Source of the DNA: Patescibacteria group bacterium
GTDB taxonomy: Bacteria > Patescibacteriota > JABMPQ01 > JAHIRA01
NCBI GenBank assembly: GCA_018818205.1
Contig: JAHISJ010000024.1
Location: 17,093-81,092 of the forward strand
Length of the DNA stretch: 64,000 nt
Direction: 5' to 3'
The translations under genes were made by a program, and so were the position numbers. The notes beneath the pieces are model-generated. The model had not been told where the DNA came from, made no database searches, and was given only the letters and a program-made list of their open reading frames with translations. How positions within the stretch are numbered: position 1 is the stretch's first letter; each line of letters opens with the position of its first letter. This document shows positions 1 through 64,000 of the stretch, piece by piece.

Positions 1-1
1 G

Positions 2-724
2 GAACTTTCTCTGCGTCAAGAGGAAGAAACGGTGCTCCTTGCACAACTCGACGCGCAAGAAGAAGAACTCTCTCGGCAGCAAGAAAACAAAGAACTTCTC
101 CTTGAGCAAACAAGCGGAGAAGAAGAACGATTCCAAGAGCTCATGACCAAAGCAGAAGGAAAGCGAGAGCAAATTGTTCTTACACTCATAGAAAGCCAAA
201 CACGCACCGGAGGATTTTCTCTCTCAGAAGCACAGGTATACGCAGAAAAGGCATCCGAGAAAACCGGGGTTAGAAAAGGTATACTACTGGCCATAGTTGA
301 GCAGGAATCATACTTTGGCAGAAACGTAGGGACCGGCTATTACAAAACAGACATGCAAGAAAAATACTGGGACGAATTTGAATCAGTCTGTGAAACACTC
401 GGTCTAGATCCGGAGGCAACACCCGTATCGAATAAACCAAAAACGTACACCGGATGGGGCGGAGCCATGGGCGCGGGGCAAATCATGCCCTATGAATGGC
501 TGAGAGTAAGAGGAGAAGTTGCAAAGCTGACCGGCCACGAACTTCCAAGCCCCTGGAACCCGGAAGATGCGATGATGGGCGTTGGCGTCATTTTACGTGG
601 CCTTGGAGCTGCAAACCCTGATGGTGAATTTGAAGCATGCGGCAGATATTTCGCCGGCGGATACTGGAAAAAGTATTCATGGTACGCTGAGCAAGTATTA
701 AAGAAAGCAACAAAGTACGAATAA
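2..724 (+). CDS. Lytic transglycosylase-like protein (SLT_2/MltB-type domain) with N-terminal coiled coil; 5'-partial, continues upstream of window
   Basis: Frame is open from the window edge with no stop upstream of the GTG at 32. C-terminal half has the catalytic ES motif (AIVEQES) and GAMGAGQIMP, resembling the MltB GAMGxxQFMP motif. N-terminus is E/Q/L-rich coiled coil. Confidence 0.6.
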   Translation, partial: ELSLRQEEETVLLAQLDAQEEELSRQQENKELLLEQTSGEEERFQELMTKAEGKREQIVLTLIESQTRTGGFSLSEAQVYAEKASEKTGVRKGILLAIVEQESYFGRNVGTGYYKTDMQEKYWDEFESVCETLGLDPEATPVSNKPKTYTGWGGAMGAGQIMPYEWLRVRGEVAKLTGHELPSPWNPEDAMMGVGVILRGLGAANPDGEFEACGRYFAGGYWKKYSWYAEQVLKKATKYE

Positions 725-741
725 TTTTTCACACAAAAAAA

Positions 742-774
742 CTTCACGTGACAGTTCATGCGTGAAGTTTTTTT
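742..774. terminator. Bidirectional rho-independent terminator between convergent genes
   Basis: Hairpin cttcacg-N12-cgtgaag flanked by an A-run (734-740) and a T-run (768-774). Confidence 0.6.
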
Positions 775-780
775 ATATGC

Positions 781-1920
781 TTATAATTCTGGAATATCTG
801 GATTTGCGCTTGAAGCAGCATCGCTCGCTGGTGCCTGTGGAGCCTGTCTTTCAGCGCTTTTTTGCTCCTCAACCATTTCTTGGAGTTTTTTCTTTCGTTC
901 TGCAAGCGGAGTAATTTCCTCAGCATCTTCTTTAGCTACCTGCTTTGGTGGTGGAATTGCGGTTGGTTCTTCTGGTATATCTTGAGGAGCTTTAGGCGAT
1001 GCTTCTGCCTCATCCTTTGGTTTTGGAGCTGGCGCTTCTGGCGCTTGTACCGGCAATTTAGGACTTTTCTTTGGAAGCTTTTTGGAAGCTTTTGGTTTTA
1101 ACGGTTTTTCTACCGGGACTGCTGGCTCTTGCTTTTCTGGTACCTTTTGCGCGACGGATACGTCCATCTTTTTTTGTGGTGAAGCCGGAGGCATCTTTGC
1201 TGGCTCATCTAATAGCGCCTCAAGGTCCTTTGGTACTTTTGGCTTAGACGATGGTTTTTGTGGAGCTTCTTGAGCTTCGGGGGGTTTAGCTGCAGGCGCT
1301 TCTGGCTCAGGGACTTTAGGTTTTTGAGGTACCGGACTCGCTACTGGCTCGGGAGGAGCTTTATCCGTTTGCTCAAGCACAGGAGGTGGAGTAACTTCAG
1401 GAGTCGGCTCTGGTGCCTGGGGGACTTGAGGTTCAGGTGTTTGAGCAAGCGGCTCCTCTACAGGCGGAACTTTGGGAAGATCTTGTGCAGGGGCAGGAGC
1501 AGGTGGCTCTTGTGGAGCTTCTGGTTCTGCCTGTGTTTGAGCTGGTGTTTGAGAAACAGCCTGCGGTGATTCTTCTGCAAGTGACCCCTCGGTTCCAAAG
1601 AATTGATTAAATGTTTGATCAAGCCCTGGCTCAACTGACTCCGCAAGAGGCGGTTCCTGTGCAGAGGTATCATCTTGTAACTGTCCCTGGAGTACATCAC
1701 GTACTTCACCAAGTGTTTGTTCCGGTTCAGGAGGTGGAGCCTGTGCTGCTTGCGGCTGCTCAGTGTATTCCTGCGGGGGAGTATCTGCAGGACCTGGCAC
1801 AGGTGCTTGACTTGGAGCTTGGCCTTGTGGTGGCAAGCCTTGCATATTCATGCCTTGCTCATCTTGTGGAAGGTCGGGCTCCCCTTGAGGAGTATTTGGT
1901 GGAAGATTTTGATCTGCCAT
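781..1920 (-). CDS. Pro/Glu/Ala/Gln-rich low-complexity (intrinsically disordered) protein, hypothetical
   Basis: Longest ORF (379 aa) in a locally GC-rich, low-complexity stretch. PEPEAPQEPP-type repeats and K/P-rich segments. No signal peptide or TM seen. Several overlapping alternative-frame ORFs are compositional artefacts. Confidence 0.5.
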   Translation of the reverse strand: MADQNLPPNTPQGEPDLPQDEQGMNMQGLPPQGQAPSQAPVPGPADTPPQEYTEQPQAAQAPPPEPEQTLGEVRDVLQGQLQDDTSAQEPPLAESVEPGLDQTFNQFFGTEGSLAEESPQAVSQTPAQTQAEPEAPQEPPAPAPAQDLPKVPPVEEPLAQTPEPQVPQAPEPTPEVTPPPVLEQTDKAPPEPVASPVPQKPKVPEPEAPAAKPPEAQEAPQKPSSKPKVPKDLEALLDEPAKMPPASPQKKMDVSVAQKVPEKQEPAVPVEKPLKPKASKKLPKKSPKLPVQAPEAPAPKPKDEAEASPKAPQDIPEEPTAIPPPKQVAKEDAEEITPLAERKKKLQEMVEEQKSAERQAPQAPASDAASSANPDIPEL

Positions 1921-2216
1921 TGATTTATTTTTATCGTTTGTAATCTAACACGAACCGTATAGCACCATTGTATCATGTGTGAGTAAGCACTGTCGATTCA
2001 CTGATCTGTGTCCTAAATTGACAAGTTATCAACACTCCACCGTAAACTTGATCCATGCTATACTTGAAATGTAAAAGGCTGCTGGTTACTTGAACGGTCA
2101 AAATAACCGTCAAGTGTCCTTTGGGGGTAAGGCTAAGAACAAAAAGAAATACCCACGGGCACGGGTTTTTCTTAGTAATACCCCTTGAGTAATAAGTAAA
2201 TTGGTAGCTTTTTACA

Positions 2217-2250
2217 TAAAAAAATACGATAGTAGTATCGTATTTTTTTT
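2217..2250. terminator. Bidirectional rho-independent terminator
   Basis: Hairpin aaaatacgat-agta-atcgtatttt flanked by A- and T-runs. Lies downstream of the minus-strand gene 2336..3466. Confidence 0.5.
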
Positions 2251-2262
2251 ATTGATTATCAT

Positions 2263-2330
2263 CCCCTCCCCTTGACTAAGGGGAGGGTTAGGGTGGGGTT
2301 CTTCCTCCCCCTTAGAAAAGGGGGAGGAAG
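2263..2330. repeat. G/C-rich palindromic repeat element, copy 1 (module A cccctcccctt-gactaa-ggggaggg + ttagggtggggttctt + module B variant cctccccctt-agaaa-agggggagg)
   Basis: Near-identical copies at 3551-3582 and 4134-4238. Perfect inverted repeats stand out in an AT-rich genome. Confidence 0.7.
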
Positions 2331-2335
2331 CTGTA

Positions 2336-3466
2336 CTACAAATTCAAAAGCACCCACTTTTGAAACACTGGGTCTGTATAGTAATACCTGCGGTTCTCTT
2401 TATATAAAATCCTAAAGCCCAACAGTTCAGAAAGATAATGCTGCAGAGCTCCTTGCGACATGGAGAGCATGCGTGCAATTTCCATCTGTGTTAGTCCTTC
2501 TCTGGATGCCAAAAATCGAATCAGTAATTTGAGCGGACCATGATACCGTGCCTTAAGAAGCGTGACGTCGTACAGTGACTGTAGAAAAAGTGCAAGCGTT
2601 GTCTCACTCTTAAGCGCTCGCTCAAAGAGCTGATTCACCGTCTCGTCATCAAGCGTGCCTTTTCCTCTAAAGAGCCGCACAATGGATTTAAGATAAAACG
2701 GATGTCCTGATGAGAGCTCAACCAAAATCTTTTTCATGTCAGGACCAATGTGCTTCATGCGTGCAGTAAGAAATGCCTCTGATTCCTGATAGGTGAGTGG
2801 CCCCAGCTCATAGTACTCAGGATTCTGCAACGGGCACTGATCAACGTCAAGCATATCATCATAGGAGACTCCATACGAGGTTGAAAGGATTGAGGTGATA
2901 CTATTACTAAACAATGTCCGACACACATGCGTATGAGCCAAACTCATATTTCTAAAAAGTGAAAGAGAAAAGAGCTCAGAGACGTTGTCGATTATATATA
3001 ATGGCTTCATGCCAAGTTCTGTCGTAACCTTTGCCGGAATGCTGAGCATAACAAGAAGGGTATCAAGCCGTGACTGATCAGAAGAAGCATTAAAAAGATG
3101 AACAAACCGATCGTCTGCCATACACTCATCCAATGAAGCCGGAATAATAGAAAGTGCATCTGAACCAACATCTAAACTCCTAATGTGCGCCTGAATACTA
3201 TATAATCCTTCCTCAACAAATCGCTTTCCAAAATCCTCGGGCGTAGTGACGAGCCGCTTAAAATCGTACATAAGGGGTACTATCTCCGGATCTTTAATGA
3301 GATTGCGTGTTGCAAACTTAAGAAGCGTCGTCTTGCCAATTCTTGGTAGTCCAAAAAAAAGCAACGTTTGTACCTTGCCGTGCCGAGAAAGCTCAATGGC
3401 ATGCAAAATATCATTTAACTCTCGTTTTCTCCCTACAAATGCGGGCTTCTTTGTTTGTGTTGCCAT
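2336..3466 (-). CDS. P-loop ATPase of the ATPase_2 (PF01637-like) family with C-terminal DUF234-like winged-helix
   Basis: Walker A GLPRIGKTTLL. C-terminal LTQMEIARML...YYYTDPVFQKWVLLN resembles the DUF234 wHTH ending. Start placed at MATQTKKP (ORF-track start 3496 is 10 codons further upstream). Confidence 0.65.
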   Translation of the reverse strand: MATQTKKPAFVGRKRELNDILHAIELSRHGKVQTLLFFGLPRIGKTTLLKFATRNLIKDPEIVPLMYDFKRLVTTPEDFGKRFVEEGLYSIQAHIRSLDVGSDALSIIPASLDECMADDRFVHLFNASSDQSRLDTLLVMLSIPAKVTTELGMKPLYIIDNVSELFSLSLFRNMSLAHTHVCRTLFSNSITSILSTSYGVSYDDMLDVDQCPLQNPEYYELGPLTYQESEAFLTARMKHIGPDMKKILVELSSGHPFYLKSIVRLFRGKGTLDDETVNQLFERALKSETTLALFLQSLYDVTLLKARYHGPLKLLIRFLASREGLTQMEIARMLSMSQGALQHYLSELLGFRILYKENRRYYYTDPVFQKWVLLNL

Positions 3467-3477
3467 TTTTTTGATGT

Positions 3478-3507
3478 TTACACACGTTATACACACGTCT
3501 ACACAAA
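3478..3507. promoter_or_regulatory. Three tandem TACACA(CGT) direct repeats at the 5' end of the ATPase gene (possible operator)
   Basis: ttacacacgt / tatacacacgt / ctacacaaat occur consecutively immediately upstream of the proposed start at 3466. Confidence 0.3.
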
Positions 3508-3550
3508 TAATATCAATCTATCGTATTTTTGTAAAATGGAGATTTCTTAT

Positions 3551-3582
3551 GGTCCCTCCCCCCTTAAAAAGGGGGAGGGACC
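3551..3582. repeat. G/C-rich palindromic repeat element, copy 2 (module B: ggtccctcccccc-ttaaaaa-gggggagggacc)
   Basis: Perfect 12-bp inverted repeat, identical to the core at 4213-4238. Confidence 0.7.
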
Positions 3583-3594
3583 ATTATTGCCAAA

Positions 3595-3630
3595 TAAAAA
3601 ACCCATATGCGTCTGGCGACAACATATGGG
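3595..3630 (-). terminator. Rho-independent terminator for the 3676..3975 gene
   Basis: On the minus strand: hairpin cccatatg-N13-catatggg followed by TTTTTTATTT. Confidence 0.55.
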
Positions 3631-3675
3631 CTCTTCCTCAATGGATTGCTCCAAAGAGGGGGAAGGAAGGGAAGG

Positions 3676-3975
3676 CTAGAAGTCTTCCTTAGCTCGGACG
3701 AGCTTTGGACGAGAGTTTATTTTTTTGGCGATGGCGGTCTTTTTTGGCAGAACTCTGCAGATGCGGCTGCAACTGACATGGGTTGTGCCAGTGCGTCCGT
3801 CTTTCACAAAGACAGTACCTGCAGGACATCGCTTCAACACCTGTGAGCAACTTGAACGAAGATCCGCGTTGTAGATACCACCATAAATATAGAGGTACTT
3901 ACTTTGCTTTGCTTCACCCACACTACAAATGCTCATGCCAATCGCAAAAACCACCAAACAAATCGCTTTCTTCAT
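3676..3975 (-). CDS. Small Cys-rich secreted protein, hypothetical
   Basis: N-terminal signal peptide MKKAICLVVFAIGMSICSVGEA. Eight Cys. AAGGAG SD 8 nt upstream. Perfect sigma70 promoter upstream. Confidence 0.6.
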   Translation of the reverse strand: MKKAICLVVFAIGMSICSVGEAKQSKYLYIYGGIYNADLRSSCSQVLKRCPAGTVFVKDGRTGTTHVSCSRICRVLPKKTAIAKKINSRPKLVRAKEDF

Positions 3976-4055
3976 TTCCCATTCTCCTTCTAATCCAGCA
4001 CTCTTGAAAGAGGCTGGTGTTTTTCAAAGATCTACCCTTATTCAGTATCGGCAGC

Positions 4056-4084
4056 ATTGTACCACATATCTATATATTTGTCAA
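4056..4084 (-). promoter_or_regulatory. Sigma70-type promoter (TTGACA-N17-TACAAT) for the small secreted protein gene
   Basis: Minus-strand TTGACA (4079-4084) and TACAAT (4056-4061) with a 17-nt spacer. Confidence 0.55.
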
Positions 4085-4133
4085 GGGTTTTAGGTGTTAT
4101 TTGGAAGGAAATGGCTTGAAATAGGGGTTTTAT

Positions 4134-4238
4134 TCCTCCCTCCCCTTTACTAAGAGGAGGGTTAGGGTGGGGTTCTTAACCTGCGTTGCTTACACATACA
4201 CCCCCTCCTAACCTCCCCCTTAAAAAGGGGGAGGGACC
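4134..4238. repeat. G/C-rich palindromic repeat element, copy 3 (module A + 36-bp insert + module B)
   Basis: cctccctcccctt-tactaa-gaggagggttagggtggggttctt ... tcccccttaaaaagggggagggacc. Shares cores of 23 bp or longer with copies 1 and 2. Confidence 0.7.
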
Positions 4239-4261
4239 ATTCCAGAGATTTTTTTGTGACT

Positions 4262-4290
4262 AAAAAAACGCCCTTATCAATAGGCGTCGG
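4262..4290 (-). terminator. Rho-independent terminator downstream of ribH
   Basis: Minus-strand hairpin acgcc-N9-ggcgt followed by a T7 run. Confidence 0.45.
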
Positions 4291-4325
4291 ATATTTTTTA
4301 GATGAAACGCACTGTGCCGATTCTT

Positions 4326-4787
4326 CTACATCATCCTATACAAATTCACCATTTCTATCGCTGCTCTAGCAAAAGCAGTGCCTTTGTGTTCTTTTCTGTA
4401 TACTCTATCCAATGCTTGATCAACCGTATAGCACGTTAAAATACCATTTATAATCGGCATTTCAAGACCCAGGGTAATATCCATAATACCACGCATAGAC
4501 TCTTTGGATACATACTCAAAATGCGCCGTCTCGCCTTTAATCACGCATCCCAATGCTATTATTGCGTCTAATTCATGATTACGCATTATTTTAAGACTTG
4601 CCTGAGGGATCTCAAGCGCGCCGGGAACAAACCCAATGGTAATGTCGTCCTTTTGCACCTTCTGCGCTATAAGCTCCTTTTGCACGTCAGCAAGAAGCGC
4701 ATATGTACACGGTTCATTAAACCTAGCAGCAATGATGCCTACTTTTACGCCAAACCCATCACCCACACCACGATAAAAACGATTCAT
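4326..4787 (-). CDS. ribH: 6,7-dimethyl-8-ribityllumazine synthase
   Basis: GVKVGIIAARFNE...ALGCVIKGETAHFEYV is the typical RibH fold signature. Start placed at MNRFYRG. Confidence 0.9.
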   Translation of the reverse strand: MNRFYRGVGDGFGVKVGIIAARFNEPCTYALLADVQKELIAQKVQKDDITIGFVPGALEIPQASLKIMRNHELDAIIALGCVIKGETAHFEYVSKESMRGIMDITLGLEMPIINGILTCYTVDQALDRVYRKEHKGTAFARAAIEMVNLYRMM

Positions 4788-4798
4788 TGATTTTTTTA

Positions 4799-5389
4799 TT
4801 ACTCTGTTTTTTTGCACTGGCACGCGTAGCGTGCCAACATATCTACCTCTACATTTATATTATCATTTTCTTTGATACTTTTGAAGGTAGTATATACAAG
4901 CGTATGTGGAATAAGATCAACAGAAAAAGTCGATTTTCCCCTTTTTGAGACGGTAAGACTCACACCGTTAAGCGCAATAGAGCCTTTTTGAGCAACAAGG
5001 TGATCAAGCTCTTTTGGCAGCTCAAAGGTAAACCGTTTTGAATCACCGGTTGCTGCAATGACACGTACTGGAATAACCGTATCAACGTGACCAAAAACAA
5101 AATGACCAGAAATGGGATCGCCTACTTTGAGCGATTTTTCAAGATTGACCGTGTCTCCTACATTGAGCATCCCCAGTGTTGTTTTTTCTAGTGTTTCAGG
5201 CATTAACTGAGCGGTAAAATCACTGCCCGTAAACGCAACAACGGTGGTGCAGACACCATCAATAGCAATACTCTCACCAACACATACACCGCTTACCGTT
5301 TTTGGAGCAGTAACGGTGAGTGAGATCATGTCATTTAGTGTTTTTTTTGTGAAAACCGTTCCTAAATCGGTAATAATACCGGTAAACAT
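4799..5389 (-). CDS. ribE: Riboflavin synthase alpha subunit
   Basis: N-terminal MFTGIITDLG and the internal repeat FGHVDTV are characteristic of lumazine-binding riboflavin synthase. Confidence 0.9.
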   Translation of the reverse strand: MFTGIITDLGTVFTKKTLNDMISLTVTAPKTVSGVCVGESIAIDGVCTTVVAFTGSDFTAQLMPETLEKTTLGMLNVGDTVNLEKSLKVGDPISGHFVFGHVDTVIPVRVIAATGDSKRFTFELPKELDHLVAQKGSIALNGVSLTVSKRGKSTFSVDLIPHTLVYTTFKSIKENDNINVEVDMLARYACQCKKTE

Positions 5390-5393
5390 AGGT

Positions 5394-5837
5394 TTAGAGA
5401 TTTTTTAAGAAATGACGCGCGGCCTTCTCATCTTCTTTAAGCTGCAAGACCAGTTCTTGCGAGTCATGAAACTTTTTAACCTGCCTAAGAAGCTTTAATA
5501 GATTGAGCTCAACACGCTCATTGTATAAATCGCCATTATAATCTAAGAGATGTACCTCACACCGTGGGTCCTTTACATTAAACGTCTCAACAATACCAAC
5601 GTGCGCAATACCTTTGAGAATACGCTCTTTGATCTTTGCTAAAACAACGTACACACCATACGGGATGGTGAGATTTCCAATCTTCATATTGACTGTAGGA
5701 AATCCTAATTCTCTTCCTCGTTTGTCACCTTCTTGAACTTTTCCGGCAATATAAAACGGGGGATTTAAGACGGCTGCAGCAGCGACTGCAGGAGGTGTCT
5801 CAATATTATTTTTTGTCTCTATTCTTTGTGATGCCAT
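5394..5837 (-). CDS. Monofunctional riboflavin kinase (RibF C-terminal-domain type)
   Basis: GRELGFPTVNM ... HLLDYNGDLY flavokinase motifs. No FAD-synthetase domain is present. Confidence 0.75.
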   Translation of the reverse strand: MASQRIETKNNIETPPAVAAAAVLNPPFYIAGKVQEGDKRGRELGFPTVNMKIGNLTIPYGVYVVLAKIKERILKGIAHVGIVETFNVKDPRCEVHLLDYNGDLYNERVELNLLKLLRQVKKFHDSQELVLQLKEDEKAARHFLKNL

Positions 5838-5873
5838 ATATGTAGTTATCGTTAATTACTCTGACAACAGACG

Positions 5874-5902
5874 ATACTAGCATATCAAAACTTTTTTGTC
5901 AA
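5874..5902 (-). promoter_or_regulatory. Sigma70-type promoter (TTGACA-N17-TAGTAT) for the riboflavin kinase-ribE-ribH operon
   Basis: Minus-strand consensus -35 and near-consensus -10 about 30 nt upstream of the start codon. The leader is too short for an FMN riboswitch. Confidence 0.5.
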
Positions 5903-6036
5903 GTATGATCCCTAAGACTATCCACAGGTACTGATTAACTACTTCATAGCATACTAGCATATTTTTAATCAAAAAGAAAAGCCAAGCATGTAAAGTGCCC
6001 GGCTATCTGTGATAGTAATACAGTTTCAATATAATT

Positions 6037-6978
6037 TTATTTGCGTGCAAGTGCTGGATTTTCTCGAGGAGTAAGCGCTTTTTTCTTGGTCTCAAGATAG
6101 TGCCAGAAGAAGAATCCTCCCGACGTCAGCGCAAAGGTCCCACCAACAATCCAGAAATAGGCATTAGAGTTTTTCCAACCACCATTCACTTTCAAGAGAT
6201 CATCAACGGCAGGATACTGGCGCGCCGCAAAATGGGTACCAATTCTCTGGTTATTGACTTCAATCGCGATTGTGGTGACAAGAGCTCCAACGACTGCAAT
6301 AGCTGCAAGAGACGCAGTGCCTAGAGCCACATCTCTACGCCAATATTCACTCGACGGTCTTTTTTTTGGAGGAGGTTTGGTGATGTGAATCTTGGGATCA
6401 AGTGAAGCAAGACGAATGAGTTTTTTGCCTGTTTTAAGATCAGCGGTCATTGAAGTAGGACTTCTGCCTTTACAAACAAAGATTTTACCAAAGTCAGGCT
6501 GGATTGGATCCTTTGAGCCTTTTTTGGAGTCAAAGATGTCAGTGATCCACTCGTCAAGCGCCCTACGAATACAGGTACCATTGGCACCGTTTTTTCGGAA
6601 GAATACCCAACGGGTCCAGTCTTGGACTGTCCCTTCAATGCTGCGTGTACGTTTGAAAAACGTCATGCGAACCCCGTAGTAGGGAACGCCGGTACGCGAT
6701 TGTTGGAAGACATGCACAATGGCTTTAAGCTCATTCCATTCCAGATCACGAGAAATGCGATCGGAACAACCCGTCTCGTAGAAACCACAAATGCGGTTCT
6801 CTTTGATTGTATGCTTTGCCCGAAGTGCGTTTTTAAGCGGAAGGTAGAGATAATTTTGCCAGCTGCTACTAAATGCTCGCTGGGGAATAACTAATGTGAT
6901 TTTTTCTGCATATGCGTTACTCGCAAATAAGAAAAAAAGAATGCTTACAAAAATGTTAAAAGATGATTTATACATCAT
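6037..6978 (-). CDS. Secreted/membrane-anchored hypothetical protein (paralog of 7107..8480)
   Basis: Signal peptide, C-terminal TM helix, GGAGG SD. Central region shares ALDEWITDIFDSKKGSKDP with ALLHWVKDLFNSRKKAVDP of the neighbouring gene. Confidence 0.6.
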   Translation of the reverse strand: MMYKSSFNIFVSILFFLFASNAYAEKITLVIPQRAFSSSWQNYLYLPLKNALRAKHTIKENRICGFYETGCSDRISRDLEWNELKAIVHVFQQSRTGVPYYGVRMTFFKRTRSIEGTVQDWTRWVFFRKNGANGTCIRRALDEWITDIFDSKKGSKDPIQPDFGKIFVCKGRSPTSMTADLKTGKKLIRLASLDPKIHITKPPPKKRPSSEYWRRDVALGTASLAAIAVVGALVTTIAIEVNNQRIGTHFAARQYPAVDDLLKVNGGWKNSNAYFWIVGGTFALTSGGFFFWHYLETKKKALTPRENPALARK

Positions 6979-7060
6979 TCCTCCTAAAGAATGGTTTTGA
7001 GAGTTCAGTTTTCGCTTTCAACGTACTGCAATAATGCAGTTCTGTCAATACTACTATAAC

Positions 7061-7082
7061 AAAAAAGCTGACAGATGTCAGC
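7061..7082 (-). terminator. Rho-independent terminator
   Basis: Perfect palindrome gctgaca-ga-tgtcagc followed (minus strand) by T6. Confidence 0.55.
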
Positions 7083-7106
7083 ATAATATTAAATTTTTTG
7101 TCAGAG

Positions 7107-8480
7107 TCAGTGAATGGGAGTGCCATCCGGCAAAATGTGTATGTGTGTTCCAAGGAGCAAAGAATTTTTAGGAGTTGGCGTTGAAGTGGGGATAACATGA
7201 AGAACTTTGGGTTTTGCATACGCGTCCCAAATGAGAAATCCTGTACCCGCCGCTAAAGAGACTCCCGCAATGACCAAAAGGGTTGTTGACACTGTTTTAA
7301 GCGTCGACGTGGTTTTAAACAACTCATCGAGCTTTACAAGCGTTTCTTTTGAGAAATCACCTTTGGCATAGAGTGTATCAAACTCAGATTTGGTAGTAAA
7401 ATGCACTACAAGTGTCACCACCCCACTAATGAGAGAGAGTCCACCTACGCATAATCCAACACCACCAATAGCACGTCTGATCTTACTTGACGCAGTCAAA
7501 TCGTACCGAAACGTACACTTCTTTGGTAAGGAAATAGCTTTTTTAACACCTAGCGCCCAGTAAAACATTTTTGACACGATTATTTTTCTGCAATCAGTAA
7601 GCGCAGATCCACCTCGTGAGAGCGTCACATGAATCGCCTGGCACTTTTCAGAGCCACTCGACTTCTGAACACACTGTGTCCCTTTAAACTCTTCAATGGG
7701 GCCGTTTGAGTAGCTCTCAAGCATAAGCCACGTTGCCTTTTGCAAGTAAACATAGCGCTTCTCACACGCCATATTGGCAACTTTGCACGCAGCTGATGTC
7801 TTTATGACCTCCGCTGTTGGCTGCTCAAAACGTGCATCATGCTCAAGCGCGTTGGCACTTAATTTCTCAAGTAAGATATTCTTATACCACGAGTGGGTAA
7901 TACGAGAAAACGGTAAGATAATCTTCCTAGACGGCTTTGGTTCAATAAGAGGCCAATCGCTCATATCATCAGGATCAACAGCTTTTTTTCTACTGTTAAA
8001 CAAGTCCTTAACCCAGTGAAGTAGCGCATTTTTAAGCGCAGACTCCGTACTGTTTGGGTTAAGAAGTGCACCACGTGGCCACGAAACGCTTGAATTAGGA
8101 TTCCTTTTTGAAGGAAAAATCACTCTTACAAGCACTCCATACCTGTCAACTTTCTTAACCTCTTGTTTAAAGATAGAAACCTCCACAAAAGCATGGCTAT
8201 AGGATAGCATGCGCAATTGTTTGATGCATTTTTCTGTAAGTATCATGCACGATTTGTCGCCATCCAACCCTTTAAATACTTGAGAAAGTGTTTGCAATAA
8301 TACTTTCGCTTTTGGATATCGCTTTTTAAGCGCCCATAATAATGCCGCAAAAACAGGTTTCAACTCCGTTTTAACGTTTTTTTGAAGCACAATGATTTCT
8401 GAGGGAATCTGCTTTTTGGCATACGCCAAAGAATTCATGCACAAAAATGCAGCAATACACACCATTTGTATCTTTTTCAA
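7107..8480 (-). CDS. Secreted/membrane-anchored hypothetical protein (paralog of 6037..6978)
   Basis: Signal peptide MKKIQMVCIAAFLCMNSLAYA, C-terminal TM helices, AGGAGG SD. Confidence 0.6.
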   Translation of the reverse strand: MKKIQMVCIAAFLCMNSLAYAKKQIPSEIIVLQKNVKTELKPVFAALLWALKKRYPKAKVLLQTLSQVFKGLDGDKSCMILTEKCIKQLRMLSYSHAFVEVSIFKQEVKKVDRYGVLVRVIFPSKRNPNSSVSWPRGALLNPNSTESALKNALLHWVKDLFNSRKKAVDPDDMSDWPLIEPKPSRKIILPFSRITHSWYKNILLEKLSANALEHDARFEQPTAEVIKTSAACKVANMACEKRYVYLQKATWLMLESYSNGPIEEFKGTQCVQKSSGSEKCQAIHVTLSRGGSALTDCRKIIVSKMFYWALGVKKAISLPKKCTFRYDLTASSKIRRAIGGVGLCVGGLSLISGVVTLVVHFTTKSEFDTLYAKGDFSKETLVKLDELFKTTSTLKTVSTTLLVIAGVSLAAGTGFLIWDAYAKPKVLHVIPTSTPTPKNSLLLGTHIHILPDGTPIH

Positions 8481-8536
8481 AACGTCCTCCTATTTTTTGT
8501 AAATAAGTACGACTTTGGCTCCAAACTATAACAAAA

Positions 8537-8570
8537 ATGGACGAATTGTCAATATCTCGTCCATTTTTTC
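8537..8570. terminator. Bidirectional rho-independent terminator downstream of the P-type ATPase gene
   Basis: Hairpin atggacga-N12-tcgtccat flanked by A5 and T6. Confidence 0.5.
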
Positions 8571-8595
8571 TGCTCTAGTTATACAACCGGTAGGC

Positions 8596-11292
8596 CTACG
8601 CCTCCTTTTTTTGTATCTTTCGTATTCGTGCAATAAATATCCATTTGACGACTTCAATAACAACAATAACAACGATACTGCCAATAAGCACAACCATCCA
8701 GTCGTAAAAACTCAGTGGAACCGTTTTAAAAAGTCTTTGAAGCGGTCCAAAGTACACCGCAAGAATCTGCAAAGCGAATCCACCAAACACCGCAACTAAA
8801 AGCCATTTATTTGAAAAGAACTTCTCATGAAACAAGGTGTGCCTGAGGCTCCTCACACTAAACACATAGAGAAGGGAATCAAACGCCAAAAAGGAGAAAC
8901 AGATCGTCCGTACCTCAGCAAGGTCCATACCCATAATTGTATAGAGCACATAAAAAAGCGCTAACGTGCCCAGGCCGGTCACCGCACCGATAATGCCAAT
9001 AAGCACTTTCATCTCCCGGTTAATCACCGGTTCATTTTTTGCTCGTGGCGGCTCCTTCATTGCTTCTTTGTCAACCGGGTCAAATGCTAAGGCCATGCCA
9101 GGGAATCCATCATCAACTAAATTAATCCAAAGAATTTGCGTAGGAAGTAAGGGGACTGGCAGACCTAAAACAAGAGCTCCAAAGATAAGTATGAGCTCAG
9201 AAAAAGAATCGGAGAGAAGATATAAAACGACCTTTCTAATATTGTCAAAAATACGTCTCCCTTCTTCAACAGCGGCAACAATCGTTTTAAAATTGTCATT
9301 AATTAAGATCATATTAGATGTTTGCTGCGCGACTTCTGTTCCAGACCCCATAGCAACACCAATATCCGCCCTTTTAAGCGCCGGACCATCATTTACTCCA
9401 TCACCCGTCATGGCTACCACTTGATTGTCTTTTTGAAGTACCTCGACAATCTTGAGCTTGTGAACCGGTGCAACACGTGCAAACACTTTTGCCTTCTCTA
9501 CACGCTCTCTTAGCTTCTCCTCATCATCTTGAATCGATTCAAACTCAGCGCCATCAATGACTTCGTCGTCACTTTGGACAGTTAGACCCACTTCATTTGC
9601 GATGTTTCTTGCCGTCATTTTATGATCACCCGTAATCATTTTTACACCCACGCCTGCAGCATATGTTGCTTCAATAGCTTCCTTGATGTTTTTCCTAATA
9701 GGATCTCGTATAGCAATGAGTGATAAAAAGGTAAGGTTTTGTCCTTTGTCTTTGGAAAGATCAAACTCCTCCTCATCATCATCCACATCAACTTCCTTAT
9801 ACCCAAGCGCAATAACTCTAAACCCCTTGGTACTCAGTTCCTTGTTTTTCTCACCAATTATACTCCTGTCTTCTTCAGAGATGGAGACACGCTCACCACC
9901 TTTATAAATATGCGTTGAATACGTCAGTACCCGCTCAGCCGTTCCCTTCTCTAGAACCAAAACTCGATCATCGTCCTCTTTGTCCTTATGCGCAGTCACC
10001 ATATATTTGATGTACGAGTCAAACGGAATCTCGTCAATAAGTTCAAACTGCTTCTCGAGCACACACTTGCTCAAATCGTATTTACCCGCAAGATCAAAGA
10101 GCGCTTTTTCTGTAGTATCACCTAGTGCCTTTTCGCACGCACCATCAGCATCCTCGACAATTAAATCATTACACAAAGCTGATACTAAGAAGGAGTAATA
10201 AAATACCTTGTCCGACTCAATCTGGTCTTTAGGAATATCTGAAACGGGGTACTCTCCGTCAACGGTCACGAGCTTTTCTGCCTCCATCTCACCAGTAGTA
10301 ATGGTTCCTGTTTTGTCAGTACAAATAACGGTCGTACTTCCAAGAGTCTCAGCCGCAACAAGCTCACGGACAATTGCCTTTTTCTTTAAAATCTGTCGCA
10401 TGCCAACCGCAAGAATAATAGTAACCGAGATAACCATGCCCTCCGGAATGGAGCTTACCGCAAGTACCACCGCAAAATCAAACATCTCGTGAATATCACG
10501 TTTTAAAAGAATGCCGGTTACAAATACGATTATACAACAGATAATCACCACAATGGAAATCCAAATACTGAGCTCAGCCATACGTTTTTGAAGTGGTGTT
10601 GATTCCTCCTTGGTTTCTTCAACCAGCTCAGCAATCTGACCCACCTCAGTGTGAGCTCCAGTTGTTGTGACCACCGCCAAAGCTTTTCCGTTCGTAACCA
10701 CTGTACTTTGATATACCATGTTTTTTCTATCGCCAAGTGGCGTATCCTCATCTAACACCGCATCAAACTCTTTGTTTTCCGACCGGGATTCACCGGTAAG
10801 CACCGTCTCTTTGGTCTCAAAACGATTGCCGTCTAAAATCCTAGCATCAGCAGGAATCCGATCTCCCGCGTCGAGGTAAATAATGTCGCCGGGTACCAAG
10901 TCCTTTGCGTCAATTTCTTTGACCGCACCGTCTCTCAGCACCTTTGCCTTAAACACAACCACCTCTTTAAGCTCAGATATGGTCTTAACGGCTTTCATCT
11001 CCTGAATCACCGAGATAATGATATTGATAACAAGTGCCGCAAGAATGACAATAGCATCCGTTTTTTCACCAAAGAAAAAGGAAATGAACGCAGCAATAAA
11101 CAAGATAATAGTAAAAAGATCTTTAAACTGTCTGAAAAAGACCTTAAAAATCGACGGCGGTTTTTTCTCTTCAAGTTTATTTGGTCCGTACTTTTCTTGG
11201 CGTTTTGCTACATCACTCAAAGAAAGACCCGATTTTTTGTTTGATGAAAGCTCCTTAAGCGCCTCATCTGCTGTTTTTGTATAATATTTCAT
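8596..11292 (-). CDS. P-type cation-transporting ATPase (P2/Ca2+-ATPase-like)
   Basis: DKTGTIT phosphorylation motif, TGDGVNDGPALKRADIGVAMG hinge motif, about 10 TM segments, 898 aa. Confidence 0.9.
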   Translation of the reverse strand: MKYYTKTADEALKELSSNKKSGLSLSDVAKRQEKYGPNKLEEKKPPSIFKVFFRQFKDLFTIILFIAAFISFFFGEKTDAIVILAALVINIIISVIQEMKAVKTISELKEVVVFKAKVLRDGAVKEIDAKDLVPGDIIYLDAGDRIPADARILDGNRFETKETVLTGESRSENKEFDAVLDEDTPLGDRKNMVYQSTVVTNGKALAVVTTTGAHTEVGQIAELVEETKEESTPLQKRMAELSIWISIVVIICCIIVFVTGILLKRDIHEMFDFAVVLAVSSIPEGMVISVTIILAVGMRQILKKKAIVRELVAAETLGSTTVICTDKTGTITTGEMEAEKLVTVDGEYPVSDIPKDQIESDKVFYYSFLVSALCNDLIVEDADGACEKALGDTTEKALFDLAGKYDLSKCVLEKQFELIDEIPFDSYIKYMVTAHKDKEDDDRVLVLEKGTAERVLTYSTHIYKGGERVSISEEDRSIIGEKNKELSTKGFRVIALGYKEVDVDDDEEEFDLSKDKGQNLTFLSLIAIRDPIRKNIKEAIEATYAAGVGVKMITGDHKMTARNIANEVGLTVQSDDEVIDGAEFESIQDDEEKLRERVEKAKVFARVAPVHKLKIVEVLQKDNQVVAMTGDGVNDGPALKRADIGVAMGSGTEVAQQTSNMILINDNFKTIVAAVEEGRRIFDNIRKVVLYLLSDSFSELILIFGALVLGLPVPLLPTQILWINLVDDGFPGMALAFDPVDKEAMKEPPRAKNEPVINREMKVLIGIIGAVTGLGTLALFYVLYTIMGMDLAEVRTICFSFLAFDSLLYVFSVRSLRHTLFHEKFFSNKWLLVAVFGGFALQILAVYFGPLQRLFKTVPLSFYDWMVVLIGSIVVIVVIEVVKWIFIARIRKIQKKEA

Positions 11293-11355
11293 ACGTGCAT
11301 AATACCATATTTTAGGTTAGAATAAAAAGGAAGTAAGTAATTCTAACAAAAAAAA

Positions 11356-11538
11356 ATGAGCTCACTCAATATTCCTCCACAAGTGCTAGAAAAGGCGATC
11401 AAAACGGGGAACCCACAATACCTGGGAGATAAGCGTTACGTTCAAACGAGACAAAAAGGGCGAAACGTAAAAATAACGGTGTACAGAAAAGAAGGAGCAA
11501 AGAAAGTTGTTGAAGGTGAGTGGCAAGAATTTATGTGA
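11356..11538 (+). CDS. Small hypothetical protein (60 aa)
   Basis: ORF followed by a strong terminator. No recognisable domain. Confidence 0.35.
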   Translation: MSSLNIPPQVLEKAIKTGNPQYLGDKRYVQTRQKGRNVKITVYRKEGAKKVVEGEWQEFM

Positions 11539-11543
11539 AATCA

Positions 11544-11585
11544 AAAAAGCCTCCGCGCATACATGCCGGAGGCCATTGTTTTTAT
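11544..11585 (+). terminator. Rho-independent terminator
   Basis: Hairpin gcctccg-N10-cggaggc followed by a T-rich tract. Confidence 0.55.
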
Positions 11586-11609
11586 TAATTTAATTTCAGA
11601 AATGTATTC

Positions 11610-12248
11610 TCACCAATGGATGTCCATAGCAATAATGAAGAGTTCTCCGCCAGCTTTCCCAACACCAATGCAATCTTCAAGTTTCTTACCATCGGGGATA
11701 TGAACGGTACCTTCAATACAAAGTACGCCACCTTTCATCTTTGAAGCAACTTTGCCTAAGGTGTTTCCTTTGATTACTATTGAGCCACCAGTCTGCCCAA
11801 AGGCAACTTCTTCACCGGCTCCGCCAACAATCTCTAATTTTCCTCCAGACATAAGTCCGCCTGGTGAATATTTAACACTTCCAAGTACAGATACCAAGCC
11901 ACCACTTTGAGACATGGCAATATCGTTTCCTGCATTACCGTTAAGTACTAGCACTCCCCGTCGCCAACCAGAACCCAACGCACGAAATTCCTTAAGCTTA
12001 TGATGTGTAAGCACAATTGTCGTCGCGCTTGAATACGCCTTAGCATTTGTGGGATCGCTAGAAAGCACATGCATAACTTGTTCAGCGATGATTCTGTCTG
12101 CAAGGGCAGTAACATGCTTTCCAGTAATATCCCACTCCTCATGATACGCTCCTGGAGAGGGGAAATTGGCAAAAGCTGTAACTAACGCATTTGCAGTAAC
12201 ATTCTGAGGGGCATCTCTGCAAAGCATATCAAGGTCACCATGCGCCAT
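11610..12248 (-). CDS. GXGXG-repeat beta-helix protein (glutamate synthase alpha C-terminal domain-like / FwdC-like)
   Basis: Multiple G-x-G-x-x-G repeats (GNAGNDIAMSQSGG, GGKLEIVGGAGEE, GGSIVIKG). Confidence 0.5.
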   Translation of the reverse strand: MAHGDLDMLCRDAPQNVTANALVTAFANFPSPGAYHEEWDITGKHVTALADRIIAEQVMHVLSSDPTNAKAYSSATTIVLTHHKLKEFRALGSGWRRGVLVLNGNAGNDIAMSQSGGLVSVLGSVKYSPGGLMSGGKLEIVGGAGEEVAFGQTGGSIVIKGNTLGKVASKMKGGVLCIEGTVHIPDGKKLEDCIGVGKAGGELFIIAMDIHW

Positions 12249-12376
12249 CGTTCTTGATTAAGCCATTTGATAATGGCTTCCACCTGTTGTTCGAATTTCA
12301 ACTTAGTTCCTCCTTTTTTGTTAAAAAAAACAGCTTATTAAAGCTGTAAAGATTGCATAAAACGAATGTAGTAATT

Positions 12377-13123
12377 CTAAACAATACACATTTCCCACAT
12401 AAAACGCCAAATCATCTTCTGCGTCTGAGCAATTGCTGGGCTCTTAATACTCATAGCATATTCTTCATGCTGAGTATACGAAACAAATGCCACAATATCA
12501 TCATACATAAGTATTTCTGCAGGGAAGTTGTATTTTTTTGTATCAACTAAGCGACTTTCTCGAAAATTCTGGTTGTCTTTTTTTTGAAAGGCACATCCAT
12601 CTGCATTGTCTGGCACAAGCAATTGACCAAATACGTTTCGCTTTCTTCTTTCGACTTTAAATTCCTCATCCCAAAACGTCTCAAGAATTTTTGTCTTCGA
12701 AAGCAACGATTCTACACCTACAAAAGCATAGAGTCTTTTTTCCTTTGAGTGAATCGCTCCAAGATACGCTTGTTTAATCCCCAGCAGTCCTTCATGAAAT
12801 GACATAACCGGTTTATGACTACCTTTTTCCGCCACTTCCTTTAGCCTAGGCAGGATACTATTGAAAGCACTCATTTTATCAGAAAGCATTTTCTGAAGCA
12901 CTTCTGGATTACGTGCAACAAGGCGCGTCTTTTTTCCACGAATACTTTTATATACAAGCCCCTTAACTATTAGTCTATCGATAATATCATAAAGCATCGA
13001 GCGATTGATGCATGATTTATTAGCAACTTCAAGCACACTTGCCGGTCCAATCTCTAGCAACGCAAGATACGCAGCACTTTCATTCTTATCTAACCCGAAG
13101 GTAGATAATATTTTTGAGTTCAT
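12377..13123 (-). CDS. TrmB-family transcriptional regulator
   Basis: N-terminal wHTH LSTFGLDKNESAAYLALLEIGPASVLEVANKSCINRSMLYDIIDRLIVKGLV is typical of TrmB. Start placed at MNSKIL. Confidence 0.65.
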   Translation of the reverse strand: MNSKILSTFGLDKNESAAYLALLEIGPASVLEVANKSCINRSMLYDIIDRLIVKGLVYKSIRGKKTRLVARNPEVLQKMLSDKMSAFNSILPRLKEVAEKGSHKPVMSFHEGLLGIKQAYLGAIHSKEKRLYAFVGVESLLSKTKILETFWDEEFKVERRKRNVFGQLLVPDNADGCAFQKKDNQNFRESRLVDTKKYNFPAEILMYDDIVAFVSYTQHEEYAMSIKSPAIAQTQKMIWRFMWEMCIV

Positions 13124-13306
13124 AATTTTGTTGTAAAGTAACAACAAAATGATACCATTTTTTTAGCTTATTTGTCAATTTTTACGAGTAATTAACTTCT
13201 AAGAGAAGAAAATTTGTATGCGCCCATTAACATTTTGTACTATTTCTCATATTATAACGTACTGTAAGAAGCAAAAGTGAACATTATTAAACCGAAGGAG
13301 GATCTA

Positions 13307-13684
13307 ATGTTGTCTGAACAAAGCAAATTTGTTATGCGTACACTCAAGGAAAACTATATGACGCAATTAATTCCTGGGTTAGACACCAAGGAAAGAAGCA
13401 TGATTTTTATTATCATTCATGATTTTAGAGAAGAGAGGATTGTAGTTCTGTGGGATCACATAAGAGATGAAGAAAAAATTCCCAACCACCAAAGATTGTT
13501 TGATGCATTTTGTTCACTAAACGATAACACCGCAACAACGTGGGAAAAGTATATCAAAGGTGGCGGGGTAGCAATTAACGGGAAGGTCGTTTGTTGGAGT
13601 TCAGAGGTATTTGGAAGTGTAGGATCCGGACATCGGAACGTAATTGAAAGGGCACTTAGTGAACGTTTTGAAGGAATTGAGTAA
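13307..13684 (+). CDS. Hypothetical protein
   Basis: AAGGAGG SD 5 nt upstream of the ATG at 13307. The ORF-track start 13277 lies upstream of the SD. Confidence 0.45.
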   Translation: MLSEQSKFVMRTLKENYMTQLIPGLDTKERSMIFIIIHDFREERIVVLWDHIRDEEKIPNHQRLFDAFCSLNDNTATTWEKYIKGGGVAINGKVVCWSSEVFGSVGSGHRNVIERALSERFEGIE

Positions 13685-13839
13685 TGATCATTACTGCAAA
13701 TATAACAGTTAAGCAGCTTAACCTTCTTCTAGAAATGTCACAAAATGAGGCAAAGGAATTGGCAAACAAGGCAAACGTATCTTTCTTTCCAACCGGTCTC
13801 TCTGTTGTCAAGGACTATACCCATCAGGAGATGGCATAA
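13684..13839 (+). CDS. Small hypothetical protein (51 aa), start overlaps previous stop (TAATG)
   Basis: Translation MIITANITVKQLNLLLEMSQNEAKELANKANVSFFPTGLSVVKDYTHQEMA. Followed by a terminator. Confidence 0.25.
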   Translation: MIITANITVKQLNLLLEMSQNEAKELANKANVSFFPTGLSVVKDYTHQEMA

Positions 13840-13861
13840 TACACGCTCTCTAAAAATCAAG

Positions 13862-13891
13862 CCAGCAAATATTTAGTTTTGCTGGTTTTTT
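13862..13891 (+). terminator. Rho-independent terminator (likely bidirectional)
   Basis: Hairpin ccagcaaa-N8-tttgctgg followed by T6. An A8 run on the other side. Confidence 0.5.
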
Positions 13892-13970
13892 GCATAAAAA
13901 AAACACCCGGAGGGTGGGCTCAATCCCTTAACAAAGCGAGGAGGTGCTCGAGACTGAAATAATCATACAG

Positions 13971-14195
13971 AAATTGAAGGGGTCCCCAAGCAATTCCGAT
14001 TGATTGGGGAGAAGGAGGAACAATTCGTAACTGGAGTAGAATCCGTAGGCTTTGCGAAGTAATACACAGAAATAGGTTTCTGAAAGGGGTCCCCAAATAA
14101 TTCCTATTGTTTGGGGAGAAGGAGGAACAATATGGAAGCTGGAGTGGATCCCGAAGGCTTTGCGGAGGGATACACGTAAGCTGGAATATTGTTCC
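13971..14195. repeat. Tandem duplication of a ~110-bp element (2 copies, ~85% identity) abutting the tRNA 3' end
   Basis: Each copy has a conserved hairpin (tccccaa-loop-ttgggga, with compensatory changes), then gaaggaggaacaat, then ctggagt-gatcc-aggctttgcg-ag--atacac. Confidence 0.65.
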
Positions 14196-14199
14196 GACG

Positions 14200-14272
14200 T
14201 GGGCCCAGTAGGATTTGAACCTACGACAATCCGGTTATGAGCCGGGTGCTCTAACCACTGAGCTATGGGCCC
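14200..14272 (-). tRNA. tRNA with CAU anticodon (elongator Met or lysidine-type Ile2). C4-G69/C5-G68 acceptor pairs favour tRNA-Ile2.
   Basis: Minus-strand cloverleaf GGGCCCATAGCTCAGTGGTTAGAGCACCCGGCTCATAACCGGATTGTCGTAGGTTCAAATCCTACTGGGCCCA. G1-C72 means it is not an initiator. CCA is not encoded. Confidence 0.85.
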
Positions 14273-14334
14273 TAAGAAACACAAATCACTTACTCATTGT
14301 ATAAAAGCTCCCTTGAATGTCAATCTACTTCTGC

Positions 14335-14985
14335 TTAAGCAACCACCGGATGCATGATTATACACTCTACACCCTCAACATCTATAGCCGCTTTAAAGTT
14401 ATCCGCAGGACTATCAATACCTACATCATAACTCATGGGAATAACATATTTAGGCCGAACCATACGTACCGCATCAGCGGCATCTCTAAAATCCATTTCT
14501 CCCTCACCACCAATGGGCAAAAACGCAATATCAACATTTTCTCTATCTTGCATTCCGGGAATCAAATCGGTATCACCAGCAAAATAAAGTTTTTTCCCTG
14601 ACACTAACACCTCATAGCCAAACCCAAAATCACGAGGGAATGTTGAGCGTCCTTCACTATACGCAGGAATGGCACGGACAGATACGCCACTAAGCTCTCT
14701 AACTCCTCCTTCGGCCATTACGGTAACAAGCGAACCAACGGTATCTTCTGCACTTTGTGGACCAAAAACGGAAGTACCTTCTTTAGAAACAAGTTCAATT
14801 TGTTCTTTTGAGCAGGTCTTGTCACCTGCATGTGAAATAAGTATCACGTCTGCCTTGTCCTCATCAGAAACGGATACAATATTAAGTGGATCAAAATAGA
14901 TAACTGCATCAGGAGCTTTTACAAAGAAACTGGAATTACCAAAATAGGTGATTGTAAAATCGTCTATTGATATTGTCTCTGCCAT
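14335..14985 (-). CDS. MBL-fold metal-dependent hydrolase (UPF0173-like)
   Basis: LISHAGDKT ... FLPIGG motifs of the beta-lactamase fold. Paralogous to 49922..50563. Confidence 0.65.
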   Translation of the reverse strand: MAETISIDDFTITYFGNSSFFVKAPDAVIYFDPLNIVSVSDEDKADVILISHAGDKTCSKEQIELVSKEGTSVFGPQSAEDTVGSLVTVMAEGGVRELSGVSVRAIPAYSEGRSTFPRDFGFGYEVLVSGKKLYFAGDTDLIPGMQDRENVDIAFLPIGGEGEMDFRDAADAVRMVRPKYVIPMSYDVGIDSPADNFKAAIDVEGVECIIMHPVVA

Positions 14986-14994
14986 ACTGTTTTG

Positions 14995-16602
14995 TTATTG
15001 TTCTCTAAATATTTCTTCTTTTTTTTCTTTAATAAACCCTAGCCACTCTTCAAAAATTTCTACCAGCCCCTTAAATGGCGCTTCGATGATAACATCAAGG
15101 ATAAATACAAATACGTTCACTCGTGAGAAGTTAAGCGACATCCATCTTCCCGCTCGTATAATCGGTAATGCAAGTAGATCGAGTCCAAGGGTAAAAATGT
15201 TTTCTTTATTATCAAGCACCAAAAGTTCCTTTGCACTATGTCTAATCTTAAACCCGAAAAAGCTGACAAGACACAAGAAAAGTAAGAAAAGGAAAATACT
15301 GACAGCATTAAACCCAATTCTGGAAAGCGCAAACACGACAATGCCAAACGAAATCACAAAGAGTGTTGCGTACAGAATATTAAAGACAAGCCCCGCAATA
15401 CCCCGTTTTGTAACCGCTTTCTTAATTTCATACGCACCACCTTCTTCTTCATATCCATACACAACTTCCTTGAGGCCGTGAATAATTTTCTCAGTATTCT
15501 TCTCATCTGGTTTTTTGACGGTCAAAACTAAAACGGCAAGAAAGATTGGGTGAAACAAAACATTTACGATAAGCGGCAACCACTGCAATTCACCAAGAAA
15601 ATATATATCGTACGGAACTTCCAATATAAGTGCTAGCAGCATTTTGGTAAGGAAAATATACAAAATACTTCGTATAATGGCTCGCTTAAGTTTGGCATCC
15701 TGCTCTTTGTATTGCTTTAAACACGCCTGTTCAACCGCATTATCAAGCTCTTCCGGCTCAGAAAGCATTGCCTCAGCCTTGTCTGGGTTTGCTTCAATAA
15801 CGTCCTGCAAAATAATAAATAGCGGCGTGTATTTTCTTACTCGAACCATAAAATAGCGATTCAAAGGATGTCCCACAAGACGATCCACCTGCTCCTTAAC
15901 GGAGAGAAGCTCGTTTCTAATCTTTCTTGGATTAGCAAAATCAAGACTTGTCCAGTGAGGAAAGTAGAGTTTGAGCAAACTGTACTCAATCATCGGTTTA
16001 TCTGCTTTGAGCAATGTACGTCTAATCGCAATGTACACCAAAATGTTCTTTTCTTCTTTTTTGAGGGACTTGTCTTTGGAGATAAAGTTATCACTAATTG
16101 AGCGATACATACACTCAACAAGCGCTTCTTGAACTGGTGCCGGGGTCAGTGTTTCCTCGAGTTCACACGCTGCAATATCAATAAACCACTTTACCAGTTT
16201 CTTTTTTTCTTTGGCTTCCTCATTTGACGCAACAGAATTGATGAGGCGGATATACTTATCAAGCACGCGCCCTACATCAATTGTTAAGTCCTCAGGAATG
16301 GTATCGTTTTTTAAATACCCCCCTCGAATAAGCTCCTGAATAAGCGGCAAAGCTACCGTCTTTCCGTTTGCACCACCAACCAAACGCCTTCTAAGCGCCC
16401 GTCTGATTGCATCCGTTCTAAGTAAATGTTCTTCTTTTAAGTCAACTACCGTGCGAATTTTTTCATACAAAAAGGCAACCTTTGACGCGACCTCGCTTAC
16501 AGAAATCTTTGGAACATCGGCCGGATACAGGCCTTTCTCAGACTTCTTAAGCGTCACATCAACGATTCTTCTAACACAAGCTGTTGGTTCATAGAAGCTC
16601 AT
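14995..16602 (-). CDS. Integral membrane protein with large N-terminal soluble domain, hypothetical
   Basis: 535 aa. Multiple C-terminal TM helices. No recognised motif. Confidence 0.55.
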   Translation of the reverse strand: MSFYEPTACVRRIVDVTLKKSEKGLYPADVPKISVSEVASKVAFLYEKIRTVVDLKEEHLLRTDAIRRALRRRLVGGANGKTVALPLIQELIRGGYLKNDTIPEDLTIDVGRVLDKYIRLINSVASNEEAKEKKKLVKWFIDIAACELEETLTPAPVQEALVECMYRSISDNFISKDKSLKKEEKNILVYIAIRRTLLKADKPMIEYSLLKLYFPHWTSLDFANPRKIRNELLSVKEQVDRLVGHPLNRYFMVRVRKYTPLFIILQDVIEANPDKAEAMLSEPEELDNAVEQACLKQYKEQDAKLKRAIIRSILYIFLTKMLLALILEVPYDIYFLGELQWLPLIVNVLFHPIFLAVLVLTVKKPDEKNTEKIIHGLKEVVYGYEEEGGAYEIKKAVTKRGIAGLVFNILYATLFVISFGIVVFALSRIGFNAVSIFLFLLFLCLVSFFGFKIRHSAKELLVLDNKENIFTLGLDLLALPIIRAGRWMSLNFSRVNVFVFILDVIIEAPFKGLVEIFEEWLGFIKEKKEEIFREQ

Positions 16603-16728
16603 AGTAGCTTTATTATACTTAAAGAAAGCAGAAGTAACAATGATTTTCCAAGAAGTGAATATACCACATTGCTACTCAAAAGTCAATACATTGGGATAGG
16701 ATATTCCCCCATTGAACAGAAATGATGC

Positions 16729-16757
16729 TTGACCACCAATGAATATTCCTTTAGTAT
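16729..16757 (+). promoter_or_regulatory. Sigma70-type promoter (TTGACC-N17-TAGTAT) for tRNA-Glu
   Basis: -35 and -10 hexamers with a 17-nt spacer, about 20 nt upstream of the tRNA 5' end. Confidence 0.5.
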
Positions 16758-16778
16758 GGTGTTATATTGAAATAGTGA

Positions 16779-16853
16779 GGGGCCATCGTCTAGTGGTTAG
16801 GACACCAGGTTTTCATCCTGGTAACAGGGGTTCGATTCCCCTTGGCCCTACCA
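16779..16853 (+). tRNA. tRNA-Glu (UUC), CCA encoded
   Basis: GGGGCCATCGTCTAGTGGTTAGGACACCAGGTTTTCATCCTGGTAACAGGGGTTCGATTCCCCTTGGCCCTACCA. Anticodon loop TTTTCAT with TTC at positions 34-36. Confidence 0.9.
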
Positions 16854-16860
16854 ATTTGAA

Positions 16861-16899
16861 TACAAAAGAAACCGTTTTAGAGCGGTTTTTTTGTATTCA
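16861..16899 (+). terminator. Rho-independent terminator after tRNA-Glu
   Basis: Nested inverted repeat tgaatacaaaagaaaccg-ttttaga-gcggtttttttgtattca with a T7 run. Confidence 0.6.
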
Positions 16900-17115
16900 A
16901 CGTCCAATTGAAACAACGAGATTAAAACAACCCCACTTTGTCGCGGGACGTGGGTGGGGGGAAGCTGATATAGCGATAGAACCTTTTTTTAGGTTTCCTG
17001 TAGCATATCTTTGGCCAACACAAAATCGTGAGGCGAAAGAGATACAGGATTAAAATAGATGCCTTTACAGAACAAAAAACCACTGCATCCTAGAGAAAAT
17101 ACGGTTTTAATTTTG

Positions 17116-17144
17116 TTGCTTTTTTAAATTGCGTTAGCTATACT
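17116..17144 (+). promoter_or_regulatory. Sigma70-type promoter (TTGCTT-N17-TATACT)
   Basis: Located about 38 nt upstream of the GGAGG SD and GTG start of the ACP-like gene. Confidence 0.45.
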
Positions 17145-17181
17145 ACAGTGATCTTTGCAAAACACCACCAGGAGGAAAAAC

Positions 17182-17433
17182 GTGACAAAAGAACAAATAC
17201 ACGCACAAATTTTGGAACTTGCTGAAGATGCAAACACGTTAGAAACCCCTATTGATGACAAGAAAGATCTTAGAGAATGTGGGCTAGACTCTATCGATCT
17301 CATTGGAATTTTGTTTCACCTTTCTCGCTTATTCCCAAACATAATCATTCCTGAAAATACATTTATGGCCACCCTTACCATACACGCTTTTACTGAACTC
17401 ATGTATACCCTCCTTCAAAATGAAGCAGCATAA
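17182..17433 (+). CDS. Acyl/peptidyl carrier protein-like (phosphopantetheine-binding) small protein
   Basis: GLDSIDLIGILFHL matches the carrier-protein (D)S(L/I)D Ser-attachment motif. GGAGG SD 6 nt before the GTG start at 17182 (ORF-track start ATG 17155). Confidence 0.5.
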   Translation: MTKEQIHAQILELAEDANTLETPIDDKKDLRECGLDSIDLIGILFHLSRLFPNIIIPENTFMATLTIHAFTELMYTLLQNEAA

Positions 17434-17509
17434 TGCTCACCGTTTTTAAAAAGTATCAAAAAAGCAGCTTCACTGTGTGAAGACTGCTCTTTTTTTACTC
17501 AAACTTTAT

Positions 17510-17716
17510 CTACTCTTCAGGAGCATCAAGTGCTTTCCAGTCTGCCTCACTTGCAAACTTGGTAAGGTTGGTACCGTCATCATCAACCGCTCTAAACGCA
17601 TAGCGGACAGTGACAGAACCATCCTTTGACGTCTTTTCGTACTTGGTCTTTTTGATTTTGTCGTCTGCGATCGTAACCTTCGCCTTCTTTTTGACATTAT
17701 AGAATTCTATTGGCAT
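17510..17716 (-). CDS. Small hypothetical protein (68 aa)
   Basis: Balanced composition, K-rich. Overlapping alternative-frame ORF 17506..17697 rejected. Confidence 0.4.
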   Translation of the reverse strand: MPIEFYNVKKKAKVTIADDKIKKTKYEKTSKDGSVTVRYAFRAVDDDGTNLTKFASEADWKALDAPEE

Positions 17717-17805
17717 AGGCTTATGGTTAATTGTTAGATAGCCTCTTCACTTCAGTATACTACACTAACACAGAAATGTAAGCGATAAATGAGTAGCCAG
17801 AGATA

Positions 17806-20124
17806 TTATCGTTTCCCTACACTGACATTCACACCTCCATAAAAATTCTCAGCATACGCCCAAAACCAATCCTTAAGCGTCAAAGCACGCTCGTGTAAAT
17901 CATACGCGCGTACATTTGGCCCACCTGCTCTTGGAGCAACAATAAGCTCGGCTCGGCCATCATAATCAAGATCCCCCGAAGCAAGATTTATACCACTGTG
18001 GAATCCTTCGTTATATGCCATAGTCCAATCAAGCAATTCCAGTGCATTTGAGTTATATTCATACATACGTACATTGGGACCACCGCCAGTTGCCGGCGCA
18101 GTTACTATTTCATCTAAGTTGTCGCCGTCAAAATCACCAATGTCTACGGTTACGCCTCCTTGAAAAGTAACACCATAAATCGATGTATCAACGTCCATGC
18201 GGGCAACATTGTTGGTATATGTAAACACTCTTAGTCGAGACGCACCTCCCTCACGCGGCGTTGTAACGATACTATGAGGTCCATTACTACTCAACTGCGC
18301 TGTCTTCAACTCCACTCCTCCATGAAACGCCTTATCATACGCAAAGAAATAGCCATCTGCAGTAAGCCCGGTGTCCTTGAGAGAAAAGATACCAACATTG
18401 GGGCCTCCATTGCTCGTTGGAACAGTCAGAAGCTCATTTTTTTGGTCACCATCCACATCACCCGCCGCAAGAGTGACTCCTCCATGAAATCCTTCATCAT
18501 ACACCATCTTCCATGCTACAAGCCGCGCTTTACCATCATACGAATACACTCTAACGTTGGGACCACCAGCGCTTAACGGTACAGTGATAATCTCGTCTTT
18601 TCCGTCATTATCAAGATCGGAAAGAAGTACATTGACTCCTCCAGAAAATGTAGCCCCAAAGGGATAAAAACTGTCCAGAAGCGTTCCGTCCATTTTATAC
18701 AGCGCAAGCGGCGCACTGTTTCCTTGGCCCGGAGTCACTGCTATTTCATCATATCCATCACCATTAATATCTCCCGTCTGCGTTATGAATTCTCCTCTGA
18801 GCGTTTTTTCTAAAGCCATGAAAGAAGAGAGGGGCAACCCATCATATTTAAAAATGTTAACTTGCGGGCCTCCCTTTGAGTATGGTGTCGTCGCTATAAA
18901 TCCTGCTCGTGGCTCAGGGCTCTCCTTCATCGTAAATGAATCGATCTCATTTCCCTCCACGTCTTTTGTGTGCATCTCAAGCGAATCTCCTTGTATGTCA
19001 AAACGGGTAAAACTGTGGCTTTTTGATGTAGCAACAACGTTTGGATAGTGAGGATCTGGTGAGTAAAGTGGAGCGCCGCCGCCGCCAACAGTCACATACT
19101 GAACATCGTCTACTACACATCGCGCATAGTAATGATTATGTCCCTGTAGCACAACGTGTACGCCATACTTCTCAAAAAGGGGAGTGAGATCACGCTGCGT
19201 TGAAACGCTGTTTTCATGTGCCCCTGCGCTCCACGCTGGCTTATGTAGTGCTACAATTTTCCATCGCTTGTTTGTCTGTTTTAGATCATTCTCAAGCCAA
19301 GCATACTGAGCACTTCCCTCAGTATAATCCGTCGTATATTGGTCAACAACTGCAATATGAGCTGGTCCATAATCAAATGAATAGTAATAACTATCCTGGG
19401 CTTTATACAACGGGTTTGGCCAGTATTTGCCAAAAAGATAACGATACCCAGTAGGACTGTTCACACCGGCAAGATCATGGTTTCCAACGGCAGGCATTAC
19501 CGGAAATTCCGACAAAAATGATGTAATAGTGGGATAGGTACGATTATAATATTCGGTATCCCAATACGTCTCTTCTTGTCCTCTATCAACTATATCTCCC
19601 GTATGTATAAGCATCGTTTGACGATTTATTGGATCATCCTGCGCATCGTCGAGAACATGAGAAATAACCGTGTTAAACATACCTGGATTGCTCCGTGAAT
19701 CTCCCATCGCATACAATGAGAGACTCTGTGTGGCAGGATACGGTGCGGAATTAAATGATCCATCGTATCGATTTTCATCAATACGTACTTGATAGTACAT
19801 AGTGGAATGTGGCGCTAACCCAGTAATAGTATACAAAAACTGATGTTCGTCCGCACCACTATCATTTTCACGAACAACTGCACTTCCGTCACTGTACTCT
19901 GTTGTAGCACCCCATACTATCTCACTCCTCTCTGGCGTTTTATCCGTTTGCCAAAGCACCGTCATTTCTGTGTTATTACCTGAGTACGTAAGATACGGGC
20001 CCTTCCTAAACTGAGCTCCACTCTCAGCATTAAGCTCATTACAAGAAAAAACCACTACTATACAGAGGGCTACTACTGCGAGAAAAGTGGCCTTGAGCTT
20101 TAAAATACGTTGTTTTTTGAGCAT
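17806..20124 (-). CDS. Secreted purple-acid-phosphatase-like metallophosphoesterase fused to C-terminal FG-GAP repeats
   Basis: Signal peptide. Metallophos motifs GDSRSN, IHTGDIVDRG, GNHD, GHNHYY. At least 5 C-terminal repeats of the GDxDGDGxDEI...GGPNVRVY type. Confidence 0.8.
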   Translation of the reverse strand: MLKKQRILKLKATFLAVVALCIVVVFSCNELNAESGAQFRKGPYLTYSGNNTEMTVLWQTDKTPERSEIVWGATTEYSDGSAVVRENDSGADEHQFLYTITGLAPHSTMYYQVRIDENRYDGSFNSAPYPATQSLSLYAMGDSRSNPGMFNTVISHVLDDAQDDPINRQTMLIHTGDIVDRGQEETYWDTEYYNRTYPTITSFLSEFPVMPAVGNHDLAGVNSPTGYRYLFGKYWPNPLYKAQDSYYYSFDYGPAHIAVVDQYTTDYTEGSAQYAWLENDLKQTNKRWKIVALHKPAWSAGAHENSVSTQRDLTPLFEKYGVHVVLQGHNHYYARCVVDDVQYVTVGGGGAPLYSPDPHYPNVVATSKSHSFTRFDIQGDSLEMHTKDVEGNEIDSFTMKESPEPRAGFIATTPYSKGGPQVNIFKYDGLPLSSFMALEKTLRGEFITQTGDINGDGYDEIAVTPGQGNSAPLALYKMDGTLLDSFYPFGATFSGGVNVLLSDLDNDGKDEIITVPLSAGGPNVRVYSYDGKARLVAWKMVYDEGFHGGVTLAAGDVDGDQKNELLTVPTSNGGPNVGIFSLKDTGLTADGYFFAYDKAFHGGVELKTAQLSSNGPHSIVTTPREGGASRLRVFTYTNNVARMDVDTSIYGVTFQGGVTVDIGDFDGDNLDEIVTAPATGGGPNVRMYEYNSNALELLDWTMAYNEGFHSGINLASGDLDYDGRAELIVAPRAGGPNVRAYDLHERALTLKDWFWAYAENFYGGVNVSVGKR

Positions 20125-20275
20125 TTATTGTCTATTTCTTTTTTGTTATTTTAACAAATTCGAGTCTTTCTCACAATTATTTCTTTCTTTTGCTCTGTTT
20201 TCCCTTTACTTTTCTCTTATTGTATGCTATGATGAGCATGAAGTGAAAGCAGGAGAGAATAAAACAAAAGACAAT

Positions 20276-21823
20276 ATGGCACACACGTTAAAGAATTTTT
20301 TTCTATTAGGGTTTTGTCTATTGTTTGCGTTAGCATCGGTTAACTCAAGCACTTCATACTCCGCGCATGCCGAAACGCGTGATTTTGGCTATCCAATAGA
20401 GCCCTGGAATACAACACAAGGCGGCGGTGAATTTGGTGCAGAGCGCTCAGGCAACGTTTATCATCTTGGTGATGATGTAACCGCTCCAGCAGGAACCGCT
20501 ATTTATGCTTTTGGGAGTGGTATTGTTAAGCATATTGGCATACACAGTCGTTTTGGCACGGTTATACTTATTGAACACGAGTTAGTCAGTGAAGAAAAAA
20601 TAGTCTCTCTCTACGGGCACTTGCGAATGTCCGATGTTGCTGTTTCAGAGGGACAATCGGTAGAAAAAGGAACACTTATTGGTCGTTTGGGGAGCAGAGG
20701 TGCAGAAAACGGGTTTTGGATTGAGCATCTTCATTTTGGCATCCATAAAGGTGCGTACCAGAAAAAATGGGTGTATTGGGGCATGTCAAAACGTCAAGAA
20801 GAGCTTACTAATTGGTACAATCCAAGCTCATTTTTAGCGAAAAATGTCAAATCAAAAAACGTCACTCAAGAGCTTTCTCAAACCGTTCCATATCAAGACG
20901 GAAAAATTATCACCGGCCCAGGAAATGGTGGAAGACCACATGTGAGAGTTATGAAAACAAGTGGTTCGGCATATAAAGAACTCGATTTCTTTGCATACAA
21001 AAGTCCTAAAAAAGCAGGCGCCGACGTAGCAATAGGCGACTTAAACTATGATGGAAAGGACGAAATTATCGTCGGAAACGGACCTGGGGAAACGCCAGAA
21101 ATACACATCTTTGACAAAGAAACCGGGGAGCATGTACGTACCTTTTTGGCCTTCGACGAAGACTTTAAGGGAGGCGTGAGAGTCGCTACCGGTGATATTA
21201 ATAACGATGATGCTGAAGAGATTATTGTCGGTGCTGGACCAGGCGGAGGGGCCCACGTCAGGGTCTTTGATAGAAACGGTACGGTCATTCACAGTAAACT
21301 CTTCCCGTTTGGTAATCAAAAAACAGGGGTTGATGTTGCTGCAGGCGACCTAAATGGTGATGGTAGCGCTGAAATTATTGTATCTTCCGGTCCAGGGAAA
21401 GAAGCACGAATAACCTACTACTCTGGTGATGGAACTCTTTCTAAAGCTTCCATACTTGCCTTCCCCAAAGCTTTTAGAGGTGGCGCGCACGTTACTGCAG
21501 GAGACATAGATAATGATGGCATCGATGAAATAATTGCCGGTGCAGGCCCCGGCGGCGGACCACAAGTGAGAGTATTTGAAGCGGATGGCACTCCACGCGG
21601 TATTCAGTTTTTCCCCTTTCATCACAACTTTAGAGGTGGCATAGATGTTGCTTCAATAGACTTTGATGAAGATGGCAAAGATGAGGTGGTTGCCTCACAA
21701 TTTTCTGGGGGACAGTCGTGGATAAAAGTATACCGCTATAACAACGCTCACACCGTTCTGTCTGAGTTCATTGTCTACGGTACAAACTTTGAAGGTGGCA
21801 CGAACGTTGCAGGAAAACGATAA
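20276..21823 (+). CDS. Secreted M23 (LytM-type) metallopeptidase fused to C-terminal FG-GAP repeats
   Basis: Signal peptide MAHTLKNFFLLGFCLLFALASVNS. M23 motifs YHLGDD and EHLHFGIH. Repeats GDLNYDGKDEIIVGNGPG, GDINNDDAEEIIVGAGPGGGAHVRVFD and others. Start placed at the second ATG (20276). Confidence 0.8.
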   Translation: MAHTLKNFFLLGFCLLFALASVNSSTSYSAHAETRDFGYPIEPWNTTQGGGEFGAERSGNVYHLGDDVTAPAGTAIYAFGSGIVKHIGIHSRFGTVILIEHELVSEEKIVSLYGHLRMSDVAVSEGQSVEKGTLIGRLGSRGAENGFWIEHLHFGIHKGAYQKKWVYWGMSKRQEELTNWYNPSSFLAKNVKSKNVTQELSQTVPYQDGKIITGPGNGGRPHVRVMKTSGSAYKELDFFAYKSPKKAGADVAIGDLNYDGKDEIIVGNGPGETPEIHIFDKETGEHVRTFLAFDEDFKGGVRVATGDINNDDAEEIIVGAGPGGGAHVRVFDRNGTVIHSKLFPFGNQKTGVDVAAGDLNGDGSAEIIVSSGPGKEARITYYSGDGTLSKASILAFPKAFRGGAHVTAGDIDNDGIDEIIAGAGPGGGPQVRVFEADGTPRGIQFFPFHHNFRGGIDVASIDFDEDGKDEVVASQFSGGQSWIKVYRYNNAHTVLSEFIVYGTNFEGGTNVAGKR

Positions 21824-21914
21824 CTTAGCTCTAAATATTGTGTAAAAACAGAGACCTTAGCGGTCTCTGTTTTCTTTTTGTTGCCAAAGATCATTTCACT
21901 GCTACAATGAACGT

Positions 21915-22925
21915 ATGATCATTGTAGCGATTGAAACATCCTGCGACGAAACCGCGATTGCCATAACAAAGAATGGTACTCTTTTGAGTTCGCTTATCTC
22001 CTCACAAATAAAAACGCATGCTAACTTTGGAGGGGTTGTGCCTGAAATTGCCGCACGCATGCACCTTGAAGTAATTATCCCCCTCATTAAAGAGGCTATG
22101 GGCAAAGCAAAAATTACTCCAAGAAACATTAGTGCCCTTGCTGTAACGTACGGACCGGGACTTCTCCCCAGTCTTCTTGTAGGCGTTGATACGACAAAAG
22201 CGCTGTCTTTTGCCTGGAATAAGCCTCTCATTGCCGTAAATCATATGGAAGGTCATGTTATCTCAGGCATTGCAGGCCTTAAAAATAAAAAAAACATTTT
22301 TCCGCTACTGTGTCTTACAGTGTCTGGTGGCCATACGGAGATAGTGCTCATGAAGGATTACGGAGAGTATACTATCGTTGGAAAAACGCTTGATGACGCT
22401 GCCGGAGAAGCGTTTGACAAAGTCGCAACGCTCCTTGGGCTCCCTTATCCCGGAGGTCCTGAGATCTCTCGTATGGCACATCTAGGAAACTCAAAAGCAT
22501 ATCAATTTGCGAGACCTCTTATAACCAAACCTGGATTTGATTTTAGTTTTTCTGGCCTCAAGTCAGATGTACTGAGGTTTGTTAAAAAAAGAAAACGTGC
22601 GCTTACGTACCATGAGAAGAGAAACGTTGCGGCATCGTTTCAACGAGCAGTGGTTGATGTGCTTCTTTCAAAATGTACTCGCGCTGCAAAAGAATTCAAA
22701 CCAAAAACCATAAGCCTTGCCGGAGGTGTTTCTGCCAACTCACTGCTCAGAAGCGAGTTTACCCGCACCCTTTCTCATGCGTTTCCTCATGCAACAATAG
22801 CTATCCCGCCAAAAGAACTGAGCACAGATAATGCCGTAATGATTGCGTACGTTGCAGAAAAAAAGTATAAAAAAAAGGATTTTGCGGATCTCACACTTAC
22901 TGCAAATCCTAATGCAATGCTTTAG
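21915..22925 (+). CDS. tsaD: tRNA N6-adenosine threonylcarbamoyltransferase
   Basis: MIIVAIETSCDETAIAI N-terminus plus the Kae1/TsaD family fold motifs (HMEGH, GGV). Confidence 0.9.
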   Translation: MIIVAIETSCDETAIAITKNGTLLSSLISSQIKTHANFGGVVPEIAARMHLEVIIPLIKEAMGKAKITPRNISALAVTYGPGLLPSLLVGVDTTKALSFAWNKPLIAVNHMEGHVISGIAGLKNKKNIFPLLCLTVSGGHTEIVLMKDYGEYTIVGKTLDDAAGEAFDKVATLLGLPYPGGPEISRMAHLGNSKAYQFARPLITKPGFDFSFSGLKSDVLRFVKKRKRALTYHEKRNVAASFQRAVVDVLLSKCTRAAKEFKPKTISLAGGVSANSLLRSEFTRTLSHAFPHATIAIPPKELSTDNAVMIAYVAEKKYKKKDFADLTLTANPNAML

Positions 22926-22968
22926 CTTCTTATTTGCCAAAAATCAAAAAAAGACCTAAAATTCTACC

Positions 22969-25437
22969 ATGGACAAACGCTACGACTTCAAAAAATTCGA
23001 AGACGAAATCTATGCGCAGTGGGAAGAATCGGGTTATTTTAATCCCGACAATCTCCCAGATGCCAAAGAGCCATTCTCGATTTCCATGCCACCGCCAAAC
23101 GCAACTGGCATGCTCCATATTGGTCATGCGCTCTTTTTAACGCTGCAAGATATTATGGTTCGTCATGCCAGAATGACCGGCAAAAAAGCACTCTGGCTGC
23201 CTGGTACAGACCATGCTGCTATCGCAACAAACGCTAAAGTGGAAAAAATACTCAAAGAGGAAGGAAAAACCAAGTACGACCTTGGCCAAGAGAAATTTAT
23301 TGAACGCGTAGATGAATACGTTTCCACCTCTCAAGACACCATCAGAAATCAAATTAGAAAAATGGGGTCAAGTTGTGACTGGTCACGCGAGCGCTACACT
23401 ATGGATGAAGGCCTCACCAAAGCAGTGCAAACAGCATTTATAGACATGTACAATGATGGCCTTATTTACCAAGGCAACAGAATCGTCAATTGGTGTCCCC
23501 ATTGCGAATCAACCCTCGCCGATGATGAAGTTGAGCACAAAGACCACAATGCACAGCTCTACTATATCAAATACGGCCCTTTTATTATCGCAACGTCCAG
23601 ACCAGAGACAAAACTAGGCGACACTGGTGTTGCCGTTCACCCAGATGATGCCCGGTACCAAGAATACGTTGGAAAAACAATCGATGTTGATCTTGCAGGC
23701 CACACAATAACCGTAAAAGTATTTGCCGACCCGGAAGTAGACCAAGAGTTTGGCTCGGGCGTTATTGGTGTAACACCGGCCCATTCTGTAGTCGACTTTG
23801 ACTTTGCGGAAAAACATGGGCTCGAGACAATCCAAGTGATTGATGAAAAGGGAATAATGACTGATAAAGCAGGAAAATATGCGAGCCTGGAAGCACCTGA
23901 TGCACGCAAGCAGTTTGTTAACGACTTAGAAACCGCAGGACTGATAGAAAAAATTGAAGACTATGTACAGGCAACAAGTCTGTGCTATAGATGCGGATCC
24001 GTTATTGAACCGCTCATCTCAAAACAATGGTTTATTGCGGTTAATAAGCCAGCAGACAGGTTAAACGGAAAATCACTCAAACAAGTCTCAATCGAGGTGG
24101 TCAAAAATGATGAGATACACTTTGTACCGTCGCGCTTTGAGAAGATCTATTTCCACTGGATGGAGAATTTGCGCGACTGGTGCATCTCAAGACAAATTTG
24201 GTTTGGACATCGTATGCCTGTTTGGTATGCAAAAAATGATACCAAAAAAGAAAAGCCTATTGTCTCTAAAGAAAAGCCAGAAGGTGATTTTGTACAAGAA
24301 TCTGATACGCTCGATACATGGTTTTCAGCCGGACTTTGGACGTTTTCTACACTTGGGTGGCCAGAAATCACCAATGATTTAAAAACATATTACCCAACAT
24401 CTGTTATGGAAACAGGGTATGATATCATCTTTTTCTGGGTAGCTCGTATGATAATTATGGGTACATACCATATGGAAAAGGAAAACATAAGAGATGTTGT
24501 TAAAGAAAGTGTGCCGTTTAAAACCGTGTACTTACATGGACTCGTTAGGGACAGACTCGGAAGAAAAATGTCCAAGTCTCTTGGAAACGGCATTGATCCG
24601 CTTGAAATGATAGAAAAATACGGCGCTGATGCCGTGAGGCTCTCTCTTGTTATTGGTATTACACCCGGAAACGACTTGAGGATGTTTGAGGATAAAATTA
24701 AGGGCTACAGGAACTTCGCCACAAAGCTCTGGAATATTGCACGGTTTGCTAAGGAAAGAGGGGTAAAACTAACTTCAGAAATACCAACGCTTGAAAAAGC
24801 TCCTGACAAAACAGACAACCCCGACAACTTTGGACCATGGATACTCTCTGAACTTTCCGGTCTGTATAGTAATTATGAAAACTCGCTCAAAGAATACAAT
24901 TTTGGACAAGCAGGTGAAACACTATATACCTTTACTTGGCATTCTCTTGCTGACTGGTACATTGAAATGTGTAAAAAATCAGAAAACGTCGACTACCACA
25001 ATCACGTGCTTGGATACGTTTTATATTGGCTTTTGAAGCTCTTACACCCTTATACACCTTTTGTCACAGAAAAAATCTGGAACGAGTTTGATCAAAAAAA
25101 TCCGCTCATGGTAGAGCAACTTTCAGATAAACACTTTAAATCTCTGGAAGACAAAATGGATAGCGAGAATAAAGAAATGAAAGTATTGATTAAACGAGCA
25201 AGCAGCGTAAAACAAGAAATTGAAAAAAAACGCAAACAAGCCGATATAGACGAGAATAAAGAAAAATATACAAAAGAACTTGAAAGCATAGCTGCCTACA
25301 TAAAAAGTCTCGAAAAAAAACTCGCAAACAAGCAATTCGTAAAAAACGCCCCGAAAGAAGTAGTAGAACGTGAGCAACAAAAACTTGAGGATTTTAAACA
25401 AAAAAAAGAAGAGCTGGAAAAGCTCCTCGGGGAATAA
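22969..25437 (+). CDS. valS: Valine--tRNA ligase
   Basis: HIGH motif PPPNATGMLHIGHA, KMSKS motif KMSKSLGN, C-terminal coiled coil. 822 aa. Confidence 0.95.
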   Translation: MDKRYDFKKFEDEIYAQWEESGYFNPDNLPDAKEPFSISMPPPNATGMLHIGHALFLTLQDIMVRHARMTGKKALWLPGTDHAAIATNAKVEKILKEEGKTKYDLGQEKFIERVDEYVSTSQDTIRNQIRKMGSSCDWSRERYTMDEGLTKAVQTAFIDMYNDGLIYQGNRIVNWCPHCESTLADDEVEHKDHNAQLYYIKYGPFIIATSRPETKLGDTGVAVHPDDARYQEYVGKTIDVDLAGHTITVKVFADPEVDQEFGSGVIGVTPAHSVVDFDFAEKHGLETIQVIDEKGIMTDKAGKYASLEAPDARKQFVNDLETAGLIEKIEDYVQATSLCYRCGSVIEPLISKQWFIAVNKPADRLNGKSLKQVSIEVVKNDEIHFVPSRFEKIYFHWMENLRDWCISRQIWFGHRMPVWYAKNDTKKEKPIVSKEKPEGDFVQESDTLDTWFSAGLWTFSTLGWPEITNDLKTYYPTSVMETGYDIIFFWVARMIIMGTYHMEKENIRDVVKESVPFKTVYLHGLVRDRLGRKMSKSLGNGIDPLEMIEKYGADAVRLSLVIGITPGNDLRMFEDKIKGYRNFATKLWNIARFAKERGVKLTSEIPTLEKAPDKTDNPDNFGPWILSELSGLYSNYENSLKEYNFGQAGETLYTFTWHSLADWYIEMCKKSENVDYHNHVLGYVLYWLLKLLHPYTPFVTEKIWNEFDQKNPLMVEQLSDKHFKSLEDKMDSENKEMKVLIKRASSVKQEIEKKRKQADIDENKEKYTKELESIAAYIKSLEKKLANKQFVKNAPKEVVEREQQKLEDFKQKKEELEKLLGE

Positions 25438-25454
25438 TACTGTTTCTCTATTTA

Positions 25455-25898
25455 CTAAATAAGTGAAATTTCTTTAACTCTCAGCAACGTTCTTGCAATA
25501 ACTTTCCTATGCTCTGGATCACATTTCCAAAGTAAGTAGCCAAAAGAGAGCATACCACCTGGAAAAGCCTTTGAAAGAAGTTGCTTGGGAAGCTTGTCTG
25601 GAATACTTCTTGCATCAAAGCTATCTGGTTGCAATCCATAACTTAGTATCAGTTCATTAATACCTTCCTGCACTCTTCCACATGCTTGTTGTATGCAAAT
25701 AAGCAATTCAAATTTTTTTGCATGGAACGTAAAGTCTAAACTCGGCAAGATCATGACTATGCTGCCATATCTCCTTTTATTAACTGATTTAAGCTCCCTT
25801 TCAATAATTCTTTCCCATTCAGCAAAAAGAAAGTTCAGCTCTACAAGTAGTTCTCGCATCTGAAATTGGTTTATAATCAACTTCGTCCCTCCGTTCAA
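25455..25898 (-). CDS. Hypothetical protein
   Basis: 147-aa ORF. An internal GGAGGG could serve as SD for an alternative TTG start 12 codons in. No recognised domain. Confidence 0.4.
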   Translation of the reverse strand: MNGGTKLIINQFQMRELLVELNFLFAEWERIIERELKSVNKRRYGSIVMILPSLDFTFHAKKFELLICIQQACGRVQEGINELILSYGLQPDSFDARSIPDKLPKQLLSKAFPGGMLSFGYLLWKCDPEHRKVIARTLLRVKEISLI

Positions 25899-26027
25899 GT
25901 ATACATTTACAATCCTAAGGATAGTAACAAATACACTCGTCCTGTCAATCCCTCTTTCTCTCGGTTCTGCCCAAAATAATGCACAAAAAAATCTCTTTAT
26001 GCCCTCCGTTAAGAGATTTTTTGCTAC

Positions 26028-27689
26028 TTAGTCAAGGACTCGCCTCACTTCATCAAAGGAGGTAACTCCCTCCATTACTCTAAGCAATCCATCTTGAAGC
26101 ATCGTTATCATATCTTGTTCCTTCACCACCGTATCATGGATCTCAAGTGAAGACGCCCTATCGTTTATAAGCTGCTCCACACTATGGTCAACCTCAAAGA
26201 GTTCAAACACGCCAATACGTCCTTTGTAGCCAGTATCTATACACTTCGTACACCCTTTAGACTGATAAAAAACTGCTTCTGTTTTATCTTTTGGCATATG
26301 TTTCCCGAGCTTCTCCGTTAAGTACGTCATTTCCTCATCAGTCGGAGAGTATTTTTCTTTGCACTCCGGACATAGTTTTCTTACCAAACGTTGGGCAATA
26401 GCCGCGGTTAGCGCCGGGGCAATGGTAAAAGGCCTCAGACCCAAGTCAATGAGACGGGGAATTACTCCCGATGAATCATTAGTATGCAACGTAGAAAACA
26501 CCATATGCCCCGTCAGTGCTGCCTGCGACGCGATATCGGCTGTTTCAAAGTCCCGAATCTCTCCAACCATGATAATATCAGGATCTTGTCTTAACACCGA
26601 TTTAAGCCCAGTCGCAAAGGTAAGTCCTTTCCCGGGATTAATCTGTGTCTGTGAGATGCCCTCAAGATGATACTCAATGGGATTTTCAAGCGTAATAATC
26701 TTTTTGTCGGGGCTATTGATTTGATTAATACAGGCATACAGCGTTGTTGTTTTACCACTTCCCGTAGGTCCCGTAACCAAAACCATACCGTTTGGTTTTT
26801 TAATTTGTTCAAGAAGTATTTTCTTTGCCTTCTCACGCACGCCCAAATCATCAATTTTAAGTGATATTGTCCCTACACCCAACAAACGCATCACCACAGT
26901 CTCGCCATAAGCTGTCGGAAGGACAGAAACACGTATATCAATCTCACGCCCCTTAATACGAATACTGATCCTACCATCCTGCGGCTTATCGGTAATATTG
27001 ATCTTGAGTCCCGCCTCAAGTTTAATGCGAGAAATAATATTTTTATATGCCTCTGTCGAAAGCTTGGCAACTTCCTTAAGTACGCCATCAATACGATATC
27101 TTAAAGCAATATCCGACTCCTCCGGTTCAAGATGAATGTCACTTGCCTCACCGGAAAGCGCTCCCGCAAGAATAACTTCAAGCACCCGGGTAACCGGGAC
27201 GTCTTTTAATTTATCTTCGAGCATGGTCAATGACTCAACCTCTTTTTGTGCTTCTAAAAGCCCTTCCTCACTTACACTAACCTCACCGGTCTTTTTTGAC
27301 GAAACAAGAACCCGCTTGTATGCACGAAGCACTTTTTTAAAACTCGTCTCTGAGATCACATAGAACTTTGGTGTGAATCCTTGATCTTCAAGATAGGCAA
27401 TAATGCCCTTTACAATCTCTTCATCCTCAGGAATATAAAGCCCTACGCGTACTACATTATTTTCATCTTTTTTAAACACTACTGCACCGGTCTGGGTTGC
27501 AAGTTCGTGAGGAATGATGGTAACTGCTCGCTGAGAAACAGGAAACTTCTCTAGATCAATATAAGGAAGTCCTACTACACCAGCAATAGCATACGCCTCA
27601 CGCTCTTTTTCTCGATGTGAAATATCCTCAAGTTTTTTTTGAAGTTCTTCTTCACGCTCTTCAGGAGTAAGTCCAACTTTTTTTGTCAT
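26028..27689 (-). CDS. Type IV pilus assembly / type II secretion ATPase (PilB/GspE family)
   Basis: Walker A GPTGSGKTTT, Asp and His boxes, tetracysteine motif CPECKEKY...CTKC. Confidence 0.9.
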   Translation of the reverse strand: MTKKVGLTPEEREEELQKKLEDISHREKEREAYAIAGVVGLPYIDLEKFPVSQRAVTIIPHELATQTGAVVFKKDENNVVRVGLYIPEDEEIVKGIIAYLEDQGFTPKFYVISETSFKKVLRAYKRVLVSSKKTGEVSVSEEGLLEAQKEVESLTMLEDKLKDVPVTRVLEVILAGALSGEASDIHLEPEESDIALRYRIDGVLKEVAKLSTEAYKNIISRIKLEAGLKINITDKPQDGRISIRIKGREIDIRVSVLPTAYGETVVMRLLGVGTISLKIDDLGVREKAKKILLEQIKKPNGMVLVTGPTGSGKTTTLYACINQINSPDKKIITLENPIEYHLEGISQTQINPGKGLTFATGLKSVLRQDPDIIMVGEIRDFETADIASQAALTGHMVFSTLHTNDSSGVIPRLIDLGLRPFTIAPALTAAIAQRLVRKLCPECKEKYSPTDEEMTYLTEKLGKHMPKDKTEAVFYQSKGCTKCIDTGYKGRIGVFELFEVDHSVEQLINDRASSLEIHDTVVKEQDMITMLQDGLLRVMEGVTSFDEVRRVLD

Positions 27690-27794
27690 ACGTGTTGTTA
27701 ATGATACGTACAGTATACCGCGGCTAGATTTTCATGACAAACAAAAACCCCGCCGGAGTTTTCCTTAAGCAAGGATTTCATCAAAGACTACGTA

Positions 27795-29021
27795 CTATAT
27801 CTTCTCTTCAATCGCTTTCGCAAGCTTTTCAATAGCAACCATGTACGCCGCTGATCTCAAATCAACCTTATCCTCACTTATCTCCCATACGGAAGCAAAG
27901 GCTGGCTTGATAATATCGGCGAGTTTGGCATCTACATCTTCCTCACTCCACTTTTCATCATTTAGATTTTGTTGCCACTCGAAGTAACTCACCGTTACAC
28001 CACCGGCATTTGCCAAAATATCAGGAATGACCGGAATGCCTCGTTCAACCAATACCTTGTCTGCATCTGGAGTCGTCGGGCCATTTGCTGCTTCCAAGAC
28101 AATTTTAGCTTTAATCTGTGAAGCATTTTCCTCAGTAATTTGATTTTCAATTGCCGCAGGCACCAGTACGTCACACTCAAGTTCGAGCAAATCTTGATTT
28201 GATATTTCTTCCGCGTCAACGCTGCCCCTGGCAATAACACCGCCCGTACTTTTTTCAAAAAGTGTCTTAATGTCCAAGCCTTCTTTGTTATACACACCAC
28301 CTTGAGCATCTGATACCGCAACAATAGTATATCCAGCCTCATCAAAAATCTTTGCTGCAAATGAACCAACGTTACCAAACCCTTGGATCACTACTGTTCC
28401 TCTCTCAATATCCATCTGATTTATTGCCTCTTCCAGTACAAAAAAGGCGCCTTGAGCGGTTGCTTTTTCTCGTCCCTCAGAACCACCGCTCTCAAGTGAT
28501 TTTCCGGTAATCACTCCTGGTTCATTCACGCCCTTTGTCTTGTTATATTCATCCAAAAACCAATCCATAATTTGGGGAGTCGTGTTTACATCAGGAGCAG
28601 GTACGTCAATCTGTGGACCAACAACATCGGCGATAAGTCGAGCATACCCGCGGCTAAGCCGCTCAAGTTCACCCTCAGAAAGAGTAGTAACGTCAACAGT
28701 AACACCACCCTTCGCCCCACCAAGAGGTATGTCTACCACGGCACACTTCATGGTCATCCAGAAAGCGAGTGCTTTAACCTCATCCAAATTCACGTTTTGA
28801 TGAAATCTAATTCCACCCTTGTAGACACCTCTATAATTGTTATGCTGCACACGATACCCCGTATACAAAACAACGTCGCCTGAATCCTTACGAACAGGCA
28901 CTGCTACCTCAACAATACGCTCGGGCCGAGCTAGAATTGTCTCAACATTTTTATCCACATCCATTTTTTCACACACACCATGAAGAACTTTCCGCACATT
29001 CTCAAAGGGATTTTGTTGCAT
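27795..29021 (-). CDS. gdhA: Glutamate dehydrogenase (Glu/Leu/Phe/Val dehydrogenase family)
   Basis: Signature PLGGAKGGVTVD. C-terminal Rossmann GFGNVGSFAA. Confidence 0.9.
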   Translation of the reverse strand: MQQNPFENVRKVLHGVCEKMDVDKNVETILARPERIVEVAVPVRKDSGDVVLYTGYRVQHNNYRGVYKGGIRFHQNVNLDEVKALAFWMTMKCAVVDIPLGGAKGGVTVDVTTLSEGELERLSRGYARLIADVVGPQIDVPAPDVNTTPQIMDWFLDEYNKTKGVNEPGVITGKSLESGGSEGREKATAQGAFFVLEEAINQMDIERGTVVIQGFGNVGSFAAKIFDEAGYTIVAVSDAQGGVYNKEGLDIKTLFEKSTGGVIARGSVDAEEISNQDLLELECDVLVPAAIENQITEENASQIKAKIVLEAANGPTTPDADKVLVERGIPVIPDILANAGGVTVSYFEWQQNLNDEKWSEEDVDAKLADIIKPAFASVWEISEDKVDLRSAAYMVAIEKLAKAIEEKI

Positions 29022-29193
29022 GAATTTAGATTATGCTTTTCGTTAATTAGTTTTTAGCCTACAAAAAAAAGAGTGATGCCTCTTATAACAAACTCCTTCT
29101 TTTTTACTCTGATGTCATAGTTTTATTATGAGCGCTGTTTTTGTGCACCCGTCGTCAAACTATGAGGTATTGTATAGCAGATAGTAACTAAAT

Positions 29194-30363
29194 TCAAGTT
29201 CTATCAGTTTTCCCCATAAATGTACGCAAAGATGCCATTATTTCCTTTTTAGCCTCCTCAATATCCACACCTTTCCTTTCAACCTTGATTCGATCATGCA
29301 AAAGAACGCCTCTAAGTTCCTGGTTTAGACGATGCATGTTCATATCGGAAATTGGCTTTATAAAGGCATCAGTGCCTTCTTTGTTCTCTACGCATATCAC
29401 TACTACATCAGCATTACCAACATTTTCCAGGAGCTCTTCCTCAAGCCCCAACACATCTTCATTGCTGGTATCCGTCTTATCAAAATCATCCTGGGTCACA
29501 GAGGTAACAATTATCTTTTCTTCCGGAATAAATGCAACGTTCATCAACGCTCGTCCCCAGAGTCTGAGCGTATTTAAGGATTTGTTTTTAAACATATTAT
29601 GAATGATCTGTTGCTGATCTGCTCCAGCCTGAATCAAGCGTGCTGCAACGTTAAAAGCCTGTGAGGTTGTATCAGGTCGCTGAAAACTTTTTGTCTCTGC
29701 AATAATTCCAGCAAGCAAGCTCGTTGCACTGTTTTCGTTTATCAGATCCTCGCCAATACTTGAAATAAACTCAAAGGCAACTTCAGAGGTTGTAGCCGCT
29801 TTGGGGTTAACCCAGTTTACCTCGCCAAACTGCGTATTTGCATGGTCGTTATCAATATTGACAATCGGTGTTTCAAAAAAGAGTTTCGTGTTTTCAGTAT
29901 AGAGTGGTCCCAAATCCTCAAGGTCACGAACATCTACCACTACAATCAAGTCATACCGCGCTTTAATTTGTGTCTCAACGTGAGATGAATCGTATGTACC
30001 ATCCTCGGGCGTGATATAAATATTGAGCTTGTTGCCATCATTATCAAAGTCATACGAAAATTGAGACACCTTTGCCTGAGTGGTATCAAGCGTAATGATA
30101 AAATTATTCTTGTCTTGAAGTGCTGTACCAATCTGATCATGATTTGGCAGAAATGATAAAGATGACGTAAAAGGGCCGTGGCATACCAAAGAGATTTCCT
30201 TACCAAGCTTTTCAAACACTAACCCTAACGCTAAAAGACTGCCAATAGAATCATCCTGAGGATGCATCCGAGTGACTAACAGAATGTTCTTACTGCTTTG
30301 AAGCAGCTTTTTTGCTTTTTCTTTGAGGTTAGGATCCATACAATTTTGCATTAATGCTATCAA
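29194..30363 (-). CDS. DHH-family phosphoesterase (NrnA-like) with DHHA1-type C-terminal domain
   Basis: Motif I HPQDDSIGS, motif III region NIDNDHANTQFGE (reads DHA rather than DHH), C-terminal DHHA1-like region. Confidence 0.75.
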   Translation of the reverse strand: MIALMQNCMDPNLKEKAKKLLQSSKNILLVTRMHPQDDSIGSLLALGLVFEKLGKEISLVCHGPFTSSLSFLPNHDQIGTALQDKNNFIITLDTTQAKVSQFSYDFDNDGNKLNIYITPEDGTYDSSHVETQIKARYDLIVVVDVRDLEDLGPLYTENTKLFFETPIVNIDNDHANTQFGEVNWVNPKAATTSEVAFEFISSIGEDLINENSATSLLAGIIAETKSFQRPDTTSQAFNVAARLIQAGADQQQIIHNMFKNKSLNTLRLWGRALMNVAFIPEEKIIVTSVTQDDFDKTDTSNEDVLGLEEELLENVGNADVVVICVENKEGTDAFIKPISDMNMHRLNQELRGVLLHDRIKVERKGVDIEEAKKEIMASLRTFMGKTDRT

Positions 30364-30557
30364 AAAAGTGTAACGCGTACAGCACCCTCTGTCAAATAGG
30401 GAAGCGTGTGGGTAACGCTAAGACCTCTAGAGAGAAATACGACAAAATGATAGAATACGTATAGATTTGACAAAGTGATCTTTTGAGACGTACACTACAA
30501 ATTAGCACTCTAAGTATGAGAGTGCTAACCAGCATATAATTTCTTAAAATAAAAACC

Positions 30558-33233
30558 ATGGCTCTTCTATGCAACGCGTGTAATTCACGCCCAGCGACCC
30601 TTAAATTCAGACAAACAAAAAATGGACGTGTGCATACTTACAACCTCTGTCATGCCTGTGCTGAGGAAAGAAACCTCATGCAATCATCTCCATTTGGCTC
30701 CACGTTTTTTGATGATTTCTTTTCCGGCACTCCTTTTGCGAGAAGCCAAACACCCATGCACAAACGTGAACCTGATCGCGTAAACATCATTGACTACTTT
30801 TCTGAACGAGCAAAAAAGGTTCTTGAAGAAGCAGCCGCGTTTGCGCAAAGCGTTAACTCGTCAAGCATAGACACAGAACATTTGCTGGTAGGGCTTTGTG
30901 AAGAAGAAGAGATGGGTGTTAAGATTCTTGAAAAAATTGGCATAAACGCCGATGATCTTAAAAAATACATCGAAGAAAACACGGTAGAGGGAACAGAACA
31001 AAAACAGCAACTAGATCTCTCTCCGCGAGCAAAAAAGGCACTGGAGCTTTCGTTTTATATTGCTCGTGAAATGGGACTAAATTATGTAGGGTCAGAGCAC
31101 CTCCTTCTTGGCCTCCTTAAGGAAGGTGAAGGCATGGCGTATCAAACGCTAAAGAAGTACAACGTGGATTACGACAAAGCACTCCAAGCTATTACCAAGT
31201 CAATTGGAACTAAAAAAGACGCCTCTGAAAAAAAGGTTCAGTCAAAAACGCCCACCTTGGACTCATACTCTCTTGATCTCTCCAAGCAAGCTGCAGAAGG
31301 CAAGCTCGACCCCGTTATTGGAAGAAGCGACGAGATAACCCGCGTCATTCATGTCCTCTCAAGACGCACAAAAAATAACCCGGTACTTATTGGTGAGCCA
31401 GGTGTTGGCAAAACAGCCATTGCCGAGGGGCTTGCTCAAAAAATAGAGTCAGGGAATAGTCCAGAAAACCTCAAAGGAAAACGCGTGGCTTCCCTTGATC
31501 TTGCCAGTATGCTCGCCGGTACAAAGTTTAGAGGTGAGTTTGAAAAACGCCTCAAGAAAGTCGTTAAAGAAATTAAAGATAATAATAAAGAAATAATTCT
31601 CTTTATTGATGAGCTCCATACTATTGTCGGTGCGGGTGCATCAGAAGGCTCCATAGATGCATCAAATATTTTAAAACCTGCTCTCGCCCGAGGCGATTTA
31701 CAAACGGTTGGCGCCACAACGCTAAACGAGTATAAAAAGCATATTGAGAAAGATGCAGCACTTGAGAGACGATTTCAACCAATCCTTGTCGGTGAGCCAA
31801 ATGTTGATGTTACGATAGAAATTCTAAAAGGCTTACGAGACAAATACGAGGCACACCACAAAGTCAAAATTACGACAGAAGCAATTATGGCAGCAACCCA
31901 TCTTTCTGATAGATATATTCAAGATCGATTTCTTCCTGACAAAGCCATTGATTTAATTGATGAAGCAGCGGCAAAAGTGCGCCTTCAATCCATTACCACG
32001 CCCGATAAACTCAAAGAGCTACAAAAAGAAATCACGCGTATAAAAAAAGAGATTGAAGCGGCAGACAAGGCAAAAAATAAGCGCAAAGTACTGCTTCTTA
32101 AAAAAGACCAAAAGACAGCCACCGAAGAAAAAAAGAAGCTTGAGGAAACCTGGCAAAAAGAAAAAGGAACAAAGAAATCATCGGTATCAGCTTTAGATAT
32201 AGAGGAAGTGCTTTCAAAATGGACAGGTATCCCCGTTAAAGATCTCTCTGAAGAGGAAACAAAGAAGCTACTTGCTCTTGAAAAGCAGCTGCAAGAAAAA
32301 GTGATTGGGCAAGAGGATGCTATTTCCGCAATTAGTGAAGCGATTCGTCGGGGAAGAGCTGGCCTTAAAGATCCAAAACGTCCCATTGGCTCGTTTATTT
32401 TTCTTGGTCCAACTGGCGTTGGCAAAACGGAGCTTACCAAAGCGCTTGCATATCTCCTGTTTGGTGACGAGGAAGCAATGGTCCGCATAGACATGTCAGA
32501 ATACATGGAACGACATGCCGTTTCCCGTTTGGTTGGCTCTCCTCCGGGATACGTGGGGCATGAAGAAGGTGGTCAGCTCACAGAAAAGGTACGAAGAAAA
32601 CCGTACAGTGTCATCTTGCTCGATGAAATTGAAAAAGCGCACCCTGATGTCTTTAACATTCTTTTACAAATTTTAGAAGATGGGAGACTCACTGACGCAA
32701 AAGGGAGAACCGTCGATTTCAAAAACACCGTTATTATTGCCACATCAAACCTTGGCTCAAGCCTTATCACTCAAGCGACTGAGGGCAAGCTTGGGTTTGA
32801 GGATTTAAAAAAGGACCACCAGAAGAAAAGCGGCAAAGAAGCTATTGAGAGCCTCAAAGAAGATCTTATGAATGAGCTCAAAAAAACGTTCAGACCCGAA
32901 TTTATCAATCGAATCGACGAGATAATTTTCTTCCATGCGCTTGATGAAAAACAGGTAAGAAAAATTGTCGACTTAATGCTTGAGCGGTTAAACGAGCTCC
33001 TTGCGGGACAAAATATCGAACTCGATGTTACCTTAAAGGCCAAAGATGCCCTTGCTCATGAAGGATACGATCCTACATACGGCGCACGTCCACTGCGAAG
33101 AGTGATTCAAAAAAGAATTGAAAACCCTCTTTCAACAAGCATTCTTGAGGGGACATTTATGGAACAAGACACCATCACTGTTGATGTTGACAGTAAAGGA
33201 GCATTTACATTCAAAAAGAATAAGAAAAAGTAG
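30558..33233 (+). CDS. clpC: Clp/Hsp100 AAA+ chaperone (ClpC/ClpE-type) with N-terminal CxxC zinc finger
   Basis: N-terminal CNACN...CHAC finger, two Clp_N repeats, AAA1 GEPGVGKTAIAEGLAQ, short M-domain, AAA2 FLGPTGVGKTELTKALA. Choice between ClpC and ClpE is ambiguous. Confidence 0.85.
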   Translation: MALLCNACNSRPATLKFRQTKNGRVHTYNLCHACAEERNLMQSSPFGSTFFDDFFSGTPFARSQTPMHKREPDRVNIIDYFSERAKKVLEEAAAFAQSVNSSSIDTEHLLVGLCEEEEMGVKILEKIGINADDLKKYIEENTVEGTEQKQQLDLSPRAKKALELSFYIAREMGLNYVGSEHLLLGLLKEGEGMAYQTLKKYNVDYDKALQAITKSIGTKKDASEKKVQSKTPTLDSYSLDLSKQAAEGKLDPVIGRSDEITRVIHVLSRRTKNNPVLIGEPGVGKTAIAEGLAQKIESGNSPENLKGKRVASLDLASMLAGTKFRGEFEKRLKKVVKEIKDNNKEIILFIDELHTIVGAGASEGSIDASNILKPALARGDLQTVGATTLNEYKKHIEKDAALERRFQPILVGEPNVDVTIEILKGLRDKYEAHHKVKITTEAIMAATHLSDRYIQDRFLPDKAIDLIDEAAAKVRLQSITTPDKLKELQKEITRIKKEIEAADKAKNKRKVLLLKKDQKTATEEKKKLEETWQKEKGTKKSSVSALDIEEVLSKWTGIPVKDLSEEETKKLLALEKQLQEKVIGQEDAISAISEAIRRGRAGLKDPKRPIGSFIFLGPTGVGKTELTKALAYLLFGDEEAMVRIDMSEYMERHAVSRLVGSPPGYVGHEEGGQLTEKVRRKPYSVILLDEIEKAHPDVFNILLQILEDGRLTDAKGRTVDFKNTVIIATSNLGSSLITQATEGKLGFEDLKKDHQKKSGKEAIESLKEDLMNELKKTFRPEFINRIDEIIFFHALDEKQVRKIVDLMLERLNELLAGQNIELDVTLKAKDALAHEGYDPTYGARPLRRVIQKRIENPLSTSILEGTFMEQDTITVDVDSKGAFTFKKNKKK

Positions 33234-33255
33234 TAACAAAACTAATAGAAAAACA

Positions 33256-34998
33256 ATGAAGAAATTGCTCATTTCTGTGTTTATCTTAATCGTATCAATC
33301 TGGTGCTTTGAGCCATGCGTTTCATATGCCAAAGAAACAAAAACTATTTTGACGCTCGGAGATAGTATTACGTATGGATACCCCTACGGGGAAACTGCTT
33401 ATACATACCCAGCACAACTCTCTGGTATGCTTGCGACGACATCAGAGTACTACACTTATGTCATGTCTAACCATGGTGTAAACGGGTATCGTGCTGATCA
33501 AGTTCTTACCGATTTAATTGATAATAACCGCCTTGAAGAAAATCCAAACTATGTATTACTTATGGTTGGCGGAAATGATCTTGCTCAAGAAATAAATCCG
33601 GACTTGTCAAATATTGACGAGGTGTTGACTCAAACGGTCAATGAAGTTCAGGCGACAATAGACTATATAAAGCTGCATCAAAATCCCGATGGATCTTCCC
33701 CACAAATTATTCTGTCCGCGTTCCCTCCAAATAACCTCTTTGGAACCGGCGGTTCTTTAGTTATTCAAGAATACAACAGTCGCTTGGCCGCAAATTGTGT
33801 TCATTATGATCGATATTTCACTTCGAATTGGGATGATTTTTACGATACACACACGGGGCAAGCAAAGACTACTCTTATGACCGATGATGGAGTACATCCC
33901 AACACAGAAGGATACGCCGTGATTGCTGAAAATTGGTATGAGGCATTGTATCCATTGCTCCCAAACGACCCAAACGATCCAACCCCTAAAAATCCCGACG
34001 ACCCTGTTGTCCCGGTTACTCCCCCCACACCTCCTATACCCCTCACTAAAAACCCAAGAATACTAACTACGTCAGGGCCAGGTGAACGCTCAAAGCTCCA
34101 AGCATACTCACGCCATGGAGAAGCCGAAGGGGAAGAACTAGGTAATCTCTTTCCCGATGCATATCTTGGTGGTACAGGCGTAGTCGCAATTGATGCCAAT
34201 AATAATCATATTAAAGACCAGTTTCTCGTCTTTGCACAAAAAAATGGAGGCCCTCAAGCGAGAATCTTTGGGCTTCGAGAAAATGGTGAAATGATTTTCT
34301 TTGGACAGATGTTTGTTTTTGACTCATCTATTAGAGATGGCCTTAGTATGACTGTCGGTGATTTTGACCAAGATGGCTTTGAAGATGATGTAGCAACCTG
34401 CCTGACCGGCAACAAAAAACCAACTGTTCGTATCTATACCAATGCTCGCAATGTTGATACCTGGAATCTTTTTTCAGAATTCACCGCAGATTTTGGCACC
34501 GTGGGGTGTTCTGTTGGAACCTATCGTTACGGTGATCAATCGCCAAGGCTGCTTATCACACCACACCACGGACCATCAGAACCCACTGTGTTTATTTACA
34601 CTGTAGATGGCACTCTCGAAAATTCTTTTGCTGCATATGGACCAGGCGTTACCAATGGTTTGTCTGCTACTGGAATTCAAGACAGAATTTATACTACACC
34701 CAATAATGGCACTTCGCATGTTAGAGTATTTGATGTGCTTGGTATCGCTAAGAATTCCTGGTGGGCATATTCTAATAAAAATGTAAAAGGCGACTTTAAA
34801 AATACTGTCGGAGATATAGATCTTGATGGAAAAGATGAAATTCTTATCTCTCCAATCGGTGCAAACGGTCCACAGATCTTAGCTTTTGAGCCTTCTGGAA
34901 AATGGAGAACATGGCCTAACTTTTTCGCTTTTAATAACCCTACGCTTCGAAACGGCGTCAGTGTTGCTGTTATCGAAAACTATTACGGCAACAACTAA
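33256..34998 (+). CDS. Secreted SGNH/GDSL hydrolase fused to C-terminal FG-GAP-like repeats
   Basis: Signal peptide MKKLLISVFILIVSIWCFEPCVSYA. SGNH blocks GDSITYG, MVGGNDL, DGVHPN. Repeats GDFDQDGFEDDVATC and GDIDLDGKDEILISPIGANGPQILAFE. Start placed at the internal ATG 33256. Confidence 0.75.
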   Translation: MKKLLISVFILIVSIWCFEPCVSYAKETKTILTLGDSITYGYPYGETAYTYPAQLSGMLATTSEYYTYVMSNHGVNGYRADQVLTDLIDNNRLEENPNYVLLMVGGNDLAQEINPDLSNIDEVLTQTVNEVQATIDYIKLHQNPDGSSPQIILSAFPPNNLFGTGGSLVIQEYNSRLAANCVHYDRYFTSNWDDFYDTHTGQAKTTLMTDDGVHPNTEGYAVIAENWYEALYPLLPNDPNDPTPKNPDDPVVPVTPPTPPIPLTKNPRILTTSGPGERSKLQAYSRHGEAEGEELGNLFPDAYLGGTGVVAIDANNNHIKDQFLVFAQKNGGPQARIFGLRENGEMIFFGQMFVFDSSIRDGLSMTVGDFDQDGFEDDVATCLTGNKKPTVRIYTNARNVDTWNLFSEFTADFGTVGCSVGTYRYGDQSPRLLITPHHGPSEPTVFIYTVDGTLENSFAAYGPGVTNGLSATGIQDRIYTTPNNGTSHVRVFDVLGIAKNSWWAYSNKNVKGDFKNTVGDIDLDGKDEILISPIGANGPQILAFEPSGKWRTWPNFFAFNNPTLRNGVSVAVIENYYGNN

Positions 34999-35089
34999 TT
35001 ATTGCTACATATAAGTAAAACTAGCGTTTCCTGCCCTTTTTTGTTATACTTTAAGATGTAAGAATATTTTTTCGTAAACGAACACTACT

Positions 35090-35935
35090 ATGGATATCAT
35101 TATCGGCCTTTTTATGGGCGCATTGGTTTTTATTGCCCCGGGTATTATTCTCCTTCTTCTCATCAGTATTCGGCAAATAAACCAATACCAGCGTGGCGTG
35201 AAGTTTACCCTCGGCAAGTACTCAAAAACTGCTGAGCCGGGATGGCGACTGGTTATTCCTATCTTCCAGTCAATGAGACGTATTGATATGCGAACAAAAG
35301 CCGTTGATGTGCCGCTTCAAGAGTCAGTAACAAAAGACAACATCTCTGTTAAAATAAATGCGGTCATTTACTACAAGGTGATCTCGGCGGAGAAGTCTGT
35401 ATTAGAAGTAGAAAACTTCATGTACGCTGTCTCACAGCTTGCGCAAACAACCATGCGTAATATTGTCGGTGAAGTATCGCTCGATGACCTTTTGGGCGAG
35501 CGAGATAAAATCTCAAACAAAATTAAAGGGATTGTTGATGCAGCCTCAGACCCATGGGGCATTAAAGTACTAAACGTCGAGTTAAAAGATGTTATTATTC
35601 CGGAAGACATGAAGCGAACCATCGCAAAGCAAGCAGAAGCTGAGCGAGAAAGAAGAGCGGTTATTATTAAAGCTGAAGGTGAAGTGCAAGCTGCAGAAAA
35701 CATGGCGAGTGCTGCAAAAACGCTTTCGAGTACCGCGGGAGCCCTGCATTTAAGAACACTGCAGTCATTAAACGATCTCTCCTCTGACCAATCAAATACC
35801 GTTATCTTTGCATTGCCACTTGAGATTCTAAGATCCTTTGAAAGCTTCAATAAAAAAACTGAGCAAGAGATTTCATTTGGAGACATTAAAAAGACTATCG
35901 CCAATCTGGTATCGTCGGAAAAAGAAAAGAATTAG
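35090..35935 (+). CDS. SPFH/Band-7 (stomatin/prohibitin-like) membrane protein
   Basis: N-terminal TM. SPFH core QRGVKFTLGKY...ISVKINAVIYYKV. C-terminal coiled coil. Confidence 0.85.
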   Translation: MDIIIGLFMGALVFIAPGIILLLLISIRQINQYQRGVKFTLGKYSKTAEPGWRLVIPIFQSMRRIDMRTKAVDVPLQESVTKDNISVKINAVIYYKVISAEKSVLEVENFMYAVSQLAQTTMRNIVGEVSLDDLLGERDKISNKIKGIVDAASDPWGIKVLNVELKDVIIPEDMKRTIAKQAEAERERRAVIIKAEGEVQAAENMASAAKTLSSTAGALHLRTLQSLNDLSSDQSNTVIFALPLEILRSFESFNKKTEQEISFGDIKKTIANLVSSEKEKN

Positions 35936-36159
35936 TTATTTCCTTATCCTTGTATCTGCCAGTAGCTCTAAGAATAATTTAGAGCTACTTTAGAATTCCT
36001 AAATACTGTCGTCCATTTTTACCGAGTTTAAAATTTCTTGTACCACTTCACCGCATACGGTACAATGTAATGATGTCATTAATGCATTATCTCTTACGGC
36101 TTAGATCCTTTACAAAAATAATGCACGTGCTATAGTCTAACGTCTTAAACTACGAAACG

Positions 36160-36444
36160 ATGGGCTATTCTCTCTCAACAATCCTTGATAGATTCGAAAA
36201 AGATAAAGCGGTACTTATTACTCCCTTTGGTCAAGAAATTTTTTGGCCCCGAAAATCAGTTCCCAAAGAGTATACGCTTGGCAGCACTATTATGTTGTCC
36301 CTTTCAGAAAACAAAGAATTAGTGCCTGAGCATCCAAAGAAATCCGCTCCAGACACACAAAAAAAGGTATCCATTGATACCCTCCCACAAAATGAACGAG
36401 AATCGCTTGCACGTGCAATGCTCGAGGAGCTTTTAAACGGTTAG
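36160..36444 (+). CDS. Small hypothetical protein (DUF3006-like)
   Basis: ILDRFEKDKAVLITPFGQEIFWPRKSVPKEYTLGSTIM resembles the DUF3006 pattern. Confidence 0.45.
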   Translation: MGYSLSTILDRFEKDKAVLITPFGQEIFWPRKSVPKEYTLGSTIMLSLSENKELVPEHPKKSAPDTQKKVSIDTLPQNERESLARAMLEELLNG

Positions 36445-36461
36445 AGTCAAAAAAAATACTC

Positions 36462-38249
36462 ATGACAGTCATTCGCACAATACTAACTCTCCTTTCACGA
36501 ATACTTCTTGGAATAGGAGCATTCGTGTGTATTGTCGTTTTTGCTATTGCTGTTCTTTACGTTACCGTCACCCTTTCATACGAAGGTGTATTCTTCCCGC
36601 GTACAACCATTGCCGACATAGACGTTTCCGGGAAAACACCCGATGAAGCGTATGCGCTGCTCAAAGAGAAAGAAACTCAGTTCCGTTCATCTTTTTCGCT
36701 TACCTTCCATGAACATGAAGATGCTGTCGCAATCGAGCAGCTTGGTTTTTCTCTCGACCCAAAAAAAACAATTGTTGACGCGTATAAAGACGGAAGATCA
36801 GGCTCGCTCATAACCGATGCTCTCCGTATAACAGAAATAACGATTCAGGGAACAGACGTACCGCTTGCATACTCAGTTGCCCCTGCTGTGTTTAACACGT
36901 ATGTGCACAATAAGCTTATTGATTGGGGTACACCACACGAAGAGGCTCGCGTGTCACTGTCTGATGACACGCTACACTATACTGAAGGCCAGCCCGGGAC
37001 GAGTGTTCATCAAAAAGCTCTGCTTTCACGACTAACAAGTGCCGTTCAAATGCTTGGTCCTGACCACGTGTCAGTACCATACGCAAAGGCTCACCCAAAA
37101 ATCGCACAAAATGAACTCATGCATGCCCGAAGCGAAGCTTTAACGCTCTCCTCTAAACCGCTTACGTTACGAATGAATGAAAAAACGTGGGAGCTCCCGG
37201 AGCGCTTCCTGAAGGATGCAGTAACCTTTAACGAAAAAAGTGAAACCGCGTCTCTTTCAAAAACCGACTATCTTGAATCTGATAATTTTGATATTGATAA
37301 TTTTATTCGTACATCACTTGGTGAATCACTGCCCTATACAAACACCGTAAGCACCGCACATCTTGACACCAATGCATTGCACACATTTATGGAAGATACT
37401 ATCGCACCAGACGTTACCGAAAAACCAAGGAACGCACGCTTTACCATTAAGGAAGATAATTCACTCGAGTTGCTCGAGGAAAGTACAAAAGGCAAGGAAC
37501 TCCTTCATAAAACGAACATCGCGTACATTGAACATGCCGCCATGGAAAATAGAAGCACGCTCAGAAACATTCCACTTCATCTTAAAATAATTGGCGCTGA
37601 TGTCACTGCTGACACCATTGATGACCTTGGCATTACCGAACTCATCGCAACCGGCGAGTCTAACTTTGCCGGCTCATCATCTGCAAGGCGCCACAACATT
37701 AATACTGGCATGAACAAACTCAATGGTGTTTTGGTAAAACCGGGAGATACCTATTCCTTGCTTGAATATCTAGGCGAAGTCGGCCCGGAAACAGGATATT
37801 TACCAGAACTCGTTATTAAGCCCGGAGAAACCATCAAAGAATATGGCGGAGGGCTATGCCAAGTCGGCACCACTATGTTTAGAGGTGCTATGAACAGTGG
37901 TCTTGAAATAACCGTGCGCCAGTGGCACTCGTATCCCGTTGAATACTACAAACCCTATGGCACTGATGCCACCATTTACAACCCAAGCCCTGATTTTAGA
38001 TTTTTTAATGACACAGAAAACTACATTCTCATCCAAGGAGAGATGGAAGGAAACACTCTCAGATTTAAATTCTATGGTAAAAAAGATGGCAGGGAAGTAC
38101 GATTTGAAGGACCAGACTATTGGGATCACGGCTGGGCAGGTCCTGGGTCACTCCGAGCGAAGTGGACACAAGTTGTTACCATGCCTGATGGAACTGAGCG
38201 CAAAAAAACATTCTACAGTTTTTATAAAAGCCCTGATTCCTATCATTAA
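36462..38249 (+). CDS. VanW-family protein with N-terminal TM anchor
   Basis: C-terminal GGGLCQVGTTMFRGAMNSGLEI...DATIYNP...FRFFNDTENYILIQ matches the VanW signature. Confidence 0.75.
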   Translation: MTVIRTILTLLSRILLGIGAFVCIVVFAIAVLYVTVTLSYEGVFFPRTTIADIDVSGKTPDEAYALLKEKETQFRSSFSLTFHEHEDAVAIEQLGFSLDPKKTIVDAYKDGRSGSLITDALRITEITIQGTDVPLAYSVAPAVFNTYVHNKLIDWGTPHEEARVSLSDDTLHYTEGQPGTSVHQKALLSRLTSAVQMLGPDHVSVPYAKAHPKIAQNELMHARSEALTLSSKPLTLRMNEKTWELPERFLKDAVTFNEKSETASLSKTDYLESDNFDIDNFIRTSLGESLPYTNTVSTAHLDTNALHTFMEDTIAPDVTEKPRNARFTIKEDNSLELLEESTKGKELLHKTNIAYIEHAAMENRSTLRNIPLHLKIIGADVTADTIDDLGITELIATGESNFAGSSSARRHNINTGMNKLNGVLVKPGDTYSLLEYLGEVGPETGYLPELVIKPGETIKEYGGGLCQVGTTMFRGAMNSGLEITVRQWHSYPVEYYKPYGTDATIYNPSPDFRFFNDTENYILIQGEMEGNTLRFKFYGKKDGREVRFEGPDYWDHGWAGPGSLRAKWTQVVTMPDGTERKKTFYSFYKSPDSYH

Positions 38250-38537
38250 AAAAAGCCCCTTTCTTCTGTAGACAAGAAAACCATCTGCAGGAACATTAGA
38301 AGCGAATCTCGTAAGAGACCGCCTCCAGACGTCCTTCAGAAAATTTCCCGAGGTGTCTACAGAAGGAAAGAGCTTTGCGTTAAAAAGTACGCTTATTTAC
38401 GGTGACTGATCATCTTAACAAAAAAACAGAGCCATGTCAAGCGTTTCTTGTAAAAATCCCTGTATACATAAATAATATGCCTACTTTAAGGGAAAAGATG
38501 GTATACTATATGAATAGTAAATCGGTAAAAAAGAGTC

Positions 38538-39563
38538 ATGATTGAAAGCAGTAAAGACAAATTAGAGAAAACTGAAAGTATTGTAAGAGATACTCAAAAA
38601 GAGGACACGGCCGAACAAAGCTTACGTCCAAAGACCTTTGATGATTTTATTGGACAAAAAAAAGTAAAAGAAAACCTCTCTATCTGTCTCGAAGCTGCAA
38701 GCAAAAGAGATGACTCGCTTGAGCATGTTCTTTTGTATGGATCACCGGGAATCGGGAAAACGAGTCTCGCCAATATCATCGCTCGCAAACAAAGTGCAAC
38801 CATTAAAACAACCGCGGGGCCTGCTATTAGCCGAGCGGGGGATTTGGCTGCTCTGCTTACCAATCTAAATGACAAGGATGTCTTATTTATTGATGAAATC
38901 CATCGATTGAACACAACGATTGAAGAAACCTTGTACGCAGCCATGGAGGATTATAAGCTCGATATTATTTTAGGCAAAGGCCCTTCGGCAAACTCCATGC
39001 GCCTTGATCTTCCAAAATTTACCCTCATTGGTGCAACAACCAGGGCCGGCCTCATTTCTGCCCCCTTAAGAACACGCTTTGGCCATGTGTACCGTTTGGA
39101 TTTTTATACCAATGAAGATATTACAAAGATTATTACCCGTTCATGTACATTACTCGACATTCCTATTAAAGAGAGTGCCGCAAAAAAGATTGCCGAGCGG
39201 TCAAGAAAAACCCCACGTATTGCGAACAGGCTCGTAAAACGTGTACGAGATTACGCTGAAGTTCATGGCGAAGGCATCATTACTAACGACATTGCTAATA
39301 AGGCACTTGGTCTCCTCGAAATAGATACTCTTGGGCTTGATGAAACCGACAGACGGCTCCTAAAGACGCTCATAGAGAAATTCTCCGGAGGCCCCGTAGG
39401 TCTTTCCACACTCGCCCATGCAACTTCAGAAGAAGAGGAAACCATCGCCGATGTCTACGAGCCCTATTTGCTGCAACTTGGCTTTTTAGAGCGGACGACA
39501 AAGGGGAGAATGGCAACGCCACGAGCGTATGAACATCTTAAACTTCCTTTCTTAGAAAAGTAA
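38538..39563 (+). CDS. ruvB: Holliday junction branch migration helicase RuvB
   Basis: Walker [16 protein letters not shown], Walker B FIDEIHRL, sensor residues. 341 aa. Confidence 0.95.
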
Positions 39564-39575
39564 TTTAATCTGGCA

Positions 39576-40223
39576 ATGCACAGCCCAGAAACCAGCTTTA
39601 ATCCTAATAAGGAAGCACGACAATCCACGTTTGAGAAACAGCCTTCGCTGGAATCCAGTATTACAAAGGAATATGCGGCCTTAGATTTTGAGATCCAACA
39701 ATTAGCTACCACTTTTGAACAACCTTTAATTTTAGAGGAAAATATTGAGGGCCTAGTTCAGCTAAAACAAAAAATAATCGAGGATACAGATCGCTCACGA
39801 ACCCAAGAAAGCACGAGCTCCGACACAGATACTAGTAATTCTTTAAAACTAAATCAGCTTAAAAAAGAATACTCCGAAGCACTGCTTTACTCTACTGTGG
39901 AAAGACTGCTCGACCACGCATATGAAAGAGAGTTGCTTGACAAAGAAATGCTTGCTGAAGAATTTGAGGATTACGATCCTAAGGTAATGAGTGAAATATT
40001 TAGTGAGCTTCCTAAAGAGCAAACTGAACAGCTAGTCCAGTCCTGGAAAGAAAAAGCTAGAAAAAAAACATCCTTCTTTGACTACTATGATGAGTTAGAA
40101 ATTGACCTTTTTAAAGAACACCTTGAAAACCAAGAAGGCCATCCAAACGTTACCATAAAGTTTGATACAAAGGGGCTCAGCCCTGACGTCGCTGGGACTT
40201 ACTCAAAAAAAATAGAACTGTAA
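39576..40223 (+). CDS. Acidic hypothetical protein (probable N-terminal part of a frameshifted gene)
   Basis: 215-aa ORF ending in an A8 run. The downstream frame is open and coding-like (see 39576..40891). Confidence 0.45.
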   Translation: MHSPETSFNPNKEARQSTFEKQPSLESSITKEYAALDFEIQQLATTFEQPLILEENIEGLVQLKQKIIEDTDRSRTQESTSSDTDTSNSLKLNQLKKEYSEALLYSTVERLLDHAYERELLDKEMLAEEFEDYDPKVMSEIFSELPKEQTEQLVQSWKEKARKKTSFFDYYDELEIDLFKEHLENQEGHPNVTIKFDTKGLSPDVAGTYSKKIEL

Positions 40224-40444
40224 AAATAGAAAGTGCTTCACCAACCTTATCTTCTCAAACTAAGCAGTTTATAAAAAATGGTAGTCTCCTTCTCTCAACG
40301 AGTACACTGGTTCATGAAATAGTACACGACATCCAGTACTACCCAGACAAAAGAAAAAAAACAGCTGACAAGATCTCTCATGTAACCGGAGAAACACTTG
40401 CTTATTTTATAGGCAACTTCTCAGGAGGAAGTGCATTTAACAGT

Positions 40445-40891
40445 TTGTCAGAAATTTTTAATTTTCTACGCTCCGAAAAATCTCCCTATAGAGTAACCAC
40501 TAAAGATCTTTCTGATTTTGTACGCTTCGTAGATCTTTTTGCTCTTGGAGTCCCTATAAAAAACATTACTACTGAATCAAAAGATAAGGATAAAATGGCT
40601 ACATTATTTTCAAAGCAAGACAATGCGTTAAAAACTGCTGCTGACACCCTTACTCAATCAAAAGACACTGCGGTTACCTCTACTCTCCATGCTACAAACC
40701 GCATGAAAAGCCGGAAAAGAACGCACAAAAAGGAAAAGGGAACAGAAACAACCTTTCCAGACGTTCTAGAACAAAGTCAATTGGAATCCTTCTTTGAAGT
40801 ATTCACGTTACGCTTAAAAAATCAAAGGAGAAAAGCACAACTCCTGCTTATGGAAGAGGTTGAGGAGTACTATAATAAGATCAGTGCATAA
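40445..40891 (+). CDS. Hypothetical protein (probable C-terminal part of a frameshifted gene)
   Basis: ORF-track TTG start. The same frame is stop-free back to 40187 without any start codon. Confidence 0.35.
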   Translation: MSEIFNFLRSEKSPYRVTTKDLSDFVRFVDLFALGVPIKNITTESKDKDKMATLFSKQDNALKTAADTLTQSKDTAVTSTLHATNRMKSRKRTHKKEKGTETTFPDVLEQSQLESFFEVFTLRLKNQRRKAQLLLMEEVEEYYNKISA

Positions 40892-41083
40892 CGACAATAC
40901 TATGAATATCCTTGGTATGAATGCTAGCCATCGCGAAAATAGTAAGTCTTCGAGAAAAAAACATTAAACAGTGTAATGGATGTGAAAAATGTGCTAGAGA
41001 GGATTTGCTTTGAAATTAACAACGTTGCAAAGTAGAAAATGTATTCGAATAGTATGAAAAATACACCAAAAAAACCAAAGACA

Positions 41084-41112
41084 CTTGACAAAACATGTCC
41101 TTGCTGATATAC
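41084..41112 (+). promoter_or_regulatory. Sigma70 promoter (TTGACA-N17-TATACT) with ~100-nt leader before the DEAD-box helicase gene
   Basis: Perfect -35 and near-perfect -10 with a 17-nt spacer. Confidence 0.5.
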
Positions 41113-41213
41113 TATATTTCTGCAATAGATTAACTTAAAAGTAGCTCAACTCTTTCTTGCATTTTTGTGTGACCTAGAGAAACATGGGTTACACATTTTT
41201 TATAGGACAATGT

Positions 41214-42458
41214 ATGACAAAAAAAGAACTTGATACCGGTCGCTTTAGAGATCTTGGAATAGGGAAAAACCTTCTAACTATCCTCGAGAAAAAAGGGTTC
41301 GATATCCCCACACCAATTCAACATCAGATTATTCCCGGTGCTTTGCAGGGAAAGGACGTTGTTGGTATTGCACAAACAGGAACAGGAAAAACCCTGGCTT
41401 TTGGCATCCCCATGATTCAACGTATTGCTTTTTACAAAGGACAAGGGTTGATCGTCGTGCCCACCCGCGAACTTGCGCTTCAAGTAGACGAGGCCTTAAG
41501 AGACATCGGCACTCCGATAGGACTGCGCACCGTAGTAGTCATTGGAGGAGCTTCTCAACACAAACAATCAAGAGCTCTAAAACAAAGCCCCCATATTGTT
41601 ATTGCCACTCCAGGTCGCTTAGTTGACCTCATGAACCAAGGGGCATACACGTTAGATCAAGTAAAAAGCATTACTCTCGACGAGGCAGACCGCATGCTTG
41701 ACGTCGGTTTTTTACCGCAAATAAAAAGAATTTTGCAATCCGTGCCTAAAGACCGACAAACAATGCTCTTTTCTGCAACTATGCCGAAATCGATTTCAAC
41801 GCTTGCGAGCACATTTATGAAAATGCCGCTTAGAATAGAGATTGCTCCACAAGGAACGTCTGCTGAAAACGTTGAGCAAGAAGTGTTTGTCGTTACAAAA
41901 GATAATAAGATGCGTTTGCTCGATTCTCTACTGCAACAGTATAAAAACGACAAAATGCTCCTTTTTTCACGAACAAAATATGGGGCAAAACGTATTGCCC
42001 GCGATATTCGTGATATGGGTCATTCAGCAACAGAGATTCATTCCAACCGCTCTCAAGCACAAAGAAAAGCAGCGCTTGATGGATTTATACACGGGAAATA
42101 TCGTGTCTTGGTCGCAACAGATATTGCCGCTCGCGGCATTGACGTAAAAGACATCTCAATAGTGCTTAACTTTGACCTCCCCGATAATTCAGAGGATTAT
42201 GTTCATCGTATTGGAAGAACAGGGAGGGCAGGGCGCTCAGGGAAAGCCATTTCTTTTGTTACCTCCTCTCAAAAGCACGATGTGCAAAAGATCGAACACC
42301 TGATCAGAAAATCACTTCCAGTGCTATCCTTGCCAGAACTTCCCCCGCAAAGGAAAAGACCTCCCCAAGAACAACGTCAGGACCGGGGTAGAAACCGCGC
42401 TCCATACCGAGGTCGTTCATCTAAAGGTAACAGAGGCAGAGCATACCACCGAGGATAA
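41214..42458 (+). CDS. DEAD-box ATP-dependent RNA helicase with Arg/Gly-rich C-terminal tail
   Basis: Q-motif, AQTGTGKT, DEAD (LDEADRML), SAT, HRIGRTGRAG. C-terminal RGRNRAPYRGRSSKGNRGR. Confidence 0.9.
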   Translation: MTKKELDTGRFRDLGIGKNLLTILEKKGFDIPTPIQHQIIPGALQGKDVVGIAQTGTGKTLAFGIPMIQRIAFYKGQGLIVVPTRELALQVDEALRDIGTPIGLRTVVVIGGASQHKQSRALKQSPHIVIATPGRLVDLMNQGAYTLDQVKSITLDEADRMLDVGFLPQIKRILQSVPKDRQTMLFSATMPKSISTLASTFMKMPLRIEIAPQGTSAENVEQEVFVVTKDNKMRLLDSLLQQYKNDKMLLFSRTKYGAKRIARDIRDMGHSATEIHSNRSQAQRKAALDGFIHGKYRVLVATDIAARGIDVKDISIVLNFDLPDNSEDYVHRIGRTGRAGRSGKAISFVTSSQKHDVQKIEHLIRKSLPVLSLPELPPQRKRPPQEQRQDRGRNRAPYRGRSSKGNRGRAYHRG

Positions 42459-42502
42459 TCCGCAAAAAAATACCGTTTCATTTTATTAAATTTAAAAATT
42501 CC

Positions 42503-44260
42503 ATGGAAATCAGAAACATTGCTATTATTGCCCACGTTGATCACGGGAAAACAACCATTACTGACGCCCTGATGCGCCAGACAGGAGCAACAACTAATGA
42601 GTCCGTCAGCATGGACAGCAACGCGCTGGAAAAAGAGCGTGGTATTACTATTTATGCAAAAAATGCGTCCATGTTTTACAATGGTACAAAGATTAACATT
42701 GTTGACACCCCGGGGCATGTAGACTTTGGCTCAGAAGTAGAACGTGTTTTACGGTCAATCGATTCCGTACTGTTAGTAGTTGACGCGCAGGAAGGCCCCA
42801 TGCCACAGACAAAATTTGTTTTAAAAAAATCATTAGAAATTGGCCTAAATCCTCTTGTTGTTATCAATAAAATCGACAAACCTGCTGCGAGAACTAAAGA
42901 AGTCGTTGAAGAAGTGCTTGAACTGTTCATGGATCTTGGCGCAAATGACGATCAGCTAAACTTTCAAACAATGTATACCATCGGGAAAGAAGGCATCGCC
43001 AAAAAAGAATTAGATCAGGATTCAAAGGATATGGTACCCCTCCTTGATGCGATAATAGAAAATGTTGCTCCGGCACCAGCAGAAGTGGACAAGCCACTCC
43101 GCATGCAATCCTTTAATCTGGATTACGACAACTACCTTGGCCGTCTAGCAATCGCTCGAATCTATGAAGGAACAGTGAAAGAAAAAGACCGCCTTTTTAT
43201 AAAACGAGTCGATGGGACAACGCAAAAAGGAACAGTAACTGATCTCTTCACCTTTGAGGGGTTTACCAGAAAAAAAGTTGAGAGCTCTACAGCGGGCGAC
43301 ATTATCGTTGTGGCAGGATTTCCTGACGTCTGCATTGGTGATACCATGGCTACAGATGAGTCAGCCGATCTGTTACCGCACATCGCAGTCGATGAACCAA
43401 CTATTTCTTTGGGATTCATGGTAAACAATTCTCCCTTTTCTGGCCGCGAGGGAACGTTCGTAACAAATTCCCAACTTAAAGAACGTTTAGAAAAAGAATT
43501 GGAAGTAAATGTAGGGATTAAGATCGATTTTTCCCAAGCTGACCAATACACCGTTCATGGGCGTGGGGAAATGCACATTGCTATCTTGCTTGAAAACATG
43601 CGCCGCGAGGGATATGAGATACAAGTCTCTCAACCACACGTGATTTTAAAAGAAAAAGAAGGAAAAACTCTTGAGCCGTTTGAGGAGCTCATTATTGATG
43701 TACCAGAATCTCTTTCTGGCGTCGTTATCGAAAAAATTGCTAAGCGCAAAGGCACTATGATGGAAATGAAAACGCATGCTGCTGGCGCTCGGCTCGTATT
43801 TGAGATTCCAACACGAGGACTTCTTGGCCTTCGCTCAGAATTTATGACCGATACCCGAGGAGAAGGCATTATGTCTTCACGTGTTATTGGGTTTAGGCCA
43901 CATGTAGGCGACATTAAGCGCCGCGAAGTTGGTTCCATGATTTCAATGGTAAAAGGTAAAGCACTTGGCTATGCCCTATATAATTTGCAAGACCGCGGAA
44001 CTCTGTATATTGGACCAACCACGGAAGTGTATGAAGGCATGGTTATTGGAAACGTCAGTAAGGGAACAGATATGGCAGTCAATCCGACCAAAGGAAAGCA
44101 GCTCACTAATATGCGTGCATCTGGGTCAGACGATGCGTTAACTTTGACACCTCCGCTGGACCTTACACTAGAGCGCGGCTTAGAAATTATGGCTGACGAT
44201 GAGTTGCTAGAAATCACTCCTAAATCTATCAGGCTTAGAAAAAAAGTGTTGAAACAGTAG
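42503..44260 (+). CDS. typA: Translational GTPase TypA/BipA
   Basis: NIAIIAHVDHGKTT G1, DTPGHVDF G3, NKID G4. EF-G-like domains. 585 aa. Confidence 0.95.
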   Translation: MEIRNIAIIAHVDHGKTTITDALMRQTGATTNESVSMDSNALEKERGITIYAKNASMFYNGTKINIVDTPGHVDFGSEVERVLRSIDSVLLVVDAQEGPMPQTKFVLKKSLEIGLNPLVVINKIDKPAARTKEVVEEVLELFMDLGANDDQLNFQTMYTIGKEGIAKKELDQDSKDMVPLLDAIIENVAPAPAEVDKPLRMQSFNLDYDNYLGRLAIARIYEGTVKEKDRLFIKRVDGTTQKGTVTDLFTFEGFTRKKVESSTAGDIIVVAGFPDVCIGDTMATDESADLLPHIAVDEPTISLGFMVNNSPFSGREGTFVTNSQLKERLEKELEVNVGIKIDFSQADQYTVHGRGEMHIAILLENMRREGYEIQVSQPHVILKEKEGKTLEPFEELIIDVPESLSGVVIEKIAKRKGTMMEMKTHAAGARLVFEIPTRGLLGLRSEFMTDTRGEGIMSSRVIGFRPHVGDIKRREVGSMISMVKGKALGYALYNLQDRGTLYIGPTTEVYEGMVIGNVSKGTDMAVNPTKGKQLTNMRASGSDDALTLTPPLDLTLERGLEIMADDELLEITPKSIRLRKKVLKQ

Positions 44261-44356
44261 CCAATATAAAGGTTTTCCTTCTTTTCATTACTAGAACACC
44301 CGCAGTCCCTAAGAAAGCTCTAACCTTTAGTTTTAGATAGAAACAATATACACGAT

Positions 44357-44401
44357 TTCCCGGGAATTAACCGTAATAATATTTTACCGGGATTCCCGGT
44401 A
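44357..44401. promoter_or_regulatory. Two palindromic operator-like sites (TTCCCGGGAA and TACCGGGA-T-TCCCGGTA) upstream of the GHKL-ATPase gene
   Basis: Perfect 10-bp palindrome at 44357-44366 and 8+1+8 inverted repeat at 44385-44401. A degenerate third copy aattcctgg at 44419-44427. A TTGACA hexamer at 44404-44409. Confidence 0.45.
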
Positions 44402-44462
44402 ACTTGACATTTTATAGTAATTCCTGGTACACTACGTGTATTCAGTTTTTTTGACATAATCA

Positions 44463-45422
44463 ATGAAAATTCATATCCCAAACAGTGCCTTTTTAGGCAA
44501 TATTGACCCTTTTTTAAAGAACTTCAATCCGAAGGATTCAAGCCATCTTATTATTACCGCAAATAAGAAATGGATTTCTGTTCATCCCGTTGTTCTGTCA
44601 ATGATCGCCTCCCTCGGCATTATGCTGGAACCATCACAAATCAAATGTGAAAAACTTACCGCAACATCTAAACACTACCTAGAAAGGATGGGCTTATTCA
44701 AATTTTTAGGAGTAACCTCGGGCATTACAATAAACAAACATGAATCAGCAGGACGATTTATTCCGCTCACTCAAATTAAAACCTCAAAAGAGCTAACAAA
44801 CTTCATTGATGAAATGACTCCGCTGCTCCACCTTAAACCAAAACATGCAGAACCCCTTAGATATATTATGAGTGAACTAGTCCGCAATGTCTTAGAGCAC
44901 TCGTTATCAAAATTTGGTGCTATTGTCTCAGCCCAGTATCATTCAAAAAACAATACAATAAGAATTGGTATCGCCGACACAGGAATAGGTATTTGGCAAT
45001 CAATGAATAAGTCACATTCCCCTAAAAACGATCTTGAAGCCATTAGGTTAGCGTTGATTCCAGGCATTACGGGAACAACCAGGAAAGAAGGAGGCACCGA
45101 ATTTAACGCAGGAGCCGGACTTTTCTTTATCAAATCAATTGCCACTGTCAATCGTGACTTTTTCATGCTTTACAGTGGGGAAGCCATGTTCAAACTATTA
45201 AAAAGAAAGGGTGAACGTATCCAACTGCATGCCGACCCATTCAAAGATAGATGTTCTAGTAAAAAAACACTTCCTTTCTGGCAGGGAACTGTTGTAGGAA
45301 TTGATATTTCACTAGACACTACTCAAGAATTCTCTATGCTTCTTGACTTAATTAGCCAAACGTATAAAGGAGCTATCAAGGAAAGAAAAAAAGCAAAATA
45401 TAAAAAACCAAAATTCATATGA
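44463..45422 (+). CDS. GHKL-superfamily (histidine-kinase-like) ATPase with uncharacterised N-terminal domain
   Basis: N-box IMSELVRNVLEHS, G1 box IGIADTGIGI, G2 box GTEFNAGAGLFFIKS. No HisKA or phospho-acceptor domain seen. Confidence 0.6.
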   Translation: MKIHIPNSAFLGNIDPFLKNFNPKDSSHLIITANKKWISVHPVVLSMIASLGIMLEPSQIKCEKLTATSKHYLERMGLFKFLGVTSGITINKHESAGRFIPLTQIKTSKELTNFIDEMTPLLHLKPKHAEPLRYIMSELVRNVLEHSLSKFGAIVSAQYHSKNNTIRIGIADTGIGIWQSMNKSHSPKNDLEAIRLALIPGITGTTRKEGGTEFNAGAGLFFIKSIATVNRDFFMLYSGEAMFKLLKRKGERIQLHADPFKDRCSSKKTLPFWQGTVVGIDISLDTTQEFSMLLDLISQTYKGAIKERKKAKYKKPKFI

Positions 45423-45712
45423 TCCACATAAAGCTATCTAAACAGGTTGGTTCATTTGCTGAAAACAAGGACATTGCAAGAGAAATCAGATTAAAAAAGA
45501 TAGTACCTGCGCTTAAAAAAGGACAAAAAGTTGTTATAGATTTTGAGGGCATTGACTCTACAACCCAGTCTTTTATCCATGCTTTAATTAGCGACTTGAT
45601 TCGAAAAAATGGTGCCACAGTTCTTGATGAAATAAGTTTTAAGTCTTGTAATGAAACAGTCCAAAAGATTATTACCATTGTGATCGACTATATGCAAGAA
45701 AGTGAGAACTAG
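45419..45712 (+). CDS. STAS-like small protein (DUF4325-like, anti-sigma-antagonist fold)
   Basis: 97 aa. KVVIDFEGIDSTTQSFIHALISDL pattern. The ATG overlaps the upstream TGA (ATGA), indicating translational coupling. Confidence 0.55.
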   Translation: MIHIKLSKQVGSFAENKDIAREIRLKKIVPALKKGQKVVIDFEGIDSTTQSFIHALISDLIRKNGATVLDEISFKSCNETVQKIITIVIDYMQESEN

Positions 45713-45733
45713 GCTATCCACCAACCATATACA

Positions 45734-46759
45734 ATGCTTTCTCTAAACGACTTCAACTACCACCTTCTCAAAAACTGCATTGCCCAAAGACCAGCGTCTC
45801 CCCGAGACAGCTCTAAACTTTTGGTCTTAGATAAGAGAACAGGAGCTATAACACATAGCTCTTTTTTGCATTTAGATTCTTTTTTACAAAAGGGAGATGT
45901 CCTCATTTTTAATAATTCTGCCGTTTTCCCTGCACGTCTCTACGGGAAAAAGAAAAAAACCGGTGGCAAAGCAGAAGTACTGCTCCTTAAGAACATACAA
46001 GGTTCTCAGTGGGAATGCCTCGCTCGTCCGGGCATTCCTGTGGGTACTACTGTTGTTTTTTCAAAAACCCTCCAAGCAAAAGTCATAAAAATCTGTGCCG
46101 GTGGGAAAAAAAGAGTGATTGAATTTTTAGCATCACGTAAAAAAGTATGGCAAGAGATCGAGCGAATCGGCGCCATACCCACACCGCCATACATTACAGA
46201 AAAACTGAAGAAAAAATCACAATATCAAACCATCTACGCTGATGTATCAAAAAAAGGCTCGGCAGCCGCCCCTACAGCAGGGTTGCACTTTACCAAGAGA
46301 CTGCTCAAAAAGCTCAAAAAGGGTGGAGTCACAACGTGCTATGTAACGCTCCATGTCGGTCTTGGTACATTTGAACCGGTTAGTGAAAAGAACATTACAA
46401 AGCATGTAATGCACTCAGAATGGTACTCAATCGATACTAAAACCCTAAGCACTATCAAGAAAGCAAAAAAAGAGGGGCGACGTATCATTGCAGTCGGTAC
46501 CACCAGCGCTCGTGTACTCGAAACTGTTTTTTCACAAAAGAAGCCTCATCTAGCAGGAGAGACCTCAATCTTCATCTACCCACCGTACACGTTTAAGGCG
46601 TTAGATGGTCTTATTACTAACTTTCACCTCCCAAAATCAACGCTGCTTATGTTGGTTTCAGCACTCACATCGAGAGAAAAAATGCTCCACGCGTACAACG
46701 AGGCAATCAATCATGGTTATCGGTTTTATAGTTTTGGAGACGGAATGCTCATTCAATAA
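45734..46759 (+). CDS. queA: S-adenosylmethionine:tRNA ribosyltransferase-isomerase
   Basis: N-terminal LSLNDFNYHLLKNCIAQRPASPRDSSKLLVLDKRTG and C-terminal QueA family conservation. 341 aa. Confidence 0.9.
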   Translation: MLSLNDFNYHLLKNCIAQRPASPRDSSKLLVLDKRTGAITHSSFLHLDSFLQKGDVLIFNNSAVFPARLYGKKKKTGGKAEVLLLKNIQGSQWECLARPGIPVGTTVVFSKTLQAKVIKICAGGKKRVIEFLASRKKVWQEIERIGAIPTPPYITEKLKKKSQYQTIYADVSKKGSAAAPTAGLHFTKRLLKKLKKGGVTTCYVTLHVGLGTFEPVSEKNITKHVMHSEWYSIDTKTLSTIKKAKKEGRRIIAVGTTSARVLETVFSQKKPHLAGETSIFIYPPYTFKALDGLITNFHLPKSTLLMLVSALTSREKMLHAYNEAINHGYRFYSFGDGMLIQ

Positions 46760-46972
46760 TGACACTACTATAGATCTATATTATTCATTTGTCACCCCAG
46801 AAACGCCCAAGTGTAAATCCAAAAGATCATAGCTAACGCTATTAACGATTTCCGACCTCATTGTTTTTTCTAAATAGGCTATTTTTTCTGAAAAATCAGA
46901 ACGAAGTGTACTATTTAGAAAAAACAATGAAGCTGGAAATCATGGCACAAAAAAGACATCCACTGCAAAATA

Positions 46973-47008
46973 ACAAAAAAAATTCCCCCAGCTCTGAGGG
47001 AATTTTTA
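46973..47008. terminator. Bidirectional rho-independent terminator between convergent queA and gyrA
   Basis: Hairpin aattccc-N9-gggaatt flanked by A8 and T5. Confidence 0.55.
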
Positions 47009-47032
47009 TATATTTAGTCAACACTATACTCT

Positions 47033-49483
47033 CTACATAAGAACAACCGATGCTACCGCATCAGACGCCTGGAGCTTCATTGCCCGCACTCCCTGCGTTG
47101 CCCGTCCATGCACACTTATGGTAGTCACGTTTATGCGGATAATAATCCCTTTTTGGGAAACGATAATAACTTCTTCATTTTCCGGTGTTACCATGCGTGC
47201 ACCAACGATAGAACCATTTTTGGCCGTAATCTTTGCAGTACGAATACCGCTACCACCTCTGCTTTGAACTTTGTACGCCTTGAGTGGTGTTTGTTTGGCA
47301 AACCCATGTCTGGTAACAATCATAAGTGTCCTATTTTTGCTTTCATCTTTCCGTACAACTACCATGCCAATCACCAAGTCCGAGCCCTTAAGACGTATGC
47401 CTCGTACGCCTGATGCCACACGCCCCATCGCCCGAATATCTTTTTCATTAAAACGAATTGATTGCCCACGAGCAGTCACAAGCATAATATCGTCTGCACC
47501 TCCGGTTGGATGAACCCACATGAGTTCATCGCCCTTTTTAATCTTGATTGCGATAAGCCCTGACCGCCGCACAGTATCAAACGCAGCAAGCTCAACCTTT
47601 TTAACAAGCCCTCTCTTGGTTGCCATCGCAAGATATGACGCTTTTTCTTTTTCACCAATAGGGAGTACCGCTGTTACTCGCTCATCAGACGTAAGTTGTA
47701 AGAAGTTAACCAGTGACTTTCCTTTCGCCTGACGACGTAGTGACTTTGGAATCTCGTACGCCTTAAGCTTAAACACACGCCCTGCACTCGTAAAAAACAA
47801 AATGTCAGAGAGAGAAGAGCACGAGTACGCTGAGGTAATAATATCCTCATCTTTAGTAGTCATGCCAGAAACACCTCTGCCCCCACGTCCTTGCGATCTA
47901 TATGTCGCTGTAGGTAAACTCTTAACATACCCGCCTTCAGTAATAGTTACGACCAAGTCCTCCTCAACAACCAAGTCTTCTTCCCTAAAATCACTCACAG
48001 ATCTAACAAAGACTTTGGTGCGCCTCTCGTCACCGTATTGCTCCTTAATTTCTTTAAGCTCCTCTTTAATAATGCCAAGCACTCTTTTTGGATCAGCCAA
48101 AATCGCCTCGAGTTCTTTTATTAATGCTCTCTTTTCTTTGAGTTCATCTTCTATTCTTTTTCGCTCAAGCGCGGCAAGCTGAGAAAGACGCATATTTAAA
48201 ATAGCCTCTGCCTGCAAATCAGTGAATGAGTACGTTTCTTTTAAATTCTTATGCGCAGTATCTCTGTCTTTTGACTTTTTTATAAGCTCAATAATAGCAT
48301 TAATGTGATCAAGCGCCTTTTTTAACCCCTCTAAAATATGTGCTCGGGCCTTAGCTTTGTCGAGCTCAAACTGCGTACGTTTAGTAACAACGTCCTGCCT
48401 ATGTTTTATGTAGTACTCTAAAATCGCCTTTAAATTCAAAAGCTGCGGCTGGATACCATCGACAAGCGCAATCAAGTTCACATGGAACTTATCTTGAAGC
48501 TGCGTAAGCTTAAAGAGGCTGTTAAGCACTTTTTGAGGCGCCGCTTCTTTTTTAAGCTCAATAACAACCCTAATACCATCTTTGTCCGACTCGTCCCGAA
48601 TGTCCTTAATATGTTCTATTTTCTTGTCCCGGACAAGAAATGCAATTTTTTCAATAAGGGTCGCTTTGTTCACCTGGTAGGGGAGCTCCGTCACCACGAT
48701 ACGATACTGCTCATTGTCCTCCTCCACGATATCCGTTTTTGCACGCATAACAATGCTTCCTTTTCCAGTAGCATACGCTTTGGTCACTTCTTTGCGGTCA
48801 AAAATCATGCCGCCGGTCGGGAAATCAGGGCCTGGGATGAGCTTAACCAAGTCTTCTAATGCACAATCAGGATTATCAATAATGTGCGCGACTCCATTGA
48901 TAAGCTCTGTGAGATTGTGCGGAGGAACGTTTGTCGCCATACCGACAGCAATGCCGACGGTACCATTTAGAAGCAAATTAGGAAGCTTTGCGGGAAGCAC
49001 TGATGGCTCCTGTTGACTTCTATCGTAATTGTCAACAAAAGAAACTGTTTCTTTTTCAATATCAAAAAGCAACTCATCACTAATTTTTTCAAGCTTTGCT
49101 TCTGTGTAACGCATCGCAGCTGGCGAATCACCGTCAATAGAACCAAAGTTACCTTGTCCGTTTATCAGAGGATACCGCATTGAGAAATCTTGAGCCATAC
49201 GAGCAAGCGCGTCATACACGGCGATATCTCCATGAGGATGATATTTACCAAGAACTTCACCAACAACTGTTGCTGACTTTCTAAACCGTGAACCACTCTT
49301 AAGCCCGAGTGTCCACATAGCGTACAAAATGCGCCTATGCACTGGTTTTAATCCATCACGTACGTCAGGGAGTGCGCGCGACACAATAACGCTCATGGCA
49401 TAATCCAAGTACGCTGTCTTCATCTCATCTACTATCGGACGGGGTTTGATGTATCCAATTTCGTTTTTAGTATTGTCTGGCAT
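47033..49483 (-). CDS. gyrA: DNA gyrase subunit A
   Basis: [29 protein letters not shown]-terminal signature with the active-site Tyr region. GyrA-box-containing beta-pinwheel C-terminal domain. 816 aa. Confidence 0.95.
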
Positions 49484-49488
49484 AGTAT

Positions 49489-49899
49489 TTAATTATCAGG
49501 CTTATCGTCTTTTTCGCTTGGCGAGGTCTCCTGCTGCACATCCTCAGCACCTCCATTGTCACTAGCTTCTCCTTCCAAAGGCTCATGGATTTCTTCTTTC
49601 ATAGGAAGTCTGGGGATTTCTTCTTCTACTCCCTCTTCTTTGTTTTCTGCTGCTGGCTCTGGTAGAGGAGCGCTGATGGGCTCTTCCTCAATGGTTGTAA
49701 CCGCTTCTTGCTCTTTTGAGCTTTCGTCGTCGTCCGAGTCTCCGATAGACGAAAAAAGATCTGCAGTAGACTGGGTTGAGGTTTTGTCTACTCTCCGACG
49801 TGATGCCGGGAAAAAAACAAAAACCCATAACACAAAAACAACTACCATCCCTACCGCTACAGATACAATAAGATACTTCTTTTTATCTGCTTCCTTCAT
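49489..49899 (-). CDS. Membrane-anchored acidic hypothetical protein
   Basis: Single N-terminal TM ([21 protein letters not shown]), then an E/D-rich tail. Confidence 0.5.
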
Positions 49900-49921
49900 G
49901 GGAACTATCAGTGAACTCTAC

Positions 49922-50563
49922 TTATACATGTGCTGCAAGAAACATAAGATTCGTGCCCTCATGCGGCAGAGTCTTCTTCTTCACGATAATTTTATCAAGT
50001 CCCTTCTCTCTCTTCTCCCCAATCTCATCACAAAAGGCATCAAGATACGTGTCATCTTTTTTATCCGAATGCTGCATAGGAATAACAATGCTCGGCTCAA
50101 TCGCATTCATAATCGTCACTGCTTTTGCCGCTTGTACCGTATTATTGCCCCCAATCGGTAAGAGTAGTACATCAACAATGCCAATATGATCAAGGTTGTC
50201 TTCACTTAATGCACCGTCAAGATAGCCAAGATGACAAACACGAATACCTTCAGCCTTAAATCGATATACAATATTAACATATGCTTCCTCTTGCTCTTTT
50301 TGAAGCTTCGTGGAAAACCCCTCAATCATAACGCTTTTTACTTCATATTCACCAGGAGAATCAATAACAAAAGGGTTTTCCTTAATCGTTTTTGGATCAA
50401 AAAGCTGTGACTGAGTATCAAAGCTTGTCATAACAATATCGCCCTGTTTTTTGAGCGGCTTCTTCTGTTCTTTTTCAGAGGGAGGATTGAATACAACAGT
50501 CGCTTCTTTGCACTGGAAAACAAAGCTACTGTCACCGTACCAAGTGATGTGCATAGTTGACAC
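49922..50563 (-). CDS. MBL-fold metal-dependent hydrolase (UPF0173-like), paralog of 14335..14985
   Basis: Shared architecture with the other MBL gene: N-terminal beta-strand MHITWYGDSSF versus ITYFGNSSF, and LLPIGG versus FLPIGG. Confidence 0.65.
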   Translation of the reverse strand: MSTMHITWYGDSSFVFQCKEATVVFNPPSEKEQKKPLKKQGDIVMTSFDTQSQLFDPKTIKENPFVIDSPGEYEVKSVMIEGFSTKLQKEQEEAYVNIVYRFKAEGIRVCHLGYLDGALSEDNLDHIGIVDVLLLPIGGNNTVQAAKAVTIMNAIEPSIVIPMQHSDKKDDTYLDAFCDEIGEKREKGLDKIIVKKKTLPHEGTNLMFLAAHV

Positions 50564-50696
50564 TTATGTTGGAAAATATAGTTCAATGGTAGCAAAGACA
50601 CGTTTCTAAGACAAGAGGAAACTTTAGGAACACATTTTCGTTGCAACAAAAAAGCGCACAAACTAGAAGCTCACGCGCTGCTAAAAGTAATAATCG

Positions 50697-51308
50697 TCAC
50701 TTTCCAAAAAAGACTTTGACATAGAAGCGCGACCGATGCGTAACTGGGTTCTGCTGCACACTAAATAGATGCGCATAGCCAACCACAAGTGGACCAAAGT
50801 TGATTTGAACCAATGGGCCAAGTGAAACGGCAGACCCGAATGTCTCTAGTTCAGCTCCAAGTGTAAGACACTTCCATACTACAACATCTACATCATGTAC
50901 TGAGTACACAATAGGAGCCTGACCGGTAAAATACAAATCGATTTCACTAAAGATGCTCACCCTTTTGAATAAAGACAAATGTGCCCAAACAGAAAAGAGA
51001 TGCCCTGGACTACCATGTCCTTCAACCGGCCCACCAAGCACGTGAAGAGTAAGTGAGCTATCCCTTTCAAAAAGAAACGTTCCCGCAAGACCAAGATAGC
51101 CAAAAATAAAATGTTTTTTCTCGTTTGGATTATAAAATGTTGCGCCTGACCCCCGTAGCGCAAGAGAGAAAAATCGTGTCTTAACTACTGTATGTTTGCC
51201 ATGCACAGCAAAAACTGCCTCCCCACTTTTGAGTGCTGCTTGTGCTTGGGTCGGCACCATAAGCATACTACCCGCTACCAATATGTAGCGGAGGATCCGT
51301 TTTTCCAT
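50697..51308 (-). CDS. Secreted hypothetical protein
   Basis: Start placed at MEKRILRYILVAGSMLMVPTQAQA (signal peptide). The ORF-track start 51380 adds 24 residues. Confidence 0.45.
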   Translation of the reverse strand: MEKRILRYILVAGSMLMVPTQAQAALKSGEAVFAVHGKHTVVKTRFFSLALRGSGATFYNPNEKKHFIFGYLGLAGTFLFERDSSLTLHVLGGPVEGHGSPGHLFSVWAHLSLFKRVSIFSEIDLYFTGQAPIVYSVHDVDVVVWKCLTLGAELETFGSAVSLGPLVQINFGPLVVGYAHLFSVQQNPVTHRSRFYVKVFFGK

Positions 51309-51523
51309 CACTTCCTCCTGTGTTTCCACCCCAAATAACATACAACTATACCATGCTATATCCTCTTGTAAAGCCGCCAAAAGAAGTATTGCACAGACCT
51401 TTCAAACAACGTATACTACCTAAGCCAAATAATACATGAGTCTGGCACGCTCGCATGCTGCTTTTAAGACGCATTTTGCGCATTTATTAATTAACCAAGC
51501 AGCATGGTAATACATTAAGTACT

Positions 51524-52744
51524 ATGACTAACAAAGCAGTGACTGATCAAACCGATCAGCAACAAAACACAGCGCTCAATGAAGCCATCGACGAGTTGCA
51601 CGTTCCGCGCCCAGGAGACAATATTGAGGGCACCGTTCTTGAAGCAACAAAACACTCAGTCTATTTAGACCTCGGGCCCTTAGGTATTGGCGTTATCCGT
51701 GGAAGAGAACTCTGGGAAGCCCTTGATTCATACACCAACTTAAAACCAGAGGATGTAGTAATCGCGACCCTGCTGGAGATGGAAAATGAAAACGGCAACA
51801 TCGAGCTTTCATTTAGACAGGCAAGCAGAGAGCAAGCGTGGACCGACCTCCAAGAAAAATTAGAGAGTGCTGAAGTCTTTGAAGTTACGGTTAAAGAAGC
51901 AAACCGTGGCGGACTTTTGACACGTATAAACGGTATTCAGGCCTTCCTCCCCGTGTCACAACTCTCCTCTGAACATTACCCACGTGTAGAAGGTGGTGAC
52001 CAATCTAAGATCTTCGAGAAACTTAAAAGTTTTGTTGGAGACAAGATAAATGTCCAAGTGATAACCACAGAGCAAAAAGAAGAAAAGCTCATTGTTTCAG
52101 AGAAGAAAGCCGAATTTGAGAAGCAAAAGGAAAAAATTGGCGACCTCAAAGTTGGTGACACCGTTAAGGGCGAGATAAGCGGCGTGGTAGATTTTGGCGC
52201 GTTTATTAAGTTTAGCGGCCTTGAAGGACTCATCCATATTTCTGAGCTTGCGTGGCAAAGAATCGATAATCCCGCCGACATTGTTAAGGTTGGTGAAAAA
52301 ATAGAAGCAAAAGTTATTGGTATTGATGACACCAAAATCACGTTAAGCTTAAAGCAACTCAGAAATGATCCGTGGAGTAACATAGAAAAGAAGTATAAAA
52401 TCGGCCAGCTCGTTGACGGCGTTGTAATCAAAACAACACCTTATGGAGCGTTTGTTCAACTTGACGACGATATCCACGGCCTCGTCCATATTTCAGAAAT
52501 ATCATCCAAGAAAGTAGAAAATGTTGCTGATTTTCTCTCAAACGGTGACAAAAAAACGTTTAAAATTCTTTCTATTGAACCAAAAGACCATCGCCTTGGC
52601 TTAAGCTTGAAAGTGTTAGCAGAAAAAAAAGACAAGGAAACTGAAGATGACAGCGAAAAGGACAAAAAAGACTCGGAAGGAGATAAGCCAAAAGCCAAGA
52701 AAAGCAAAGAGAAGGAAGAGAAAGAAGAAAAAAAGACTACCTAG
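51524..52744 (+). CDS. rpsA: 30S ribosomal protein S1 (four S1 domains) with K/E-rich C-terminal tail
   Basis: Repeated S1/OB motifs (GTVLEATKHSVYLDLG, GDTVKGEISGVVDFGAFIKF, GQLVDGVVIKTTPYGAFVQL). Confidence 0.85.
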   Translation: MTNKAVTDQTDQQQNTALNEAIDELHVPRPGDNIEGTVLEATKHSVYLDLGPLGIGVIRGRELWEALDSYTNLKPEDVVIATLLEMENENGNIELSFRQASREQAWTDLQEKLESAEVFEVTVKEANRGGLLTRINGIQAFLPVSQLSSEHYPRVEGGDQSKIFEKLKSFVGDKINVQVITTEQKEEKLIVSEKKAEFEKQKEKIGDLKVGDTVKGEISGVVDFGAFIKFSGLEGLIHISELAWQRIDNPADIVKVGEKIEAKVIGIDDTKITLSLKQLRNDPWSNIEKKYKIGQLVDGVVIKTTPYGAFVQLDDDIHGLVHISEISSKKVENVADFLSNGDKKTFKILSIEPKDHRLGLSLKVLAEKKDKETEDDSEKDKKDSEGDKPKAKKSKEKEEKEEKKTT

Positions 52745-52817
52745 CGGTGTACCCCGGCCGCAGGAACAAAAACAAAAAAGAATATCCAGAGTACGTATCT
52801 AACGGCTATATGAGCAC

Positions 52818-53771
52818 ATGAGAAAAAAAGTATTACACTATATTAATACAAATGAGCTCATTTCTTCCGGAGAAACAGTTGTCTGCGGGATCTCGGGTGG
52901 GCCTGATTCTGTTATGCTGGGCAGTGTACTCTATGAGCTAGCAAAACCGCTTGATCTTTCTCTTGTTTTTGCGCACGTTAACTACGGGCTAAGGGAAGAA
53001 GCAGATGATGACGAAGCACTGGTGAGAGAACTTGCAAAAAAATGTAGCGCTCCTTGCTTTGTAAGCCACGCATCCGTAAAAAAAAAGGACGAGGCGTCAC
53101 TGAGATCGTTGCGGTTTGCCTTCTTTAAAGAGGTACAGAAAAAAACAGATGCTAAAAGCATCGCGCTAGGACACACCGCAGACGATCTCGTTGAAACCTT
53201 CTTGCTCTTCCTCTTTAGAGGAAGCGGGCTTAAAGGGCTTAGTAGTATTGCACCAAAGAGAGACGCGATTGTTCGTCCGCTCCTCTTTTTAAAAAAGCAG
53301 GAGATTATAGACCACCTCAATACACAAAATATCCCTTTCGCTACCGACAAGACTAACCAAAAATCTATGTATACTCGAAACAAAATAAGAAATGACCTCC
53401 TCCCTCGTATTAAAGAGAGTATCAATCCTAATATTGTAAAAACGCTTGAGACTGCCTCCAAACACATTGCGCTTGATTACGATTATCTCCAAACACAAGC
53501 ACACGCATCGTTAACCAATGTTCAGACACGTATTTCTCCTCATGCAATTGAGCTTGCATATGGTAAATGGAAAAAACTGCACCCCGCCCTTCAGCTCCAT
53601 GTTTTGAGGCTTGCGATACAATTACTCAAAAAAGATTTGACGGATATTGGGGCTACACATCTTCTCGCTGCACAAAAAACGCTAGGACGTTCAAAAAATG
53701 CACAAACCATTTTATTGCCTCAGGGATTGCGTATCATAAAAAAGCATGATAGAATCAGGCTAAGTTTTTAA
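52818..53771 (+). CDS. tilS: tRNA(Ile)-lysidine synthetase
   Basis: PP-loop VVCGISGGPDSVML. Standard tilS-ftsH gene order. Confidence 0.85.
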   Translation: MRKKVLHYINTNELISSGETVVCGISGGPDSVMLGSVLYELAKPLDLSLVFAHVNYGLREEADDDEALVRELAKKCSAPCFVSHASVKKKDEASLRSLRFAFFKEVQKKTDAKSIALGHTADDLVETFLLFLFRGSGLKGLSSIAPKRDAIVRPLLFLKKQEIIDHLNTQNIPFATDKTNQKSMYTRNKIRNDLLPRIKESINPNIVKTLETASKHIALDYDYLQTQAHASLTNVQTRISPHAIELAYGKWKKLHPALQLHVLRLAIQLLKKDLTDIGATHLLAAQKTLGRSKNAQTILLPQGLRIIKKHDRIRLSF

Positions 53772-53792
53772 TGAGCTATCATTTCTTACACC

Positions 53793-55640
53793 ATGGATAA
53801 AACGACAAAAAGCATAGTAACGTTTTTCTTACTCATAACTGCAGTAGTGGTGATGTTTGCTCTTTTCCGTGTTGACCAAAACCCACCACAAGAAACAACC
53901 CTTAACGCCCTTGTCACTAACATTAATGAGGGTAAAGTTGAAAAACTAGAGGTTAAAAATGATGAAATGGTTGTAAAGCTCAAAGACGCTGACGAAACGT
54001 TTAAAACAAAAAAGGAAGAGGACTCCTCCGTCACTGAAACGCTCGTAAACTTAGGCGTTAACCAAGAAAAGTTCAATGAAGTTGAGATAACTATCGAAGG
54101 AAGATCAGGGTTAGGCTACTGGGCAGCGACGCTGCTTCCGTTCGCAATACCCGTCGTTATCCTCTTTGTCATCATCTTTTACGCAACAAAGACAATACAA
54201 AAGGGAAATTCCAAGGCGATGATGTTTGGGAAGAGCCCCGCAAAAAAAGTTGACCCAAACGCAAAAAATAAAGTTACTTTTAAGGACATCGCCGGCATTG
54301 AGGAGGCAAAAGAGGAACTCAATGAAGTAGTTGAATTCTTAAAACACCCCAAGAAGTTTAAAGAATTAGGTGCAGAAATTCCTAAAGGTGTTCTTCTCGT
54401 CGGTCCTCCAGGAACAGGAAAAACGCTCCTCGCCCGTGCAGTCGCAGGGCAAGCCGACGTACCGTTCTTTCATATTGCCGGCTCAGAGTTCGTTGAAATG
54501 TTTGTTGGTGTTGGTGCTTCGCGCGTAAGGGATTTATTTAACAAGGCAAAAAAGTCTGCGCCAGCGATACTGTTTATTGATGAGATAGATGCTGTTGGCA
54601 GACAGCGGGGTGCAGGCCTTGGAGGAAGCCATGATGAACGCGAGCAAACACTCAATCAAATACTGACAGAGATGGACGGGTTCGAACAAGATACTCATGT
54701 CATTCTTATTGCGGCAACCAACCGCCCGGATGTATTAGACCCAGCGCTGCTACGTCCAGGCCGTTTTGATAGACGGGTTACTATTGGTTTTCCTGATATT
54801 AAAGACCGTATCAGCATTCTTAAAATCCATGCAAAAGGTAAGCCGCTTGCAAAAGAAGTTGATTTTAAGAAGCTCGCGCAACGAACACCAGGTTTTAGCG
54901 GCGCAGACCTTAAAAACCTCCTTAATGAAGCAGCTATTCTCGCAGCCCGAGATGATAAAAAATCTATCTCCCTTAAAAATTGTTTTGATGCAATAGAGAA
55001 AGTAATGCTTGGTCCCGAGAGAAAAAGTTTTCTCCTTTCAAAAAAAGAAAAAAAGATTGCAGCGTTTCATGAAGCGGGGCATGCCCTTGTTGCACACGAG
55101 CAACCACATACCGACCCCGTTCAAAAAATATCAATTGTTTCAAGAGGGCAAGCAGCAGGGTTTACATTAAAAACACCAGAAGCTGACAAACACTTTCATA
55201 CAAAACAAGAGTTTGAAGAAGAGCTTTCTGTTATGCTCGCGGGGCTTGCTGCAGAAAAGGTAGTCTTTAACGAAACAACAACCGGTGCTTCTTCCGATTT
55301 AAGAAGTGCTACTGGTCTTGCTAGACGCCTTGTTACTGAATACGGTATGAATGAGAACCTCGGCCCAATGACGTTTGGTGATAAAGAAGAGCTTATCTTC
55401 CTTGGTAAAGAAATAGGCGAGCAACGGAACTATAGTGAAAAAACAGCGGCAGAGATAGATGTTGAGATTAGGTCGCTCGTAAAAAAAGCGTACAGTGACG
55501 CGGAGGCGATCCTGAGAAAGAACCAAGAAACGCTTACCACACTTGCAGACGAACTTATTGATAAAGAAACGATAGAAAAAGATGAATTTGAGGAAATCGT
55601 CGGCAAAAAGCGCCCTATTAAGCCTTCCATAGAAAAGTAA
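53793..55640 (+). CDS. ftsH: ATP-dependent zinc metalloprotease FtsH
   Basis: Two N-terminal TMs. AAA Walker [30 protein letters not shown] zinc site. Confidence 0.95.
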
Positions 55641-55647
55641 TCCTCAA

Positions 55648-55677
55648 CTTATCCACCACTATCCACATCTTTTCCAC
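55648..55677 (+). promoter_or_regulatory. Three phased DnaA boxes upstream of dnaA (TTATCCACC, cTATCCACA, TTtTCCACA)
   Basis: 8-9/9 matches to TTATCCACA at about 10-11 bp spacing, same orientation. Confidence 0.6.
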
Positions 55678-55765
55678 AACACTGTACACTTCGCTTATTA
55701 AAGACAGCAGTAACTATTGATGTTATACTATAGCATCAACTAAAACGAGTAATGCCAAGTAACGT

Positions 55766-57148
55766 ATGACAAATGAAGAAATATGGCGTGCGACCCTCGC
55801 CGAGCTTGAACTAACACTCAGCAAAGCAAATTTTACAACGTGGTTTAAAAATACCTGCATTCTTTACTGCACTGATGGTGAATTCACTATAGGTGTCCCG
55901 AGTGGGTTTATTAAAGAATGGCTGCAAAATAAGTACCACAAAAATATTTCAACTGCTCTACAAAATGTGACTAATGCACGCATTAGAAAAATTAGTTACG
56001 AGCTGAATATTCACTTCAAAAAACAAGAGAGTACTCCTTCTGCGTTGCCACAAAAAGAATCACTAACCGCCCCCTTCACTCAATCCGTGCAACCTGAAGA
56101 AAGTAAAGGGCTTAACCCAAAATATACTTTCAATGCATTTATTGTCGGTTCCTCAAACGAACTCGCTCGTGCTGCTGCAGCTGCCGTTGCACAAACACCA
56201 GGGTCAATTTATAACCCACTCTTTATTTATGGAGGTGTAGGGCTTGGAAAAACACATCTCGTACAAGCGGTCGGAAATCAACTTCGTGAAAAAACCCCAA
56301 ATGCGAATGTAGTGTATGTAACCAGTGAAAAATTTACCAACGATTTTATCGAGTACATACGAAGTGGTAAAGGAAAAACAACAACCCCTTCATCTTTTAA
56401 GAACACCTATCGCTCTGCAGATATCCTCATCGTAGATGACATCCAATTTATAAGTGGCAAAGAAGGAACTCAAGAACAATTCTTCCATACCTTTAACGAA
56501 CTTTACCACAACAACAAACAAATTATTCTCACTTCAGATAGACCCCCTAAAGCAATCAACGCTCTTGAAGACCGCCTTCTCTCACGTTTTGAGGGTGGGA
56601 TGGTCGCAGATGTAGGAATCCCTAACCAAGAGACTAGAAAAGCAATTCTTGAATGTAAATGCAAAGAAAGAGGCGTGGAATTTTCTAACGACATACTTAC
56701 ATACATCGCAGAACACATCCAAAACAATATCAGAGAGCTTGAGGGAGCCTTGAGTCGCTTAATCGCACATTGTCAATTAAGCAATATTGTTCCCACGATT
56801 GACACGACGAAATCAGTGCTCGCCGCGACTATTACTAAGCCGCAGACGGAGCATATGTCACCCAAACAAATTCTTGAAATCGTTTCAACCTTCTATAGTC
56901 TTTCAGCAGACCAACTCATAGCAAAAAATCGCAAAAAGGAAATTGCATGGCCTAGACAAATCGCCATGTTCCTCATGAGAGAGGAATCTAAAACAAGCTA
57001 CCCTACAATAGGACAAGAGCTTGGTGGTCGTGACCACACCACTGCTATGCATGCGTACGAGAAAGTATCACGTGCCCTAGAAGAAGATGAAAATCTCAGA
57101 CAAGAAATTGATATCATCAGACAAAAACTATATTCTCAGGTACACTAA
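55766..57148 (+). CDS. dnaA: Chromosomal replication initiator protein DnaA
   Basis: AAA+ Walker A GGVGLGKTHL, Walker B IVDDIQF. C-terminal DnaA-box binding domain (AWPRQIAMFLMRE...). Confidence 0.95.
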   Translation: MTNEEIWRATLAELELTLSKANFTTWFKNTCILYCTDGEFTIGVPSGFIKEWLQNKYHKNISTALQNVTNARIRKISYELNIHFKKQESTPSALPQKESLTAPFTQSVQPEESKGLNPKYTFNAFIVGSSNELARAAAAAVAQTPGSIYNPLFIYGGVGLGKTHLVQAVGNQLREKTPNANVVYVTSEKFTNDFIEYIRSGKGKTTTPSSFKNTYRSADILIVDDIQFISGKEGTQEQFFHTFNELYHNNKQIILTSDRPPKAINALEDRLLSRFEGGMVADVGIPNQETRKAILECKCKERGVEFSNDILTYIAEHIQNNIRELEGALSRLIAHCQLSNIVPTIDTTKSVLAATITKPQTEHMSPKQILEIVSTFYSLSADQLIAKNRKKEIAWPRQIAMFLMREESKTSYPTIGQELGGRDHTTAMHAYEKVSRALEEDENLRQEIDIIRQKLYSQVH

Positions 57149-57382
57149 TTGCTAGTGGATTCCTTGTGTATAAGCTCTGAATTTCTCTCATGTTATCCAC
57201 TATTTTTTGCCTCTCTTGTTTCACTTCTTTTTTTCTCCACTTTTCCCTCACCTATTATCCCTACCACTATCCACACAGACCTTCTGGCGAATACGGCTTG
57301 AACAAGGAAAGAAAAAAGTTATCCACCAGTTTCCACAGGCTTATGTATTATTACTATATTTAATATATACTTATATACATTA
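57149..57382. promoter_or_regulatory. Putative oriC: DnaA-box cluster plus AT-rich unwinding element between dnaA and dnaN
   Basis: Boxes TTATCCACt (57193), cTATCCACA (57267), TTATCCACC (57319), gTTtCCACA (57329), all same orientation. Then AT-rich run ttatgtattattactatatttaatatatacttatatacattaat (57341-57382). Confidence 0.65.
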
Positions 57383-58516
57383 ATGACATTTGAGTGCACG
57401 AAGGAAAACTTGCAGCATGCGTTAGCAATAAATATGCGGGGGATAGACAATAAGGCCTCTTTGCCTATTTTGTCACACATACTTTTTGAAGCAAGGGAGA
57501 AGCAGCTAAAACTACTAACGACAAATTTGGAAATTGGCATCACCTCCTACGTGAGTGGTGTAGTAAAAGAGGAAGGTAGATGCGCTGTTCCTGCAAAAAT
57601 ACTATACGACTATATCGCCACAATGCCGCTTAAAAAAGTGACTCTCACAACAAAGGAAGATGCTCTTATTGTTGAGTCGGATGATTTTTCTACTTCGATC
57701 CAAGGATCCACGGCAGATGATTTTCCTCTTATCCCAGAAATTGAGAAAGCTAACACGGTGTACGTAAGGGGAGATGAAGTTAAACACGCGCTTTCACAAA
57801 TTATTTATGCTGCCTCTCGTGATGAGTCACGGCCAGAACTCGCAGGGATTTATGGTGTATTTTCTAAGAGAGGCATATGCTTTGTTGCAACAGATGGGCA
57901 CCGTCTTGCTGAAGTGACAGTGCCTCTCAGTAAAAAGGCAGAAGAGATAACGTGTATTATTCCCGGGAGAACGGCTCAAGAAATAGTACGTATTCTCCCA
58001 AAAGTGGAAGAGGAAATAGTGTTCAAAATTGACGATGGACAGATTCAATGCACAATACCACATGAGTCCTTCTCTGGCGGAAGAACAGAGCTTGTCTCAA
58101 AACTTGTAAACGGAAAATATCCTGAATACCAGGCAGTTATCCCTGAGGATTATAAAGCTTCAGTAGTGATCGACAGGCAACGGTTTATTAATTCTCTAAA
58201 AACATCCAGTCTTTTTTCAAAAAGCGATACAAATGAGGTGCAAGTTACCTTGGATAAGAAAAAAAAGAGAATGGATATTTCTGCTGAGGCATCAAGCGTA
58301 GGGAGCAATGTATCTCGCGTTGAGCTTGAAGATATTACAGGCACAGATCTTTCCATTTCTTTTAACGTGCAGTATTTGCTTGATGGACTTTCAGTTATTG
58401 ATACTCCTCAGGTGAATATGTCTTTTTCTGAAGAAGGGGGCGCTGCTCTTATTACACCAAAACAAAAACAGGACACTCTGTTTCGCTATGTGGTTATGCC
58501 ACTTGATGTAAATTAA
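57383..58516 (+). CDS. dnaN: DNA polymerase III beta sliding clamp
   Basis: 377 aa, three-domain clamp. N-terminal MTFECTKENLQHAL...LPILSHILFEA is typical. Confidence 0.9.
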   Translation: MTFECTKENLQHALAINMRGIDNKASLPILSHILFEAREKQLKLLTTNLEIGITSYVSGVVKEEGRCAVPAKILYDYIATMPLKKVTLTTKEDALIVESDDFSTSIQGSTADDFPLIPEIEKANTVYVRGDEVKHALSQIIYAASRDESRPELAGIYGVFSKRGICFVATDGHRLAEVTVPLSKKAEEITCIIPGRTAQEIVRILPKVEEEIVFKIDDGQIQCTIPHESFSGGRTELVSKLVNGKYPEYQAVIPEDYKASVVIDRQRFINSLKTSSLFSKSDTNEVQVTLDKKKKRMDISAEASSVGSNVSRVELEDITGTDLSISFNVQYLLDGLSVIDTPQVNMSFSEEGGAALITPKQKQDTLFRYVVMPLDVN

Positions 58517-58537
58517 AAAAATAAGAAAACGTGGGAA

Positions 58538-59014
58538 ATGATTGTACTTGGGTTAGACCCTGGCCTGGCGCGCGTGGGGTATGGCGTGGTGAGAAAAGAT
58601 ACTGCTGGCCTTACTGCCGTTGACTATGGGTGTATTACTACAGAAAAAACACTGCCGATTCCATCGAGACTTATGAGTATATGCGAGGATCTTGAAAAAA
58701 TAATAGAGCGAGTAAAGCCAGATGCAGTGGCAATCGAACAGCTGTTTTATTTTAAGAATGAGAAAACATTAATAGCTGTATCAGAAGCACGAGGTGTGTT
58801 ACTCTGTACTTGTCAAAGAAAGGTACTTCCTATTAGTGAATATACGCCTCTCCAAATTAAGCAAGCACTAACAGGGGATGGGCGAGCACCAAAAGAACAA
58901 GTGCAAAAAATGGTGGCAATAACGGTGCGGTTAAAGGATATACCAAAACCAGACGATGCTTCGGATGCTCTCGCAACAAGTATTTGTCACTTACAGAGTA
59001 TGAGGTTAGAATAA
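58538..59014 (+). CDS. ruvC: Crossover junction endodeoxyribonuclease RuvC
   Basis: MIVLGLDPGLARVGYGVV RNaseH-fold start with the catalytic D/E residues. Confidence 0.9.
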   Translation: MIVLGLDPGLARVGYGVVRKDTAGLTAVDYGCITTEKTLPIPSRLMSICEDLEKIIERVKPDAVAIEQLFYFKNEKTLIAVSEARGVLLCTCQRKVLPISEYTPLQIKQALTGDGRAPKEQVQKMVAITVRLKDIPKPDDASDALATSICHLQSMRLE

Positions 59015-59024
59015 GAAGAAGAAT

Positions 59025-60623
59025 ATGGTTAAAGAAAGAATCACACGTAGTATTGGCCTGTTTTTTATTGTGTGGTTTATTTTTTTTAGCCCCCTTGTTT
59101 TTAACTGTTTAGCTGAAGAAGAGCAAATAGAGGATACTGTTTTTCTAGAAGAAGATACACAAGAAGAAGCACAAAACACAGCAACTGAACTCCAAGCTAT
59201 TGCTGGAGAGGATAAAAGTGTTGCTGTTTCAAGAAAAATTGTTTTTGATGCGTCAAAGTCTGTTGTTGATTCAGAAAAAGAAACACAGTACTTGTGGGAC
59301 TTTGGAGATACCTCCGAGGCAGAGGGTGTAGATGTGTTACATGTGTATGATAAACCTGGGTACTATCACGTCACACTTACTGTAAAAAATGGAGATAAAC
59401 AAAAAACTGATGAGTTAATTGTCGCCGTGTATGAGGATTTGATTGTTCTTCTTGCAGACAAAGAAGTTGATCAAGAAAAGATTGTCGCGTTGAGTAGTTA
59501 TGCGGAAAGGCAAAATGTGCTTCTTACCACAGTAACGAATGTACGTTCAGGCACGGAATCTGTTGTGGAGGAGTCGTTGCTTAAAGGTCTTATAGAAGCG
59601 AATGAAGATGTAAAAAAGGCTGATATCATTATTTCCTGGACGTCGTCGGCTAACATTGGGCTTAATGTTCTTTCTTCTTTTGGTGTACAAACAGAGGATA
59701 GCCCAGGAATCGATTTTTCCAGAAAGGGTATTGTTGTTATTACCGACAAAAACCTTTCAACTGTGGCGCGAATAGCGCAATCGACGTTTGATGTTCTTGG
59801 CCCGGAGCTTATTATACTCACCAAGCCTGCAGCACTCGAAGCAGTTATTGATGCTCGGGTCTCAGAAAATGTCGTGAGCGAGGTGTATAGGACCGGTGTA
59901 GAGAACGTGCAAATAGGCATTCACTCCGAACGAGCAGTTGAAAAATTGGGGATTACAAACTTTTTGTCGTATACGATTAATTTCCTGATTAATAATGGTG
60001 TTTCAACAGAGAATGTAACATTGCTTCTTCTACTCCCGGTTATTGCAACAATTATTGCTTTTGTTAGACAGGTTTTAGGTGTCAAAATGCTGGGTATTTA
60101 TATCCCGTCTTTACTAAGCCTCACCTTTGTGGCAACAGGAATAAAATACGGTCTCTTTATTTTTATAGTACTTTTGGCAGTTGCAACTCTACTGAGACTT
60201 TTGCTTAAAAAAACAAAAATCCAGTACCTCCCTCGTATGGCAATTGTACTGACGGTAACAGCATTTGCAATTTTAACCCTTTTTGTAGTGGGGTCGCTGA
60301 CAAAAAGAACAGGTATTATTGAACTTTCAATTTTCCCTATTCTTATCCTTGTTATTCTAGTTGAGCGGTTCATCGAAGTGCAGATTGAAAAAGGGTTTAA
60401 AGACGCATTACGTCTTTCGTTTGAAACAATTGTCGTATCGATTGCTTGTTATTTCTTAATAAATTGGGAATCACTTAAAACCTTTATTATCGCGTATCCA
60501 GAAGTTATCTTGCTTACCGTCGTTATTAATATTATTGTTGGAAAATGGGTGGGCTTAAGACTTTCAGAATACTTTCGGTTCAGAGAAATCTCAAAATTCA
60601 TTAAGGAACGAGGAGAGAAATGA
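59025..60623 (+). CDS. Membrane protein: signal/TM + PKD-like domain + putative inactive-transglutaminase-like region + C-terminal 7TM bundle (7TM_transglut-like)
   Basis: PKD-like WDFGDTSE...YYHVTLTV. At least six C-terminal hydrophobic helices starting RQVLGVKMLGIYIPSLL. Stop overlaps the start of the downstream ATP-grasp gene (ATGA). Confidence 0.6.
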   Translation: MVKERITRSIGLFFIVWFIFFSPLVFNCLAEEEQIEDTVFLEEDTQEEAQNTATELQAIAGEDKSVAVSRKIVFDASKSVVDSEKETQYLWDFGDTSEAEGVDVLHVYDKPGYYHVTLTVKNGDKQKTDELIVAVYEDLIVLLADKEVDQEKIVALSSYAERQNVLLTTVTNVRSGTESVVEESLLKGLIEANEDVKKADIIISWTSSANIGLNVLSSFGVQTEDSPGIDFSRKGIVVITDKNLSTVARIAQSTFDVLGPELIILTKPAALEAVIDARVSENVVSEVYRTGVENVQIGIHSERAVEKLGITNFLSYTINFLINNGVSTENVTLLLLLPVIATIIAFVRQVLGVKMLGIYIPSLLSLTFVATGIKYGLFIFIVLLAVATLLRLLLKKTKIQYLPRMAIVLTVTAFAILTLFVVGSLTKRTGIIELSIFPILILVILVERFIEVQIEKGFKDALRLSFETIVVSIACYFLINWESLKTFIIAYPEVILLTVVINIIVGKWVGLRLSEYFRFREISKFIKERGEK

Positions 60624-62068
60624 GTTATAAGGGAATTTTGGGGATGAATGCGCGGAATTTAAAGTATATTCGCCCCAATAATCTAAAATCAAAAGTCCAG
60701 ATTGTTGACGATAAATACGCCACGAAAGAGTTGTTAAAAAAACATGGCATTCCAGTTCCTCTTTTTTATGGCGTGGTTGGCTCTGTCCGCGAGTTTGAAA
60801 ACTTCAATTTTAATAAGCTGCCACAGAATTTTGTTATTAAACCAAATAGAGGATTTGGCGGTGGCGGTATTTTAGTGCTCAAAGGAAAAGAAAAGAAGGA
60901 GATATTCCAAAAAAGAAAAATTGAGAAAAGAAAGTGGCTTGATAGCGATAGTAATGAGTTTACATTTGAAATGCTCAAGTCACATATCTTAGACATTATT
61001 GATGGTAAATTTTCTCTCTCAAACCAACCCGACACCGCGCTTATTGAACGAAAGGTAGTCGCCGATAAAGAGCTATTATCACTTTGTGGAAAAGGAGTTC
61101 CTGATATTCGAGTGGTGGTGTTCAATAATGTGCCAGTTATGGCCATGCTTAGACTGCCAACGATACGTTCTGGGGGGAGAGCAAACTTATTCCAAGGAGC
61201 CTTGGGAGTTGGGGTAGATATTGCAAGTGGTGAAGCAACCGCTGTTGTTGTTAAAACCCCACGGCGACAATTAATAGACACACATCCTGACACAGGAAAG
61301 GAAATTATTGGATTTGTCGTTCCTTTTTGGGAGGAGATCCTCAAGATTGCCGTTGAATCGCAGCTCGTTACCGGGCTTGGTTTTTTGGGTGTGGATATTG
61401 TGGTTGATAGAAAGCAAGGGCCAGTGGTTTTAGAGCTTAACGCACGTCCGGGGCTTGAGATACAAACGGCTAATTTAGAGGGTATGCAAAGGCGTCTAGA
61501 GCGGGTTAAGGGGCTTGATATTAAGACAGTCGAAAAAGGTATTCGTGTAGGGCAAGAGTTGTTTGGCGGAGATATTGAACGACGCGTAGAAGATGTTTCA
61601 GGTAAAGAAGTGGTTGGTATAATCGAGGAAGTGACACTGCTTAATGCCTCGGGAAATAAAAAAATAAAAGAGCTCGCCAAAATTGACACCGGTGCTGAGT
61701 CAACGTCCATTGATCTACAATTTGCTGAAAAGAAGTTAGGGTTTAAAGAGGTAGTGAAGACAACAAATAGATTAATGGAGGAGACAGAAGAAGAGGACCC
61801 TGTAAAACTTAAAAAAATACTTAAGAGAAAATTAGCAAAAGAGGATTCTCTTATTGAAGAATTTGCTGTTGTGCGGAGCAGCCATGGTATTACCGTACGT
61901 CCTTGCGTCAAAGTGGTATTTTATCTCGCGGGGAAGAAAAAAACAGCACTCGCTAATTTAAAAGATAGGGCGGGACTTAAGTATCAATTAATTATTGGAA
62001 AGCGGGATTTAAGAAACTTCTTGGTTGATCCAGGGAAAAAACCAAAAAAAGTTGCAGAAAAGCCTTAA
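60620..62068 (+). CDS. ATP-grasp ligase (RimK/alpha-L-glutamate-ligase-like) fused to C-terminal retropepsin-like clan AA aspartic protease (DTGA motif)
   Basis: N-terminal GMNARNLKYIRPNN...DDKYATKELL and an ATP-grasp core (GFGGGGILVL, VLELNARPGLEIQ). C-terminal KIDTGAESTSID contains the catalytic DTGA motif. Confidence 0.75.
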   Translation: MSYKGILGMNARNLKYIRPNNLKSKVQIVDDKYATKELLKKHGIPVPLFYGVVGSVREFENFNFNKLPQNFVIKPNRGFGGGGILVLKGKEKKEIFQKRKIEKRKWLDSDSNEFTFEMLKSHILDIIDGKFSLSNQPDTALIERKVVADKELLSLCGKGVPDIRVVVFNNVPVMAMLRLPTIRSGGRANLFQGALGVGVDIASGEATAVVVKTPRRQLIDTHPDTGKEIIGFVVPFWEEILKIAVESQLVTGLGFLGVDIVVDRKQGPVVLELNARPGLEIQTANLEGMQRRLERVKGLDIKTVEKGIRVGQELFGGDIERRVEDVSGKEVVGIIEEVTLLNASGNKKIKELAKIDTGAESTSIDLQFAEKKLGFKEVVKTTNRLMEETEEEDPVKLKKILKRKLAKEDSLIEEFAVVRSSHGITVRPCVKVVFYLAGKKKTALANLKDRAGLKYQLIIGKRDLRNFLVDPGKKPKKVAEKP

Positions 62069-62212
62069 AAAAGGCATTTGCTTTCCATCTATACATGTGT
62101 AATAATAGAGACACGGAAGCAAGTGTCGGTTCAATATAATATAAAAGTGCTCTTCAGGAGCCCCTTTTTGTTATTTTGGGATGTTCTTTGGCGCTACAAT
62201 TAACATATACAC

Positions 62213-63358
62213 ATGAAAATTGGTATAGTGGTTAACGATTTATACACAGAGAGAAGTCTTTTTCCTAATAAAATTTTTGCGCCCTATGGCCTTGGCATTG
62301 CGCTGGCCGATGCGTTAGTGGATAGGGGGCACGAGATAACTTTTTACGGAGCGCCCTCAACAAAAACAAAAGCAGCACTTGTAGGCGGGGATCTTTCCCT
62401 TGTTAGGGAAGTTCTTGAAGAGAAAAAGCAAAAACCGTACGATTTTGCGCTGACATCTCCGGGTGAGTTTAAGTTAATACGGTATTATTTTGAAGCTGCT
62501 CTTATAGAAAAGGCCTATAAGGACTTTTTAGCAGGGAAGATAGAAATTGTTCATTCGTACCATGGGTTTTTGTCTATATTTATTGCATCCCTTCTCAGTG
62601 ACGATACAATGGTTATGACCATCCACGACACTATTGCGAATAATAACAAATACTTCAACAAGTGGTTATTCTCTACCCACCCTTCGTTAAATTATGTGTC
62701 GCTTACGCATAAACAGCGTCTCCCTCTCCCGGACATTGACTACGTTGGAAACGTCTACAACGGTGTTGACGTTGACGAATTTACATTTAGTGAGAAACCC
62801 GGAGAATATCTTGCGTTTATGGGCCGGATTGTACGAGAGAAAGGCGCGCATATTGCGATAGAAACTGCAAAAAAGCTCAATATGCCGCTCAAGATAGCTG
62901 GAGATAATCTTGGAGGACGTGAGTCAGACGAGTATTTGTTAGAGAGTGTGCTCCCTGAATGTGACGGAGAGCAGATCGAGTATGTCGGGTATATCGAAGG
63001 AAAAGAGAAGGTAGCGTTTTTCCAAAACGCAAAAGCGGTGTTGTTCCCCATTCAATGGGAAGAGCCGTTTGGCATGGTTATGATCGAGGCGATGGCATGC
63101 GGAACCCCCGTTATTGCATTCAACAGAGGCTCAGTCCCTGAGGTTGTTGATGATAAGAAGACAGGGTTTATTGTTGACACTGAAGAGGAGATGGCAGCTG
63201 CGGTTGGGCACGTTGACGATATTTCACGTGAAGCATGCAGAAAGCAGGTAGAAGAAAAGTTTACTACAAGAGGAATGGCTGTCCAGTATGAAGAAATCTA
63301 TCAAAACGTGTTAAATAACACACATGGGAAACAAAGAAAAAGTTCAAAAGATTCTTGA
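62213..63358 (+). CDS. Glycosyltransferase family 4 (GT-B fold)
   Basis: EPFGMVMIEAMACGTPVIAF is the hallmark E-x7-E motif region of GT4. Confidence 0.85.
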   Translation: MKIGIVVNDLYTERSLFPNKIFAPYGLGIALADALVDRGHEITFYGAPSTKTKAALVGGDLSLVREVLEEKKQKPYDFALTSPGEFKLIRYYFEAALIEKAYKDFLAGKIEIVHSYHGFLSIFIASLLSDDTMVMTIHDTIANNNKYFNKWLFSTHPSLNYVSLTHKQRLPLPDIDYVGNVYNGVDVDEFTFSEKPGEYLAFMGRIVREKGAHIAIETAKKLNMPLKIAGDNLGGRESDEYLLESVLPECDGEQIEYVGYIEGKEKVAFFQNAKAVLFPIQWEEPFGMVMIEAMACGTPVIAFNRGSVPEVVDDKKTGFIVDTEEEMAAAVGHVDDISREACRKQVEEKFTTRGMAVQYEEIYQNVLNNTHGKQRKSSKDS

Positions 63359-64000
63359 GGCGAGCAAAAAAGTTTTCATTGATGCTGCTGTCGAAAATGG
63401 CGGCATTGTTGCCGGCAACACAGACATGTCGTATTATCCTCCTGGTGCAAAAAATTATCACTACGTGTGGCCGCGAGACGGTGCATACGTTTGTGTCGCT
63501 GCTGATATGCTGGGGGTTGATATTGCAAAACCTTTTTTTAAATGGATGTATGAGCGTCCGGAAAAATTTGAAAAAACGGGGCTACTGTACAGGCGATACG
63601 CGACCAATGGCAGACTCGAAGGGGAAGATTTCCAGCCGGACCAGCATGGTGCACTTCTTTGGGCTATAGCTGAGCATGTTAAAAACACTGACGATACTGC
63701 TGATGAGTATAAAGATCTTATTGTTCGGTTAGCGGAAGGGCTCTCAGAGCACTGGCGTGGCCATTTTTTTGATATAAACACCGTTGATCTTTGGGAAGAA
63801 GAAAAACGGCAAACGCTTGAGGAATATGAGAATACGTTTACCTACTCGCTTGCCGCGTGTAGCCGCGGGCTTTTGCTTGCGGATTTTTTGTTTCCACACA
63901 AAACCTGGAGAAATGTAGCAACAGAAATGAAAGAGCAGATGGAGAAGGCGTATGACAAAGAGCACAAATACTTTTTACGTACCAAAGGGAAAATCAACGA
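63324..64000 (+). CDS. Glycoside hydrolase family 15 (glucoamylase/glucodextranase-like); 3'-partial, continues beyond window
   Basis: Manual translation MGNKEKVQKILEASKK...GGIVAGNTDMSYYPPGAKNYHYVWPRDGAY... matches the GH15 catalytic-domain signature (VW(P/T)RD). Overlaps the GT4 3' end by 35 nt in another frame. Not in the ORF track because no stop lies within the window. Confidence 0.65.
   Translation, partial: MGNKEKVQKILEASKKVFIDAAVENGGIVAGNTDMSYYPPGAKNYHYVWPRDGAYVCVAADMLGVDIAKPFFKWMYERPEKFEKTGLLYRRYATNGRLEGEDFQPDQHGALLWAIAEHVKNTDDTADEYKDLIVRLAEGLSEHWRGHFFDINTVDLWEEEKRQTLEEYENTFTYSLAACSRGLLLADFLFPHKTWRNVATEMKEQMEKAYDKEHKYFLRTKGKIN

Follow-up and report, generated by a model that had tools for sequence, protein, structure and literature searches.

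Palindromic repeats around an ATPase gene in a Patescibacteria genome are probably dispersed triplex-type elements and not cassette boundaries

Five G/C-rich palindromes (in 2264-2329, 3549-3584 and 4138-4236) surround a P-loop ATPase gene and a small open reading frame in a contig of a Patescibacteria genome, which raises the question whether they mark the borders of a mobile cassette or belong to some other class of repeat. A sequence-only reading of the window (the whole 64-kb stretch of DNA that was analysed) had described them as two modules, A and B, of a REP/MITE-like family that fills every intergenic gap of a 2-kb segment and had not been noticed elsewhere in the window. All of these modules are present, essentially where they had been placed; all three intergenic gaps are occupied, the window is otherwise devoid of such repeats (covariance model, next best E = 0.9), and no further palindromes of this kind were found elsewhere in ~81 kb of the contig, i.e. 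the 64-kb window and an extra 17 kb. The motif CCTCCCC-N4-14-GGGGAGG has four matches in the 64 kb and none in 100 shuffles, and GGGTTAGGGTGGGGTTCTT has two matches in the window versus none in shuffles. Canonical terminators bound the segment both on the side of the Pro-rich gene and on the ribH side, as had been proposed (Table 1).

Table 1. Repeat units, genes and terminators of the segment (positions within the window)
Feature	Positions	Strand	Description
Bidirectional intrinsic-terminator-like hairpin	2218-2249	.	A-run, 14-bp stem, T-run; arms 100% complementary
A1	2264-2300	+	Complete triplex-type unit (sequence, covariance model, triplex-rule scan): pyrimidine arm CCCTCCCCTT 2264-2273; loop GACT 2274-2277; purine arm AAGGGGAGGG 2278-2287; loop TTA 2288-2290; third strand GGGTGGGGTT 2291-2300
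B0	2302-2329	.	Hairpin-only palindrome TTCCTCCCCCTT / AAGGGGGAGGAA; loop AGAA; 13-bp stem
P-loop ATPase gene with C-terminal winged helix	2336-3466	-	KKH43_05120; 376 aa
B1	3549-3584	.	Near-perfect 36-nt palindrome ATGGTCCCTCCCCCC TTAAAAA GGGGGAGGGACCAT, without third strand
Orphan ORF	3676-3975	-	KKH43_05125; 99 aa; Shine-Dalgarno; N-terminal hydrophobic segment
A2	4138-4174	+	Triplex-type unit, one G-to-A substitution in purine arm: arm CCCTCCCCTT 4138-4147; loop TACT; purine arm AAGAGGAGGG 4152-4161; TTA 4162-4164; third strand GGGTGGGGTT 4165-4174
B2	4199-4236	-	Complete triplex-type unit (sequence, covariance model, triplex-rule scan): arm CCTCCCCCTT 4234-4225; loop TTT; purine arm AAGGGGGAGG 4221-4212; TTA 4211-4209; third strand GGAGGGGGTG 4208-4199 (A*A.T triad)
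Intrinsic terminator after ribH	4267-4288	-	Terminator scan

Read on one strand, a full unit consists of the pyrimidine arm CCCTCCCC, a variable loop, the purine arm GGGGAGGG, a TTA loop and a GGG[T/A]GGGG block, and the G-rich tail of A1, A2 and B2 mirrors the purine arm as in an intrastrand triplex of the class II purine motif. Module B2 is a unit of the same type as module A and lies on the other strand. A1 and A2 are 95% identical over 40 nt, whereas A2 and B2 form a tail-to-tail inverted pair in which 4137-4236 is an inverted repeat with 37-nt arms and can fold into a single long hairpin of the inverted-doublet type known from REPINs (fold of 4130-4245: -52.4 / -58.1 kcal/mol, z ~-4.2). 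The class II purine motif, as defined in ITxF, is a pyrimidine block followed by its Watson-Crick purine complement and then by a block antiparallel to the purine block, with G*G.C and T*A.T or A*A.T triads, a stem of 6-15 nt, at most one mismatch and loops of 1-6 nt. A1 and B2 obey the triad rules perfectly over 8 triads (10 and 9, respectively, if extended), and with 10-nt blocks they lie within the stem and loop limits (loops GACT and TTA in A1, TTT and TTA in B2). Both are perfect matches in the triplex-rule scan, where 0.01 sites are expected per shuffled window for A1. A2 is borderline, as its one substitution breaks both a pair and a triad and so takes it beyond the one-mismatch limit.

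A covariance model made from foreign units only recovers A1 (51.5 bits, E = 2e-14), A2 (40.7 bits) and B2 (36.4 bits), which bears out that the palindromes belong to a real repeat family of the REP/MITE-like kind. B0 and B1 are found by this model only as tail-less hairpins, B0 with its hairpin part alone at E ~6e-3. B0 adjoins A1, lies 7 nt past the stop codon of the ATPase gene and looks like an inverted-pair partner minus its spacer and third strand. B1, the right half of which is identical to B2 over 27 nt, lies between the terminator of the small ORF and the -35 box of the ATPase promoter (fold -31 to -33 kcal/mol, z ~-4.8). Given these identities, B0 and B1 would derive from full units, and I take the window to hold three full units, namely A1 and the inverted pair A2+B2, with two probably decayed, hairpin-only derivatives.

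The unit is far from confined to this contig. A pattern search of 596 Gb returned over 120 loci in genomes, which by their record titles belong to about ten phylum-level groups, and the unit is also carried by 60 viral contigs and by plasmid records. About one chance match to the pattern is expected in 596 Gb at even base composition; a later estimate gave ~30 chance matches in GC-rich genomes and ~0.04 in low-GC ones, so that the low-GC matches are decisive. The variant with CCCTCCCC arms is common to cyanobacteria, Chloroflexota, Planctomycetota, several proteobacterial classes and phages, and the B-type with the same TTAAAAA loop occurs in 11 metagenome contigs. Units are found singly, as inverted pairs or in arrays, the latter with alternating A- and B-type units in Photobacterium sp. 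GJ3. Only 6 of 57 units lie inside ORFs (6 of 68 under a looser unit definition), where ~82% of the DNA is coding; convergent gaps are enriched in units and divergent gaps depleted, and the orientation relative to genes is unbiased (11:11 in genomes and 14:17 in viral contigs). In 86% of the units the 5' flank reads TT or TC, and the 3' flank is TTAG. Pairs in the Nostocales are flanked by TA at either end and lie nested within larger repeats; a supposed gene start beside the Nostocales units proved to be merely another nested repeat. No Rfam family matched the window or 18 foreign loci at gathering or permissive thresholds, literature searches by sequence strings gave nothing relevant, and all-against-all clustering of the ORFs from 120 loci yielded only generic families as recurrent neighbours.

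The family at large also allows the triplex geometry to be examined at positions that the search pattern did not constrain. Among 201 units, one position left free by the pattern, position 9, follows the triplex rules: a C.G pair is accompanied by G in 93 of 95 units, and a T.A pair by T (33) or A (12) in all 45 units with that pair (Fisher p ~1e-34). Within the core, where the pattern permits any base, 132/134 units have T or A as the triad base, and the position of this base tracks that of the A in the purine arm (123/123 and 9/11). This three-way covariation is sequence-level evidence that fits triplex geometry better than a simple hairpin or a G-quadruplex, and it lends indirect support to the proposal that single strands of the window units may fold into a triplex. 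The purine arm and tail comprise four G-tracts and could therefore also adopt a G-quadruplex. Nor does the covariation prove selection, as mirror symmetry could in principle be the product of a copying mechanism and not of selection for the triplex.

An architecture of this kind is that of the E. coli BoxC, PIT or TM_ECO elements (PMC4666352), also treated by Hoyne and Maher in 2000. The E. coli triplex motif TM_ECO has the consensus CCCTCNCCC N3-6 GGGNGAGGG N3 GGGNGAGGG, with TTA as the second loop in type A; it is always intergenic, lacks strand bias, and its inverted pairs combine two subtypes (PMC4666352, Holder et al. 2015). Its single strand forms a stable triplex in vitro, a result obtained with isolated single strands only, neither in vivo nor in duplex DNA. 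TM_ECO lacks both promoter and terminator activity, is associated with local variability of the genome, and is reported as not associated with mobile elements (PMC4666352). I could confirm this family in 5409 of 5426 E. coli genomes, at a median of 18 places per genome. The units studied here share with it the succession of C-rich arm, loop, G-rich purine arm, 3-nt loop and mirror G-rich block on one strand, the TTA of type A as second loop in the window units, and the one T.A pair within otherwise G.C arms to which T or A corresponds in the third block. Their loops, too, are less conserved than their stems, they are absent from the annotation of genome records, and they have the placement of the triplex-motif class, i.e. 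intergenic, without strand bias, and as singles or inverted pairs that combine two subtypes. They differ in their arms (CCCTCCCC / GGGGAGGG / GGG[T/A]GGGG, 8 nt and extendable to 9-10, versus the 9-nt CCCTCNCCC / GGGNGAGGG), in the tail-to-tail orientation of the window pair, as opposed to tails outward in one E. coli example, in the presence of the CCCTCCCC-armed variant also on viral contigs and plasmids, and in the host, a Patescibacteria genome assembled from a metagenome. The arms in the window (CCCTCCCC / GGGGAGGG / GGGTGGGG) thus fall outside the TM_ECO consensus in the strict sense, and an Erwinia pair of the present variant has no blastn match in the 5,426 E. coli genomes. With 8-nt arms that lack an internal N, the units therefore belong to the same structural class as TM_ECO and to another sequence family; as they combine the BoxC/PIT/TM_ECO architecture with other arms, they represent a sister variant.

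Do the repeats nevertheless delimit a cassette? That the ATPase gene and the small ORF form a mobile cassette, with the repeats as its attC-like or MITE-like borders or sites of recombination, is suggested by the presence of repeats in every gap around both genes and their absence from the rest of the ~81 kb, by the orphan status of the small ORF, which is missing from the nearest available relative, L253 (63% RibH identity), and by GTTAGGG in the tail, a near match to the attC core GTTRRRY. The idea fails for the ATPase gene because the ortholog in L253 (37.6% identity, E = 7e-71) sits in the same place between ribH and the Pro-rich gene, and L253 has none of these repeats. The ATPase gene is a resident gene, outside the repeat element, and the suggestion of an inserted cassette that carries it is largely refuted. 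Nor are the repeats specific to cassette borders at the level of the family, dispersed as it is through many phyla, phages and plasmids, where the units have ordinary housekeeping genes or structural genes of phages on either side. Integron cassettes have an integrase nearby, attC sites run from RYYYAAC at the 5' end to GTTRRRY at the 3' end, and cassette genes vary between relatives. In the 4138-4236 pair, GTTAGG and CCTAAC stand in the opposite order to that of an attC site, no integrase or transposase was seen in the window among the best 25 of 88 Pfam families, and the attC likeness is rejected on these two grounds. Overall, I regard a cassette as very improbable.

The two genes differ in their relationships. 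The ATPase gene has 262 relatives in an exhaustive HMMER search and carries a Walker A motif; its Pfam matches are all below cut-off (ATPase_2/AAA_16 at the N-terminus, a MarR/ArsR-type wHTH at the C-terminus), so that of the earlier label ATPase_2+DUF234-like the former half persists as a sub-cut-off match, whereas DUF234 was not matched. The small ORF lies between B1 and A2/B2. It has a promoter of its own at 4084-4056 and, at 3630-3595, a terminator-like hairpin with a T-run, and in a word search among 5.8 billion proteins it matches itself only. In L253 it is absent, the gap between ribH and the ATPase gene being 163 nt, and the adjacent sRNA-like block is inverted there. The small ORF may thus be a local gain between repeat copies, and the locus does look rearrangement-prone; its absence and the inverted block in L253 fit the reported link of such motifs to local instability.

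REP and REPIN sequences, in their classical form short extragenic palindromes in inverted doublets that are copied by a single-copy RAYT (Y1 HUH) transposase, have much in common with the units. These are likewise extragenic, palindromic and repeated, with an asymmetric conserved flank; the A2+B2 doublet makes one long REPIN-like hairpin, the alternating subtypes in Photobacterium recall BIME arrays, and the units lie at gene 3' ends and are depleted in divergent gaps, which contain promoters. RAYT acts on hairpins in single-stranded DNA. However, REP families are normally lineage-specific and this sequence is common to many phyla, and the mirror covariation of the tail, the flank that mirrors the purine arm, is not predicted for a REP. 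The stem also lacks the adjacent GTAG or CGTC tag by which a REP is recognised (PMC3733652). No Y1 transposase was detected in the window or in ~250 loci, a set that excludes those of the viral scan, with a Y1/RAYT motif regex or by tblastn with an approximate IS200 TnpA query or TnpA-REP from E. coli (verified against 4ER8); RAYTs do exist on Kovacikia, Gloeocapsa and Chloroflexota plasmids, but are flanked there by ordinary GTAG REPs and not by these units, and a unit-rich Photobacterium replicon has no RAYT match. A classical REP/REPIN system is therefore unlikely. An IS605-like reading was rejected too, same-orientation unit pairs ~1.8 kb apart enclosing ilvC and phage structural genes; inverted unit pairs 2.6-2.9 kb apart enclose ordinary genes. 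Bacterial MITEs and the small dispersed repeats of Nostoc resemble the ~100-nt pair with its 37-nt inverted arms, and the TA-flanked, nested Nostocales pairs add to this likeness; they differ in that no parent insertion sequence was found that shares the ends of the units, single units are common, and target-site duplication of units is not demonstrated outside the Nostocales. Scarcely any weight can be given to the alternative that the hairpins regulate at the RNA level, as terminators, attenuators or stabilisers of mRNA 3' ends, or serve as operators for the winged-helix ATPase. All hairpins are very stable, B0 and A1 stand in the ATPase 3' UTR ahead of the terminator, where stable 3' hairpins can protect an mRNA, as the REP precedent shows, and B1 lies just upstream of the ATPase -35 box. 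Nevertheless, none of the five is followed by a T-run on either strand, in contrast to an intrinsic terminator with its G+C-rich hairpin and subsequent U-tract; separate canonical terminators exist, and the terminator scan reports other sites only. The family has no orientation bias relative to transcription, the same sequence stands beside unrelated genes in many genomes and phages, including genomes that lack this ATPase, and L253 retains the ATPase gene without the repeats. Moreover, RNA does not form purine-motif triplexes, and neither promoter nor terminator activity was seen for PIT elements in E. coli (PMC4666352). The attenuator or protein-binding role once suggested for the palindromes is thus unsupported. 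A likeness to KOPS (GGGNAGGG) was set aside as well, as the palindromic stem puts that motif on both strands and hence does not suit a polar signal.

The repeats are therefore, in all probability, dispersed non-coding elements of the BoxC/PIT or 'intrastrand triplex motif' type (class II purine motif) that occupy tolerated intergenic slots, and not cassette boundaries. By analogy with the E. coli motif in vitro, the two arms would pair as a Watson-Crick hairpin when the unit strand is single-stranded, and the third block would fold back antiparallel to the purine arm to form G*G.C, T*A.T or A*A.T triads. Units would have settled where they are tolerated, in one case between the ATPase stop codon and its terminator and in the other two between an upstream terminator and the next promoter, and the flanking genes would not need them. 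Judging from the association reported in E. coli, the most likely effect of the units would be to render the locus prone to slippage or template-switch rearrangements. As triplex-rule covariation is kept across some ten phyla and phages, one could go further and propose that the folded triplex itself is recognised and copied, either by a nuclease or transposase specific for the structure or through template switching at stalled forks; the units would then make up a class of mobile or self-propagating elements whose defining trait is a non-B DNA structure in place of a transposase-binding sequence, and would have directly caused the inversion of the sRNA-like block and the gain of the orphan ORF. 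I consider this extension a long shot.

BoxC/PIT/triplex-motif repeats have been known since the 1990s. To my knowledge they have no assigned function, no known route of spread and no annotation in genome records, for which reasons they are repeatedly rediscovered as 'odd palindromes'. For the annotation of the window, the message is that the repeats define no mobile cassette. The present observations add to the class a host genome from the Patescibacteria and a variant with CCCTCCCC arms, and the three-way covariation offers a concrete handle for experiments.

The palindromes lie where the sequence-only reading had placed them and are far more frequent than chance would give, as CCTCCCC-N4-14-GGGGAGG has four matches in the 64-kb window and none in 100 shuffles. 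A1, A2 and B2 are full units, made of an arm, a loop, a purine arm, a TTA loop and a G-rich third block; B0 and B1 consist of the hairpin only. A1 and A2 show 95% identity across 40 nt, and 27 nt are identical between B1 and B2. At 4137-4236, A2 with its tail faces an inverted tail with B2, forming an inverted repeat with 37-nt arms that folds into a single long hairpin (-52 to -58 kcal/mol, z ~ -4). A covariance model derived from 44 foreign units recovered A1, A2 and B2 at full length and B0 and B1 as hairpins only, and found no further units in ~81 kb of the contig. B0 appears to be a pair partner minus its spacer and third strand, and B1 a symmetrised copy of B2; comparable decay, with a hairpin left after small deletions, is described for E. 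coli elements (Holder et al., PMC4666352).

Repeat units and neighbouring signals in the window
Feature	Position	Strand	Remark
A1, full unit	2264-2300		
B0, variant palindrome	2302-2329		
B1	3549-3584		
A2	4138-4174		
B2	4199-4236		
ribH			first in minus-strand gene order
Terminator after ribH	4288-4267	-	then B2 and A2
Promoter of 99-aa ORF	4084-4056	-	11/12 match; between A2 and ORF
Terminator-like hairpin and T-run	3630-3595	-	3' of 99-aa ORF, then B1
Promoter of ATPase gene	3535-3507	-	between B1 and ATPase gene
Bidirectional terminator	2249-2218		last in the order, after ATPase gene, B0 and A1

The contig measures 106.7 kb and carries the label 'Patescibacteria group bacterium'. The window is ordinary chromosome, with dnaA, dnaN, gyrA and ftsH among its genes, and every gene around the repeats is on the minus strand. 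Two types of slot are occupied: B0 and A1 lie between the stop codon of the ATPase gene and its terminator, while B1, and likewise the A2+B2 pair, follow a terminator and precede the next promoter. The window apparently also holds the chromosomal origin region (dnaA and dnaN at 55766-58516, cumulative GC skew minimum near 56-58 kb), ~54 kb away from the repeat cluster.

In the full units, the third block GGG(T/A)GGGG follows the TTA loop and is antiparallel to the purine arm GGGGAGGG, which gives a triplex register of eight triads, seven of them G*G.C and one either T*A.T or A*A.T, and of up to ten triads in A1 (CCCTCCCCTT / AAGGGGAGGG / GGGTGGGGTT). A scan of the window by triplex rules returns only A1 and B2, both perfect, against a mean of 0.01 sites per shuffled window; A2 is missed through a single G-to-A change. 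I examined the register at positions left free by the search pattern. In 132 of 134 units the third strand has T or A at its core, at a position that moves with the purine-arm A (123/123 and 9/11). Among 201 distinct units, position 9 is G in 93 of the 95 cases with a C.G pair, and T (33) or A (12) in all 45 with a T.A pair (Fisher p ~1e-34, computed ignoring shared ancestry among units). Such covariation would not be expected of a plain hairpin, a G-quadruplex or a transposase tag, and T outnumbers A at the mirror position, which speaks against simple mirror duplication.

The same layout is found in the BoxC/PIT/TM_ECO repeats, whose consensus, CCCTCNCCC N3-6 GGGNGAGGG N3 GGGNGAGGG, is that of a class II purine-motif intrastrand triplex (Holder et al. 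2015, PMC4666352). These are confined to intergenic DNA, show no preference for either strand, are found alone or in inverted pairs made up of two subtypes, have TTA as the second loop in type A, and lack both promoter and terminator activity; their single strands form a triplex in vitro, with none detectable in vivo (PMC4666352). A synthetic TM_ECO type-A consensus matches 5409 of 5426 E. coli genomes, with 18 places in the median genome, all without annotation; one example is a type B and type A pair in the trmL-lldD gap. As the CCCTCCCC-armed variant has no blastn match in E. coli, the window units are a sister variant, not TM_ECO sensu stricto. Judged by sequence, the window repeats are thus BoxC/PIT-type intrastrand triplex motif repeats, with variant and host lineage both new; the label REP/MITE-like came close, but this is the correct filing.

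The hairpin-plus-tail pattern occurs at 120 or more genome loci among the matches listed, in Cyanobacteria, Chloroflexota, Planctomycetota, alpha-, beta- and gamma-Proteobacteria, Desulfobacterota, Nitrospirota, Spirochaetota, Bacteroidota and several others, as well as in 60 viral contigs and in plasmid records. Chance would give ~1 match at even base composition; a later estimate is ~30 in GC-rich genomes and ~0.04 in low-GC ones, which makes the low-GC matches decisive. The B-type core with the TTAAAAA loop was found in 11 metagenome contigs, each time with the inverted tail. Units are extragenic (6 of 57 inside ORFs, or 6 of 68 under a looser definition, where coding DNA is 82%), enriched in convergent and depleted in divergent gaps. 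In Photobacterium sp. GJ3, A- and B-type units alternate in arrays with a period of ~140 nt. These tandem arrays of up to ~10 composite units resemble BIME clusters (L254 12.7-14.0 kb and 20.0-20.8 kb; L255 3.4-3.9 kb), on a replicon with at least 35 matching places. The 19.8-kb viral contig IMGVR_UViG_3300025030_000487 (L008, L045) carries five perfect CCTCCCC...GGGGAGG palindromes. In Nostocales (L135, L141, L152, L157, L159, L219, L231, L236), tails-outward pairs with TA on both sides lie inside larger repeats having their own inverted ends, which suggests insertion with TA duplication in that lineage. In L198, a betaproteobacterial genome assembled from metagenome, a group II intron D1-D4 match (Rfam RF02003, 4443-4573 (-), 65.7 bits) lies ~300 nt from a unit pair.

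A REP/RAYT system would agree with the descriptive features of the units, yet it fails several tests: the units carry neither a GTAG nor a CGTC tag, a search of the window and of roughly 250 loci gave no Y1 transposase, and those RAYTs that were located are flanked by other REPs. An IS605-like reading of same-orientation units ~1.8 kb apart was rejected, as these spacings enclose ordinary genes. The palindromes had also been proposed as attenuators or protein-binding sites. A terminator, attenuator or operator role lacks support, as there is no U-tract, orientation relative to genes is unbiased (11:11 for genomic units and 14:17 for those on viral contigs), and the ATPase ortholog of the nearest relative manages without the repeats.

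This relative, L253, is the nearest genome reachable, and was reached via RibH (63% identity). A word search with the ATPase protein matched only itself, and exhaustive HMMER gave 262 relatives. The gene order flavokinase, ribE, ribH, ATPase homolog (37.6% identity, E = 7e-71) and acidic/Pro-rich protein is conserved in L253, and no repeat copies were found in it. This marks the ATPase gene as resident and the repeats as later arrivals, so that the idea of an inserted cassette falls for this gene. The window's own 379-aa protein (781-1920 (-)) is very Pro-, Glu- and Gln-rich and has no Pfam match; a similarly acidic, low-complexity protein holds the equivalent position in L253. The gap equivalent to that of A1/B0 holds a different long inverted repeat in L253 (~11105-11290, arms ~37 nt and ~90 nt apart), with largely polypyrimidine/polypurine arms, GTGCCACCTCCTCCTTCCTCCCGGGCTGGGCTTTGA and its complement.

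A conserved non-coding block (2068-2222 (+); L253 10918-11082 (+)), with a promoter-like region from ~2025, looks from its sequence like a structured small-RNA gene of ~150 nt: a closing 5'/3' stem is followed by a T-run, and 10 of 44 predicted pairs show compensatory changes between window and L253. No Rfam family matched, even at permissive thresholds.

Relative to its flanking genes this block has opposite orientations in L253 and the window, and the 99-aa ORF is missing from L253, where the ribH-ATPase gap is 163 nt. Both differences fall where the window has repeats, although the two genomes differ elsewhere too. TM_ECO elements are tied to local genomic variability (PMC4666352), and the coincidence seen here is suggestive, though not proof, of a link between the repeats and local rearrangement.

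Follow-up and report, generated by a model that had tools for sequence, protein, structure and literature searches.

A tandem repeat beside a tRNA-Met gene of a Patescibacteria genome, probably a complete and a truncated copy of a new tRNA-linked RNA family

What are the two repeats that lie beyond the 3′ end of a tRNA gene in this Patescibacteria contig: a small RNA, a leader, a short gene or the trace of a mobile element? In the window (the whole stretch of 64,000 nucleotides analysed here), a repeat search finds direct copies at 13977-14024 and 14084-14131 (92% identity over 48 nt) and a second matching block at 14031-14067 and 14139-14175 (81% over 37 nt), with a spacing of 107-108 nt between the two copies. 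Global alignment of 13971-14069 with 14078-14177 gives 78 identical positions out of 100 with one gap, and the core 13977-14067 is about 84% identical, in agreement with the two diverged copies of about 85% identity described in an earlier note. That note also saw in each copy a hairpin followed by GGAGG, and both are indeed present. A 46-nt degenerate pattern matches only the two repeat sites in the window, where shuffles expect 0, while Tandem Repeats Finder did not report the repeat. The repeats do lie beyond the 3′ end of a genuine tRNA-Met(CAT), as the earlier note had it, but this gene is on the minus strand, and the + strand of the repeats is antisense to it. The features of the region are as follows.

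13859..13888, + strand: hairpin with TTTTTTG after it, which probably terminates the + strand ORFs upstream (inverted repeat I5 and sequence)
13904..13916, minus strand: terminator-like hairpin CACCCTCCGGGTG followed by T8 (by consensus match)
13937..13950, + strand: small hairpin CGAG-GAGGTG-CTCG with an additional GGAGG (CCTCC on the minus strand), read from the sequence
13955..13963, + strand: candidate extended -10 TGaAATAAT, about 7 nt before 13970, seen by eye and absent from the promoter scan output
13977..14067, + strand: copy 1, 3′-truncated (alignment; covariance model R1, 33.9 bits over 13977-14060)
13983-13994 / 13999-14010, + strand: P1 of copy 1, with one G·A mismatch
14084..14198, + strand: copy 2, complete element (inverted repeats, RNAfold, covariance model R1, family covariation)
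14090-14101 / 14106-14117, + strand: P1 hairpin of copy 2, loop TCCT
14118-14121, + strand: junction GAAG of copy 2
14121-14123 / 14196-14198, + strand: closing pair G14121-C14198 of copy 2, then tandem G·A / A·G (14122-14123 with 14196-14197)
14124-14133 (GGAACAATAT) / 14186-14195 (ATATTGTTCC), + strand: P2 of copy 2
14137-14140 / 14179-14182, + strand: inner helix AGCT of copy 2, with purine-rich loops on its flanks
14144-14152 / 14167-14175, + strand: P3 of copy 2
14193-14198, + strand: 3′ end CCGACG of copy 2, flush with the tRNA 3′ end
14200..14272, minus strand: tRNA-Met (anticodon CAT), no encoded CCA (ARAGORN; Rfam tRNA model, 74.1 bits)
14296..14323, minus strand: sigma-70-like promoter TTGACA-16-TACAAT upstream of the tRNA (11/12 matches, by consensus match)

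The two copies are not equivalent. RNAfold gives copy 2 a free energy of -50.8 kcal/mol on the + strand and -38.1 on the reverse complement, and covariance model R1, built from nine copies, scores it at 94.7 bits (E 1e-21). On the + strand of the window, the modelled family fold would consist of a 12-bp P1, a purine-rich junction (AGAAGGAGGAA in the window) and a long rod made of P2, a short inner helix and P3, the base of the rod being closed, according to the model, by a G-C pair plus two sheared G·A pairs. The CCGACG terminus of this fold is placed right at the end of the tRNA gene, whose discriminator base adjoins the last base of copy 2. Copy 1 keeps the same GGGGAGAAGGAGGAAC junction as copy 2, the P2 5′ strand and part of P3; both the P2 3′ strand and the CCGACG end are missing, and it is therefore a truncated copy. 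Thus the tandem duplication of about 110 bp announced in the earlier note is real as a direct repeat but uneven, since copy 2 extends to 14198 and copy 1 has no closing strand. A comparable truncated upstream copy is also found at three other loci (L006, L023 and L004). No other part of the window is as dense in GGAGG as 13909-14168, with its five occurrences. The small hairpin at 13937-13950 is situated between copy 1 and the minus-strand terminator. A 118-aa ORF spanning the region (13928-14284) is spurious.

Selection on structure had first been argued from compensatory changes between the hairpins of the two copies. In detail this argument is wrong: at stem position 7, the A-T of copy 2 corresponds to a G·A mismatch in copy 1, so that the change is not compensatory, and position 8 of P1 is C-G in copy 1 and a T·G wobble in copy 2. 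The outcome is nevertheless right, as homologues from other genomes covary. On an alignment of nine sequences, some of them related to one another, RNAalifold predicted P1, the G-C closing pair and P2, with double-sided changes in 15 of 24 pairs. Paired cells amounted to 89.4%, compared with 72.2% in shuffles and 44-58% in slid controls, and none of 500 shuffles reached the observed covariation score. The element is a conserved structured RNA by its compensatory changes, which go beyond both shuffled and slid controls.

The motif was sought elsewhere by an exact-pattern scan of GTDB genomes, which matched four Oscillospiraceae MAGs with one locus per genome; a scan of metagenomes added one true match, on one additional contig, and five chance matches inside a single coding gene. 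In the Oscillospiraceae, the element occupies the spacer between tRNA-Gly and tRNA-Pro in one to three tandem copies, or lies just downstream of protein-coding genes. The MBL protein and the 535-aa protein of the window carry the name 'Patescibacteria group bacterium' at NCBI. As for related genomes, where the earlier note had suggested looking, Patescibacteria carry it at tRNA-Met and tRNA-Glu as a 5′ leader, with one or two loci in their contigs. The covariance model recovered copies on which it had not been trained directly upstream of tRNA-Glu (L017, 52.5 bits; L013, 38.1 bits; L022, 24.1 bits), and over the 64-kb window it found no locus beyond the two repeat copies. The inner motif of copy 2 in the window, TGGAAGCTGGAGT...AAGCTGG, is nearly identical to that of the tRNA-Glu leader copy of L017, with P2 and P3 diverged. 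In all tRNA-linked cases the CCGACG end faces the tRNA end, whether this is the 5′ end (sense) or the 3′ end (antisense), a rule that stands on about four independent events. Tandem arrays tend to keep only the tRNA-proximal copy complete. The distance from tRNA-Gly to tRNA-Pro is 9-10 nt in L027 and L028 and 150-350 nt with the element in L005, L006 and L023; the tRNA-Met and tRNA-Glu loci of Patescibacteria vary as well, some with the element and others without it. The element family thus exists in both Patescibacteria and Oscillospiraceae, at tRNA or gene ends, and is present or absent at orthologous loci, in a sample of about seven independent insertions.

The Rfam search that the earlier note had proposed returned, among 4227 models of Rfam 15, only tRNA at the gathering score, and scans at E<=10 of window 13800-14330, L006 3863-4214 and L023 967-1162 gave tRNA or noise only. 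A known riboswitch, T-box, ribozyme or other Rfam family was rejected for lack of a match to these models. Several candidates considered by eye were also dropped because their defining positions do not fit and the Rfam models are silent: hammerhead (CUGANGA...GAAA), kink-turn or box C-D, T-box stem I, integron attC, 5S, SRP RNA, the template/variable repeat pair of diversity-generating retroelements and type III toxin-antitoxin repeats. The window repeats are probably the complete and the truncated copy of a new tRNA-linked RNA family missing from Rfam 15.

How the repeats would be transcribed is suggested by the signals around them. The terminator-like site at 13904-13916 is the first one downstream of the tRNA, and therefore the tRNA and the reverse complement of both copies make up one predicted transcription unit. 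By prediction, a promoter and a terminator bracket the tRNA unit containing the element in the window, L005, L006 and L023, and promoters of the type TTGACA/TTGACG-16/17-TAGAAT/TACTAT precede element plus tRNA in L013 and L017. On the + strand, the likely terminator at 13859-13888 makes read-through into the repeats from the upstream ORFs unlikely; the terminator scan gave the 13885-13862 stem as a minus-strand site only, the + reading coming from the T-run in the sequence. Upstream of the element, the promoter scan gave nothing on the + strand, either in the window or at the Oscillospiraceae loci, and the TGaAATAAT at 13955-13963 is a weak candidate, the sole one, for separate + strand transcription of the repeats in this AT-rich genome. 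Among the neighbouring ORFs, those of 135 and 51 aa matched no Pfam or NCBIfam family, and PADLOC gave only a borderline DpdC match to the 51-aa ORF (E 0.0098, 14.4 bits).

Which strand works? The fold-favoured strand (+) conflicts, as modelled, with the strand predicted to be transcribed in the window, the reverse complement. In each of the 12 complete copies, the GGAGG strand gives a more stable fold than its reverse complement, a difference in energy which is partly a bonus given by the energy model to purine-rich loops. The five leader copies have 15 G·U pairs on the GGAGG strand, whereas MFE folds of the non-leader copies have one each (four in L011), and outside the leader copies this evidence is thin, with about four independent cases in family helices versus one. 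On the same strand there is one C·A mismatch, the remaining 1x1 mismatches being purine·purine, and the GA...GA closure is retained even where leader copies have lost GGAGG. Taken together, we lean slightly towards the + strand as the working strand, and regard the minus strand as a clearly less probable choice.

We put at roughly one half the probability that the repeats are one complete (14084-14198) and one 3′-truncated (13977-14067) copy of a structured RNA element of about 110 nt whose + strand RNA is the working molecule. The element would be made as RNA within or beside a tRNA transcript, and one of its ends would be set by tRNA-trimming enzymes, by RNase P in the case of 5′ leaders such as those of the relatives. 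The folded + strand RNA may act via its conserved purine-rich loops and Shine-Dalgarno-like junction on putative targets such as a protein, the 30S subunit or C/U-rich RNAs; binding of CsrA or Hfq via the GGA/AG-rich junction is an idea. For + strand transcription in the window, a separate promoter convergent with the tRNA would be required, and TGaAATAAT (13955-13963) is the candidate. Of the roles first proposed, that of a duplicated small RNA stands as far as a conserved structured element in one complete and one truncated copy is concerned, its production as a free RNA being putative; that of a cis-regulatory leader applies to tRNA-Met and tRNA-Glu of related Patescibacteria, but not to an mRNA, nothing lying downstream on the element's own strand in the window.

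These properties bring to mind the E. coli 3′ETS-leuZ, the 3′ external transcribed spacer of the glyW-cysT-leuZ transcript, a short, poorly structured sRNA sponge that is released when the tRNAs are processed and is known only from enterobacteria. Like it, the element lies flush with a tRNA end and, by prediction, inside a tRNA transcription unit; it would likewise be released during tRNA processing and could act in trans. Unlike it, the element is a covarying fold of about 110 nt found in two phyla, as leader, spacer or trailer and in tandem arrays.

The strongest alternative, which we consider tentative, makes the minus-strand RNA the working molecule, as trailer of the tRNA-Met transcript. 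Transcription would start at the promoter at 14323-14296, pass through tRNA-Met and then both copies in reverse complement, and stop at the terminator of 13916-13904. A cut by RNase Z after the CCA-less tRNA would free the trailer, whose hairpins would display C/U-rich stretches resembling the 16S 3′ end (GUUCCUCCUUCUCCCC twice, UCCCUCC, CACCUCC) for pairing with Shine-Dalgarno regions of mRNAs, in the manner of C-rich Firmicute sRNAs (RoxS/RsaE, LhrC, CsfG). The predicted minus-strand promoter and terminator that bracket the unit fit this scheme, and predicted signals place the reverse complement in the tRNA transcript of the Oscillospiraceae as well, three of whose loci are alike: a minus-strand promoter TTGCAA-17-TGnTATAAT precedes tRNA-Gly, and a terminator lies past tRNA-Pro. 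L003 has a U-tract terminator 12 nt past the reverse complement, and in L004 and L011 the reverse complement starts 0-3 nt after a stop codon. Moreover, the exact CCUCCUUCUCCCC string is confined to loci with the reverse complement in a tRNA or gene transcript (L023 has a near variant), this junction of 17-18 nt being identical between the window and most Oscillospiraceae copies only in this arrangement, and the five CCTCC on the minus strand within 260 nt are the densest such cluster in the window. On the other hand, the minus strand would have zero G·U pairs in any complete copy and several A·C mismatches, its fold is weaker in 12 of 12 copies, and the conserved GA/GA closure turns into UC/CU. 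In addition, five homologues in relatives are transcribed oppositely, as tRNA leaders with their 15 G·U pairs on the sense strand, and the inner loops of copy 2 match a leader-type copy.

A precedent for such a change of strand exists. The ylbH leader (RF00516) is the reverse complement of the Bacillaceae sporulation sRNA CsfG, and its layout is similar to that of the element: a hairpin, a purine-rich junction, a bulged hairpin and an adjacent intrinsic terminator. Its junction AGAGGAG(A)AA resembles the element junction, which is AAGAGGAGAAAG in L023. Against the ylbH model, L003 gives a full-length match of 32.9 bits (E 1.7e-5 in a 301-nt search), under the gathering threshold of 50 and boosted by a generic terminator hairpin; the window, L006 and L023 have no match to the model even at E<=10. 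We do not claim ylbH membership because the match is not reproduced at loci without an adjacent terminator; terminator-like sites lie about 55 nt past the reverse complement in the window and 12 nt past it in L003, with a tRNA instead in L005, L006 and L023. The ylbH leader is also without the outer P2 helix, the GA/GA closure and the CCGACG end of the element. Unlike CsfG, the element abuts the tRNA end (0-3 nt), with no room for a promoter, and occurs in Patescibacteria, a group that does not, to our knowledge, form endospores. CsfG is transcribed from a sigma-F/G promoter of its own and is linked to endospore-forming bacteria (PMC9147052, PMC8583004). It carries conserved CU-rich stretches, and the ylbH leader had first been assigned to the purine-rich strand before a northern blot showed the reverse-strand sRNA (PMC3574147). 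The other strand of the element likewise gives CU-rich stretches between its helices, as in CsfG (PMC3574147), and confusion of strands is a history common to ylbH/CsfG and the element.

Other Firmicute sRNAs, RoxS/RsaE and LhrC1-4 of Listeria, are C-rich and anti-Shine-Dalgarno-like, have their own promoters and terminators and are in some cases arranged in tandem arrays. If the minus strand works, the element would be like them, with units of about 100 nt, sometimes head-to-tail, carrying several C/U-rich single-stranded motifs for ribosome-binding sites. It differs from them by showing no sequence or covariance-model similarity (RsaE is in Rfam and gave no match) and by folding better on the opposite strand.

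A more far-reaching proposal, which we hold to be improbable, is that of an ancient RNA of Patescibacteria and Clostridia whose biogenesis is tied to tRNA ends, its mirror placement being a new way of moving or making an RNA. The terminus would be defined by the tRNA or by the mirror-image fold of its antisense strand. The near-invariant 17-nt GGGGAGAAGGAGGAA junction, or its 16S-tail-like complement, would serve as a decoy that acts directly on the translation machinery, capturing the 30S anti-Shine-Dalgarno or ribosome-binding sites.

Still less probable, in our view, is a selfish or neutral palindromic DNA element of the REP/BIME, ERIC or IS200/IS605-derived PATE type. It would insert next to tRNA genes, at their inverted-repeat ends and in either of two mirror-image orientations, be tolerated there because tRNA processing removes it, and leave tandem partial copies by replication slippage. 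ERIC/IRU, REP/BIME, Correia and PATE elements measure about 100 nt, form hairpins, lie between genes, are co-transcribed with their neighbours in either orientation and are variably present, and the element resembles them in size, hairpins, intergenic site, predicted co-transcription in either orientation and variable presence. Presence or absence at orthologous tRNA loci (Gly-Pro, Met, Glu), the different loci in different genera, the CCGACG end turned toward the tRNA end in every tRNA-linked case and truncated tandem copies recurring in several lineages would all agree with insertion, and a strand-specific fold with G·T wobbles also suits a single-stranded DNA intermediate. However, copy number is very low: the 64-kb window and each GTDB genome matched hold a single locus, Patescibacteria contigs one or two, and copies within a genome are old and diverged rather than near-identical. 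The termini are not inverted repeats, the filled and empty sites compared show no target-site duplication, and no transposase lies within +/-10 kb. Four scans of viral contigs gave chance pattern matches only and nothing with the covariance model, blastn against plasmid and phage records found nothing, and the orientation rule counts only about four independent events. Compensatory changes and conserved loops across phyla indicate selection on the fold, a deep conservation that sets the element apart from these DNA repeats. A tRNA-primed reverse transcription was considered for the tRNA-CCA joined to the reverse complement in L005 and L003, and rejected as it leaves the leader-type copies unexplained.

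The att-site remnants of an integrated mobile element, which the position at a tRNA 3′ end had suggested to the earlier note, are effectively refuted: the tRNA 3′ 28-mer and 16-mer occur once in the 64-kb window even at 2-3 mismatches, Pfam annotation of the genes within +/-10 kb shows no integrase, transposase or reverse transcriptase, tRNA sequence is absent from the repeats, and the element is conserved with covariation in other phyla and unrelated contexts, including upstream of tRNAs. It is just as hard to believe that copy 2 is the leader and ribosome-binding site of a real 15-codon gene, MEAGVDPEGFAEGYT: this ORF is present, with GGAGG 6 nt before its ATG, but copy 1 has stops in all three frames and no start codon at the equivalent place, homologues are without the ATG or have it at another distance or frame, with frames differing through indels, and the ATG and most of the ORF fall inside the conserved P2, inner helix and P3. 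The element is not a gene because this ORF is not conserved.

Motifs of this kind can be assigned to the wrong strand, as happened with ylbH and CsfG, and the spurious 118-aa ORF is a further warning for annotation. The mirror-image placement at tRNA ends, together with the conflict between the folding and the transcribed strand, makes a concrete puzzle, and the near-invariant core, Shine-Dalgarno-like or anti-Shine-Dalgarno-like, suggests a link with translation control. If the reading proposed here is true, a conserved folded RNA common to Patescibacteria and Clostridia, two little-related groups, would have been missed by RNA-family catalogues, and, being physically tied to tRNA genes, it could illustrate the production of sRNAs as by-products of tRNA processing in bacteria with reduced genomes.

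The two repeats beside the tRNA-Met gene belong to a family of folded elements of about 110 nt, associated with tRNA genes. The features of the locus are the following:

13277-13684 and 13684-13839 (+): two small ORFs of 135 and 51 aa, with a TAATG overlap
13840-14335: intergenic region
13916-13904 (-): predicted terminator, the next after tRNA-Met
13937-13950 (+): small hairpin with GGAGG in its loop, CGAG-GAGGTG-CTCG
13955-13963 (+): weak extended -10, TGaAATAAT, sole + strand candidate, found by eye
13977-14067 (+): copy 1, 3'-truncated
14084-14198 (+): copy 2, complete
14200-14272 (-): tRNA-Met, anticodon CAT (ARAGORN, Rfam)
14323-14296 (-): promoter TTGACA-16-TACAAT, sole strong one at the locus (consensus prediction)
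14335-14985 (-): MBL-fold hydrolase gene, next to tRNA-Met
14995-16602 (-): gene of a 535-aa protein without Pfam or NCBIfam family

A repeat finder pairs 13977-14024 with 14084-14131 (92% identical) and 14031-14067 with 14139-14175 (81%), both at a spacing of 107-108 nt. Global alignment of the copies gives 78 identical positions out of 100 with one gap, and a 46-nt degenerate pattern derived from both is present at the two repeat sites only (0 expected in shuffles). The tandem repeat described in the earlier note therefore stands. Copy 2 extends to 14198, GGAACAATAT (14124-14133) pairing with ATATTGTTCC (14186-14195), and its terminal CCGACG abuts the discriminator base of tRNA-Met; copy 1 lacks the P2 closing strand and is truncated. 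The repeats lie past the tRNA 3' end, as had been stated, but the tRNA is on the minus strand and the repeats, as they were read, are antisense to it.

In every complete copy, the purine-rich strand is predicted to adopt the same fold: a 12-bp hairpin (P1), a junction and a rod in which P2 is followed by a 4-bp inner helix and then by P3, which varies. The window and most Oscillospiraceae have AGAAGGAGGAA as the junction, and the leader copies, located directly upstream of tRNA-Met or tRNA-Glu, have (A)GGAA; the inner helix is AGCU/AGCU in Patescibacteria and GAUG/CAUC in Oscillospiraceae. An invariant G-C pair closes P2 at its base together with GA opposite GA, potentially two sheared G·A pairs, and this GA...GA closure persists even in copies without GGAGG. 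Applied to a 9-copy alignment, RNAalifold predicts P1 and P2 together with the closing pair; 15 of 24 pairs are changed on both sides. Paired cells reach 89.4%, against 72.2% in shuffles (pair-count test), the covariation score was attained in 0/500 shuffles, and pairing falls to 44-58% when the partner strand is slid. P2 itself varies among copies (GGAACAAUAU, GGAAGUUUUCCGA, GGAGGAACCCGGA, GGAACGGCUCUGA, AUAUUAAUC, AAACGUAC), with a matching partner strand each time. The selection on structure proposed earlier is therefore upheld at family level. The hairpin differences then called compensatory are not so: a G·A mismatch in copy 1 corresponds to A-T in copy 2, and C-G to a T·G wobble.

A GTDB scan (one genome per species; pattern GGTCCCCAA-N12-20-TTGGGGAGAAGGAGG) detected the element in at least four Oscillospiraceae MAGs from rabbit gut, at one locus each. 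It lies between tRNA-Gly(CCC) and tRNA-Pro(CGG) in L005, fills this spacer with three tandem copies in L006, and is found between protein-coding genes in L003 and L004; a metagenome scan added the L011 contig. Further loci of the L005/L006 type were reached through the radical-SAM gene adjoining the element. One of them (L023) carries 1.5 copies within the spacer; in the others the two tRNA genes, 5 nt (L026) or 9-10 nt (L027, L028) apart, have no element between them. In L003, TGGTGACCCG right after the element (2674-2684, -) is the reverse complement of ...CGGGTCACCA, which resembles a tRNA 3' end with CCA; ARAGORN finds no tRNA there. The L011 contig starts with a miniature of the element 5' part (1-30, GGGGTCCCCATCTATGGGGGAGGTGG), the full copy following some 100 nt downstream.

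Syntenic Patescibacteria contigs were found via homologues of the window MBL and 535-aa proteins. As the earlier note had suggested checking, relatives do carry the element: L013 (...GACGTG|GGGCC) and L017 (...GACGC|GGGCC) each have a clear homologue immediately 5' of tRNA-Met and in the same orientation; the element is missing at tRNA-Met in L014, L015/L016 and L021. R1, a covariance model trained on nine complete copies, recovers all of them at 48-110 bits and finds three copies outside the training set, all immediately 5' of tRNA-Glu, in L017 (52.5 bits, E 3e-11), L013 (38.1 bits) and L022 (24.1 bits). In the 64-kb window it detects copy 1 at 33.9 bits and, beyond known copies, nothing else; it has no match in viral contigs fetched by relaxed patterns, and blastn of the element against phage and plasmid records gave no hit. 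The window tRNA-Glu(TTC) (16779-16853, +) has no upstream element. In L021, mutually similar hairpins of about 130 nt flank tRNA-Met (3190-3318, 3391-3530); they are unlike the element and have no R1 match. In L019 (5270-5486) and L020 (4060-4274), tRNA-Met is inverted relative to the MBL gene and preceded by a long hairpin with CACTTCAG...CTTCAGTG, resembling the element inner motif on the other strand, again without R1 match.

With a probability of about one half, we consider the element an undescribed structured RNA in or beside tRNA transcription units, whose ends would be set by tRNA processing and which would act via the conserved purine-rich core of its + strand. The family, the common fold and the link to tRNA genes are demonstrated, on a small sample of loci; expression, processing, working strand and partner are inferred. 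The main rival, possible yet doubtful, is a minus-strand sRNA from the tRNA trailer with anti-Shine-Dalgarno-like seeds. The predicted minus-strand promoter and terminator of the window enclose tRNA-Met and the reverse complement of both copies, and the same bracketing is predicted in L005, L006 and L023; in L003 a terminator follows the reverse complement by 12 nt, and a stop codon immediately precedes it in L004 and L011. The exact 16S-tail-like string CCUCCUUCUCCCC is confined to loci with these arrangements, and the GGAGG/CCTCC cluster at the window repeats is the densest in 64 kb. However, all complete copies (12/12) fold better on the purine-rich (+) strand (window copy 2: -50.8 vs -38.1 kcal/mol), and the five leader copies have 15 G·U pairs on it; a single C·A mismatch is seen, the remaining single mismatches being purine·purine. 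In MFE folds each non-leader copy shows one G·U except L011, which has four; within family helices this amounts to about four independent cases. In L013, L017 and L022 the purine-rich strand is predicted to be co-transcribed with the tRNA, good promoters of sigma-70 type lying upstream. Window copy 2 and the L017 leader copy at tRNA-Glu have almost the same inner loops despite diverged P2 and P3, which speaks for a single common function, exercised by one strand. Wherever the element is linked to a tRNA, its CCGACG end points towards the tRNA, at the sense 5' end or antisense 3' end of the latter; a mirror-symmetric target (acceptor-stem repeat) would give this rule, for which the independent events number only about four.

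The next rival, a selfish palindromic element of low copy number, seems unlikely. Att-site remnants are rejected, the tRNA 3' end occurring once in the window and mobile-element genes being absent nearby (neither integrase nor transposase nor reverse transcriptase within 10 kb to either side), as is the 15-codon ORF as a gene: it lies inside conserved helices of copy 2 only, copy 1 has stops in all frames, and neither a start codon nor a frame is common to the homologues.

Five GGAGG occur on the + strand in 260 nt (13909-14168); the two outside the repeats lie in the loop of the small hairpin (13937-13950) and in the minus-strand terminator stem (13904-13916). A 118-aa ORF without family (13928-14284, -), spanning tRNA-Met and both copies and overlapping an RNA gene, is almost certainly spurious; similar ORFs are called as genes beside, not over, the element in L013 (106 aa) and L014 (87 aa). 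The 135-aa/51-aa pair, without Pfam or NCBIfam family, ends at a good + strand terminator shortly before the repeats; the 51-aa ORF has a borderline PADLOC match to DpdC (E 0.0098). The MBL-fold protein has an identical sequence on the 106.8-kb ENA metagenome contig ERZ27247128, and both it and the 535-aa protein carry the NCBI name 'Patescibacteria group bacterium'. The latter has >600 homologues, the source-named ones all Patescibacteria or Parcubacteria, and the MBL gene directly follows its gene in 9/9 related contigs whose DNA reaches past its end.

The Rfam search proposed earlier (Rfam 15) gave in the window tRNA alone at gathering threshold and noise at E<=10. Antisense to tRNA-Met (14199-14272, +), Plastid-ycf2 5'UTR RNA scored 62.3 bits (threshold 65.7), probably an artefact, should the plastid motif consist mostly of sequence antisense to a CAU tRNA gene. 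The L003 element with its adjacent terminator hairpin scores 32.9 bits against RF00516, the ylbH leader (threshold 50), which has a similar layout; the junction of L023, AAGAGGAGAAAG, fits the consensus of ylbH, AGAGGAGAAA. The ylbH motif is now recognised as the reverse complement of CsfG, a sporulation sRNA with conserved CU-rich stretches, and only the CsfG strand was seen on northern blots (PMC3574147). Yet the ylbH model has no match at E<=10 in the window, L006 or L023, CsfG has its own forespore promoter whereas the element abuts tRNA ends, and the element occurs in Patescibacteria. We therefore treat CsfG as its closest described relative or analogue, not as its family.

The geometry of the element at tRNA ends is unusual. 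The repeats are real and of more interest than a local duplication, and point to a new candidate family of RNAs present in two phyla.

Follow-up and report, generated by a model that had tools for sequence, protein, structure and literature searches.

We found that three genes in the window, the whole 64-kb stretch of DNA analysed here, each encode a hydrolase head with intact catalytic motifs followed by a C-terminal domain of FG-GAP-type repeats, and that this domain is predicted to fold as a beta-propeller in two of the three proteins, the M23 metallopeptidase and the SGNH hydrolase. The sequence-only reading had proposed three unrelated hydrolase heads joined to such repeats; the open reading frames lie precisely where it placed them (Table 1), and Pfam, a repeat HMM and, for two proteins, AlphaFold2 bear the proposal out. 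As a domain architecture read from sequence, the observation is sound. A search with the repeat HMM found the repeat in no further open reading frame of the window.

The window is part of the chromosome of an uncultured, ultra-small Patescibacteria (Parcubacteria-type) cell, which would encode three independently assembled, Sec-exported modular hydrolases. The layout we propose for each runs from a signal peptide through an intact head and a flexible linker to a beta-propeller of the FG-GAP family at the C-terminus. On this reading, the phosphoesterase would be a PAP-like, binuclear metalloenzyme, the M23 protein a peptidoglycan endopeptidase and the SGNH protein an esterase. Judged by eye from the translations, all three N-termini resemble signal peptides: a hydrophobic core of about 15–20 aa follows a basic n-region and precedes a small-x-small site, and the putative cleavage sites are LNA/E, AHA/E and SYA/K (the slash marks the cut). 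The AlphaFold2 models of the M23 and SGNH proteins begin with a helix followed by a low-confidence stretch. At the other end, the C-terminus of each protein is the closing strand of its propeller, which leaves no space for a sortase or other C-terminal signal, and no other anchor is apparent.

Table 1. Positions of the genes, protein domains and putative regulatory features in the window
Feature	Position	Strand	Details and basis
Phosphoesterase gene, PAP-like + FG-GAP propeller	17806..20124	-	772 aa; ORF, Pfam; identical call on ENA and Logan contigs
Signal-peptide-like N-terminus, aa 1-33	20026..20124	-	MLKKQRILKLK + hydrophobic core + LNA/E; translation
Phosphoesterase head, aa 34-404	18913..20025	-	putative FN3-like N-domain + calcineurin-like fold; motifs, alignment
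Phosphoesterase propeller, aa 405-772	17809..18912	-	six full ~52-aa repeats + split repeat; repeat HMM, BLAST
Divergent intergenic region	20125..20275	.	151 bp; 118 bp if M23 starts at GTG 20243
M23 (LytM-type) metallopeptidase gene + FG-GAP propeller	20276..21823	+	515 aa; ORF, Pfam, NCBI name
M23 catalytic head + flexible linker, aa 33-204	20372..20887	+	invariant residues, Foldseek
Type A propeller, aa 205-515	20888..21820	+	six blades (predicted); AlphaFold2, DSSP, Foldseek
Terminator-like hairpin after M23 gene	21845..21873	+	12-bp stem + T run
Promoter-like site between hairpin and tsaD	21881-21908		
SGNH/GDSL hydrolase gene + type B propeller	33256..34998	+	580 aa; ORF, Pfam, NCBI name
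SGNH head (aa 26-235) + Pro-rich linker (aa 236-264)	33331..34047	+	invariant residues, structural matches
Type B propeller cassette, aa 265-580	34048..34995	+	six blades (predicted), only two canonical DxDxDG loops

Hydrolase heads and gene neighbourhood

The phosphoesterase matches the Pfam models Metallophos (62.1 bits), FG-GAP_3 (62.3 bits) and FG-GAP (47.5 bits). Its score to Pur_ac_phosph_N (PF16656), the FN3-like N-terminal domain of purple acid phosphatases (PAPs), is 28.4 bits, under the cut-off of 30, and PF16656 is present in most homologues of the head. The motifs GDSR, GDIVD, GNHD, H294 and GHNH are all present, and residues D142, D177, N215, H216, H294, H329 and H331 are kept in 118–121 of 121 aligned sequences (the window protein and 120 homologues). 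Plant purple acid phosphatases are the top PDB sequence matches (E 4e-12), in the C-terminal half only. We consider the original label of purple acid phosphatase too specific: position 180, the Tyr ligand of GDxxY in true PAPs, is Asp in the window protein and variable in the family (homologues have Ser, Tyr, Asn or Ala, and 17 of the 121 sequences have Tyr). The remaining six PAP metal-ligand positions are conserved in the alignment. This head was combined with a propeller in only two other representative clusters (P0329 and P0330) among the best 150 matches listed from a search of 1.84 billion representatives.

The M23 protein scores 67.7 bits to Peptidase_M23, 76.7 to FG-GAP_3 and 60.9 to FG-GAP. 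H63 and D67 (HxxxD), H115, and H151 and H153 (HxH) are invariant across 43 orthologues, and the head matches lysostaphin and the LytM domains of Csd1/2, DipM and EnvC by Foldseek. The linker (residues 193–205) has a pLDDT below 50 in the AlphaFold2 model. The fusion is a conserved orthologue, with 43–59% identity over its full length; NCBI lists an identical protein named ‘VCBS repeat domain-containing M23 family metallopeptidase [Patescibacteria group bacterium]’, and dozens of orthologues share the name. An alternative GTG start at 20243 would extend the protein to 526 aa.

The SGNH protein (NCBI: ‘SGNH/GDSL hydrolase family protein [Patescibacteria group bacterium]’) scores 74.4 bits to Lipase_GDSL_2. 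Blocks I, II, III and V are present as GDS(37), G74, GGN(107)D and D210xxH214; S37, G74, N107 and H214 do not vary among 21 orthologues, and D210 hardly does. Structural matches of the head include TesA, GDSL esterases and carbohydrate esterases. In AlphaFold2, the best of five models reached a pLDDT of 83.6 and the other four 62–74, with linker residues 250–262 below 50.

The phosphoesterase and M23 genes are divergently transcribed from a shared gap of the expected size, about 150 bp, from which co-regulation had been suggested. The gap contains back-to-back promoter-like hexamers (20176–20148 on the minus strand and 20205–20233 on the plus strand), and such matches were no more frequent there than in shuffled sequence. 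None of the eight other M23-orthologue loci had the phosphoesterase head in its flanks, and no M23 gene adjoined the only other full-length PAP-propeller relative. The recurrent linkage is instead M23 followed by tsaD, seen at three loci (L003, L005 and L006). The suggestion of co-regulation is therefore not supported, and the divergent arrangement appears incidental.

Propeller sub-families and their partner heads

We built an HMM from the clear repeat units, which have a period of about 52 aa. In the phosphoesterase it recognised six full units between a partial unit and a C-terminal partial one; in the M23 protein, five full units with a partial one on either side; and in the SGNH protein, two strong units plus degenerate ones. 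FG-GAP models match all three proteins, the SGNH repeats at the borderline (FG-GAP_3 28.4 bits versus a cut-off of 26.9; FG-GAP 18.5, under 22.1). When the C-terminal domains were aligned in pairs, the scores were 111 bits (phosphoesterase and M23), 61.6 bits (phosphoesterase and SGNH) and 50.4 bits (M23 and SGNH), compared to means of 16.2–16.8 bits in 100 composition-preserving shuffles (sd about 2.1, maximum 26.2). These scores are far above the shuffles, so that the similarity is not due to Gly/Asp composition. The phosphoesterase and M23 propellers aligned by BLAST in two registers, one repeat apart, and hhalign related the SGNH-type domain to the M23-type with a probability of 99.5%.

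Seven-bladed propellers had been anticipated, and the blade counts agree only in part. Six full repeats and a split repeat point to seven blades in the phosphoesterase, whereas six are predicted by AlphaFold2 for both the M23 and SGNH proteins. The predicted models are closed beta-propellers of four-stranded blades, as in the FG-GAP/VCBS family. In the M23 protein, the propeller (type A) has a pLDDT of about 90–97, a DSSP strand pattern consistent with six blades and a predicted closure blade made of the first three strands and the final C-terminal strand. Its PDB sequence matches are integrins alpha4, alpha5 and alphaV, and Foldseek matched it to integrin alpha propellers and to UmbA4 (9oee_A; TMq 0.40, a low TM-score because the query model has two domains). 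The DxDxDG motifs resemble integrin loops and are putative calcium loops; they are found in five of the six type A blades and, in canonical or near-canonical form, in five of seven phosphoesterase units and two of six SGNH units.

The three propellers are mutually only 24–31% identical and form three sub-families, each with its own partner heads. The consensus given in the sequence-only reading (GDxDxDGxDEII...GPGGGPxVRVF) fits the M23 and phosphoesterase repeats well, but only two of the SGNH repeats. The two-part motif had been considered lineage-specific; as GDxDxDGxDEII…GGGPHVRVF it also occurs in Planctomycetes (Planctomycetales and Gemmatales) and in Methylomirabilis.

It is well supported that the propellers are modules combined with many different heads in the phylum. 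Among the best 120 matches to type A, about 44 carry M23 heads and about 40 carry YkuD L,D-transpeptidases, alongside dockerin, GH18 and DUF11 proteins, and the propeller may be N- or C-terminal; a classical PG_binding_1 domain is also present in only one of the roughly 40 YkuD fusions. The phosphoesterase-type propeller also occurs on beta-helix, DUF11 and CarboxypepD_reg proteins. Type B, the SGNH-type domain, is a cassette of about 315 aa that is 52–66% identical between proteins with unrelated heads (M4 peptidase, Big_5, beta-helix, Metallophos and others). Of 49 proteins with the cassette, 44 have it as their exact C-terminal end and four carry it directly after the signal peptide; within one genome its copies are 55–96% identical despite unrelated heads. 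The pattern is widespread in Patescibacteria. The idea of shuffling stands, but what is shuffled is three sub-families rather than one common module. Pfam mostly misses type B, and the cassette would therefore merit its own domain model.

A candidate envelope-binding role

We lean towards a mechanism whereby a non-catalytic, lectin-like propeller retains each of the three modular hydrolases on an envelope polymer. By binding a cell-envelope polymer, the propeller would keep its enzyme from diffusing freely and do the job of LysM, SH3b, SLH or carbohydrate-binding modules elsewhere. The six-bladed propeller of UmbA4 is a lectin with conserved calcium-loop positions that binds wall teichuronic acid (PMC13274773). 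For the M23 type, the favoured target would be the cell's own wall, because its propeller is shared with YkuD enzymes, the fusion is a conserved orthologue near the housekeeping gene tsaD and PG_binding_1 is rare in the YkuD fusions. YkuD enzymes work on the producer's own peptidoglycan. Patescibacteria are commonly episymbionts. Together with the proposal that VCBS-domain envelope proteins target host glycans (PMC10633639), this makes a self or a host surface equally compatible as the target of the phosphoesterase and SGNH enzymes.

It is unlikely, in our estimate, that the propellers instead bind the cell surface of a host or neighbour, as adhesins or lectins, and that the enzymes degrade its envelope. 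Under such a mechanism, the M23 enzyme would cut host peptidoglycan, the phosphoesterase would release phosphate from, for instance, teichoic-acid-like polymers, and the SGNH esterase would strip acyl or acetyl groups or free lipids for a lipid-auxotrophic symbiont. Patescibacteria genomes are reduced and many members are epibionts, as it would expect. For an essential envelope protein of Southlakia with a VCBS domain, host glycans were proposed as the target (PMC10633639), VCBS proteins detected in Gracilibacteria proteomes were discussed as adhesion proteins (PMC11452946), and UmbA4, first by TM-score of the 50 PDB matches listed, binds a polymer of the target cell's wall. However, type A is found equally often on YkuD L,D-transpeptidases, enzymes that construct the wall of the producer itself, and the M23 fusion, adjoining tsaD, acts like a conserved housekeeping orthologue. 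Type B also remains 52–66% identical over many genomes, compared to 20–30% for the UmbA lectins (PMC13274773), and such high conservation favours one conserved ligand over host-specific receptors. Related propellers moreover exist outside Patescibacteria, in phyla such as Planctomycetota and Acidobacteriota.

The same conservation would suit a conserved protein partner. Beta-propellers mediate protein-protein contacts too, and these, instead of binding glycans, could auto-regulate the hydrolase or attach it to an S-layer or a surface machine; we judge this distinctly improbable. One type B gene lies immediately 3′ of ftsE/ftsX, and FtsEX controls wall hydrolases via protein contacts in other bacteria. 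Against this, no candidate partner gene recurs consistently across the loci examined, the calcium loops are of the integrin kind in a family (FG-GAP/VCBS) mostly tied to ligand or glycan binding, and flexible linkers join the propellers to their heads, as in enzymes with carbohydrate-binding modules.

Type B is very improbable as a signal for secretion or sorting that would work like the C-terminal domain of the T9SS: its strictly C-terminal position in 44 of 49 proteins, its high conservation on unrelated cargo and the T9SS sorting domains at the same position in phosphoesterase-head relatives from other phyla fit that role, but a complete closed propeller of about 315 aa is far larger than known sorting tags, it is N-terminal after the signal peptide in 4 of 49 proteins, all three window proteins already have Sec-type N-termini and Patescibacteria are generally regarded as having no outer membrane to cross.

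Much of bacterial diversity belongs to Patescibacteria, and little is known of their surface organisation and host interaction. If the propellers do tether enzymes to a polymer of the envelope, the wall or surface polymer of uncultured cells could be probed with recombinant domains, and the surface-displayed secretome could be defined from sequence alone. More tentatively, the type A, phosphoesterase-type and type B propellers might possibly serve Parcubacteria-type Patescibacteria as their main means of cell-surface display, a cassette that would hold the secretome on one conserved polymer as a functional counterpart of SLH, LysM or choline-binding domains. The Pfam-invisible, conserved type B cassette would be swapped or homogenised between paralogues, with up to 96% identity on unrelated heads, and the displayed secretome would include M4 proteases, esterases, phosphoesterases, beta-helix glycan enzymes and wall hydrolases.

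Comparison with known systems

In the literature library that we searched, we found no paper linking FG-GAP to Patescibacteria, and no functional data. NCBI's class of VCBS repeat domain-containing M23 metallopeptidases includes the window protein, as an annotation label only, and further propeller-bearing proteins in Patescibacteria are named ‘L,D-transpeptidase family protein’. Bacterial PAP-like metallophosphoesterases whose tails are of the T9SS, FlgD-Ig or dockerin kind share the phosphoesterase's conserved metal-ligand motifs and its putative PAP-type N-domain, with heads 40–48% identical; they belong to other phyla and carry different C-terminal modules (FG-GAP in 0 of the best 120).

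Like integrin alpha and other FG-GAP (PF01839, PF13517; ‘VCBS’) proteins, the window propellers have repeats of about 50–60 aa that combine a core resembling FG…GAP with putative DxDxDGxxD/E calcium loops, and the Pfam scores of the phosphoesterase and M23 proteins exceed the gathering thresholds. Integrin propellers have seven blades, compared to the six predicted for the M23 and SGNH domains; the window propellers are bacterial, with neither a beta subunit nor an I-domain, and the SGNH-type domain is degenerate, barely detected or missed by Pfam.

The Streptomyces umbrella toxin protein UmbA4 (PDB 9oee; PMC13274773) had the highest query-normalised TM-score of the 50 PDB matches listed for the M23 model. 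It too has a six-bladed bacterial propeller with conserved calcium-loop positions, C-terminal to an enzyme-like domain, a likeness at the level of fold alone (TMq 0.40). UmbA proteins are the receptor-binding spokes of a toxin complex and diversifying lectins (20–30% identity), whereas in the window each propeller is joined straight to a hydrolase, and type B shows strong conservation (52–96%). By analogy, the arrangement follows the logic of lysostaphin SH3b, LysM, PG_binding_1 and SLH proteins, in which an M23 or YkuD catalytic domain is joined by a linker to a non-catalytic localising domain; here, a propeller rather than a small domain such as SH3b or LysM would provide the putative binding to the wall.

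Three putatively exported enzymes with C-terminal propellers

Each of three probably exported enzymes keeps an intact active site and is joined through a flexible linker to a closed FG-GAP propeller that can be exchanged between heads, the fold being predicted for the M23 and SGNH fusions. The sequence-only reading had described three hydrolase-propeller fusions; this observation is confirmed as a whole, and open reading frames were found at exactly the positions it gave.

Genes and propeller architecture of the three fusion proteins
Gene	Position	Strand	ORF	Repeat units in C-domain	Blades
Phosphoesterase	17806-20124	-	772 aa	leading half-unit, six full units, trailing first strand	seven (inferred)
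M23	20276-21823	+	515 aa	leading half-unit, five full units, trailing strand	six
SGNH	33256-34998	+	580 aa	two strong units, degenerate units between	six

The head of the phosphoesterase has a calcineurin-like metallophosphoesterase fold (Pfam, 62.1 bits) preceded by a sub-threshold PAP N-domain (28.4 bits against a cut-off of 30); among solved structures, plant purple acid phosphatases come closest in sequence (E = 4e-12). Residues D142, D177, N215, H216, H294, H329 and H331 are essentially invariant when the protein is aligned with 120 homologues. Judged from the sequence, the proper label is PAP-like metallophosphoesterase, because the tyrosine of the PAP motif GDxxY is an aspartate in this protein and the position varies across the family. 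The earlier assignment as a purple acid phosphatase therefore stands for a PAP-like head, but not for a true purple enzyme.

The second protein is an M23/LytM peptidase whose HxxxD and HxH residues are invariant in 43 orthologues, and its modelled fold matches lysostaphin, Csd1/2, DipM and EnvC. In the third, an SGNH hydrolase, all four blocks are conserved, and the modelled fold matches TesA and carbohydrate esterases. By eye, each of the three N-termini looks like a Sec signal peptide: basic residues first, then a hydrophobic core and a small-x-small site.

Propeller fold and module exchange

A repeat HMM identified a period of about 52 aa in all three C-domains and in no other ORF of the 64-kb window. 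The propeller domains comprise aa 405-772 (phosphoesterase), 205-515 (M23) and 265-580 (SGNH). Pairwise C-domain matches score 111, 62 and 50 bits at only 24-31% identity, while composition-preserving shuffles score 16.5 ± 2.1 bits (maximum 26), ruling out a chance likeness between Gly/Asp-rich sequences. We modelled the M23 and SGNH fusions using AlphaFold2 with orthologue alignments. The M23 model has a pLDDT of 88.2 (about 90-97 in the propeller), and the best SGNH model reaches 83.6, the other four only 62-74. In both, the C-domain forms successive four-stranded sheets that close as a six-bladed beta-propeller, the last C-terminal strand completing the first blade, and a low-confidence linker separates head from propeller. 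The seven blades expected for all three proteins are thus not found in these two. In a profile-profile comparison, the SGNH-type and M23-type domains align end to end (probability 99.5%, E = 3e-23), and they have one six-blade framework in common.

The repeat consensus had been considered lineage-specific. Peptide patterns taken from the window's repeats found propellers with 30-41% identity in Planctomycetota, Acidobacteriota, Methylomirabilis, Aminicenantes and others, and exact GxGGGPH[VI][RK]VF together with DxDxDGxxE[IV][IV] occurs in Planctomycetales, Gemmatales and Methylomirabilis, so the consensus is not confined to this lineage. Several MAGs titled 'uncultured Gammaproteobacteria bacterium' also bear Patescibacteria-like propeller genes (loci L012, L017, L034, L035, L045 and others); they include the 931-kb chromosome OZ246400.1, and their taxonomic labels seem unreliable.

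A single module copied three times in this genome was rejected: the three domains are only 24-31% identical to each other. Each propeller is 42-66% identical to modules of its own sub-family on proteins of other genomes. Modules do shift between heads, as had been proposed, but they are three different modules rather than a common one.

For the M23 propeller (type A), the 120 best relatives include, by our count from the Pfam column, about 44 M23 fusions and about 40 YkuD L,D-transpeptidase fusions; the remaining carriers have dockerin, GH18, DUF11, PKD or nothing. The YkuD fusions, like a Peptidase_C39_2 fusion, carry the type A propeller at the N-terminus. Seven-repeat propellers of the PAP type, 41-49% identical, also follow beta-helix, DUF11, CarboxypepD_reg and Ig-like heads, whereas their pairing with a PAP-like head is rare. 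In a head-only homology search (query window 18910-20124, -), none of the 120 nearest phosphoesterase-head relatives carries FG-GAP; they come from other phyla and have T9SS, FlgD-Ig or dockerin tails. The query's own 772-aa protein is missing from this listing though present in the collection, probably an indexing effect. Among the best 150 matches listed from 1.84 billion representatives, the same head with a PAP-type propeller occurs only in protein P0329 and the fragment P0330.

Module shuffling is clearest for type B, outside the main coordinates of the sequence-only reading. About 315 C-terminal residues of the SGNH protein (34048-34995) can be aligned over their full length with 49 Parcubacteria proteins of unrelated heads (P0262-P0310; 52-66% identity), including M4 protease, Big_5, beta-helix, chitobiase-C, Metallophos or none in Pfam. 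In 44 of these proteins the end of the module coincides exactly with the C-terminus, and in four it lies directly behind the signal peptide. Inside single genomes, type B modules are 55-96% identical on heads that share nothing; in the paralogues P0273 and P0276, the modules are 96.5% identical and the heads are unrelated. By our count, Pfam gives FG-GAP for only 20 of 70 type B proteins, and re-scans return sub-threshold scores or nothing.

Genes resembling ftsE/ftsX (ABC_tran, FtsX_ECD/FtsX) immediately precede the P0273 gene (locus L083, 8178-11962; 1.05-Mb ENA contig ERZ1757541:contig_6554), which is downstream of them. The ftsE/ftsX system controls cell-wall hydrolases in other bacteria, and this position may be a pointer to a wall or division role.

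The divergent gene pair and its genomic setting

The phosphoesterase and M23 genes are separated by a 151-bp spacer. The mechanical ORF of the M23 gene opens at GTG 20087, a start that would overlap the neighbouring gene; public gene calls place it at ATG 20276 or GTG 20243. Searching 82 related loci with the phosphoesterase head (tblastn) gave matches confined to the same organism, and none of the eight other loci with an M23 orthologue has the head in its flanks. The gene upstream of the M23 orthologue varies: it is phosphoglucomutase-like in L003, encodes a propeller-C39 peptidase in L005 and is GAPDH in L006. At the locus of P0329, the only other full-length PAP-propeller relative among the matches listed, the neighbours are unrelated and M23 was not found. 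Promoter-like sites in the region number 11, not above expectation (8.5 ± 2.6 in shuffles), and the spacer's inverted repeats are AT-rich and imperfect. The proposed co-regulated pair is therefore unsupported. The recurrent linkage is M23→tsaD (→valS) in L003, L005 and L006; in the window, the stretch between the M23 gene and tsaD contains a strong terminator-like hairpin and a promoter-like site.

The 19 nt before each divergent start (20126-20144 and 20258-20276) are 79% reverse-complementary, and both leaders finish …AGACAATA(A)ATG, which could reflect chance in AT-rich sequence or a common translation-initiation context. In L005, the gene divergent from the M23 orthologue (5986-7482) lies at 4268-5890 (-) and encodes an N-terminal FG-GAP propeller with a C-terminal Peptidase_C39_2, not a phosphoesterase.

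A 106-kb ENA contig and a Logan contig encode identical proteins, and the NCBI label is "Patescibacteria group bacterium". The window's remaining genes are those of an ordinary housekeeping chromosome (P-type ATPase, PilB-like ATPase, glutamate dehydrogenase, ClpC-like protein, GyrA, FtsH, TypA, TsaD, ValRS and two tRNAs). A VanW-like protein (36462-38249, +) bears a PG_binding_4 domain, so this genome has a further envelope protein with a peptidoglycan-binding domain of the classical kind. The hydrophobic C-terminal stretches of a 535-aa ORF (14995-16602, -), which has no Pfam match and a homologue with 39% identity in L006 (478-2118), suggest a membrane protein, conserved and without assigned function. 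A 104-aa ORF (16739-17053, +), also called on the ENA contig, overlaps the same-strand tRNA-Glu (16779-16853) and is almost certainly a spurious gene call. Between this tRNA and the phosphoesterase gene lies a small PP-binding (acyl-carrier-like) ORF with a weak match (17155-17433, +).

Putative role of the propellers and known systems

We propose that the propeller would be a non-catalytic, probably Ca-dependent, lectin-like binding domain that may localise its enzyme on an envelope polymer. Three points suggest such a role. Each chain finishes with the strand that closes the propeller, which leaves no other retention signal. The partners are enzymes typical of walls or surfaces. UmbA4 of the Streptomyces umbrella toxin particles (PDB 9oee), a six-bladed bacterial propeller of solved structure that shares the loop logic, binds a wall glycopolymer (PMC13274773). 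For type A, we lean to self-wall retention because this propeller is common to L,D-transpeptidases, the M23 fusion acts as a housekeeping orthologue, and these fusions almost never include a classical peptidoglycan-binding domain.

Three other mechanisms were weighed. The likeliest of them is that the propellers target a host surface; the high conservation of type B is more in keeping with a single conserved ligand than with diversified host receptors. Docking of the propellers to proteins is less probable than host targeting, and a sorting function is the least probable, its T9SS-like tag version being given low weight.

Taken as a whole, the interpretation in the sequence-only reading survives in its module shuffling, but not in its common module, lineage-specific consensus, co-regulation or seven blades throughout. 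Our literature search found no paper tying FG-GAP repeats to Patescibacteria or CPR beyond one tangential paper on Peregrinibacteria, and VCBS or FG-GAP proteins of CPR genomes appear only in passing. The under-recognised type B cassette most deserves follow-up. The proteins themselves belong to known families (FG-GAP/VCBS, M23, SGNH and PAP-like metallophosphoesterase), an NCBI product name already exists for the M23 fusion, and modular secreted enzymes with a putative propeller binding domain are an already known kind of system.

Follow-up and report, generated by a model that had tools for sequence, protein, structure and literature searches.

One gene of about 438 codons at positions 39576..40891 on the + strand appears to encode a member of a zincin-like family with an HExxH...E signature, and the dominant genotype of the metagenomic population would carry a one-base frameshift in that gene, at a poly(A) hot spot. 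We consider it probable that this is a genuine, recent A9-to-A8 frameshift in the dominant genotype, which has left the gene as a pseudogene or in an OFF state, with leaky rescue at most. The analysis covered a 64-kb stretch of DNA (the window) from a metagenome-assembled genome of a Patescibacteria bacterium. The original prediction had described a gene of about 450 aa with an HExxH motif, split by a frameshift at an A8 run, and homology, structure prediction and codon usage all agree with that description. It had left three origins open, of which a genuine recent mutation is the most likely; programmed slippage is poorly supported and a sequencing error is unlikely.

The split gene and its open frames

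The coordinates of the ORFs, the A8 run and the open −1 stretch that had been put forward in the original prediction all proved correct when the sequence was read again. The features of the locus, with residues numbered as in the fused protein, are the following.

39576..40223, + strand: ORF A, frame 0, 215 aa, ending in ...GTYSKKIEL; the N-terminal part of the split gene, with a coiled-coil region, the conserved W157...T165...Q186 block and beta-strands 1-2 of the predicted catalytic domain
40061..40068, + strand: second A8 run of the split gene, in frame, encoding ARKKTS
40187..40444, + strand: start-less, stop-free segment of the −1 frame, 86 codons, with beta-strand 3, the predicted active-site helix and the Glu helix
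40205..40212, + strand: A8 homopolymer, the frameshift site, inside the 37 nt over which both frames are open
40221..40223, + strand: frame-0 TAA stop of ORF A, three codons past the A8 run
40313..40327, + strand: HExxH motif, comprising H247 (40313-40315), E248 and H251 (40325-40327)
40354..40361, + strand: third A8 run of the split gene, in frame within the −1 part, encoding KRKKTA
40391..40393, + strand: E273, candidate third zinc ligand, 22 residues past H251
40445..40891, + strand: ORF B as given by gene finders, 148 aa from a TTG

ORF A begins 12 nt past the stop of ruvB (38538-39563), and the split gene is followed by a promoter-like site and a DEAD-box helicase gene. As read from the sequence, no stop interrupts the −1 frame between 40187 and 40891, and the earliest ATG, GTG or TTG in it is the TTG at 40445, which lies 221 nt beyond the end of ORF A. 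The 86 start-less codons give a protein-like translation that includes STLVHEIVHDIQYY, in which the HExxH motif is found. The heptamer A_AAA_AAA at 40205-40211 is phased for a −1 shift, and the frame is also restored at the run by an additional A, whether in the DNA or in the mRNA; both routes had been proposed earlier for joining the two frames, and the phase is confirmed here. The fused product comprises 438 aa and reads ...GTYSKK/NRTVKIES... at the junction, where the junction peptide is ...DVAGTYSKKNR / TVKIESASPTLSSQTK.

Given the window's own triplet frequencies, a stop-free run of 86 codons has a chance probability of 1.6%, which is of the same order as the 0.5% first estimated, a slightly optimistic figure; for all 235 codons of the −1 frame to be open, the chance probability is 1.3e-5. 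The window has 78 ORFs of at least 100 aa, and none of the others has a start-less leader as long as these 86 codons; the second longest measures 43 codons. Nowhere else in the 64 kb do two long frames overlap at a junction without a start for the second anywhere near it. Codon usage in the start-less stretch places the −1 frame ahead of the next-best frame by 12 nats, and in the true intergenic stretch past 40891 no frame is preferred. Other long start-less frames (41249-41626, 10837-11244 and others) were rejected as off-frame or antisense readings of known genes, with translations that are not protein-like. The overlap of 30558..33233 with 33118..34998 was also considered as a frameshift and rejected; the gene caller starts the second gene downstream, with a 580-aa product.

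Three colinear pieces of one conserved protein

An exhaustive phmmer/HMMER search with the fused protein against 1.84 billion cluster representatives returned, besides ORF A and ORF B themselves, 38 distant homologues that share 22-36% identity with the query and are mostly 520-600 aa long. With few exceptions, their best alignment stretch extends over the junction, as in P0003, the closest homologue (468 aa, from Logan SRR14610177), which aligns to query residues 89-294. In an alignment of 32 sequences (A1), the fused protein runs undisrupted through ...IKFDTKG..GTYSK-KNRTVKIESASPTL..., and invariant positions are found before the junction (Q186) as well as after it (H247, E248, H251, E273 and A276). 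The homologues are single ORFs, not pairs of separate genes.

A family hidden Markov model (HMM) was built without the query and searched with Z set to 1e6. ORF A matched positions 14-115 of this model (E 1.9e-17), the start-less segment positions 135-205 (E 1.7e-12) and ORF B positions 219-319 (E 5.6e-5), so that the three pieces match it colinearly and separately. The other two frames of the start-less stretch gave no match to the model. The intervening region thus aligns with the family in a search from which the query had been withheld, and the invariant residues of the HExxH motif are present in it.

AlphaFold2, run with A1, gave a model of the fused protein with pLDDT 74 and pTM 0.75, in which residues 120-260 have block-mean pLDDT of 86-98, mostly above 90. 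One predicted beta-sheet spans the junction, with strands 193-196 and 207-210 contributed by ORF A and strand 215-218 by the −1 part. The HExxH motif is placed in a predicted helix at 240-255 and E273 in a predicted helix at 269-283. When only the domain was modelled (residues 146-336), pLDDT was 88 and the topology was unchanged. ORF B forms the C-terminal helical part of the split gene and ends in the family motif NQRRKAQLLL. ORF A, the start-less stretch and ORF B are colinear pieces of one conserved protein, and the residues of its catalytic motif are encoded after the shift.

The annotation by gene callers corresponds to a different arrangement, in which ORF A is followed by non-coding DNA and by an independently started ORF B, from the TTG at 40445 or an ATG at 40595; a GGAGG is indeed located 16 nt upstream of the TTG. 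However, this GGAGG encodes a Ser-Gly-Gly segment of the protein, no + strand promoter-like site is found within the gene, and ORF B alone would be a fragment of the helical subdomain. Moreover, the supposedly intergenic stretch is the one that matches the family HMM at E 1.7e-12 and contains the invariant HExxH and Glu. The family HMM matches, the alignment and the single sheet over the junction therefore exclude two separate genes to near certainty. At NCBI, ORF A is the hypothetical protein KKH43_05285 (MBU1119267.1), the second part survives only as a 98-aa remnant started at an internal ATG (MBU1119268.1), and the HExxH-bearing stretch is presently annotated as intergenic. KKH43_05285 and KKH43_05290 should be merged in the annotation and flagged as one frameshifted gene.

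A zincin-like family

Members of the family share a layout that begins with an N-terminal coiled coil of variable length, followed by a W..(K/R)V(R)xET...LGIxIFxDDLxxQPGFP block, three strands and the HExxH helix. It continues with a TEAQAY helix that contains an invariant Glu, a helical subdomain and an NQRxKAQLLL helix. A further C-terminal extension of ~200-250 aa with FPYDPxGxRTGIxFG is present in most members but missing in the window gene and in P0003, and the window gene has GETLAY where the family has TEAQAY. H247, E248 and H251 of the HExxH motif are invariant in all 32 sequences of A1. E273, on the helix that follows, would act as the third zinc ligand, 22 residues past H251. In the zincin/gluzincin superfamily, an HExxH in a helix is combined with a Glu on the following helix at ~20-30 residues, and both elements are present here as judged from the sequence and the predicted model. 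The protein is thus a putative, zincin-like zinc protease. The nearest known zincins and gluzincins with a small core are IrrE/PprI, CBASS-associated CapP, SprT/Spartan/WLM and the minigluzincins (projannalysin).

Searches with the fused 438-aa protein in Pfam, in PDB sequences and in a word-indexed protein search gave no match, and no entry in Pfam, NCBIfam, PADLOC or PHROGs matches the family as a whole. The query had no hit to the SprT-like/WLM entry (Pfam PF10263), for which only 2 of the 32 family members reach E 0.005, and profile matches in the PDB to WLM and Spartan had E 0.12-2 and covered the motif only. When the word-indexed search was run with A1, it recovered, with its word index saturated, P0032 and ORF A itself. 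A search of genome contigs with the fused protein for related loci found none. In metagenome contigs, A2-based patterns found nothing, and neither did a degenerate DNA pattern for HE.VHD.QYYPD, which missed even the source contig. The literature was searched for the run, assembly and locus identifiers, with nothing relevant found. The named members of the family come from Candidatus Vogelbacteria and Kuenenbacteria, both Patescibacteria. One sequence labelled Pseudomonadota (P0025; MFH0800114.1, 2196 aa, partial) carries the module as its C-terminal ~500 residues, from about residue 1695; it is annotated as a GNAT-family acetyltransferase and represents either a fusion architecture or a mis-binned contig.

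The lesion is the same in every assembly on record

Homopolymers are the classic place for indel errors, and the A9 protein has the exact segment length of many homologues; the true sequence might accordingly be A9, and the gene intact. An identical 215-aa product is encoded by contigs at NCBI (106,773 bp), JGI/IMG (106,737 bp), ENA (ERZ27247128, k141, 106,757 bp) and Logan (SRR6514274, 25,389 bp), and the 148-aa product is recorded from JGI/IMG, ENA and Logan. Over the frameshift site, the DNA from both ENA and Logan matches the window exactly; elsewhere, Logan shows no difference from the window at all, and ENA only one single-nucleotide polymorphism (SNP), at a distance from the site. The lesion is therefore the same in every assembly on record, as far as consensus sequences that may all come from one library can tell.

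The rest of the window offers a further comparison. Seventeen other A/T runs of 8-9 nt sit within its intact long ORFs and, with the two further runs in the split gene itself, 19 other coding A/T runs of at least 8 nt are in frame, which argues that there is no systematic homopolymer problem. No second frameshift-like junction occurs in the 64 kb. The k141 naming suggests short-read data, and short-read consensus errors at A8 are rare. The same split in the records of four sources, among them a k141 contig in MEGAHIT style and one from Logan, together with the intact state of the other runs, makes an error of sequencing or assembly very unlikely.

The SNP that separates the ENA k141 contig from the window and Logan over 11 kb is a T/A difference at 42833, inside typA/bipA (42503..44260), and hints at strain heterogeneity or at a different read set behind the assemblies. 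Among the 17 runs within intact ORFs, 15 are poly(A) rather than poly(U) in the mRNA sense. A cluster of A8 runs is also found at 25223-25230, 25313-25320 and 25400-25407, within 185 nt at the 3′ end of an 822-aa ORF (22969..25437).

A second split member of the family

One other member is clearly split. In a 2.5-kb contig from Logan SRR22387949 (L090:379-2110), the 158-aa P0040 is followed by an overlapping ORF of 421 aa, and the two together make 579 aa, the typical size for the family. The junction reads GAAATGGTAAATGGTATATGA and contains a 7-nt tandem duplication (AAATGGT x2); with one AAATGGT copy removed, the reading becomes ...YEPLIEMVYDKPELRGQL..., which matches the family consensus. 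Family members thus do get disrupted, a result that is consistent with a dispensable accessory gene. The duplication also supplies the ATG of the second ORF, which overlaps the stop of the first.

This break lies ~6 residues from the frameshift position in the window, and its mechanism is unrelated. By a post-hoc estimate, two random breaks would fall within 8 residues of each other, out of about 500, in roughly 3% of cases, so the nearness of the two could be chance. Alternatively, the fact that both members are broken ~6 residues apart, within one loop and strand region, could mean that the protein tolerates production in two pieces or makes use of it.

Possible recoding at the A8 run

The layout of the site resembles the anatomy of frameshift sites of the IS-element type, with a phased heptamer, a 0-frame stop three codons on and no −1 start for 77 codons past the shift. 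The A8 run might therefore be maintained for recoding, in which case the full-length protein would be made through transcriptional slippage (+1 A) or programmed −1 frameshifting and the 215-aa fragment would be a second product. In one IS cluster A_AAA_AAA has been proven to be a frameshifter, though only when a stem-loop follows (PMC4066793). The part of PMC5574713 that deals with run length describes transcriptional insertions as growing exponentially with the length of an A/T run, from which some low-level A9 mRNA is to be expected even at 8 nt.

Several observations argue against such maintenance. For the 88 nt past the site the folding energy is −6.2 kcal/mol (z +0.72), a value equalled or bettered by 150 of 200 shuffled sequences; for the 181-nt context z is +1.07, and no stimulatory RNA structure is seen downstream. 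Nor is there an SD-like element upstream, with no GGAG or AGGA within 20 nt. The run has 8 residues, whereas efficient slippage by bacterial RNA polymerase is documented at 9 or more (PMC5009743). An A8 run takes the heptamer phase by chance in two of three registers. No such split is seen in 37 of the 38 homologues (the 205-aa P0037 ends near the low-coverage end of its contig), and the single clearly split homologue has a different lesion. At the equivalent site P0003, whose genomic context is unrelated to that of the window, reads CGAAAAATA. The shift site and the two-frame layout are not conserved among the homologues, none of which is closer than 32% identity.

The locus is thus like the −1 sites of IS elements and dnaX (A_AAA_AAG or A_AAA_AAA; PMC4066793) in its phased X_XXY_YYZ, its near 0-frame stop and its start-less downstream frame. 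It is unlike them in having neither a downstream stem-loop or pseudoknot nor an SD-like stimulator, in not being a mobile element and in not being conserved in its family. We regard maintained recoding as decidedly unlikely. An equally doubtful proposal is that selection keeps the A8 run as a switch or recoding site for dosing a Patescibacteria-specific zincin-like protease, with the coiled-coil fragment made by default and the full enzyme by slippage.

Possible phase variation

Alternatively, the run could be a phase-variable contingency tract that moves between A8 (OFF) and A9 (ON) by replication slippage, with the assembly having caught the OFF state. Switching by the length of coding poly(A) tracts is known in mycoplasmas. 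Here, the gene whose coding region contains the homopolymer is accessory and lineage-specific, and its downstream frame is fully intact. The split gene has three A8 runs in 1.3 kb, compared with about one A/T run of at least 8 nt per 2.4 kb across the window. By contrast, no polymorphism in tract length was seen, with all consensus assemblies encoding the same split products, and at the position in P0003 that corresponds to the run there are just five A's. As for the other two A8 runs, they do no more than encode RKKT, and P0007 likewise has VRKKT at the first of them. Phase variation, which would differ from a plain recent mutation only in being selected and reversible, possibly in a protease of host interaction, is unlikely but carries some weight.

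A recent mutation as the best explanation

A genuine recent frameshift accounts best for these results. With A9, the distance from the conserved Gly207 to the PTL motif has exactly the length found in P0010 and many other members in A1, which makes a deletion from A9 to A8 the most parsimonious event. Decoded normally, the A8 allele would yield just the N-terminal 215 aa, without the HExxH motif, and the gene would then be either a pseudogene of very recent origin or, with a mutable tract, in its OFF state. Full-length protein would arise only by the rare insertion of an A by RNA polymerase or by a −1 ribosomal slip on A_AAA_AAA, and such rescue is expected to be low-level and unstimulated.

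The 235 codons downstream of the shift carry no further lesion, and we roughly estimate the lesion to be younger than about 2% neutral divergence. The independent split of a second family member and the patchy distribution of a family with tandem paralogues are consistent with a dispensable, accessory gene. There is no relative closer than 32% identity with which to date the lesion or to gauge purifying selection on the part after it. The intact frame of 235 codons, the phased heptamer and the near stop also resemble a maintained recoding site. In addition, the genomes of Patescibacteria are streamlined and have few pseudogenes, which slightly lowers the prior for plain decay.

The lesion is an ordinary homopolymer frameshift, of a kind already well known. 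The passages of PMC8538453 and PMC4066793 that concern A/T runs of at least 8 nt describe these as hot spots of indel mutation. Frameshift mutations in poly-A/T with leaky rescue by transcriptional slippage have been reported for the endosymbionts Buchnera and Blochmannia and for tssM of Citrobacter rodentium (PMC5009743; PMC4256274; PMC5574713). The window gene shares with them a frameshift within coding poly(A), an AT-leaning genome, an otherwise intact gene and a frame that one additional A in the mRNA restores. It differs in that its run has 8 nt, whereas a review places efficient slippage at 9 As or Ts, and in that its lesion is not conserved in relatives.

The more useful by-product of the analysis is the family itself, comprising ~40 clusters with named members in Patescibacteria, an invariant HExxH...E and a confident predicted fold; its members sometimes occur as tandem paralogues and have been independently disrupted at least twice. 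A tract that turned out to be polymorphic, or to be recoded, would rank among the early examples of control by contingency or by recoding in ultra-small episymbiotic bacteria.

Genomic contexts of the family

A search anchored on ruvB among 185,579 GTDB species representatives gave 80 loci, from Saccharimonadia and others, in which the best RuvB identity was only about 60%. By tblastn, none of these 80 loci encodes a homologue of the split gene, so that a comparison of synteny was impossible. Judged by RuvB, the source organism has no close sequenced relative among those species representatives.

The genomic contexts of the family members are not conserved. In a genome of Candidatus Vogelbacteria (GCA_016201465.1, L088:3316-6650), two members, P0022 (561 aa) and P0007 (549 aa), abut in tandem and are 45% identical. 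In Kuenenbacteria (L086:1609-4998), a Peptidase_C25 protein and a 530-aa protein lie upstream of P0008, and neither has a counterpart in the window. The N-terminal ~138 aa of these two upstream proteins are 74% identical, and the 530-aa protein carries an HExxH-like HETTH.
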